Shown here: one piece after another, positions 1-25,727 of the stretch
Layout of the letters: every line of letters begins with the position of its first letter
How positions within the stretch are numbered: the stretch's first letter is position 1
IMG/VR virus record: IMGVR_UViG_3300043107_000144
Origin: an uncultured virus (IMG/VR IMGVR_UViG_3300043107_000144)
Lineage: Duplodnaviria; Heunggongvirae; Uroviricota; Caudoviricetes
DNA length: 25,727 nucleotides
Reading direction: 5' to 3' (one strand)
The notes under the pieces: generated by a model
Seen by the model: only the letters and a program-made list of their open reading frames with translations
Told to the model about the DNA's origin: nothing
Database searches by the model: none
Translations under genes and position numbers: made by a program

Positions 1-125
1 TAAAGAGTTGGAGTTGGGACACGCAGGAAAAGAAAGCGTTTACCGAGTATCACAATATCAATAAGAACTGGTGCTTTTCCATTCCGAGTGGTTTAACAAC
101 TAAAGTGGTTAAGATATGGGAATGA
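1..125 (+). CDS. Partial hypothetical protein (5' end outside window)
   Basis: Open frame from base 3 (KSWSWDTQEKKAF...VVKIWE) ending at TGA 123-125, overlapping the next ATG (ATGA 122-125). Confidence 0.55.
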   Translation, partial: KSWSWDTQEKKAFTEYHNINKNWCFSIPSGLTTKVVKIWE

Positions 126-514
126 TTATATGTAGTGTGATTTATATGACAGCAGTTATCGCCTTGTTCAATATGAATTGGCGGTTGCGCGACAAATGCC
201 ATCGGTTGACAGTGGAAAAGGCTGCATTGCAAATGAAATGCAATGATTTGGAAGAAAATGTGAAGTACTCAAAGCTATTGTTGGAGAAATCCTACACCAA
301 TCAAGAAACGCTAAACCATGCAAACAGCCTTGTGCGAGCGTTTATGCAGCCTGCTGAACACTTCGATATTGGCAGAAGCCTTAAAGGTAAGACAACGGTT
401 TTCGCTTTTCATGGTGAGGATAGGTACTTCAATGTAGTGAAGGTGTTCGATTCTTCTGATGCGGATGCAAACGAGAAGAAAGCAAGAGAATTGGTTAAAA
501 TGTTGGAGGAATGA
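122..514 (+). CDS. Hypothetical protein, N-terminal TM plus coiled coil; paralog of 2998-3420
   Basis: ORF track 116..514; ATG 122 preferred for ATGA coupling; hydrophobic N-terminus; C-terminus VVKVFDSSDADANEKKARELVKMLEE. Confidence 0.75.
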   Translation: MIICSVIYMTAVIALFNMNWRLRDKCHRLTVEKAALQMKCNDLEENVKYSKLLLEKSYTNQETLNHANSLVRAFMQPAEHFDIGRSLKGKTTVFAFHGEDRYFNVVKVFDSSDADANEKKARELVKMLEE

Positions 515-1023
515 ATATGATAAAGAAAGAATTAGAAAATATGCTTGCGTGGTTCGCTAATGGGGTTTCTCTGTACTTTGAAACCGAACATTCTCCCGAA
601 TCAGTGAAGAATGGTGTGTATGAGTATTACAAAGAACTTCACACAGCATTAAGGAAGTATGCAAAGATTAACTTCGCAAACCTTACAGATGCGGAATGTG
701 ATTTACTTGGCTTTGGTGATTGGAGTAACAAGCATGGCGCGGAAGAAGAAATAAAGGAGATTGTTGAGCAGATGAAATCCTGCAAAACGGAAGATGAAAC
801 AAATAGGTTACTTGAACAGATAAACGCAGCCAAGAAAGGTGTTGGATTAAGACTGATTCCATTGTGGCTTTACAGTCAGATACCGTTAGGCATGGAACTG
901 ACGGATATATTTGGAAAGAAAGTCATATTTGATGGGACAAATGACAAAGGAACAAGACTTGGCTGTCTTGCGTATGGCATTTATCCGGTGGATGTTAAAC
1001 GATTTGATGATGATAGGCTATGA
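511..1023 (+). CDS. Hypothetical phage protein
   Basis: 170-aa ORF with ATGA overlaps on both sides. Confidence 0.8.
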   Translation: MNMIKKELENMLAWFANGVSLYFETEHSPESVKNGVYEYYKELHTALRKYAKINFANLTDAECDLLGFGDWSNKHGAEEEIKEIVEQMKSCKTEDETNRLLEQINAAKKGVGLRLIPLWLYSQIPLGMELTDIFGKKVIFDGTNDKGTRLGCLAYGIYPVDVKRFDDDRL

Positions 1024-1277
1024 AAGAGGAAAACAAAGACAAGTCTGAAATGCTACATAAAAAGCTCGATGGGATTAAGCGTCTAATGCACCCACGTGAT
1101 AGCTTAGCCAATTATGTATGTTTGTTCGGGTGTGAAGATAAATTCGAATGTGAAGTTTTAGGCTGTTGCAATATTATGCAGGACGTAATCAACATATTTG
1201 AACGCCACGAAAATCAGATACAAAGGGAGCTATATCAAGAAATGATTAAAGTACGTAAAGAAATCAAAGCCTTATGA
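1020..1277 (+). CDS. Hypothetical phage protein
   Basis: 85-aa ORF in coupled chain. Confidence 0.7.
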   Translation: MKEENKDKSEMLHKKLDGIKRLMHPRDSLANYVCLFGCEDKFECEVLGCCNIMQDVINIFERHENQIQRELYQEMIKVRKEIKAL

Positions 1278-1594
1278 AAGAACTTGAAGTGAAATCAATG
1301 TTATCAGACCCATCAATCCCCGACAGCTATAAGTTAGGCGGTCGTTTGGATGAGAGATTCTTGGCAGGGGTTGAGTATGCCGAAGCGGTGATTGAGAAAG
1401 CACCGTTGCTTTGGGCGGCTAGAGATAAAGATGATGAAGTGAACTTCTTTGCTAATAAGCCATCCTATGACGTGTGCTACAATAGTTTCATGTCAGCGAC
1501 AAACTCAAAGGCAGCGGTAAACAAGTGGTTCCCGGAAATTACTTGGGAGAACAGTCCTAAGAAGGTTAGATTAATTTTGGAGGATGAAGAATGA
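1274..1594 (+). CDS. Hypothetical phage protein
   Basis: 106-aa ORF with WAARDKD and FPEITWENSP motifs; coupled. Confidence 0.75.
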   Translation: MKELEVKSMLSDPSIPDSYKLGGRLDERFLAGVEYAEAVIEKAPLLWAARDKDDEVNFFANKPSYDVCYNSFMSATNSKAAVNKWFPEITWENSPKKVRLILEDEE

Positions 1595-1755
1595 AGATTA
1601 AAAGAAAAGAGCTTGAAGGAATAAACTATTTCCTGAACAAGATTATAGAACTTTCAACGCCACCAAACTACGATGTGTTTGAAGTCTTCTATAACCTGAA
1701 AGAAATAGAGAAGCTAACAAAGGCAATAAAAGCAATATTGAAGGAGGGAAAATAA
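1591..1755 (+). CDS. Small hypothetical protein (54 aa, not in ORF track)
   Basis: ATG 1591 to TAA 1755, MKIKRKELEGINYFLNK...ILKEGK; fills the gap exactly between neighbours. Confidence 0.7.
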   Translation: MKIKRKELEGINYFLNKIIELSTPPNYDVFEVFYNLKEIEKLTKAIKAILKEGK

Positions 1756-2049
1756 ATGATAGATAATAAATACATATTACATCTCGTTCTAAAAGGTAAG
1801 TGGTACGATATGATTAAGTCCGGAGAGAAGTTGGAAGAATACCGAGAAATCACACCATATTGGAAGAAGAGAATCATTGATAAATATCCTTTATATGTGA
1901 AATTCCATCGTGGGTATTCTAACAAGCAAACAATGACCTTTGGTATATCGAATATCACGATAGGCGGTGGACGAATTAAGTGGGGAGCCGACCCAAATAA
2001 AGCTTATTACGTTATTAGTATTGGAAGTAAAATTTTGGAGGATGAGTAA
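1756..2049 (+). CDS. ASCH-domain protein
   Basis: LHLVLKGKWYDMIKSGEKLEEYRE matches the ASCH GxKxxExR signature. Confidence 0.8.
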   Translation: MIDNKYILHLVLKGKWYDMIKSGEKLEEYREITPYWKKRIIDKYPLYVKFHRGYSNKQTMTFGISNITIGGGRIKWGADPNKAYYVISIGSKILEDE

Positions 2050-2252
2050 TGGAACGCATAATTGGAAGATTCATTCATGTCGGTATGAATATGGTAGCAT
2101 TGTCGACATTCGCATTTGTCGTAAGTTGCATATCAAAATTTGACGAACTTACTGAAATTTTAAAGTATGTTACTCTTGGCACGCATTTGTTTTTCTATGT
2201 TTTGCTTATAGTATCTTGTGTTATATTAGGCTTATTCAAACGTGTTGAATAA
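2049..2252 (+). CDS. Small 2-TM membrane protein
   Basis: 67 aa with two hydrophobic stretches; TAATG coupling. Confidence 0.65.
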   Translation: MERIIGRFIHVGMNMVALSTFAFVVSCISKFDELTEILKYVTLGTHLFFYVLLIVSCVILGLFKRVE

Positions 2253-2270
2253 ATATTGGAGGATTAAGAA

Positions 2271-2702
2271 ATGAGCTACAAAATAGGTGACGATGTAATC
2301 GTATTGGAAGGAGATGAAGTAAGATGTGCGCAGGTGATTAGCGTGGAAGATTCCGGAAGGTATCACATACTATTGGAAGATGGCAACGACTACTATGTTG
2401 ACGAGCAGGACTTGGTTGACAATACTCCCGATGCAGATGTAAATCAGAAGCAGATTCATATCCTTTTCCTGCGGTTGCAGTATTGGAAGGCAGCAGCCGA
2501 ACACGCTAGCAGATATAACGGCAAGCTGGTTAAGATGATTAACAACAAGATTGGTTGGGAGCAGCGCAGGTGGGAATTGGCTAGCATGATTTTTGCGTCT
2601 GACACACATGAGTATTCAATCAGAAAGAAGATTGAGATGCTTCTTGACCGAATAGATTTTTTTATTTGTGTATATAAAGATTATGAACACATAGGAAAAT
2701 GA
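2271..2702 (+). CDS. Hypothetical protein, possible SH3/Tudor-like N-terminus
   Basis: YKIGDDVIV...YHILLEDG..YYVDEQDL beta-barrel-like pattern; GGAGG upstream. Confidence 0.7.
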   Translation: MSYKIGDDVIVLEGDEVRCAQVISVEDSGRYHILLEDGNDYYVDEQDLVDNTPDADVNQKQIHILFLRLQYWKAAAEHASRYNGKLVKMINNKIGWEQRRWELASMIFASDTHEYSIRKKIEMLLDRIDFFICVYKDYEHIGK

Positions 2703-2986
2703 GCAGAGCAATGAACAAATTAGAAGCAGCGTGCCATGAGTACGGCTTCGACCAGACTTCCGTAGACGCTTTTGTAGAAGGCGCAAATTGGGCAGATTCC
2801 AATCCTAATTGGATAAGCGTAGAGGAAGAACTGCCTGCGAACAACAGCCTAGTATTAATCAAGGACGAGTTTAGCAGCGGATTTTATACCGCCTACTATC
2901 TTGATGATTCTAAAACATGGCGGTCGTGGGAAACTGATAGAGAGCTACATCATGTAACACATTGGATGGATGTATTTGAACCCTAA
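2699..2986 (+). CDS. DUF551-like protein
   Basis: WISVEEELP...VTHWM motifs. Confidence 0.8.
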   Translation: MSRAMNKLEAACHEYGFDQTSVDAFVEGANWADSNPNWISVEEELPANNSLVLIKDEFSSGFYTAYYLDDSKTWRSWETDRELHHVTHWMDVFEP

Positions 2987-2997
2987 AGAAAGAAGAT

Positions 2998-3420
2998 ATG
3001 GAAGAATTACTTATTACTGTATTTGTGGTTATTGCAGTATTGTTCGCTGCCTCTTCGGTTGTGCTTTGGCTGCGGATAGGGAAACTTAAAACCGCCCTTC
3101 GCGAGAGCAGGGACTATTCATTAGACCAAATGACGCTGTTAAGCAAGAAGGACAGAGAAATTGAAACGGAAAAAGAGTTTGTCCGCAAGTTGGATGATGC
3201 ACTTTCGCAGAGTAAAGCAGCAGTAAACGAGCTAAAGACAGACAATGATGAGCCATGCGGATATTCCGTCAAGGACATTAAAGAAACCTGCTATTACGGT
3301 GTTTCTGCAAGCTACATGAGTGGGAAGAAGGCGTTAATCAAGGTGTTCTCAACTGATGATATTGACTACAATTATCGGTTGGCGCATGAACTTAAAGAAC
3401 AGTTGGAGGAGGAGTTATGA
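2998..3420 (+). CDS. Hypothetical protein, N-terminal TM plus coiled coil; paralog of 122-514
   Basis: Hydrophobic N-terminus; C-terminus LIKVFSTDDIDYNYRLAHELKEQLEE. Confidence 0.75.
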   Translation: MEELLITVFVVIAVLFAASSVVLWLRIGKLKTALRESRDYSLDQMTLLSKKDREIETEKEFVRKLDDALSQSKAAVNELKTDNDEPCGYSVKDIKETCYYGVSASYMSGKKALIKVFSTDDIDYNYRLAHELKEQLEEEL

Positions 3421-3755
3421 ACCGACTAATTTACTTCGGAACAAGCGGATGCTACACGCATGATACCACTGTAATCAAAGGCGACTTTAGCCAAAAGGAG
3501 AGCGTGCGTATCGCAAGAACCATCGGAACCGACCATGTTATTGGCTTTGTGTGGGACAGATGGATTTATGACCATGCACCAGTCCTGCTTCACGTGGATA
3601 ATTACAGCGTCTATGCCGTACCACTTAGCAGGGATGTTAGCGGAGGAGATTGCATTACAGCTTTGATTACAGACTTCGATACTCGGCTGACAGCAGACGA
3701 CTTCAAGGCAGAGATTGAGAAAAGTGAGTTTTTAACGAAACAGTTTGATATATGA
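3417..3755 (+). CDS. Hypothetical phage protein
   Basis: 112-aa coupled ORF. Confidence 0.75.
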   Translation: MNRLIYFGTSGCYTHDTTVIKGDFSQKESVRIARTIGTDHVIGFVWDRWIYDHAPVLLHVDNYSVYAVPLSRDVSGGDCITALITDFDTRLTADDFKAEIEKSEFLTKQFDI

Positions 3756-4129
3756 GAACAATAAAATTCAGAGGTAAGGGTTGTAATACCAACAAATGTG
3801 TTTATGGTAGCTTGCTGATAGCTTACGACCCATTCGACAAGCCTTACTACACAATCGCAGTCAAGGGCAGTATATTTGTTCGCGTTATTCCTGATACCGT
3901 AGGGCAGTTCACCGGACTGCTCGACAGCAACGGCAAGGAAATTTATGAAGGAGATACGCTGCAATTAAGAAATAAAGGCAAGGATGACGGTTATTTGGAA
4001 GGTGCTGTTGCTTACGATGAAACGCTTTGTTACTTCGTTTGGAAGTTCATGGGCACTGGTATAAGACCGTTGGCAGAGTGGGTTTTAGATAGAGAATATA
4101 TTGTAACGGTTAAGGAGGAAGAGGAGTGA
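3752..4129 (+). CDS. YopX-family protein
   Basis: MRTIKFRGK...TVGQFTGLLDSNGKEIYEGD signature. Confidence 0.9.
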   Translation: MRTIKFRGKGCNTNKCVYGSLLIAYDPFDKPYYTIAVKGSIFVRVIPDTVGQFTGLLDSNGKEIYEGDTLQLRNKGKDDGYLEGAVAYDETLCYFVWKFMGTGIRPLAEWVLDREYIVTVKEEEE

Positions 4130-4425
4130 AACAAGAAGTAAAAGAAGCAATAGAAAACTTAAAGAAGAGTGAATCCTTCCTGCTCATTGCGCGGACGGAG
4201 GATGGCGGAGGTTCGGTAACACTGAACAGCGACAGAGAACACCAAGTAAAGCTAATGCTCACCCTTCCGATTGCCTTCTACCACTGCAAGCAGTTGATAC
4301 CATATATCGAGCAGGCAGCGAAGATAGCAAGAGCGTATATAGACGAGTTGGGCGAAGAACAGCCGAAGAGCATTGAGGATATGTTTGGATTTGGCAAGGT
4401 GGAAGAAAACGAAAGGTTGAACTAA
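4126..4425 (+). CDS. Hypothetical phage protein
   Basis: 99-aa ORF, GTGA coupling. Confidence 0.7.
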   Translation: MKQEVKEAIENLKKSESFLLIARTEDGGGSVTLNSDREHQVKLMLTLPIAFYHCKQLIPYIEQAAKIARAYIDELGEEQPKSIEDMFGFGKVEENERLN

Positions 4426-4426
4426 T

Positions 4427-4648
4427 ATGTGGCTAACTGCGAGTAACAGACAGAAACACTTCCTCTACGCTATCCCCTGCGGAATGATAGGCACCATCCT
4501 ATTTGTCGCAGGGTTAGCCGTAGGGATGGAATTTAAAGACAAAGAGTACGGTGGCAAGTTCGACTATCTTGATATACTTGCTACCCTGCTTGGAGGAGTG
4601 ATAGGTAATGCAGTAACGATTTTAATTTTAATATTATGGATGAGATAA
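4427..4648 (+). CDS. Small membrane protein
   Basis: Hydrophobic; NRQKHF...MEFKDK..GGKFDYLDILATLLGG pattern. Confidence 0.7.
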   Translation: MWLTASNRQKHFLYAIPCGMIGTILFVAGLAVGMEFKDKEYGGKFDYLDILATLLGGVIGNAVTILILILWMR

Positions 4649-4986
4649 ATGACCCCGGCTCTTACAGAAGAGCGGAATTAAAGGAAATGGCGGCAAAATT
4701 AAAGGAACTGGCGGCAAAGCCGACCTTCCGCGAGAAGGTAACAGAAATGGCTGACCTTTACGAAAAGAAGAACAAGGACTACGGAGATTCATTCCATGAA
4801 ACCTGCAAGGAGTACGGACTTTATGCAGCGACCATGCGGTTACATGACAAGCTGAGCCGAGCAAAACAACTGCTCAAAAATGGCGAGCAGGAGATAAAGA
4901 CCGAGAGCGTGGTTGATACGCTGACTGACCTTGCCTGCTATGCGATTATGCTTTGCTTGGAGGTGGAGAAAGGAGGAAAGCAATGA
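4636..4986 (+). CDS. DUF1599 (nucleotide-modification-associated) protein
   Basis: YEKKNKDYGDSF...RLHDKLSR...ESVVDTLTDLACYAIM. Confidence 0.85.
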   Translation: MDEINDPGSYRRAELKEMAAKLKELAAKPTFREKVTEMADLYEKKNKDYGDSFHETCKEYGLYAATMRLHDKLSRAKQLLKNGEQEIKTESVVDTLTDLACYAIMLCLEVEKGGKQ

Positions 4987-5342
4987 AAATCCAAAAACAA
5001 AGATGGGATGGCTACGACAAGTATGTTATCTGGGCGGAGAAAGGCTCCGTACAAATAGACGTGTTCGACAAACCGCAGGGCGAACGAAAGATGGAAGCGT
5101 ATCTCTATGCTCTTTGGGTGGAAGAGGACGCAAGAAAGCAAGGACTTGGAAAGCAGTTGAGAGAAGCAGCCGAGGATATTGCAAGAAAGAGAGGATGTAA
5201 TACCGTGCATCTCGAATGGTCTAACAGAGAAGCACCATATTGGGTGCTTGATTGGTACTGCCGGAATGGTTATGACGAGAAGGAGTTTGGCGAGCATTGC
5301 GCGTTGATGATGAAGCTACTGACGAAGGGAGGTGAACAATGA
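4983..5342 (+). CDS. GNAT-family acetyltransferase
   Basis: LWVEEDARKQGLGKQL (motif A) and WYCRNGY; ATG 4983 overlaps the upstream stop. Confidence 0.85.
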   Translation: MKIQKQRWDGYDKYVIWAEKGSVQIDVFDKPQGERKMEAYLYALWVEEDARKQGLGKQLREAAEDIARKRGCNTVHLEWSNREAPYWVLDWYCRNGYDEKEFGEHCALMMKLLTKGGEQ

Positions 5343-5734
5343 AAATAAATGGGAAAGAAATACCTTGCGCGGATGAAATTCTGAATATTGACGTTGCAAA
5401 AGGTTTGACAGGTCGCGAAAGAGAAGCAAGACTTGCTGCGGTTGATAAAGTTGCGTTGGATGATTCGGGTGTGAGCGCATTCGAAAAGGGCGTTAAATGG
5501 GCGGAAGAACATCCGCACTGGATAAGTGTTAAGGATGAGAAGCCTCCGTACAATGAGCGTGTTCTGCTATATGGGAAAGACTGCACCTATGCCACAATCG
5601 GAGAATTGTGCAATGAATATGGGCACGACAAATACTACGATGATGAAGGTAGTCCATGGCGCTATGAAAATATTACTCATTGGATGCCGCTTCCGAAAGC
5701 ACCGAAGAAAGGAGGCTCAAATGGCAAATTATAG
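5339..5734 (+). CDS. DUF551-like protein
   Basis: WISVKDEKP...ITHWMPLPKAP. Confidence 0.85.
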   Translation: MKINGKEIPCADEILNIDVAKGLTGREREARLAAVDKVALDDSGVSAFEKGVKWAEEHPHWISVKDEKPPYNERVLLYGKDCTYATIGELCNEYGHDKYYDDEGSPWRYENITHWMPLPKAPKKGGSNGKL

Positions 5735-5742
5735 TTAAATAA

Positions 5743-5774
5743 TTTGGAAGTATAAAACAAACAATTTATTATTG
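5743..5774 (+). promoter_or_regulatory. Bacteroidetes-type promoter (variant -7 box)
   Basis: TTTG (5743-46), 20-nt spacer, TATTATTG (5767-74; one mismatch to TAnnTTTG). Confidence 0.5.
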
Positions 5775-5781
5775 CAGAGTG

Positions 5782-5844
5782 AAAGCGGATAGTCAGAGCT
5801 GGCCGCCTGATGACAAGCGTAATGTTTGGTGGCGCTTCCGCTTT
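5782..5844 (+). ncRNA. Candidate structured leader RNA (three-way junction)
   Basis: AAAGCGGA/TCCGCTTT closing stem enclosing TCAG/CTGA and AGCG/CGCT stems; followed by a T-rich tract. Confidence 0.4.
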
Positions 5845-5867
5845 TTCTTTTTCCCAACAACCTTTTA

Positions 5868-7295
5868 ATGCCAATGAATATGCAGAGACAAAAAATTCTT
5901 CCGGGAATGAAATTCGGAATGGCTACAATCATCAAAGAGGTAGAGCCTAATATTGCACCATGCGGCACAAAAAAACGCAGATTCCTTTGCAAATGTGATT
6001 GTGGCAACGAGTACATAACATTGAGAGCCACACTCAGGAAGGGTGGCAACCCAAATTGCGGCTGCTCAATGCGCCCAGAAATAGGACATGGATGTAGAAA
6101 ATACACCGACGAGCAAAAAAACAGCTGGTTATATTCTACGTGGTCGGGAATGAGGCAGCGTTGCTATTATAAAAAATCACATTCATACCCAAATTATGGA
6201 GGAAGAGGAATCCGGGTGTGTGAAGATTGGAGAGAAAACTATATAAGTTTTTATAATTGGGCCATCAGTAATGGCGCAGCAGAAGACTTGTCGTTAGACA
6301 GAATCGACACCAATGGAGATTATTGTCCTGAGAATTGTAGGTGGGTCTCTTATAGTGAACAGGCGAGAAATAAACGATGTAACCGTTATATTGAATACGA
6401 CGGAAAGAATCAACTCTTGATTGATTGGGCAAAAGAGGTGGGGATACCGTATGACAATATTCGAGCTCGTTTGGATGAATATGGATGGTCTATCGGTGAG
6501 GCATTAGGATTTAAAAAACATGACCAGCAAAAACGCGATTACTCTTCACGCAGAAAAACGGTATTGCAGTACTCTATTAAAGGAGAGCTGATAAAGGAAT
6601 GGCCTTCAATTATGGATATTGAGACCGAGCTTGGTTATAGCGGTTCTTCAATAAGGTCTGTATGTGTAGGCGAATCGTTTACGTCTCATGGATTTAAATG
6701 GGAATTTAAAGACAAAACTCCACCGCCAGATGGTATAATTAGAAGGCGGGCACACGTAAAACAATATACAACAGATGGAGTATTTTTGGCTGAGTATTCA
6801 TCCGTTGCAGAAGCGTCAAAATCTACAAACATAAATGGGAATGGTATCCGATTGTGCTGCACAAAAGAAAATAAAAAGTCGTGTGGCGGATTTTTATGGA
6901 AATATGCAAATGACACACGCCAGATTGAACCAATTAATTATATTGAGCCACAGACATCCAAAATCATAACATATTGCGGGGAATCAAAGACTATATCGGA
7001 GTGGGCGAAGCAGGTCAATATCAGAGCGCAGGTAATTATCTCCCGACTGAACAGAGGTAGTTCGGTCGGGCAAGCGCTGGGGATTGATTTTAAGTCAAGA
7101 AAAGGCTCATCGTATTCTTGTCCGATAATGCAGCTTGACGCTAATAAAAAACTAATACGCGAGTGGAAAAGTCTGCACTATATAAGGAAAGAAGGGGTTC
7201 GCGATAAAAAGCAAGTAAGACGTTCAATCGACACGGGGCTTCCTGATTCACACGGAGAGTATTGGGTTTTAAAAGACAATTATTATGCTGACTGA
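5868..7295 (+). CDS. HNH-type homing endonuclease with NUMOD1-like DNA-binding repeats
   Basis: CKCDCG..NCGC, YGGRGIRVCEDW, LSLDRIDTNGDYCPENCRW; repeated VxQY...G..I.EW.S units. Start likely ATG 5868, 5874 or 5880. Confidence 0.85.
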   Translation: MPMNMQRQKILPGMKFGMATIIKEVEPNIAPCGTKKRRFLCKCDCGNEYITLRATLRKGGNPNCGCSMRPEIGHGCRKYTDEQKNSWLYSTWSGMRQRCYYKKSHSYPNYGGRGIRVCEDWRENYISFYNWAISNGAAEDLSLDRIDTNGDYCPENCRWVSYSEQARNKRCNRYIEYDGKNQLLIDWAKEVGIPYDNIRARLDEYGWSIGEALGFKKHDQQKRDYSSRRKTVLQYSIKGELIKEWPSIMDIETELGYSGSSIRSVCVGESFTSHGFKWEFKDKTPPPDGIIRRRAHVKQYTTDGVFLAEYSSVAEASKSTNINGNGIRLCCTKENKKSCGGFLWKYANDTRQIEPINYIEPQTSKIITYCGESKTISEWAKQVNIRAQVIISRLNRGSSVGQALGIDFKSRKGSSYSCPIMQLDANKKLIREWKSLHYIRKEGVRDKKQVRRSIDTGLPDSHGEYWVLKDNYYAD

Positions 7296-9387
7296 CGAAG
7301 AGAAAAAACAATTATATATTTGGTGGCAGGTATTTAAACAAGGGCATAAACTTGTTGAGATACGAGGAATTGGAGATAAGCAAACGTGGTCTGGGTATTA
7401 CAAAAATATCGAGAATATCATTCGCGACGTAGATTTTCACCGCGACATAAACCTATATTTCACCATCGGCAATATCAACGAGGCTTGCTATGGCAGACCT
7501 CAATGTGAGCAGATGATGAAGAATGTCAAGAACGCCACAACAGACAGCGAGATTGAATCAAGGGACTTTGTGTTCCTTGATTTCGATTGCGTGCATGAGG
7601 GTATATCCGGAATCAACTCAACCAACGAAGAAAAGCACCTTGCCCACTTAAAGGCCGTAGAGGTGTATCGCTGGCTCCGCGAGCAAGGCTTCAGTGATAT
7701 GGTATGCGTGGATTCGGCAAATGGATACCATATATACATCCCATGCCGCATAAAAGGTACCGTTGAGAATGACGAGATGATAAAGAGATTCACACTCTCA
7801 ATCTCCATGCTCTTTTCGGATGAGAATGTTCAGATTGACGAGAAAATCTTTACCCGTGGACGTGTGGCAAAGCTCCCGACCTCATATTCAAGGAAAGGTA
7901 CTGCTAAGAATACGGAACGTCCGCAGAGGCAGTGTAAAATTCTTCATGTACCAGATGAAATTATACCAAATGATAATGCGTACTTTGAGAAGGTGGCAGA
8001 CCTCTTCCCGAAGGAAGAAAAGCCATCTGCGGAGAATAACTATCAAGTAGGGAAGTTCGATATTGACGATTTCATCAAGAGACACAATATCGAGATACTG
8101 AAAGAGCAGCATGTGGCAGGTGGACGCAAGCTGATTTTGAAACATTGCCCGTTCTCCGACCAACACGACGGAGATTCGTGTTTTTTTGTAAATGCGAATG
8201 GAGCAATCGCATGGCATTGTTTCCATAACGGGTGTTCTCACCATACATGGCGAGATGTTCGCATTAAATACGAGCCTGACGCATACTCGCGTAAAGAGAT
8301 TGCGGAATACAATCAGCGGCAGCGATACTACGGTACATTTGACAGACAGCCATTTCAGCCTCTGCCCGAAACAGAAGAACTTGGCAAGAAATGGCTTGCC
8401 GCAAGAGAAATTAAGCGAGTGGAAATCGACGAGCTGGCTTACGTGTCGATGGGCTACCCGGAAATAGATAAAGCAATGTGGGGTTTGTTTATGGGCGACG
8501 TGACTGTACTTACCGGTACAAGTGGAAGCGGAAAGAGTAGCTTGCTTGCCTGCATTGTAAATAACCTTGTAGAGCGAAACGTCCGTGTCGCAATGTATTC
8601 GGGAGAGCTACAGGGCTTCCGTCTTATGAGCTGGCAGTACTGTTCGCTTGCGGGTAAGACATATACGAAGAAAAAGGAAGGGTATGATAATTGGTATTAT
8701 GCCCCTAAAAACGTGTGTGACAAAATCGACGAGTGGCTACAAAGGAAGCTCCTTGTCTACAACAACAACTATGGTAACAACTTTTTCCAGCTCTTCGCCG
8801 ATATAAAGGAGGTGGTCGAGCACGAACAGGTGTCAGTCGTGGTTGTGGATAATATGTCGGCGCTTGACTTATCGGAGTATCAAGGCAAGGATTTGGAGAA
8901 GCAGACTAAATTTATAACAGACATTAAGAACTTTGCAAAGACGAAGAACATCCATGTTATCCTTGTAGTGCATCCAAAGAAGCAGGTAAATGACGAACTT
9001 AATCAGAAGGAGAGTGTTGCCGGCTCTAACAATCTTACCAACCTTGTTGATAACGTGCTAATTGTGTCACGTCGAGGGATTGACTTTATGAAGCGCCTAT
9101 CCAACTTTTTAGGAGCAGACAAAGCCAAGAACTATGAGCAGTACGATACGATTGTGCAACTATGCAAATGCCGTATGAGCGGGCAACAAGACCGCTTCTT
9201 CGGATTATATTTTGAGCCGGAGAGCAGGCGTATCAAGAATACAAAAGCAGAGCATATAAACTACGGATGGTGCGCAGAGCCAGTGCAGCCGAGTATTCCG
9301 TTGCCATCAGCAAGCGAATTGTCCTCTGACACTCCCGATATGCCTTTCCTTCCTCCTACCGAAGCTGATGAAAATTGTCCTTTTTAA
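7285..9387 (+). CDS. Primase-helicase (AEP-type primase, Zn finger, SF4/DnaB-like helicase)
   Basis: FLDFD and DSANGYH (AEP motifs), CPF...H...CFHNGC, Walker A GTSGSGKS, VVVVDN, LVVHP. Confidence 0.85.
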   Translation: MLTDEEKKQLYIWWQVFKQGHKLVEIRGIGDKQTWSGYYKNIENIIRDVDFHRDINLYFTIGNINEACYGRPQCEQMMKNVKNATTDSEIESRDFVFLDFDCVHEGISGINSTNEEKHLAHLKAVEVYRWLREQGFSDMVCVDSANGYHIYIPCRIKGTVENDEMIKRFTLSISMLFSDENVQIDEKIFTRGRVAKLPTSYSRKGTAKNTERPQRQCKILHVPDEIIPNDNAYFEKVADLFPKEEKPSAENNYQVGKFDIDDFIKRHNIEILKEQHVAGGRKLILKHCPFSDQHDGDSCFFVNANGAIAWHCFHNGCSHHTWRDVRIKYEPDAYSRKEIAEYNQRQRYYGTFDRQPFQPLPETEELGKKWLAAREIKRVEIDELAYVSMGYPEIDKAMWGLFMGDVTVLTGTSGSGKSSLLACIVNNLVERNVRVAMYSGELQGFRLMSWQYCSLAGKTYTKKKEGYDNWYYAPKNVCDKIDEWLQRKLLVYNNNYGNNFFQLFADIKEVVEHEQVSVVVVDNMSALDLSEYQGKDLEKQTKFITDIKNFAKTKNIHVILVVHPKKQVNDELNQKESVAGSNNLTNLVDNVLIVSRRGIDFMKRLSNFLGADKAKNYEQYDTIVQLCKCRMSGQQDRFFGLYFEPESRRIKNTKAEHINYGWCAEPVQPSIPLPSASELSSDTPDMPFLPPTEADENCPF

Positions 9388-9402
9388 AAGATAGAGAAGT
9401 AT

Positions 9403-10177
9403 ATGATAGATTTAAGACACGGCGATTGCCTTGAAATATTGCCTACAATAGAAGATAAAAGTGTAGACCTGATACTTACCGACCTGCCTTACGAAGTCCT
9501 TAACAAGGGCAACGAACACGCAGCATGGGATAAAATGTTGCCCCTTGATAAACTGTGGACGGAGTTCAAGCGTGTAATTAAATCGGGGGGGGGCAATTAT
9601 TCTGTTCTCACAGGGAATGTTTACCTGTAAGCTGATGATGAGTAATCCTACGTGGTGGCGATACAACCTTATATGGGATAAGGTGGCTACTACGGGATTC
9701 TTAAACGCTAATCGTATGCCCTTGCGCCGACACGAAGATATTTGTGTGTTCTACGACAGGTTGCCGACATATAATCCGCAAATGGTTAAATGCGCTCCAC
9801 ATCAACGCAATCATGGGCGAGGAAGCATGAAGGGCAACCAAACGAATCGCTGCTATGGTGAGTTTATTGACTTACCAACAGTAATCTCCGATGAGAAGTT
9901 CCCAACAAGTATCATCTCCATTCCAAAGGAACATAAGAACGGTAGTTTCTACCATCCTACGCAAAAAGCCGTACCGCTATTGGAATACCTTATAAAAACC
10001 TATTCCAACGAAGGAGAAACTATCCTTGACGCTACAATGGGTAGTGGCAGCACGATGGTCGCTTGCGTGAATACGCTAAGACGCGGTATTGGGATAGAGC
10101 TGAATGACAAATACTTTGCCATTGCAGAGAAGAGAGTAAGAGAAGCAAAGGCTGAAATATCAAGTAGATTATTTTAG
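9403..10177 (+). pseudogene. Beta-class N6A/N4C DNA methyltransferase, frameshifted at a G9 tract
   Basis: ORF1 has ILTDLPY; ORF2 has HPTQK and LDATMGSGST. G9 at 9585-9593; G8 fuses them (KSGGAIILFSQGMFT). Confidence 0.85.
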
Positions 10178-10205
10178 AAAACATGTTGTACAACATATAA
10201 AAATA

Positions 10206-10237
10206 TTTGTTTTTCTCGCAGATTTTTTGTATGTTTG
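10206..10237 (+). promoter_or_regulatory. Bacteroidetes sigma-A promoter for recT
   Basis: TTTG-N20-TATGTTTG, exact consensus. Confidence 0.7.
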
Positions 10238-10334
10238 TATTCAGAAATAAGGCAACTGCGACTGCCGTGATTAACCGAATTTGGAAGCTCCTGTATGTGA
10301 TGTGTCGCAGCTCACGTATGGGACTTCTTTTTAC

Positions 10335-11192
10335 ATGAAAGATATGCAAGAAGAAAAAAAAGAAATCACCGTGCGCCACGACGTAGGCTCGCAGGTAATC
10401 GCACGAATTGACGAGCTTTGTAAGGGCGGCTTTACTATGCCGGCTGATTACAACTACGTCAATGCAATCAAGGCCTCAATGCTTGTGCTGCAGGACTTGA
10501 AGGATAAGAATAGTCAACCTGCACTTCAGGTATGTACTCCTGCATCTGTTCAGCAGGCACTCTTCAAAATGGCTATTAAAGGATTGGATGTTTCACGTAA
10601 CCATGCGTACTTTGTGGTGCGCGGAAACCAGCTTACACTTCCTGAAAGCTATTTTGGAAAAGCTCTTCAGGTCAAGAGAGTATTCCCTAACTTTGACCCG
10701 ACGGTAAGAATAATCTATCAGGACGATGTGTTCCTCTATGAGATTGACCCGATTACCGGTAGACGTAAAGTTGTCAAGCATGAACAGAAGATTGAGAACA
10801 TCGACAAGGATTTTGTCGGTGCTTATATGTACCTTCCGTGCGCTGATGGTGGCACCGACCTCTACATGATGACAAAACGGCAGATTGTTGCTGCATGGGC
10901 AAAGTCCTCGAATAAATCGCAAACGGTACATAATGAGTTCCGCGACAAGATGATTCAAAAAACGATGATTAATACCGGATGCAACCTGATTATCAACTCT
11001 ACTCCTGATAAGTTTGTTTCTCCTGACGAGAACGATGAGCCATCAGAGCAAAACACGAAAGAGACGCAGGATGCAGAATTTGAAGAGGTTGATATGGATA
11101 GCTTGCCTGATGAAGCTGATGTTGATGAAAGTGCTTCTGCTGAAGCAGAGACGGAGCAGGCGCAGGTCAAAACAGAAGACGACGATTTTTAA
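10335..11192 (+). CDS. recT: RecT-family ssDNA annealing protein
   Basis: ALQVCTPASVQQAL..MAIKGL...AYFV, FVGAY, AAWAKS...H.EF.DKM..KT; acidic tail. Start ATG 10335 or 10344. Confidence 0.85.
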   Translation: MKDMQEEKKEITVRHDVGSQVIARIDELCKGGFTMPADYNYVNAIKASMLVLQDLKDKNSQPALQVCTPASVQQALFKMAIKGLDVSRNHAYFVVRGNQLTLPESYFGKALQVKRVFPNFDPTVRIIYQDDVFLYEIDPITGRRKVVKHEQKIENIDKDFVGAYMYLPCADGGTDLYMMTKRQIVAAWAKSSNKSQTVHNEFRDKMIQKTMINTGCNLIINSTPDKFVSPDENDEPSEQNTKETQDAEFEEVDMDSLPDEADVDESASAEAETEQAQVKTEDDDF

Positions 11193-11198
11193 CCATAT

Positions 11199-11234
11199 AT
11201 GGGTGTCTTAACCACCGAAGGAGCGGACACCCAT
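11199..11234 (+). terminator. Hairpin after recT
   Basis: ATGGGTGTC/GACACCCAT 9-bp inverted repeat; only a weak T tract follows. Confidence 0.4.
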
Positions 11235-11250
11235 TTAGAAATGAAGCTAT

Positions 11251-11484
11251 ATGGAAGAACATTTTATGCCTCGAATAGTCGGTGGAGGATGGGAGTACAT
11301 CGTTCAATCGACTGGTACCATAAAAGAATTAATAGATATTATAAATGAAGCTATCGGTGATAAGGCTCGCGTCGCAGACCATTACAGTGAATTTGTCGGT
11401 ATGGACTACGACCGTAAACGTGCCACGGGTAGACTTCGGGTAGATATTGAATTTCCGATACCTATAAACGAAGAGCGGAAATGA
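11251..11484 (+). CDS. Hypothetical protein
   Basis: 77 aa, ATGA overlap with next gene. Confidence 0.65.
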   Translation: MEEHFMPRIVGGGWEYIVQSTGTIKELIDIINEAIGDKARVADHYSEFVGMDYDRKRATGRLRVDIEFPIPINEERK

Positions 11485-12419
11485 CAATAGACGAGCTTAA
11501 AGAGATGCAAGGATGGACGCTGGAGCAGAAGATATATCACACCATCGAAGTTATCCAGACGTTCGTAACCCGTAGGGGGGGGGTAAATTCGGTGTACGTA
11601 AGCGTTAGCTTCGGAAAGGATAGTCTAGTGCTTTGGGATATATGCAAGCGCATTTATCCCGATATACTGGGAATATTCATAAACACTCGAATGGAATACC
11701 CTTCCGTATGCAGGTTGGCGCACGAGATGATAGCAGATGGAGAGAATATCAAGATACTATATCCGAAGATGAAACCAAAGGATATATGGGCGAAGTTTGG
11801 CTTTCCGCTCGTTTCAAAGGAAACGTCCAATAAGATATACTATCTTAGGATGAATCCTGACAACAGCCAGAAAGAAAGATTTCTTGCTCGCCATGGATGG
11901 TATAACATACCGCTGATGTGGAGATTCTTGCTCGACGCAAAATATTGCAGCTCTGCTGCCTGTTGCAGGAAGCTTAAAAAAGAGCCTGCGCATAGCTATG
12001 AGAGAAGGACAGGCAGGTCGCCAATTCTTGGTATCCTTGCTTCTGAAAGCCGCCTTAGAACGCATGAATATATCACGCAGGGCGGATGCAATGTATTTGA
12101 CGGTCGTGCTCTATCAAAGCCGCTGTCTATATGGACTGAAAACGATGTATGGGAGTATATCAAGAGATACAATCTAAGATACCCTGATATATACGATGAA
12201 GGTCTTCGCTCTACCGGGTGTATGGCTTGCGGATTCGGAGCTCACATGAATGGCGACGAGAAGCTAGGCATACTTTACAAGACATATCCAAAGTGGTATG
12301 ATATGATAATGAGTTTTGAAAATAATGGTATAACTTTTCGTGAGGCTTTAAGGGAGGTTCTTTCAAAGAAAAGGAAGTATCTCCCCGACGAGAAGCCGAG
12401 TGATTTATTTGGAGAATAG
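11481..12419 (+). CDS. PAPS reductase-family (PP-loop, Fe-S) protein with in-frame G9 tract
   Basis: SVSFGKDS, CCRKLKKEP, PLSIWTENDVWEYI, RSTGCMAC; G9 at 11575-11583. Confidence 0.88.
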   Translation: MTIDELKEMQGWTLEQKIYHTIEVIQTFVTRRGGVNSVYVSVSFGKDSLVLWDICKRIYPDILGIFINTRMEYPSVCRLAHEMIADGENIKILYPKMKPKDIWAKFGFPLVSKETSNKIYYLRMNPDNSQKERFLARHGWYNIPLMWRFLLDAKYCSSAACCRKLKKEPAHSYERRTGRSPILGILASESRLRTHEYITQGGCNVFDGRALSKPLSIWTENDVWEYIKRYNLRYPDIYDEGLRSTGCMACGFGAHMNGDEKLGILYKTYPKWYDMIMSFENNGITFREALREVLSKKRKYLPDEKPSDLFGE

Positions 12420-12420
12420 C

Positions 12421-12798
12421 ATGAAGACAGAACTATTGATTATTCATGAGGAGGAAGACCCGAAGGTGATTATAAACAGATTCACCGACTACAACCCAAA
12501 CGATATATATTTCGTCGGGTATGTTTTTGGTGGCTATGATTGGGTTATGCCGATTAGAGATTCAAGCCTGCGCAAAGAGTTTGCTGCTTATAACGAGTTA
12601 TTTTCGGATACTGTCAAGGTGAAGGACTTCCCGTTTGAAGAGCAGAAAGTGTATATTCATGAAATCATAGACAATCATGGTGAATCTCTGTGGAATGATG
12701 AATATGCCGGCTGCGCTCCATCTACTGAAAGGATAGAGGATGTGTTTAGTAAAATAGACAAAGAGCTGTATTGCACGCTCTGTTGCGGAGCATATTAG
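12421..12798 (+). CDS. Hypothetical protein
   Basis: ORF track 12400..12798; ATG 12421 directly follows the upstream stop. Confidence 0.7.
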   Translation: MKTELLIIHEEEDPKVIINRFTDYNPNDIYFVGYVFGGYDWVMPIRDSSLRKEFAAYNELFSDTVKVKDFPFEEQKVYIHEIIDNHGESLWNDEYAGCAPSTERIEDVFSKIDKELYCTLCCGAY

Positions 12799-12867
12799 GG
12801 GCAATTTAGGCATCGGATACGGCATTGATGACAAAAGAACAAGGAAGAAGAAAAAGGAGGACATAAC

Positions 12868-13587
12868 ATGACAACTATAAAAATATTAGGCTCGTCGAGC
12901 GCAGGGAATGGGTATATTATCCAGTCAGGCGGACAATTGTTGATAGTCGAGCTTGGTGTAGACTTTACGGAGTACATAAAAGCACTTGACTATGATTTTG
13001 GTAGCCTCGTAGGGGTAATCGCCACGCACTCGCATTCTGACCATCTGAAGGTAAGCACATTGAAAAAAATGAATCTGGCTTCTTATACTGTATGGTCTAC
13101 AAAGGAGTGTTCGGAGAAATATCCCGATGAGGTGAGATTGCTATATCCGAGAGTAAAGGCTAGGTTTGGAGGATTCATTGTTACTGCGCTGCCTGTTCCG
13201 CATAGCGTTGAGTGCTATGCCTACGTGATAGACACCCCGGAAAAAGAAAGAATCCTCTTCTACACGGACTTGCAGGATTTTCCATACATGATTAACGGTG
13301 TAACCTGCATCATGGGCGAGGTGAATTACAGCACCGAGAAACTGATTGACAATATGTGCAATGGGAAGGTATCTTCAAGGCCGGAGTGCCACTTAGAGCT
13401 GTCAAAGGCTATCGCCATTGTAAGGCGTCATTGGTCTACATCGCTGGAGAAGGTAATATGTTTGCACCTCTCGAATGGGAACAGTGATGAGAATGAGATA
13501 AGAAAGCGTTTCTACGAAGAACTGGGTATCAGAGTAGAGATTGCTGATAAAGGAATGGTTATAAACTTTGACGAAGATGAATTTTAG
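12868..13587 (+). CDS. MBL-fold metallo-hydrolase (probable nuclease partner of RecT)
   Basis: ILGSSSAGNGY, THSHSDH, VPHSV, FYTD, CLHLSNGNS; AGGAGG upstream. Confidence 0.88.
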   Translation: MTTIKILGSSSAGNGYIIQSGGQLLIVELGVDFTEYIKALDYDFGSLVGVIATHSHSDHLKVSTLKKMNLASYTVWSTKECSEKYPDEVRLLYPRVKARFGGFIVTALPVPHSVECYAYVIDTPEKERILFYTDLQDFPYMINGVTCIMGEVNYSTEKLIDNMCNGKVSSRPECHLELSKAIAIVRRHWSTSLEKVICLHLSNGNSDENEIRKRFYEELGIRVEIADKGMVINFDEDEF

Positions 13588-13590
13588 CTT

Positions 13591-14513
13591 ATGAATATCG
13601 GACTTGTAGACGTAGACGGACACAACTTCCCAAACCTTGCGCTAATGAAGATTTCTGCATGGCACAAGGCGCACGGAGATAGCGTTGAATGGGCTAATCC
13701 TCTGTTCGGCAATTACGACAGAGTATATATGAGTAAGGTCTTTACATTTACCCCCCCCTATTATATAACTTTGATTGCGAAGTTATAAAGGGCGGTACAG
13801 GTTTTGGAATGTACAATGAGCTGCCTTACGAGATAGACCATACTCAGCCTGACTACTCAATCTACAACATAGCCGATACTTCATACGGATTTACGACACG
13901 TGGTTGCGTCAACAAATGCTCGTTCTGTGTAGTGCCAAAGAAAGAGGGTTCTATAAGGCCATATATGACGATTGATGAGATTGCCGCAGGGAACAAGAAG
14001 GTAGTGCTGATGGATAACAACATTCTTGCTCATCCTCACGGCATAGAACAATTAAGAATAGCCGCAGAGAGAGGCTACCGAATTGACTGCAATCAAGGAT
14101 TGGATGCACGTCTTGTAACGGATGAGATAGCCGAAATACTTGCAAGGTGCAAATGGATTGATTACATTCGTACAGCTTGCGACAGCCATGCGCAGATACC
14201 ATATATTGAGCGTATGCACGAGCTTCTTATAAAGCACGGACACAATGGCAGAATATTTGCTTACTGCCTTATTCGCGACTTTGAGGAGACGACCGATAGA
14301 ATCAATTACCTGCGTCAGTATAAATGGCTCTCGCCACACTGTCAGCCCTATCGCGACTTCAATAATCCGAAGCAGATTATACCGCAATGGCAGAAGGACA
14401 TGGCACATTGGGTGGATAGGAAATGGGCTTATCGTGCTTGTGAGTTTAAGGACTTTGAGCCACGTAAGGGGTTCAAGTGTAAGTCCTATTTTGAAGATAA
14501 TAGGTTAAGATAG
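13591..14513 (+). pseudogene. Radical SAM protein, frameshifted at a C8 tract
   Basis: N-terminal MNIGLVDVDGHNFPNLALMK; CVNKCSFC in ORF2. C8 at 13751-13758; C9 fuses the frames (FTFTPPLLYNFDCEVIKGGTG). Confidence 0.85.
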
Positions 14514-14522
14514 ATTAAAATA

Positions 14523-14554
14523 TTTGCTATCTTGTCTGTTCTTTCATACCTTTG
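14523..14554 (+). promoter_or_regulatory. Bacteroidetes sigma-A promoter
   Basis: TTTG-N20-TACCTTTG. Confidence 0.7.
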
Positions 14555-14571
14555 ATGAAAACTTTAAGAAA

Positions 14572-15000
14572 ATGCGACGAATAGCACTAAGAAATACAAA
14601 AAATAAATATGGTAATACCAAGGTAGAGTACGACGGTCATACCTTTGATTCAAAGAGAGAGAGAGATGCCTATGTTGTCCTGAAGGACTATGAAAGCAAA
14701 GGGTATATCTCCTGCCTTGAATGCCAGCCTAAATATGAGCTTATACCGGCAATCAAGGAAACATTCGTAAAACACTTGAAGACGAAAGACAAAGAGTGCG
14801 AGCGAACCGTACAGCTACCCATTACCTATACTGCTGATTTCAGATTCGTAAAGGACGGTAAAACATATGTCGTTGATATAAAAATCAGCCCGAAGATGCT
14901 ACCCGCTGAGTTTAAACTGAAGGTGAAGATGATGCGATATTTTCATGGTATAGACGTGATTAATATCTACAAAATATCGGACTTGAACAGATTCATGTAA
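14572..15000 (+). CDS. DUF1064-like PD-(D/E)xK endonuclease
   Basis: NKYGNTKVEYDGHTFDSKRE...YTADF...VVDIK; ATG 14572 lies downstream of the promoter. Confidence 0.85.
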   Translation: MRRIALRNTKNKYGNTKVEYDGHTFDSKRERDAYVVLKDYESKGYISCLECQPKYELIPAIKETFVKHLKTKDKECERTVQLPITYTADFRFVKDGKTYVVDIKISPKMLPAEFKLKVKMMRYFHGIDVINIYKISDLNRFM

Positions 15001-15013
15001 ACACGCAATAAAT

Positions 15014-15193
15014 ATGGAAAACGAGAACAAGGACGTTGTAAAATATCAGCTTGGATGGGTATTTACCGTCGAGGAAGAGATAAGAATGAAGAAGGCTATC
15101 AAGGAAGCTTCTAAGTTTATGGAAACCTATGGAAAAGGCAGAAAGCCTAAATCCACAAGTTCCAATATGTTAAACAGACACATGTATTCATAG
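15014..15193 (+). CDS. Small hypothetical protein (59 aa, not in ORF track)
   Basis: MENENKDVVKYQLGW...NRHMYS, ATG to TAG. Confidence 0.55.
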   Translation: MENENKDVVKYQLGWVFTVEEEIRMKKAIKEASKFMETYGKGRKPKSTSSNMLNRHMYS

Positions 15194-15243
15194 TATTATA
15201 AGTTTAAGTTTACGAGTAAGTTTATTTTGTTTTTAACAAAAGT

Positions 15244-15290
15244 CAAAGGCTCTACCCAATCGTTGCGATAACGAGTAAGTAGAGCCTTTG
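15244..15290. terminator. Hairpin between convergent transcription units
   Basis: CAAAGGCTCTAC/GTAGAGCCTTTG 12-bp stem with inner TCGTT/AACGA stem. Confidence 0.7.
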
Positions 15291-15292
15291 TC

Positions 15293-15409
15293 TTATTCCT
15301 CATCCTTGAAATAAGGGTGTACGTTCGACGATTGGCTTTCCTCATCCACTGACTTAACAACGGAAACGCTGGCTTCCTCGCTGCATCTGATAGTAATGAT
15401 TATATCCAT
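15293..15409 (-). CDS. Small acidic protein (38 aa)
   Basis: MDIIITIRCSEEASVS...YFKDEE; starts 2 nt after the upstream stop and ends at the hairpin. Confidence 0.5.
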   Translation of the reverse strand: MDIIITIRCSEEASVSVVKSVDEESQSSNVHPYFKDEE

Positions 15410-15411
15410 AG

Positions 15412-15915
15412 CTACTTAGTATTTTTAAGACACATATACTCCCAAATCTTGGTGGGTGAATAACCATCCTTATCATCCGTCCAGTCCTCATCCTTGAACC
15501 AAGTATTATAAGCAACTTTCAGAATCATCTCATCAGATAGAATCTCCGTCAAGTCAGTCGCGCTTGCGTTGAAGGCAACATACTTCGTCCAGTCCGTAAC
15601 AGAGGCGGGAAACTTCATATCCTTTGTCGCCTCCTTTATCTGCGCGCAAGACCAATACTCGCCTTCTCTTTCTGCGCCCTCCCTGTCGTGCCATTTCATG
15701 TTTGAAACATCATAGCGGGCAAATTCCTCGCCATATTGCCATGAGTGCATAAGTCCGTACTGCTCGCGCATGAAACCGTAGTAGAGGTCGGGCATTTTTC
15801 CCTTTACCTCTTCCATTAAGTCGCTCACCTTCTGAACAGACGACCACATAATATCCTTCGTGAACTTTCCGCTTGTTTCCGCGGACTTCACCATCTCGTA
15901 ATAATTAATCTCCAT
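15412..15915 (-). CDS. Hypothetical helical protein of Cys-rich module
   Basis: 167 aa; WTKYVAFNA..TD, WFKDEDW, KIWEYM. Confidence 0.8.
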   Translation of the reverse strand: MEINYYEMVKSAETSGKFTKDIMWSSVQKVSDLMEEVKGKMPDLYYGFMREQYGLMHSWQYGEEFARYDVSNMKWHDREGAEREGEYWSCAQIKEATKDMKFPASVTDWTKYVAFNASATDLTEILSDEMILKVAYNTWFKDEDWTDDKDGYSPTKIWEYMCLKNTK

Positions 15916-15917
15916 AT

Positions 15918-16031
15918 TTAGCAGTTATTACAGTGTGAGTTAAACTTAGGCAGTGGATGATATGTAGCAGTCACATCCTCCTCTACTGTCGGTTTAACCA
16001 CCTCTTTGTTAGTTTGTTTATTCTTTGCCAT
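15918..16031 (-). CDS. Small protein with C-terminal CxxC (37 aa)
   Basis: MAKNKQTNK...PLPKFNSHCNNC; stop lies 2 nt before the next ATG. Confidence 0.5.
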   Translation of the reverse strand: MAKNKQTNKEVVKPTVEEDVTATYHPLPKFNSHCNNC

Positions 16032-16282
16032 AGCTTTTCGTATAAAGCGTTAAGTAATATAAGCAGCATGGATAGCCAGTAGCTAAGGTATGCTGCGGTT
16101 ACGGATAAGAGTACAGCAGTGGTAATATCGTGCCCATTTAACAGCATGAGAAGAGAGCATAGCCAGAACGAGGAACATTTCTCGCAGGCGGCTATCTCCC
16201 TTGCTATCTCGGCTACCTTTTGGAATAGTCCAAGGTGAACACCAAGACAGGCTATTGCCACCGCTATGAGAGCCGTTATCAT
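15983..16282 (-). CDS. Membrane protein with CxxC
   Basis: ACEKCSSFW between hydrophobic segments. Confidence 0.7.
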   Translation of the reverse strand: MITALIAVAIACLGVHLGLFQKVAEIAREIAACEKCSSFWLCSLLMLLNGHDITTAVLLSVTAAYLSYWLSMLLILLNALYEKLWQRINKLTKRWLNRQ

Positions 16283-16734
16283 GATTCAGAACTTGCAGCT
16301 GTTGCAGAAACGGTGAGTGATATAGGGCACTCGCAGACAAACACCTTCGAGCAGGACTGACATCCGCTTGCCGCCATCTCGTTTACCGCAGAGCCTTGAA
16401 CGAGCGATACGTTCAGTGGTGTTCCGCTGAAATAGAACGGAATGGTAAAGTTCTGCGAGAGTGGCTGCTGCTTTGTGCAGTCGCAGTTTCCGCCACATGG
16501 AACGTAGCTTATGATACCCTCTACATGGACGGTCGCCACATACTGATTTGTTCCTACCTTTGAATAGCTTACAAGGGAGAAACGCGGATTGAATACGGGC
16601 GTGTTCTGAACGCACGTCTTAAAACAAAGGTTCTGCGTGATGTTCGCCATGAAGTAATATGGCGACGTGGTGGAACCTGCTGCAAGCGTCGCGGTAATAT
16701 CCGCAGGACGTACTTGATTACAACAATTTGTCAT
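16279..16734 (-). CDS. Cys-rich beta-strand protein
   Basis: Start reassigned to MTNCCN (ATG 16734); CGGNCDC and GCQSCSKVFVCEC. Confidence 0.75.
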   Translation of the reverse strand: MTNCCNQVRPADITATLAAGSTTSPYYFMANITQNLCFKTCVQNTPVFNPRFSLVSYSKVGTNQYVATVHVEGIISYVPCGGNCDCTKQQPLSQNFTIPFYFSGTPLNVSLVQGSAVNEMAASGCQSCSKVFVCECPISLTVSATAASSES

Positions 16735-16762
16735 AGTGATATAAGTTTTAAGAAGCCTTTGA

Positions 16763-16936
16763 TTAATCTTCGCCACCGGCTTCATTGGTAGCTTTTGTCT
16801 GTTTCGGGAACATCGCTGCGTGAATCTCCGAAAGCAGTGTGTTGTTCTCCTGCATGAGCTTGAAGACCTCAACGACATTCTGATTGGTATTGCCGATGCC
16901 CTCGGCTATTACACTGAATATATTTTTAGTTTCCAT
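16763..16936 (-). CDS. Small hypothetical protein (57 aa, not in ORF track)
   Basis: METKNIFSVIAEGIGNTNQNVV...EAGGED, directly after the upstream stop. Confidence 0.65.
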   Translation of the reverse strand: METKNIFSVIAEGIGNTNQNVVEVFKLMQENNTLLSEIHAAMFPKQTKATNEAGGED

Positions 16937-16937
16937 A

Positions 16938-17135
16938 TTATCTGTTCTGCTTTATATAGTTAATCAGGAATATATTGTTTCTAAACGTATTTAGAGCCTT
17001 TGTAAGGCACTTTGCTGTTACGGGTATGTTCTTCTCTGCAAAAGACTTTACAAAGCCGTACAGAGCCTTATTCAGCTCCTCCGTTTCCTTTTCGTCCTCG
17101 CAGTAGATATAGAACTTTGCTTCTCTTGCTATCAT
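16938..17135 (-). CDS. Hypothetical protein
   Basis: 65 aa, ATGA coupling. Confidence 0.7.
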   Translation of the reverse strand: MIAREAKFYIYCEDEKETEELNKALYGFVKSFAEKNIPVTAKCLTKALNTFRNNIFLINYIKQNR

Positions 17136-17479
17136 GGCTCAGGTATGTTAGGTAATGCTTCCGACCTCTGCGCTAGCTCCGCAGGCCGACCATGACCTTG
17201 GCGCAGCGACTGAATAAAACTTACCCCCTGCATAATCTCGTCCTTGTTCGACTTGAACCAAGAGAATACATCTCCTGCGCCCTGCTTTATCTGCTGAAAG
17301 ACGGTGGGCGGCTCTATGTCAAAGTCAGGGATTGATTCTATTCCATCCGCCAAGAAGCCGTAGAGCTTTGTCGCTTGGTCTATGTCCCCTTTGCAGGAAG
17401 CAAGGCAGGACATCTTTAGGCTGATTTTCGAACTCGGATTAATCATACGCAGGTCAATTTTATTTCGTCTGAAAAGCAT
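17132..17479 (-). CDS. Hypothetical protein
   Basis: 115 aa in operon. Confidence 0.75.
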   Translation of the reverse strand: MLFRRNKIDLRMINPSSKISLKMSCLASCKGDIDQATKLYGFLADGIESIPDFDIEPPTVFQQIKQGAGDVFSWFKSNKDEIMQGVSFIQSLRQGHGRPAELAQRSEALPNIPEP

Positions 17480-17498
17480 TTTGAATTAGTTTAAAATC

Positions 17499-17522
17499 GG
17501 GGTAGCCGATAAAGACTACCCC
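17499..17522 (-). terminator. Intergenic hairpin (possible attenuator or stabiliser)
   Basis: GGGGTAG/CTACCCC stem between genes 1 and 2 of the module. Confidence 0.4.
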
Positions 17523-17533
17523 TTAAAAACACC

Positions 17534-18061
17534 TTAGTTACCACAACCGCATCCGCAGTTCTGCTCGGCTACTCTCTGCACGCGAAGGGCGCAGTTCTGC
17601 TGGATTACGCTCGACAAAGGATTGGCAGATGAACTACCATTCAGAAGTGCCAAAGCCTCTGCTGTTGCAAGAGCGTTGGAAGCAGCGGAGCCGCCTGTTG
17701 CGTTGGCGGTAGCACCCTGAAGCGCATACAGCTTGTTGTTTACGTCAAGCGTGATGTTGTCCGCTCTCTGATTGTCGGCAACAATACGGTTGGCGAGCAA
17801 GGCAACCAAATCGGAGTTGGCTTTTGCCTGCGCATTCATCGTGTTGTTGGCACCATCCACGCGAGCCTTCGAAGCCTGATTTACTCCCCAGATACCTGCA
17901 ATGGCAAGAAGCAGGGCACCGCCACCAAGTCCGCAGGCAAGACCAAGACCGGTAGCCGCCATTCCACGTCCTCTATGAGAGCGGTATTCGTCGCCATCAT
18001 AGATTCCTCTTTTCTGTTCAAGCAACGCAAGGTCGCCCGATGTAAGATATTGACTATCCAT
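17534..18061 (-). CDS. Gly/Ala-rich membrane-associated protein ending in CGCGCGN
   Basis: GLGLACGLGGGALLLAIAGIWG hydrophobic segment; first gene of module. Confidence 0.8.
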   Translation of the reverse strand: MDSQYLTSGDLALLEQKRGIYDGDEYRSHRGRGMAATGLGLACGLGGGALLLAIAGIWGVNQASKARVDGANNTMNAQAKANSDLVALLANRIVADNQRADNITLDVNNKLYALQGATANATGGSAASNALATAEALALLNGSSSANPLSSVIQQNCALRVQRVAEQNCGCGCGN

Positions 18062-18102
18062 AGTAGAATAAGTTTATGAATTGCTCCAATATTAGAGTAT
18101 TG

Positions 18103-18219
18103 CAAAGTTATGTATTGACAAGTTTATTCTGAAATTTGTATCATTTTTAGGTTAAATAATTGATTTTGAGTTAAATGTGTGATATTATTTGGAGAAGGGT
18201 AAAAATGTTTTTAGCTTTG
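18103..18219. promoter_or_regulatory. Divergent Bacteroidetes promoters
   Basis: Minus: TAACTTTG (18110-18103) with imperfect -33. Plus: TTTG (18188-91)-N20-TAGCTTTG (18212-19). Confidence 0.65.
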
Positions 18220-18246
18220 TAAACGTAAACAAAAATCTAGTTAGTT

Positions 18247-18375
18247 ATGGGAAAGGCAAAGGTAAGCGTGAGGAAAGGAGGTGGCGGAAAGAGAAAGCCA
18301 AAGAAAGCAGGCTTTAAGACGACCGTCAGGCTGATGGCTCACATAGAAAAGAGAGATGGAGGAAAGAGAGATTGA
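18247..18375 (+). CDS. Small very basic protein (42 aa, not in ORF track)
   Basis: MGKAKVSVRKGGGGKRKPKKAGFKTTVRLMAHIEKRDGGKRD, directly after the promoter. Confidence 0.55.
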   Translation: MGKAKVSVRKGGGGKRKPKKAGFKTTVRLMAHIEKRDGGKRD

Positions 18376-18399
18376 CCTTTTTAGTAAACACGGGAAACA

Positions 18400-18786
18400 A
18401 TGACAAGTGAAGAACTGATTAAGATTTCGAAAATTCTAAGACGCACAACATTGGTGGTAAAGATAGCACCGTTTGTCTTTTCTGCCCTTATCATGGTGGC
18501 TGTTTCAATGTACTATGTGCTGCCGATGGGTGGAGCGTATCTTTTAGACCAAATGGTATATGTATCACCTTTTGTAGTAACAACATTTGTACTATTGTCG
18601 TACTCCTTAAAGCTATGTGTTTGGCATAGAATAGAGTGCGTGCTTCCATTGGTACCGATGTTTATTTCCCTTTACGATGATTACGTTTCGGAGCTGTCCT
18701 GCACGGTAGTCTATGCGGATATTGCAGCCGTTGTAATCATATTCTTACTATCACTACTTAACGCATATAAACTATTCCTAAAATGA
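18400..18786 (+). CDS. Multi-pass (about 4 TM) membrane protein
   Basis: 128 aa, largely hydrophobic. Confidence 0.8.
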   Translation: MTSEELIKISKILRRTTLVVKIAPFVFSALIMVAVSMYYVLPMGGAYLLDQMVYVSPFVVTTFVLLSYSLKLCVWHRIECVLPLVPMFISLYDDYVSELSCTVVYADIAAVVIIFLLSLLNAYKLFLK

Positions 18787-19070
18787 CAGCGAAGGATTTT
18801 GTGCTTGAAATGCTTCGTCATTGGCAGTATCAGGTAGAGCATAACGAGTGTACATCCTCCGAGCTGCAATCTATCTGCGCCATAGCCGAAGAGCATTTGG
18901 TAAGCGAGATAAGCCTTGAAGAGATTAAGACAAGGTATAATCAGAGGGCTGAGAATGTAAGGAACTTCATTAGCCGGCACCTGATGGAAAAGGACAAGAA
19001 AAGAAAGACAGTGTATAACTTTAAGAAAATTCTAAGCAATATTCCGAGCAAGTGGCTTTCGGGCAAATAG
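18783..19070 (+). CDS. Hypothetical protein, possibly nucleic-acid binding
   Basis: 95 aa with basic C-terminus; ATGA coupling. Confidence 0.7.
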   Translation: MTAKDFVLEMLRHWQYQVEHNECTSSELQSICAIAEEHLVSEISLEEIKTRYNQRAENVRNFISRHLMEKDKKRKTVYNFKKILSNIPSKWLSGK

Positions 19071-19086
19071 CGTCCGAGCAAATAGC

Positions 19087-19129
19087 AAAAGAAAAGGGAG
19101 TAGCCTCACGGTTATTCCCTTTCTTTTTT
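19087..19129. terminator. Bidirectional intrinsic terminator
   Basis: AAAAGAAAAGGGAGTAGCC-TCAC-GGTTATTCCCTTTTCTTTT between convergent genes. Confidence 0.85.
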
Positions 19130-19179
19130 AGACAAACAGTCCAAAGCTTCTACAAATGATTACGCCACAAATATACTAA

Positions 19180-19644
19180 TTATTCCTTCTTCACGTACTT
19201 TTTGAAGAGCATTTTTGCTCCCCAAACAAAAAATCCTGCGCAAAGAAGAAATGCGTACCCACCATACTTTACCTTCGCACTCTGCCACCTGCTTAGATTC
19301 TTCTCCACATAGACCGGATAGGGAACAGAATCCACTCTTGCTTTCGAGAGTGAATCATACTTCGCGCGATAATAATCCACAAGCTCATTGTTCTGAGCAT
19401 ACTTGTAGACAACCGTTGTCACTTCCCTTTTCTTGACATTGCCAAGCGAATCAAGCACTTCTCTAACCACCTTATCCCGTGATGTAGAATCCTTCACGTT
19501 CTGCTTGATTACCTGCCTTACCGTATCAACGCGCACGACATTTACCGTGTCGCGGATAACCTTCTCCACAACCTGCGGAATGTTCTTGTGCGTCATGCAG
19601 GAACCAAGAAAGAGCGCAAGGAAGATATACACTAAACCTCTCAT
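19180..19644 (-). CDS. Probable unimolecular spanin
   Basis: Lipobox LFLGS-C at the N-terminus, TM near the C-terminus; coupled to endolysin. Confidence 0.65.
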   Translation of the reverse strand: MRGLVYIFLALFLGSCMTHKNIPQVVEKVIRDTVNVVRVDTVRQVIKQNVKDSTSRDKVVREVLDSLGNVKKREVTTVVYKYAQNNELVDYYRAKYDSLSKARVDSVPYPVYVEKNLSRWQSAKVKYGGYAFLLCAGFFVWGAKMLFKKYVKKE

Positions 19645-20039
19645 AGCAACCTCCATCCTTCCTCAACGTCCTTCATATCCACTTCCACACCATTCTCCAT
19701 GTAAGCCATTGCAGCAACAAGGTTGCACATATCCGCCTTGCTGCTTGTGTCAAGAGTGTAAACGGAAGGAACCTGCAATCTGTTACACACCACACGGATA
19801 TAACGCGCAGTGTTGTTCTCGATGCTTGGTGCCCACCTATTGATGTAGTCCGCTATCGAAACACACTTGTACTTTGTGTGGTACGTCTGCAGGATTTTAA
19901 TTGCTGCACGGAAGCCATAAGCCATCGTCTTGAACTGAAAAAACGCGCTGTCGGTCTGATTTTCACTCAGTCCCTGCCACTTGTCAGAAGACTTTCTGAT
20001 GTTCAGTGGGTTGTTGTTTCTGATACCTCTACTTTCCAT
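19641..20039 (-). CDS. Endolysin, lysozyme-like
   Basis: RGIRNNNPLNIR, F..F.TM.YG.RA, INRWAPSIENNT..YI, AM..MENG. Confidence 0.85.
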   Translation of the reverse strand: MESRGIRNNNPLNIRKSSDKWQGLSENQTDSAFFQFKTMAYGFRAAIKILQTYHTKYKCVSIADYINRWAPSIENNTARYIRVVCNRLQVPSVYTLDTSSKADMCNLVAAMAYMENGVEVDMKDVEEGWRLL

Positions 20040-20040
20040 C

Positions 20041-20355
20041 TTACTCCCTCCCATTTAAATACTTGAAGAAATCGAGCTTGTTACGGGTTAAGAGATAGTC
20101 TTTGTTGTATTTATTAAACTCCCATTCCCGTGTAAAGCATACATAGTCCACCGCTCTGTAACCGTGGGCAATTAACTGAACTAGCCACTCCAGGTTAAAC
20201 CAAATGATATAACCGATGTAGTTAAGGTCTTTCATCTGACAAGTTTGAAGAGCGAATCTTCTCTCTTCTTCGTCAGTTAACTCTTTACCTGCCAAAACAA
20301 GTCCAAACAGATTGATTGTTCGGAATTTCCACCATTTGCTGATTTTCGTTTTCAT
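20041..20355 (-). CDS. Hypothetical lysis-region protein
   Basis: 104 aa; INLFG...QMKDL...FTRE...YL.TR. Confidence 0.75.
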   Translation of the reverse strand: MKTKISKWWKFRTINLFGLVLAGKELTDEEERRFALQTCQMKDLNYIGYIIWFNLEWLVQLIAHGYRAVDYVCFTREWEFNKYNKDYLLTRNKLDFFKYLNGRE

Positions 20356-20403
20356 TGTTTTTCGTTTTTAAAGGATTAGAAATAAAGAACCACGACTTAA
20401 AGA

Positions 20404-21000
20404 TTAGCCGTTGATATGCTGATTCAAGTCGTTCTCAATTCTCTCATAGACCGTTTTCACGTTTGTTCTCTCCCTTGCAGGATTCGGCTTGTCGTAGACT
20501 TCTTTCTCCACCACCTCGCATACCCAGTCAATCCACTCGTCCGATGTGAACTGCGGAAGTTTCCTTCCACGGAAGCGGAAACAGTCGAGCTTGATGTTGC
20601 GGCTCGTGTGAAGGTTAGTGATAAGGTTTCGAATCTTCGCCTGCGTAGCTTCACGGTTGGCGATGTGATTCTCTGTCCTTACACGGGTAATGAATTGAAG
20701 AACCTTCTCCTGCGACAGCTCGAAAAAAGTCTTTGTGATGGTCTGAATCTTTATCTGCGTTTCAGGTCTAAGACCTTCCACAATATCAGACAACATCTCA
20801 TTCTGCGCTTTCGTTTCTTTAAGCAGTTCTGAAACCATTGAGTTATCTCTGTCGATTACTCCCGTGATGGTGGACTTAAACCACTTAAAGCAAGCTACCC
20901 AAAGAAGAGCCGTAAGGATAAGGAAGAATCCTGCACTAATTGCCAAATAGCCATAGTCTGATATGCCCTTGGCGACATCTAATGCCTGACTGACTTCCAT
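20404..21000 (-). CDS. Membrane-anchored protein, holin/antiholin candidate
   Basis: Single N-terminal TM (YLAISAGFFLILTALLWVACF) plus soluble domain, upstream of endolysin. Confidence 0.55.
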   Translation of the reverse strand: MEVSQALDVAKGISDYGYLAISAGFFLILTALLWVACFKWFKSTITGVIDRDNSMVSELLKETKAQNEMLSDIVEGLRPETQIKIQTITKTFFELSQEKVLQFITRVRTENHIANREATQAKIRNLITNLHTSRNIKLDCFRFRGRKLPQFTSDEWIDWVCEVVEKEVYDKPNPARERTNVKTVYERIENDLNQHING

Positions 21001-21419
21001 TACACACCGATTTTAGTCAGTTCTGTCTTTACCCAAGCGATGAACTCGTCATGCTCTGCGACCTCTGCGTCTGTCGCGTCCTCTCTGAACTTGCGTGCCA
21101 TTGAAGCCGTGAAAGAAGCTACCGCCATTGCATCCGAAAGGTGATACGCTGCCATCTCCGCTGCGTTGATAAGACTGTCGCGCGTAGCAGGTTTCTCCGT
21201 GCGGATTGGATAGGCGATGGTCGTTTCAACTTCCTTAAACTCAAAGCTGCCATCCTCTGTCGGTACCTGCTCTTGTCTAACGGACTTCTCATGGGCGATA
21301 AAGTACGTCATGTGAGAGCCTTCGTCAAGAGCGATACACTTACCGTCTTTCCACAAGGTCTTACCCTTGTTGACGTCCTCCTCCTGCGTCGAGGGGACTT
21401 CTGTCTTGTTTACAATCAT
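21000..21419 (-). CDS. Hypothetical protein downstream of RT (tail chaperone or DGR accessory candidate)
   Basis: 139 aa; AGGAGGT upstream; TAATG coupling to next gene. Confidence 0.75.
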   Translation of the reverse strand: MIVNKTEVPSTQEEDVNKGKTLWKDGKCIALDEGSHMTYFIAHEKSVRQEQVPTEDGSFEFKEVETTIAYPIRTEKPATRDSLINAAEMAAYHLSDAMAVASFTASMARKFREDATDAEVAEHDEFIAWVKTELTKIGV

Positions 21420-21461
21420 TTTTACCTCCTTTTTTAGTGAAACTATCTGTATGTGACAAAG

Positions 21462-22763
21462 TTACAAAAATTCTGTAAGTTTTGTACTATCTTTGAAAAT
21501 ATATCCGCTGTGTGATACGATTGTAACATCTTCCAAGGGTAGGATTTGTTCTTTCGGGTAGGATTGTTCGCATTCGTGAAGGAATGCTGCAAGGGAGGAG
21601 TATGAGCCGTGGAACTCGCGTGCTATGTTTATTCCGTCCTGCGGAATACCTATCAGACATTTGAGCCAGTTGGGATTGTTGCTGCTGTCGTATTTTATTT
21701 CGTAATCGTGAATAAAGAAGGTAACTCCATTATCGGCAAGTTCCTTGACGGATATTTGCTGTGCGTCAAGTTTTCTCTCTATCTTTATAGTATTAGTTAG
21801 CTCGCGAAGCTTCATTTTCTTTTCAATGGTTAAAAGCAGGGAGTAACAGTCGGCTTCCTTTAGCAGTCCGAAGTAGCTGCTGTAATTTCTATCGTTTGAC
21901 TTCTTCGCACTGCGGATGGTTGAAAGCCTTACCTTTGTTGTTCCCTTGTTATGGTGATTAATGTGGTTACTTCTTCTTACGATATATCCGCATATATCTA
22001 CGGGCATATCAATAGGTTGAAGGATTATCTCGCTTCTCTTTGCCCTTATCCTAAGTTCGTACCACCAATGGAACATGATTCGCCACTTGACTTTATTTGC
22101 CTGCTCCTTGTCTTTTAGGAAACAGATAACATTGTCAGCATAGCGAACCATCATGCACTCGGACTTTATCTTCTTGTCAAAGTCAAGTAATATAACATGG
22201 TGGATGACAGGTGAGAGCGGTGTACCTACGGGGAAGATTGAGCCAACAAAGGAAAGTGAAACGATGAAGTCATTTTCTTCTCCGTAGAAACCGAGCTTTT
22301 TCAGCTGCTTCCTGACTACGCTTTCCCTGATATGCTCATAGCATTTGCGCATATCAATACAGAGAACGTATTTCAAGTCCCTGCGGTCATATACTGCGTG
22401 CTTTACGCGCTTTAATACGGAGTTGTTTCTTTTCCCGGCTGTGATACCTCTTCCTTTAAGACAGTTCAGTCCTACGTGGACTTCCCTTCTTTTGTAGGCA
22501 GGCATGATTAAGGAAATTGCTACATATTGAAGGACAAGTGTATAAAAAGAAGGTTGAAATGTTGTGCGGTGCTTACCGTTTTTGTTCGTTACTTCTCCCC
22601 TTTTGTAGCTTATTTTCTCTAAGTATGCCTTTGTTTTTATATCCTCAAAGATGTTCCTTGCATACTCTTTATCTCTTAAAGCCAAGAGGACATCGAATCG
22701 GCTTTTCCTGCCTTTCGATGCCTTCTTGATAGCTTTTTCGATGAGTTGTATGTTAACTTCCAT
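21462..22763 (-). CDS. DGR reverse transcriptase with C-terminal extension
   Basis: KASKGRK, KNGKHR, LCIDMRKCY, FPVGTPLSP, VRYADN, DICGY, SYFGLL; adjacent to TR. ATG 22763 preferred over TTG 22790. Confidence 0.92.
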   Translation of the reverse strand: MEVNIQLIEKAIKKASKGRKSRFDVLLALRDKEYARNIFEDIKTKAYLEKISYKRGEVTNKNGKHRTTFQPSFYTLVLQYVAISLIMPAYKRREVHVGLNCLKGRGITAGKRNNSVLKRVKHAVYDRRDLKYVLCIDMRKCYEHIRESVVRKQLKKLGFYGEENDFIVSLSFVGSIFPVGTPLSPVIHHVILLDFDKKIKSECMMVRYADNVICFLKDKEQANKVKWRIMFHWWYELRIRAKRSEIILQPIDMPVDICGYIVRRSNHINHHNKGTTKVRLSTIRSAKKSNDRNYSSYFGLLKEADCYSLLLTIEKKMKLRELTNTIKIERKLDAQQISVKELADNGVTFFIHDYEIKYDSSNNPNWLKCLIGIPQDGINIAREFHGSYSSLAAFLHECEQSYPKEQILPLEDVTIVSHSGYIFKDSTKLTEFL

Positions 22764-22768
22764 GAGAA

Positions 22769-22900
22769 TCAAGTTCTGAGCGTTTCGCAAGAGTTACTTG
22801 CACACCCACTCTGAATTTAGGTGCTTGTCTTATATTTTACGTCTTTCGCGTAAGTCCTTCATCTTTCCTGCTTTGAGGTAGCTTTAAACGCTCAAAACTT
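22769..22900 (-). ncRNA. Structured spacer of DGR RNA closed by a 15-bp fold-back stem
   Basis: 22886-22900 and 22771-22785 are inverted repeats (14/15; the mismatch is a U-G pair in the minus RNA); inner hairpins GCAAG/CTTGC and TTACG/CGTAA. Confidence 0.65.
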
Positions 22901-23005
22901 TAGCAAACCCTCCATTATTGACGTTCGTATTAGAAGCTCCATTATTGCAATTCGCACTACGACGAGCGCAATTAGTGTCATTCGCATTACCGCCAAAACG
23001 CAAAG
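22892..23005 (-). repeat. DGR template repeat (TR)
   Basis: 114-bp gapless match to 23215-23328; 10 AAY codons; 13 of 15 mismatches are at TR adenines. Confidence 0.95.
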
Positions 23006-23153
23006 AGGCTTTGATAAAGAACTCTTATCGCAGCTGTACTCCACCGATTCGGAGGTTGCATCCCAATGTGCAACTTGTCGGTTTTGAACAGCGTTTGCAA
23101 AGATAGTATAAATTTTCAACTCTCCAAACTTTTTTCCCGAGAATTAAAAGGCG

Positions 23154-23189
23154 GGGCGATTGCATCGCCCTTTATTGCGCTTGCAGCGC
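23154..23189 (-). promoter_or_regulatory. Tandem hairpins downstream of VR (target-recognition candidates)
   Basis: Minus strand GCGCT-GCA-AGCGC (23189-23177) and GGGCGAT-GCA-ATCGCCC (23170-23154). Confidence 0.7.
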
Positions 23190-23203
23190 TGCTGCGCCTA
23201 ACG

Positions 23204-25300
23204 CTAAAGCTCTATCAGAACTTGAGCAAACCCTCCATAAGAGACGTACGTATTAGAAGCTCCAACATCGCCAGTCGCACTACGACGAGCGCAATAAGTG
23301 TCACGCGCACTACCGCCAAAACGCAAAGCAACTCTGATAGCATTAGAGGTGGTAGCACCATACCATTCGTAATAGTCGAGCGTATAACCGTAGAAACACA
23401 TACCCGTACTTACAGAACCGCCTGACAGCTTCTTCCAAGGCGAGAAAGCATACCTTTTAGCTGCCCAGTTATATGACTGCGTAACACTGTCACCCAAGTA
23501 GATATAGCTGTCTTCAAGTGAGAACTTCTCTGTCGTGGTGATAGTCGTTTCGCGTCCCCACTTCGTTTGGTCGGGTTGAACATACATTTTCAGCGGTGTT
23601 CCCGTAAGTCCAGTACCGCTCTTCGTCTTTCGCGCGATAACCTCCGCGCCACCACCTGTATACTTCCAAATATCTCCCGAATGTGAACAGCCATCCAGTA
23701 CGCCAAGGCGAAGAATCATCTCCACGTCAAAGGTAGTTGCCGTACCCGAAGCGTTGTTTGCTGAAATCTGTCCCGTCATCTTCTTGTAAAGGCGCATATT
23801 CAGTCCTCCGCCCTTAGCCGAAGAGATGGACTTCCACCAATATGTATTACCGTAGCACTCAAACTCTGTTCCTTCCGCTACTCCCGTTTCCACTGCGTAA
23901 GAGCTGACAATGATAGCTTCGTTTACTCTTTCCTTCGGAGCATATTGGTTAGCTAAGTTGGACGCATTACCACACGACGTTGTTCCCGTATATTTGATAC
24001 CCGACGGGTCTGTCCCCCATCCTGCATAAACCCAAGTAGAGGAAGATGTTTCCTTGTATCTCATACCACCGTTTGCTTTCCATGTATCTTCACTAGAGCA
24101 GGCGTCATTGGCGGAGATACCCGAAGAGAAGGTATTCGCATCATGGATATAGTTTGTACCATAAACAGCTTCATGCACTCCGTTAAATGCGTCATACCAA
24201 AAGAAACCGCCCTCGGCAAAAGGAACGGAAGCGGTTGTGTCGGAGTTGTTGGCTCTAGACCAGTTCATCAGGTTAACTTGCTGACAGTCGTTTGTTCTCG
24301 GATAGAAACCGTTGTTATAGAACCACTGACAGCAAGAACCAATACCCACTTTTCCAATAGAGTTAGCATCGCCAATCTTATAGTCGAAGAAGAAACTGCG
24401 CGTCTTGCCGTTTATTGTGCCCACTCCCGAAGGAGAGAAAGCGGTCGTTTCAACCTTCCACGGAGTAAGGTCGATACCGTCCCAATCCGTTCCCGAAAGA
24501 AAGGCACCCTTCCAACGCTTTCCTGACTTTCCGATTGCGTCGCCAAGGTAATAAAAAGGCTTTACGTTGGCTACCATGATAGAGTAGTCCGTGCTTGTCG
24601 TTTCCCAAGGGCGCAGGATTCTGACCTCTGCTCCCGAAGCATTGTAGAGCTTCTGACTTACACCATACTCTGTGTAGAAGGATTCCGCGTCAAACTCCCC
24701 TGCGTCGCAGTATTTGTTGCTTGCCGAAGCGTCAAGATAAAGAGCGACGTCACACTCGGCACGCTGTTCTTCCGTAATACCAACCGCAGGAGCAAACGTA
24801 CCGTCCTTATATCTTAATGCGTTGTTCTGCGTGAGGACTTTCGGCTTGTTTCTTTCCCCTGCCGTATTGTCCGTGTGGTCTATCAGTACGGGGTAGAACA
24901 AGTCCTGAATCTCTGTCACGTCGCCATGCGTTTCACTCGCTGTTGCCGATAGGTTATCATCTACCCATCCTGCTACGTAATACCGCGGTTGCAGAGAGCT
25001 TAGCTCATCGAGTTTGGTAATCTCGCTCTGCAGGCTGTCGATGGTTGTCTGTACGCTTGCTGCTACCTTGTTTGCATTATCCGCGGCTGTGTTTGCTGCC
25101 GTTGCTGCCGCCGTTGCTTTCGAGCCATCCACCATTATCTTCCAATAAGACGTGTTGGTTACGGCATTTCCCTTGTTGTTATCCACGACTGATACATAGG
25201 AGGAATTACCGCTATATACCACATCGTTTCTTTCGTAACTTGTAGTAGAGGAGTAGTCACCCTTGAAGACTACCCCTACCTTACCTAAATCTGTTGCCAT
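23204..25300 (-). CDS. DGR target: tail fibre/receptor-binding protein with probable C-terminal CLec-like fold
   Basis: 698 aa; N-terminal KGDYSSTTSYERNDVV...YW module, Ala-rich coil, C-terminal VR. Confidence 0.85.
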   Translation of the reverse strand: MATDLGKVGVVFKGDYSSTTSYERNDVVYSGNSSYVSVVDNNKGNAVTNTSYWKIMVDGSKATAAATAANTAADNANKVAASVQTTIDSLQSEITKLDELSSLQPRYYVAGWVDDNLSATASETHGDVTEIQDLFYPVLIDHTDNTAGERNKPKVLTQNNALRYKDGTFAPAVGITEEQRAECDVALYLDASASNKYCDAGEFDAESFYTEYGVSQKLYNASGAEVRILRPWETTSTDYSIMVANVKPFYYLGDAIGKSGKRWKGAFLSGTDWDGIDLTPWKVETTAFSPSGVGTINGKTRSFFFDYKIGDANSIGKVGIGSCCQWFYNNGFYPRTNDCQQVNLMNWSRANNSDTTASVPFAEGGFFWYDAFNGVHEAVYGTNYIHDANTFSSGISANDACSSEDTWKANGGMRYKETSSSTWVYAGWGTDPSGIKYTGTTSCGNASNLANQYAPKERVNEAIIVSSYAVETGVAEGTEFECYGNTYWWKSISSAKGGGLNMRLYKKMTGQISANNASGTATTFDVEMILRLGVLDGCSHSGDIWKYTGGGAEVIARKTKSGTGLTGTPLKMYVQPDQTKWGRETTITTTEKFSLEDSYIYLGDSVTQSYNWAAKRYAFSPWKKLSGGSVSTGMCFYGYTLDYYEWYGATTSNAIRVALRFGGSARDTYCARRSATGDVGASNTYVSYGGFAQVLIEL
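23215..23328 (-). repeat. DGR variable repeat (VR)
   Basis: Encodes LRFGGSARDTYCARRSATGDVGASNTYVSYGGFAQVL versus TR LRFGGNANDTNCARRSANCNNGASNTNVNNGGFAKVL. Confidence 0.95.
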
Positions 25301-25301
25301 A

Positions 25302-25727
25302 TTAATTAAGTATTAAATGTCCGTTAGTATTCAACTCAAATCTCTCTTCCTTGCTGTATTCTACCGTAAGGTGCATATCATCCGTCACGTCAAAGGCAGG
25401 AAAGAGCATATCTCCCGAAGCACTTGTGCCTGTATCTACGTAAGCGTTCTTGCTCTCGCTCCAGACATACCAGTTGCCATTGTCGCCAATCTTGCTTGGA
25501 TGGTCGGCATAGTTCTTCGCTCTGTCCGACTGCATCTTTGCCGAGTTTGCTGCCGAGTTTGCATTACTTGCAGCAGTCGTGGCTGTCTGCGCTGCCGAGT
25601 TTGCCGTGCTTGCTGCCGTTTTCGCGGTCGTCGCTGCGGCATTGGCATTATCCACCGCCTTGCCTGCTTTCTCCACCGCACTGTTAGCTTCCTCCACCGC
25701 CTTGTCTGCATTGGCAAGTCTTTGATT
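25302..25727 (-). CDS. Partial tail-associated protein with Ala/Thr/Asn heptad repeats
   Basis: Frame open to the window edge; AxxANxA repeats followed by KIGDNGNWYVW...YVDTG. Confidence 0.8.
   Translation of the reverse strand, partial: NQRLANADKAVEEANSAVEKAGKAVDNANAAATTAKTAASTANSAAQTATTAASNANSAANSAKMQSDRAKNYADHPSKIGDNGNWYVWSESKNAYVDTGTSASGDMLFPAFDVTDDMHLTVEYSKEERFELNTNGHLILN

Follow-up and report, generated by a model that had tools for sequence, protein, structure and literature searches.

Three aspartates of reverse transcriptases (RTs) are treated as catalytically essential, and replacing D by N at the third of them is a standard way to kill an RT. The window studied here, a stretch of 25,727 nucleotides from an uncultured virus of the Caudoviricetes (IMG/VR record IMGVR_UViG_3300043107_000144), encodes a DGR RT in which the catalytic loop reads YADN instead of YxDD. 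Can such an enzyme work? The initial annotation left this between two readings, a distinct RT clade with altered chemistry and a recently inactivated enzyme. On the genomic evidence given below, we consider it probable that the window carries a complete phage DGR and that its RT, a YADN member of the GxxxSP clade, is a working, natural variant.

The RT gene and the parts of it that matter here are listed with their coordinates in the window.

21462..22790, minus strand: DGR reverse transcriptase ORF (translation; Pfam RVT_1 at 42 bits)
22536..22547, minus strand: FYTL, F82-Y-T-L85, opposite F-K-D-R of the Bordetella DGR RT (bRT) in the profile alignment to 8ub7_A
22353..22355, minus strand: catalytic aspartate D146 of motif A, CIDMRKCY (IDxRKCY), intact and invariant in 70/70 sequences
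22197..22232, minus strand: motif B, PVGTPLSPVIHH, P187-H198, preceded by the F185 region; GxxxSP form, not the DGR-typical GxxxSQxxAN
22131..22142, minus strand: motif C, YADN, Y217 A218 D219 N220, codons TAT GCT GAC AAT
22029..22031, minus strand: E254 in motif D (RAKRxE), the acidic residue co-varying with N220
21480..21773, minus strand: C-terminal alpha/beta domain specific to the clade, RT residues ~340-437, ~100 aa, pLDDT 87.5

The ORF encodes 442 aa when read from TTG at 22790, and all residue numbers are counted from this TTG; ATG at 22762 is the likelier start of the RT, giving 433 aa. Re-reading of the DNA and the RT translation gave the same codons and residues for the YADN loop at 22142-22131 as first described. 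Motif B had been called non-standard, and this holds: PVGTPLSPVIHH occupies residues 187-198, and PVGTPLSP stands where (I/L/V)GxxxSQ is expected. FYTL had been placed by eye in the position of FxDR, and the profile alignment with bRT gives the same pairing. The accompanying claim that the DR motif is lost applies in part. The D is replaced by T almost throughout the family, but most members keep the R; the window, like a minority of the others, has L there. The AF2 model of the RT has a pLDDT of 90, and its closest solved structure is bRT (8ub7_A), with a profile E of 4.7e-13 (positions 6-323) and a Foldseek TM of 0.74 normalised to the target. With bRT as nearest structure and SQ-type DGR RTs as the nearest sequences outside its family, the enzyme belongs among the RTs of the DGR clade. 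It lacks (I/L/V)GxxxSQ in RT domain 4 and has YADN in place of the YxDD box.

The other parts of a DGR are present in the window, in the order target tail-fibre gene with variable repeat (VR), template repeat (TR), RT.

22892..23016, minus strand: TR, 125-nt direct repeat
23215..23339, minus strand: VR, at the 3' end of the target gene
23204..25300, minus strand: DGR target gene, 698 aa, with a tail-fibre-like N-terminus (translation; PHROG tail-fibre matches)

The VR ends 9 nt ahead of the stop codon of the target gene. Over 125 nt, TR and VR are 85% identical and differ at 19 sites, 14 of which are TR adenines, which bears out the adenine mutagenesis first noted for this VR; three of the non-A mismatches lie at the 5' edge. 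Pairs differing at TR adenines were also found in the family at large, in 147 of 161 eligible loci. The predicted RNA fold of TR and spacer was no better than that of shuffled sequences (z -0.66). In the window, the 3' end of the TR is complementary over 15 nt to the region upstream of the RT. A helix between TR end and spacer was dropped as a family feature, its longest form averaging 8.7 nt against 8.4 nt in shuffled sequences (85 unique loci, crude test). The rest of the window has phage content by PHROG, including primase/helicase, RecT, DNA methyltransferase, Holliday junction resolvase, endolysin, and tail-fibre proteins, and scans of the window for tRNA and Rfam families found nothing.

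Homologs of the window RT were collected by a word-indexed search, which gave 69 proteins of 339-502 aa with 35-56% identity, or 70 sequences with the window. These homologs share P[IV]GTPxSPxxHH, RYAD[N/D], and a C-terminal extension. Residues D146, R148, Y151, P187, G189, P191, S193, H197, R216, A218, and D219 are invariant across the 70 aligned sequences, and the SP of motif B is invariant or nearly so across the family. When 1.84 billion representatives were searched with a profile, 78 proteins scored at E<=1e-30. Below these, scores drop to ~100 bits, and the next sequences are RTs of ~340 aa with PIGNxxSQxxAN and YxDD that align to profile positions 4-320 only. Because of this score drop and partial coverage, the window RT can be placed in a distinct sister group of the canonical DGR RTs with a C-terminal domain of its own. 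The part of the initial annotation that proposed a distinct RT clade is thus upheld, by 69 homologs with common motifs and extension and by canonical SQ/YxDD sequences as the next in score, at ~100 bits.

One member of this clade has been described. Babkin et al. (Viruses 2024; PMC11054128) reported a DGR in crAssE-Sib, an epsilon crAss-like phage, with an RT that has GxxxSP and normal YxDD. The cassette is missed by myDGR, for which the authors blame GxxxSP (PMC11054128), and the point is restated in a follow-up paper (PMC12386605). A C-type lectin fold was reported for the crAssE-Sib target (PMC11054128). In a tblastn search of 50,697 phage records, crAssE-Sib was the sole full-length match to the window RT, and blastn of the region from RT through TR to VR against the phage collection gave no match. 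The crAssE-Sib RT (OR575929.1) is 41.5% identical to the window RT over 100% of the query, C-terminal domain included, and the two systems share GxxxSP in the RT and the layout target, VR, TR, RT. They differ in motif C, which is YADD in crAssE-Sib and in the phage contigs of ~150 kb grouping with it, whereas the window has YADN with E254. The window phage is also smaller than crAssE-Sib and has replication, lysis, and tail modules. The passages of PMC11054128 drawn on here mention neither YADN nor the C-terminal domain nor the absence of Avd.

The window RT is homologous to this group over its full length, C-terminal extension included, has PxGTPxSPxxHH, and lacks the YxDD found in crAssE-Sib. 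YxDD does not define the GxxxSP clade because the clade is polymorphic at this position (44 N, 25 D, and 1 A among the 70 aligned sequences at position 220). Homology shows the window RT to belong to the GxxxSP clade, whose members are found in Bacteroidales phages and prophages from gut and rumen. As regards motif B, the observation was already known, because crAssE-Sib has GxxxSP (PMC11054128) and SP is among the rare SQ variants in the survey of Schillinger et al. (2012; PMC3521204).

Conservation of YADN among homologs had been suggested as a check on its meaning, and the outcome is mixed: N is found in 44/70 sequences and throughout an 18-member subclade, but it is not uniform, D being found in 25/70. 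The state at position 220 was followed on two trees. The first had 106 rows, with 15 canonical DGR RTs as outgroup, and required at least 15 D/N changes among its 89 ingroup rows; the window adjoins P0003, which is also YADN, and one clade of 18 rows is wholly N. The earliest-branching ingroup rows have D, so D is probably the ancestral state under this outgroup rooting. The second tree added the RTs of 197 fetched loci (<90% identity) for a total of 152 rows. Of its 136 ingroup rows, 71 have D and 65 have N, and at least 17 D/N changes are required. These changes show that the second aspartate of YxDD is evolutionarily free to be D or N in the GxxxSP clade.

Related stretches numbered 444 (218 viral and 226 from metagenomes, the sets partly overlapping), from which up to 80 loci were fetched per set. 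An RT ORF was present in 191 of the 197 fetched loci, 41 with YADN and 150 with YADD. A TR/VR pair was scored as A-biased when it had at least five A mismatches and at least 70% of its mismatches at A, in loci with at least 1 kb upstream. Such pairs were found in 29 of the 34 eligible YADN loci and in 118 of the 127 eligible YADD loci, corresponding to 19/22 and 29/33 lineages (<90% identity), respectively. In unique TR/VR pairs, mismatches at TR adenines made up 313/339 (92%) for YADN and 1473/1641 (90%) for YADD. The shares of A>C, A>G, and A>T were 0.39, 0.14, and 0.47 for YADN and 0.39, 0.12, and 0.48 for YADD; the counts are indistinguishable (chi-square p 0.73), in footprints that sum over an unspecified time span, so that reduced and normal activity look alike. 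With adenine share and spectrum alike in the two groups, the altered chemistry initially proposed leaves no sign in the footprint.

Sequence comparison within YADN lineages adds two further lines of evidence. Nei-Gojobori dN/dS for YADN RTs was 0.02-0.13 over nine pairs (equal length, at least 80% nucleotide identity), several of which are duplicates from near-identical loci. Ratios this low show that YADN RTs are under purifying selection. Three YADN lineages have identical TRs and VRs that differ almost only at TR adenines. In L013 and L014, loci that are 95% identical, the VRs differ at 15 sites, 14 at TR adenines; the L006/L009 group has 17 VR differences, 15 at TR adenines; and L118 and L119 have 14, all 14 at TR adenines. 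These differences show that VR turnover is ongoing in the three lineages. The window has no such partner, since L001 is identical to it and its lineage hence offers no second VR. One RNA-library contig has a VR core of the same length that has diverged, but because its flanks match over just 22-27 nt and its loose ends are unlike, it is not usable as evidence of turnover. Activity of YADN in the window's own lineage is therefore supported indirectly and would follow from that of the clade.

The evidence as a whole indicates that YADN is a frequent, repeatedly arising, selected, and, judged by its genomic footprint, functional variant, and we infer that the YADN protein itself would be the polymerase behind the footprints. 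In the mechanism that we propose, the YADN enzyme would be catalytically competent, with D146 of motif A and D219 of motif C giving two metal-bridging carboxylates and N220 being tolerated at the third carboxylate position. An acid at 254, in the motif D loop, often goes with N220, and the window has E254. As in other DGRs, the RT would copy the TR RNA into cDNA mutagenised at adenines, and this cDNA would take the place of the VR.

YADN RTs might instead be dead or nearly so, with footprints that are relics of a YADD ancestor or the work of an RT acting in trans. Changes of the D186N type in HIV-1 RT are treated as inactivating: D186N is described as a mutant that disrupts metal binding at the polymerase site (PMC1976467), and D185N/D186N is used as a catalytic mutant (PMC10415136). 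The survey of Schillinger et al. (2012; PMC3521204) put the conservation of both YxDD aspartates at 100% among 155 DGR RTs. Among the YADN loci, 5/34 have no TR/VR pair, and the VRs of L003 and L007 are rearranged or lost. Relics of this kind are hard to reconcile with an N that is kept across deep divergence, including the all-N clade of 18 rows, with the low dN/dS, with lineages that keep TR/VR about as often as YADD lineages do, and with VRs that differ at adenines under identical TRs. Against an RT acting in trans, a search over 44 window ORFs found one RT only in the 25.7 kb, and loci of ~8-9 kb scanned for the family motifs contained no second member of this RT family; for the window itself, an RT supplied by the host is conceivable. 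Taken together, selection, footprint, spectrum, and turnover leave a dead enzyme as a very unlikely reading for the clade. The narrower reading of a recently inactivated enzyme is rejected because N is the majority state (44/70), dN/dS is low, and VRs turn over, and N is maintained across a whole subclade of 18 members. A trivial explanation would be a sequencing or assembly error in the AAT codon of an RT that is truly YADD. Positions 22131-22133 are covered by no independent read: window words occur in three RNA-library contig sets only (5-8% each), as small contigs over parts of the RT and TR, and these end at 22117 and resume at 22199. L001 is probably from the same source as the window. 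Against an error, N is found at column 220 in the nearest homolog, P0003 (56-57% identical), and in 43 other homologs from independent samples, and of the 191 loci in which an RT ORF was present, 41 have YADN (the window's own contig, L001, being counted among the 41). Because P0003 and the 43 further homologs read YADN, we regard a base-call error as having next to no probability, and the earlier concern that close homologs might all be YADD is removed by P0003 itself.

A working YADN enzyme may still have changed its chemistry, by a shifted metal preference or a site with two carboxylates in which an acid at 254, and perhaps at 281, serves as ligand or charge. Position 254 (RAKRx[E/D], three residues past the near-invariant K251) was flagged by a mutual-information scan of the 70 sequences. 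Among the 136 non-redundant ingroup rows, it is acidic in 44 of the 65 with N at 220 (other residues in 21) and in 3 of the 71 with D (other residues, mostly T, in 68). On a tree built without columns 220 and 254, 14 independent D/N contrasts were drawn on well-supported branches, and acidity at 254 differed in the same direction in 8.0 of them, in the opposite direction in 0.3, and not at all in 5.7 (means over 200 pairings). The sign test gave a median nominal p of 0.008, which is uncorrected for the choice of this column on overlapping data. Of 927 column-by-class tests, acidic 254 ranked first and position 281, in the loop H-[D/N]-K-G, second. Among YADN loci, a TR/VR pair was kept in 23/24 with an acid at either 254 or 281 and in 6/10 with neither, the loci behind these counts not being independent. 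The K of the motif D pattern hxhNPxK[T/V]xIh falls in column 254 of the MAFFT alignment in 7 of the 15 canonical outgroup RTs. By DSSP of the model, residue 254 lies in the turn ahead of strand 256-259 and after helix 228-245. In an RRM-like palm, the strand of motif D pairs with that of motif A, and the start of the strand is at the catalytic end. By this palm topology, residue 254 would lie near the motif A strand ending in D146, where the palm sheet has its catalytic end. The covariation suggests that an acidic 254 may compensate for N220, and it is the most interesting new lead of this analysis, as it names a candidate compensating residue. The acid is lacking in 21 of the 65 N-rows, more than half of the loci with neither acid still have a TR/VR pair, and the mutation spectrum is unchanged between YADN and YADD. 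We regard a change in chemistry as possible and lean against it.

The working YADN enzyme bears on RTs in general. Because D and N have toggled at least 17 times under purifying selection and with continued mutagenesis of the target, the third carboxylate appears to be conditionally dispensable. We tentatively suggest, as something short of probable, that the third catalytic aspartate of RTs is naturally dispensable here, with a site of two aspartates (D146 and D219) and a carboxylate at 254 where canonical group-II-like RTs have lysine; such a site would be relocated or re-balanced and might depend on another metal. If true, this would be the first natural system whose genomes give a direct readout of YxDN RT activity.

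The C-terminal domain is a second feature that sets the clade apart, as canonical DGR RTs stop short of it at profile position 320. It matched no Pfam family and nothing in Foldseek. A weak resemblance to OB-fold, SSB, and PriB-like proteins was seen, with Z no higher than 5.1, short of what the tool treats as meaningful. A structural row of the Atlas suggested that the conserved ORF downstream of the RT (21000-21419) resembles part of a 451-aa RT cluster. This ORF was considered as kin of the C-terminal domain and dropped at a profile-profile probability of 0.1. DGRs can carry an Avd/HRDC-type accessory protein next to the TR, and none is present there in the window (a divergent or distant one is conceivable). 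The 199-nt gap between VR and TR has no sense-strand ORF of at least 50 aa, 64 distinct gaps of the family (138-395 nt) have no Avd-sized ORF, and a Pfam scan of 37 window ORFs found no Avd family. One might speculate that the C-terminal domain stands in for Avd.

The best studied comparison is bRT of phage BPP-1, in which D138, D215, and D216 are the aspartates and I181 and Q187 touch the incoming base (bioRxiv 10.1101/2023.10.23.563531). bRT requires Avd, which positions the template-primer duplex (bioRxiv 10.1101/2023.10.23.563531). The window system shares with it adenine-specific mutagenesis from TR to VR. The window RT differs in having P194 for Q187, N220 for the third aspartate, an additional C-terminal domain of ~100 aa, and no Avd found. 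Since P194 stands in place of the Q of the SQ motif and adenine specificity is unchanged, adenine mutagenesis does not depend on this Q.

Neither YADN nor YxDN turned up for DGR RTs in searches of open-access full text and bioRxiv. For DGRs, YADN is new, and it contradicts the earlier generalization, as given in the survey text drawn on here (PMC3521204), that both aspartates are 100% conserved. A precedent for N outside DGRs is found in nematode Belpaoviridae, for which a natural YVDN is a hallmark of the RT (PMC9094657). Whether Asn for Asp is competent there was left open, and the activity was stated as untested (PMC554778). Like the window RT, those of Belpaoviridae (Cer7-13, Atlas virus) naturally carry Asn in place of the last Asp of YxDD, a change conserved in the lineage (as described in PMC9094657 and PMC554778). 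Belpaoviridae are eukaryotic LTR retroelements, an unrelated context, whereas the GxxxSP clade has the TR/VR footprint as a built-in readout of activity. L polymerases of Mononegavirales have GDN as motif C, with Asn for the last Asp; they are RNA-dependent RNA polymerases and serve as an analogy only. DGR detection rules that demand YxDD in addition to GxxxSQ would miss YADN loci of the GxxxSP clade a second time.

Departures from YxDD were also seen in SQ-type DGR-like RTs. Four proteins with YMDN or YCDN (P0133, P0153, P0163, and P0214, the first three with YMDN) were among the 150 best representatives. A locus scan for P0133 (YMDN) found no locus. The scan for P0163 (YMDN) found 54 loci, and motif C, readable in 52 of them, was YxDD in all 52.

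In the family of the window's DGR reverse transcriptase (RT), Asp and Asn alternate at more than one position. One such site lies in the loop H280-x-K282-G283, which is conserved:

21948-21950, minus strand, RT residue 281, a second D/N toggle within the loop

Position 281 ranked second among the sites covarying with residue 220, the residue that separates YADN from YADD enzymes. The loop reads HDKG in 35 of the 65 YADN rows versus 20 of the 71 YADD rows, and the window's own RT carries N281. In the family alignment, position 221 is also variable: YADDN occurs in 17 of the 25 YADD members, and most of those with YADN have YADNV. Asn is therefore found at 220 or 221 in 61 of the 70 sequences. 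Among representative RTs considered as protein sequences alone, four (P0133, P0153, P0163, and P0214) combine the canonical GxxxSQ DGR motif with YMDN or YCDN, indicating that the Asp-to-Asn change recurs beyond the GxxxSP clade.

Two YADN loci with intact RT ORFs have an altered repeat region. Locus L003 has one hybrid repeat (1949-2065) at the place where L002 carries its VR (variable repeat) and TR (template repeat) as separate copies (3224-3340 and 3735-3851). The L003 hybrid looks like a deletion through VR-TR recombination, which would have removed the interval between them. In the second locus, L007, no TR/VR pair was detected, in contrast to the closely related L012; upstream of the RT, L007 and L012 are rearranged relative to each other.

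Three further features in and around the RT gene may bear on DGR function:

21480-21773, minus strand, C-terminal domain of the RT, found specifically in the window's RT clade
21000-21419, minus strand, 139-aa ORF beginning 45 nt past the RT stop
22771-22785 and 22886-22900, 15-nt inverted repeat, arms 93% complementary

A confident model of the C-terminal domain has only a weak likeness to OB-fold ssDNA-binding proteins (Z at most 5.1), and the domain is a possible nucleic-acid-binding stand-in for the absent accessory protein Avd. The 139-aa ORF may encode an accessory protein of the DGR, or it may be just a syntenic tail gene. Among 48 other diverse loci, 14 have a homolog of it (39-54% identity) directly following the RT, with spacing of -14 to +32 nt. 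In six of these 14 loci the homolog forms the N-terminal part of a longer protein (260-293 aa); four of these six proteins have a WxPG...LW-type domain as their extension. Sequence comparison with Pfam and PDB gave no match for the ORF, and Atlas gave weak leads toward tail assembly chaperone-like proteins. In the inverted repeat, the TR 3' end pairs with sequence lying immediately upstream of where the RT starts, an arrangement reminiscent of the Bordetella DGR's TR:spacer priming duplex. Across 85 related loci, comparable TR-end helices were no longer than expected by chance.

Elsewhere in the window, three genes deserve mention:

13591-13788 and 13809-14513, plus strand, radical SAM gene apparently split into two adjacent ORFs (matching consecutive parts of phrog_9298)
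9403-9630 and 9617-10177, plus strand, DNA methyltransferase gene apparently split into two adjacent ORFs (matching consecutive parts of phrog_67)
5826-7295, plus strand, HNH endonuclease of 489 aa carrying a NUMOD1 domain, immediately upstream of the primase/helicase gene

Possible explanations for these apparent splits are a frameshift, a programmed event, and decay of the genes. The HNH/NUMOD1 protein is likely a homing endonuclease.

Follow-up and report, generated by a model that had tools for sequence, protein, structure and literature searches.

A 17-base segment at the 3′-end of the spacer between the TR and the reverse transcriptase (RT) gene of a phage DGR (positions 22785–22769, minus strand) is probably the primer strand of the DGR RNA, and probably acts in two steps, priming cDNA synthesis in cis and then guiding the product to the end of the VR (IMH). 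The segment lies in a 25,727-nucleotide stretch of uncultured-virus DNA (IMG/VR record IMGVR_UViG_3300043107_000144), the whole of which is referred to here as the window. Support for the cis-primer role comes by analogy with phage BPP-1 and from conservation, and support for a switch to the VR end that would guide integration is comparative, drawn from related elements; from these we infer a priming nucleotide, a covalent RNA–cDNA link, pairing with target DNA and an effect on integration. The segment is not of a new kind, as priming is an already published mechanism and targeting through primer–IMH pairing an already published proposal (Naorem 2017). The gut-phage relatives of this element do, however, offer natural co-variation data for the 2017 proposal, in the form of 25 different VR-end strings, each with a matching spacer.

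The DGR and its genes

The element belongs to a Bacteroidales-type phage. Judged by its sequence it is a phage DGR, an assignment that follows from the RT, the adenine-biased TR/VR pair and the surrounding phage genes, which by comparison with PHROGs include a primase/helicase, RecT, a resolvase and an endolysin. Target gene with VR, TR, spacer and RT gene follow one another in this order on the minus strand (Table 1), with a non-coding gap of 198 nt between VR and TR. The hallmarks of a DGR found here are the RT gene adjacent to an adenine-type TR/VR pair with the VR at the 3′-end of a gene, a non-adenine difference between IMH and IMH* (T22895 versus C23218), and an inverted repeat 3′ of the VR. 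Fourteen of the 19 TR/VR mismatches fall at TR adenines, and the stop codon of the target gene lies 11 nt past the VR end. Residues 4–89 of the target protein match phrog_20680 and phrog_5073 (tail fiber), and a Pfam search of the same protein returned no family. The ATG of the RT gene is at 22763–22761 (minus strand).

Table 1. Features of the DGR, in the order in which they are met on the minus strand.
Feature	Position	Strand	Basis or remark
DGR target gene, 698 aa	23204..25300	−	ORF; N-terminus tail-fibre-like; VR at 3′-end
VR	23215..23339	−	Repeat finder; 85% identical to TR
IMH-like 3′-end of VR, complementary throughout to spacer 22779–22769	23215..23225	−	Inverted repeat I4
GCA-triloop hairpin 1 downstream of VR, 5-bp stem	23177..23189	−	
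GCA-triloop hairpin 2, 7-bp stem, then T run	23154..23170	−	
TR	22892..23016	−	Repeat finder
Template strand of predicted fold-back duplex	22886..22900	−	TR last 9 nt and 6 nt of TR-specific flank
Spacer (Sp), TR to RT start, 128 nt	22764..22891	−	
Sp hairpin 1	22837..22853	−	Local fold; family-conserved with compensatory changes
Invariant AGAC in conserved single-stranded Sp stretch	22827..22830	−	Columns A82–C85 of alignment A2
Sp hairpin 2	22802..22824	−	Local fold
Sp hairpin 3 (GCAAG/CUUGC)	22787..22801	−	Local fold
Probable primer (anti-IMH) segment	22769..22785	−	Repeat finder (I1, I4) and comparison of relatives
DGR reverse transcriptase, 433 aa	21462..22763	−	Pfam RVT_1, E 9.2e-11; phrog_1423
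Conserved ORF directly 3′ of RT gene, 139 aa	21000..21419	−	Not Avd-like by the tests run

Pfam and PHROGs searches of the ORFs in the window found no Avd, and the Avd family PF05635 was found in none of five related phage records, three of which are at least 90% complete; one may be encoded beyond the window. In 64 of 113 related sequences tblastn recovered the conserved 139-aa ORF 3′ of the RT gene; Pfam and PHROG searches assigned it to no family, and its AlphaFold model (pLDDT 94.6), which combines beta strands with three helices, found no PDB match at E ≤ 0.001 in a fold search.

One segment with two potential partners

Inspection of the sequence had led to the proposal that a spacer segment can pair with the TR 3′-end by folding back and is an exact complement of the VR 3′-end, and a repeat finder returned both pairings at the same coordinates. 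The first, inverted repeat I1, has arms at 22771–22785 and 22886–22900 that are 15 nt long, 93% complementary and separated by 100 nt, and its sole position outside Watson–Crick pairing is U22895–G22776; the loop had been said to contain hairpins, and three are predicted within its 100 nt. The second, inverted repeat I4, has arms at 22769–22779 and 23215–23225 that are 11 nt long and 100% complementary. This 11-mer spans both of the positions at which TR and VR differ (A22901 versus C23224, T22895 versus C23218), such that the segment matches the VR at 11 of 11 IMH positions and the TR at nine of 11, one of them a G-U, and it ends 5 nt (22768–22764) before the RT ATG, as originally noted.

In a 154-nt local fold the helix with the TR has pair probabilities of 0.86–0.999, and keeping the segment unpaired would carry a penalty of 11 kcal/mol (−39.9 versus −28.9). 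Chance inverted repeats in AT-rich non-coding DNA might produce matches as short as these (11 and 15 nt), the more so as a wider 291-nt region folds no better than its shuffled counterparts (z −0.66). Against such an origin, when the spacer was mononucleotide-shuffled 5000 times and compared with the VR-end and TR-end windows, the exact 11-nt VR-end complement was reached in only three shuffles and the 15-bp TR-end helix (G-U allowed) in only two.

The spacer follows the VR end across relatives

RT homologues with E ≤ 1e-10 numbered 203, the best with 56% identity. A profile of 26 RT homologues led to 80 of 199 confirmed viral-contig loci and to 31 loci from Bacteroidales-type assemblies; the sequence set takes in the window itself and holds one viral contig twice. 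A scripted search for the layout VR–TR–spacer–RT, with TR/VR mismatches biased towards adenines, found it in 97 of the 113 sequences, which reduce to 73 non-redundant spacers and to 47 distinct VR-junction strings. These 47 variants are our counting unit and are mutually related, so that the counts below, and the sign test, overstate independence and are descriptive only. A search of a phage collection with the DNA of the TR/VR region gave no match, and a search of it with the RT protein gave one related record, crAssE-Sib. We also observe that the arrangement of the segment recurs across dozens of related gut-phage elements.

Spacer and VR were compared through the longest exact complement to an 18-nt VR-junction window, with 300 shuffles as the control. 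Co-variation was judged by such scripted string comparison rather than by column-based pair counts, since in a MAFFT alignment of 25 stretches, each running from TR end to RT start, the TR flank and the primer segment lie one to three columns out of register between rows. The longest spacer–VR complement falls on the VR/TR junction in 42 of the 47 variants, and this conservation of position in homologous DGRs refutes an origin by chance, a reading that we find hardly credible. The complement is at least 7 nt long in 30 of 47 variants and at least 8 nt in 23 of 47, and exceeds the shuffles (p ≤ 0.05) in 25 of 47. It spans at least one position that differs between TR and VR in 41 of 47 variants and at least two in 34 of 47, for a total of 94 such positions, and 26 of the 42 junction matches reach 1–5 nt beyond the TR/VR identity. 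When identical windows are compared, the complement of the spacer to the VR is longer than that to the TR in 33 variants, shorter in three and equal in 11 (n = 47), with mean lengths of 7.2 nt for the VR and 5.7 nt for the TR.

The match is also specific to each lineage. In 40 of 47 variants the spacer agrees more closely with the VR junction of its own locus than, on average, with those of the other variants, and the matched VR-end strings are of 25 distinct kinds; the co-variation between segment and VR end that had been asked for as a check on the original prediction is found across the relatives. For example, the VR of the window ends in ..GTTCTGA and that of a related locus, L003, in ..GTTTTGA, where each spacer complements its own VR and the TRs differ from both. 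Further examples of such cores are CCAAGCTT, CAAGTGCTT, CAAGTATTG, TCAGGTTT, GCTCAGGCT and CAGTGTCG.

The position of the segment beside the RT ATG could be read as a sign that it mainly controls RT expression, with TR-end pairing or a local hairpin occluding the region upstream of the RT start. The gap is 5 nt in the window, the spacer–VR complement is no more than 25 nt away from the RT ATG in 32 of the 47 variants, and by eye the GCTCAA of the segment can pair, in several relatives, with TTGAG(C) just before the ATG. Yet the complement is 36–102 nt from the start in other lineages, and expression control leaves the tracking of the VR end unexplained, such that we consider this main role very unlikely. 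Nor did we find anything in favour of the gating of RT translation that had been suggested for the segment.

At the 5′-most discriminating position the TR has A and the VR C in 23 variants, and the TR has G and the VR C in four; a conserved spacer G pairs with this VR C. Because a G-to-C change cannot be produced by adenine mutagenesis and the VR base is always C, we take this to be a fixed difference of the IMH/IMH* type. In the window the G is G22770, part of a CUUG motif and kept in nearly all variants, a conservation that pairing to the VR C explains as well as would a counterpart of Sp G57, the G that BPP-1 requires directly 3′ of its priming nucleotide. The same observation bears on the direction of causation, as the complementarity may itself be a consequence of homing, in which integration or the synthesis of the second strand copies primer RNA into the target and each event rewrites the VR end to the spacer sequence. 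A spacer–VR match that is exact up to a sharp crossover fits such copying, as does, in 27 variants, a VR C opposite the spacer G irrespective of an A or a G in the TR. The VR stretch in the match is, however, coding (frame ...GCT CAA GTT CTG ATA...) and conserved as protein, so that selection on the protein with the spacer following the VR is equally possible, and the published BPP-1 model has RNase H take off the RNA primer. We regard copying-in as quite unlikely, and favour a segment that primes and then guides.

Pairing with the TR and the chimeric nature of the segment

With the anchor picked by VR match, as it was for both the duplex and the discriminating-position counts, the duplex of TR and segment beats shuffles in 28 of the 47 variants. 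An unrestricted RNAduplex comparison of the TR end with the whole spacer does so in only six of 47, and the best partner is often a different one, for instance the GCAGA that follows hairpin 1. The TR:spacer duplex is therefore often weak among the relatives, and these counts place the 15-bp helix of the window at the strong end of its relatives.

The reverse complement of the segment, read in register, is VR-like (IMH) in its 5′ half and like the TR flank in its 3′ half; the TR-only flank that it follows is TGAGC.. or, in other lineages, GGGC... A symmetric count of discriminating positions gives 144 that are VR-like and 146 that are TR-like, which makes the segment a chimera rather than simply VR-like. 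Thirty-seven variants carry both labels, 13 of them in strict VR-then-TR order (2.5 expected by chance) and 24 in mixed order, many of these, by eye, because a lone VR-like position turns up where the span ends on its 3′ side; a further nine variants have VR-like positions only and one has TR-like positions only. From its sequence, then, the segment can pair with the TR RNA through the shared core and the TR flank, and with the VR end through the core and the VR-specific bases. In the window the pairing with the TR (15 bp) is longer than that with the VR (11 nt), and the extent of pairing alone cannot explain why the VR would be the target.

Much of this could be expected if the segment were a partner of the TR end at the RNA level only, as part of a template:primer duplex or as a scaffold by which the spacer domain is closed off for RT binding, with the VR match a by-product of the common origin of TR and VR in which the TR has drifted (IMH*) and the spacer has kept the older sequence. 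The high-probability 15-bp TR:spacer helix of the window and the 146 TR-like positions, with a 3′ half that follows the TR-only flank, agree with such a role, and in BPP-1 the corresponding duplex needs four pairs and tolerates G-U pairs and mismatches. But ongoing co-variation with the VR is not what a passively kept ancestral sequence would lead one to expect, and the spacer tracks lineage-specific VR ends (25 strings), including bases beyond the TR/VR identity (26 of 42), with a longer complement to VR than to TR in 33 variants against three. A role confined to the TR is in our view unlikely.

Structure of the spacer

The spacer ends with the probable primer segment, which abuts the RT ATG and lies 3′ of three hairpins and the AGAC. 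RNAalifold, run on the MAFFT alignment of 25 stretches, recovered spacer hairpin 1 only, giving it five pairs, each with sequences that are changed on both sides. In alignment A2 the place of hairpin 2 is occupied, by eye, by stems of varied sequence, the CTTGC motif of hairpin 3 is conserved and the CTC at 22780–22778 of the segment is invariant. No Rfam match was found in 22500–23400 at E up to 1.

Comparison with BPP-1

In BPP-1, cDNA synthesis is primed in cis from Sp A56, as established in vivo and in vitro (Naorem 2017; Handa 2018; Handa 2023/24). According to this published work Sp 47–56 pairs with TR 117–129, G117 of the TR is the first base used as template, only four pairs beside the priming site are required, G-U pairs and mismatches in the TR:Sp duplex being tolerated, and the duplex is visible by cryo-EM. 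Pairing of the primer was reported to extend further with IMH than it does with IMH*, and was proposed to direct integration (Naorem 2017). Re-examination of the BPP-1 GenBank record shows that the complement of Sp 48–56 equals VR 118–126 at nine of nine positions, and that at the five IMH/IMH* differences it equals the VR at three and the TR at none.

The two elements are thus alike in that a spacer segment 3′ of the TR folds, or is predicted to fold, back on the TR 3′-end and matches the VR end better than the TR at the IMH/IMH* differences, and in that the paired stretch is followed by a G, which is Sp G57 in BPP-1 and G22770 in the window. Of these two bases, that of the window pairs with a VR C and Sp G57 has no complement in the VR. 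They differ in several other respects. First, DGRs of the BPP-1 type have an Avd, an accessory protein that not every DGR possesses, and for the window none was found; the published conservation survey (Handa 2023/24) concerns, in what it reports, an Avd-binding stem-loop and a cPRT stop in Avd-bearing DGRs. Second, the segment of the window lies at the extreme 3′-end of the spacer, where its pairing would enclose all hairpins, whereas that of BPP-1 is Sp 47–56 of 144 nt, close to the 5′ third; most of the spacer structure in BPP-1 is 3′ of the primer, and the hairpins of the window precede it. The BPP-1 layout of Avd-binding stem-loop, primer, cPRT stop, thumb ring and RT-binding stem-loop is not matched in the window. 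Third, the duplex of the window has 15 bp, half of them on the TR-only flank, in contrast to seven canonical pairs within the TR in BPP-1, and the RT of the window is about 100 aa longer than bRT. Finally, priming is proven in BPP-1 and in the window is argued from sequence. Of the original prediction of a cis primer, the pairing has gained a conservation argument (the duplex with the TR beats shuffles in 28 of 47 variants) and the priming a close analogue, and it is by this analogy that we infer the latter.

A possible route from TR to VR

By analogy with BPP-1 and from the pairings described above, a route with the following steps may be proposed. In the TR–spacer transcript, the segment would fold over about 100 nt of structured spacer onto the last 9 nt of the TR and the 6 nt of its flank, which would set its 3′-end (about U22771 to A22769) beside TR A22901/U22902. 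The RT would then start cDNA on the TR in cis, as it does from Sp A56 in BPP-1, and the cDNA, mutagenised at adenines, would keep the segment RNA attached at its 5′-end. RNA and cDNA would form one continuous antisense strand which, because the segment exactly complements the VR end (IMH), fits the VR; it would anneal to the VR sense strand and be mismatched against the TR. Annealing would in this way steer homing to the VR and define where it ends on the 3′ side, and the two GCA-loop DNA hairpins after the VR would probably help to open the target.

These hairpins are a regular feature of the family. At least one GCA-loop hairpin follows the VR in 44 of the 47 variants and at least two do so in 38 of 47, compared with 0.005 per control window and none after the TR; a hairpin similar to hairpin 1 occurs about +22..28 from the junction in most relatives. 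Hairpin 2, with its T run, is probably also the terminator of the target gene. Target recognition in other DGRs has been attributed to IMH together with a DNA hairpin or cruciform downstream of the VR (Guo 2011, PMC3240598), and the elements described there share with ours a few fixed VR/TR end differences of non-adenine type and inverted repeats that are present after the VR and absent after the TR. The published hairpins have GC-rich stems of 7–10 bp and 4-nt loops, whereas those observed here are usually two in number, with an invariant GCA triloop, T:A or C:G closure and stems of 4–8 bp.

Six sequencing runs carry small shares of the stretch. Four RNA-library runs yielded contigs of 151–251 nt that cover 22765–23080 only, that is, the TR, the spacer and about 60 nt upstream; we attach no weight to the lack of cover over the VR and the RT gene. 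The RNA data consist of assembled contigs, which show neither ends nor strand, and they give a weak hint that the TR–spacer RNA is abundant; no RNA–cDNA joint is reported in the contigs of the four runs, all of which are collinear. The contigs begin at 23054–23080 (minus strand), which is only a weak hint at a promoter, and upstream, at 23098–23105 (minus strand), is what we take to be a possible −7 promoter box of the Bacteroidetes type for the TR RNA. A scan for sigma-70 promoters and terminators gave nothing useful. One contig, from run X6, has TR flanks around an adenine-mutagenised interior.

Implications and generality

A broader reading, which we offer tentatively and regard as doubtful, is that pairing of RNA primer and VR, not recognition by protein, picks the target and the direction of homing, even in an Avd-less lineage far from BPP-1. 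If so, the purine that the TR carries in place of C, opposite the invariant spacer G, might be a device that sets the priming register and shields the TR from being overwritten, and the X6 contig might represent a natural escape in which the TR itself was hit, an outcome that would be favoured in the phage of the window because its spacer pairs with the TR over 15 bp. Since no Avd was found and the spacer is laid out differently, such a rule would reach beyond BPP-1 and not be a peculiarity of that phage. It would also be a simple one for the retargeting of DGRs, in that the spacer segment would need to be fitted to the new target end. How mutagenised DGR cDNA finds and replaces the VR is still called unknown in a 2026 paper (PMC12875486). 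In our literature search, the only proposal found for VR targeting was the pairing of primer and IMH in BPP-1, from 2017, and no test of primer–IMH complementarity across DGRs was found.

Generality was assessed in 15 named phage DGRs, in all of which TR/VR pairs were found and in 14 of which the TR lies directly upstream of the RT gene. Among these 14, a significant complement to the IMH or junction is present only in BPP-1, with 9 nt (p 0.013), and in Bacteroides phage Versailles, with 10 nt (p 0.003), and this simple test does not show the rule to be universal. In Versailles, whose RT is of a different lineage, the complement straddles the junction and agrees with the VR at each of three discriminating positions. 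Junction complements of 6–7 nt, without significance, occur in ACA2, hankyphage, Arawn and fEV-1. For phiWae15 a match of 8 nt was discounted, as it lies over mutagenised positions.

The nearest annotated relative is crAssE-Sib, an epsilon crAss-like phage (OR575929) whose RT has 41.7% identity to that of the window over its full length. The cassette described for it consists of target gene with VR, TR with IMH* and RT; in the available part of the publication, IMH and IMH* are annotated, and neither Avd nor a primer segment in the spacer is described (PMC11054128).

Outside the DGRs, the probable primer segment bears comparison with the retrons, where template RNA primes its own cDNA in cis through long-range pairing (mentioned in PMC8867640). 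The msr-msd RNA of retrons self-primes from the 2′-OH of an internal G after folding back through an inverted repeat, and the RNA stays linked to the cDNA. Unlike what is proposed here, retron cDNA is not homed and has no VR/IMH partner, and the retron RTs belong to a different clade.

Hairpins downstream of VR

Downstream of VR, the window carries two hairpins with GCA triloops (see table), and such hairpins recur across the 47 junction variants, the distinct VR-junction strings from 97 related sequences that include the window: 44 of them carry one or more after VR, and 38 carry two or more. They sit around +22..28 and +40..45 relative to the VR junction. Control windows contained a mean of 0.005 GCA hairpins per 90 nt, and the same scan of the 47 variants found none after TR. 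GNA triloops form very stable DNA mini-hairpins. In nearly all relatives the stems are perfect, the triloop is invariant and the closing pair is T:A or C:G, while the stem sequences vary from lineage to lineage. The phage DGR hairpins in the published account (Guo 2011, PMC3240598) are described as having 4-nt loops, in contrast to the GCA triloop of the window and its relatives.

Features near the DGR of the window
Feature	Coordinates	Strand	Remarks
GCA-triloop hairpins after VR	23189-23177 and 23170-23154	minus	same places in related loci L003-L110
9-pair hairpin	23053-23076		37-60 nt upstream of TR
Inverted repeat	22683-22728	minus	15 nt, 87% complementary, 16-nt loop; repeat finder
139-aa ORF	21000-21419	minus	directly after the RT gene; conserved there in 64/113 related sequences

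Presumed TR RNA and a possibly mutagenised TR

Cover by the contigs of four RNA libraries is confined to the TR-spacer stretch (window 22765-23080). These are assembled contigs, showing neither transcript ends nor strand; three of the RNA-library contigs start, as read on the minus strand, at 23054-23080, downstream of a sequence (23105-23098) resembling a Bacteroidetes -7 promoter box, which hints at a dedicated promoter for the TR RNA, placed after the VR terminator and ahead of TR. The 9-pair hairpin lies within the presumed leader of this RNA and is a possible counterpart of the upstream RNA elements that BPP-1 requires.

One contig, from RNA-library run X6 (window 22830-23080, depth 2.2), keeps both TR-specific flanks and differs from the window at 19 positions, 17 of them T>N changes on the plus strand. 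Thirteen of these changes fall at TR adenines (22916-22988) and are absent from all other runs compared; a fourteenth, at 22938, is common to runs X2 and X4, and the remaining three lie in the spacer, one found in X6 only (22885) and two common to X1 and X2 (22835 and 22846). On this single contig, the pattern looks like an adenine-mutagenised TR, for which self-homing into TR and VR-to-TR gene conversion are both possible causes.

Alternative pairings around the primer segment

In loci L018, L021, L023, L057, L066 and L091, among others, GCTCAA of the primer segment (22769-22785 in the window) can, by eye, pair locally with TTGAG(C) or TTGGG right before the RT ATG, leaving ACTTGA as the loop. 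The pairing falls in the last ~25 nt before the ATG; the window allows just a 4-bp form (AGAA/UUCU). The TR flank TGAGC also complements the TR/VR end GCTCA. Given these two complementarities in sequence, alternative pairings may exist around the primer segment, possibly acting as a switch.

Elements in and after the RT gene

The 139-aa ORF is fused into longer forms (197-288 aa) in some relatives and is absent from several DGR lineages. Its fold is confidently predicted (pLDDT 94.6) as beta strands plus three helices; it belongs to no Pfam or PHROG family, and a fold search returned no PDB match at E<=0.001. Two readings are possible, an accessory gene of the DGR or simply a phage gene kept in synteny. 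Within the RT gene itself, the inverted repeat covers codons 12-27 and, lying 3' of the primer segment, might function as an RNA element.
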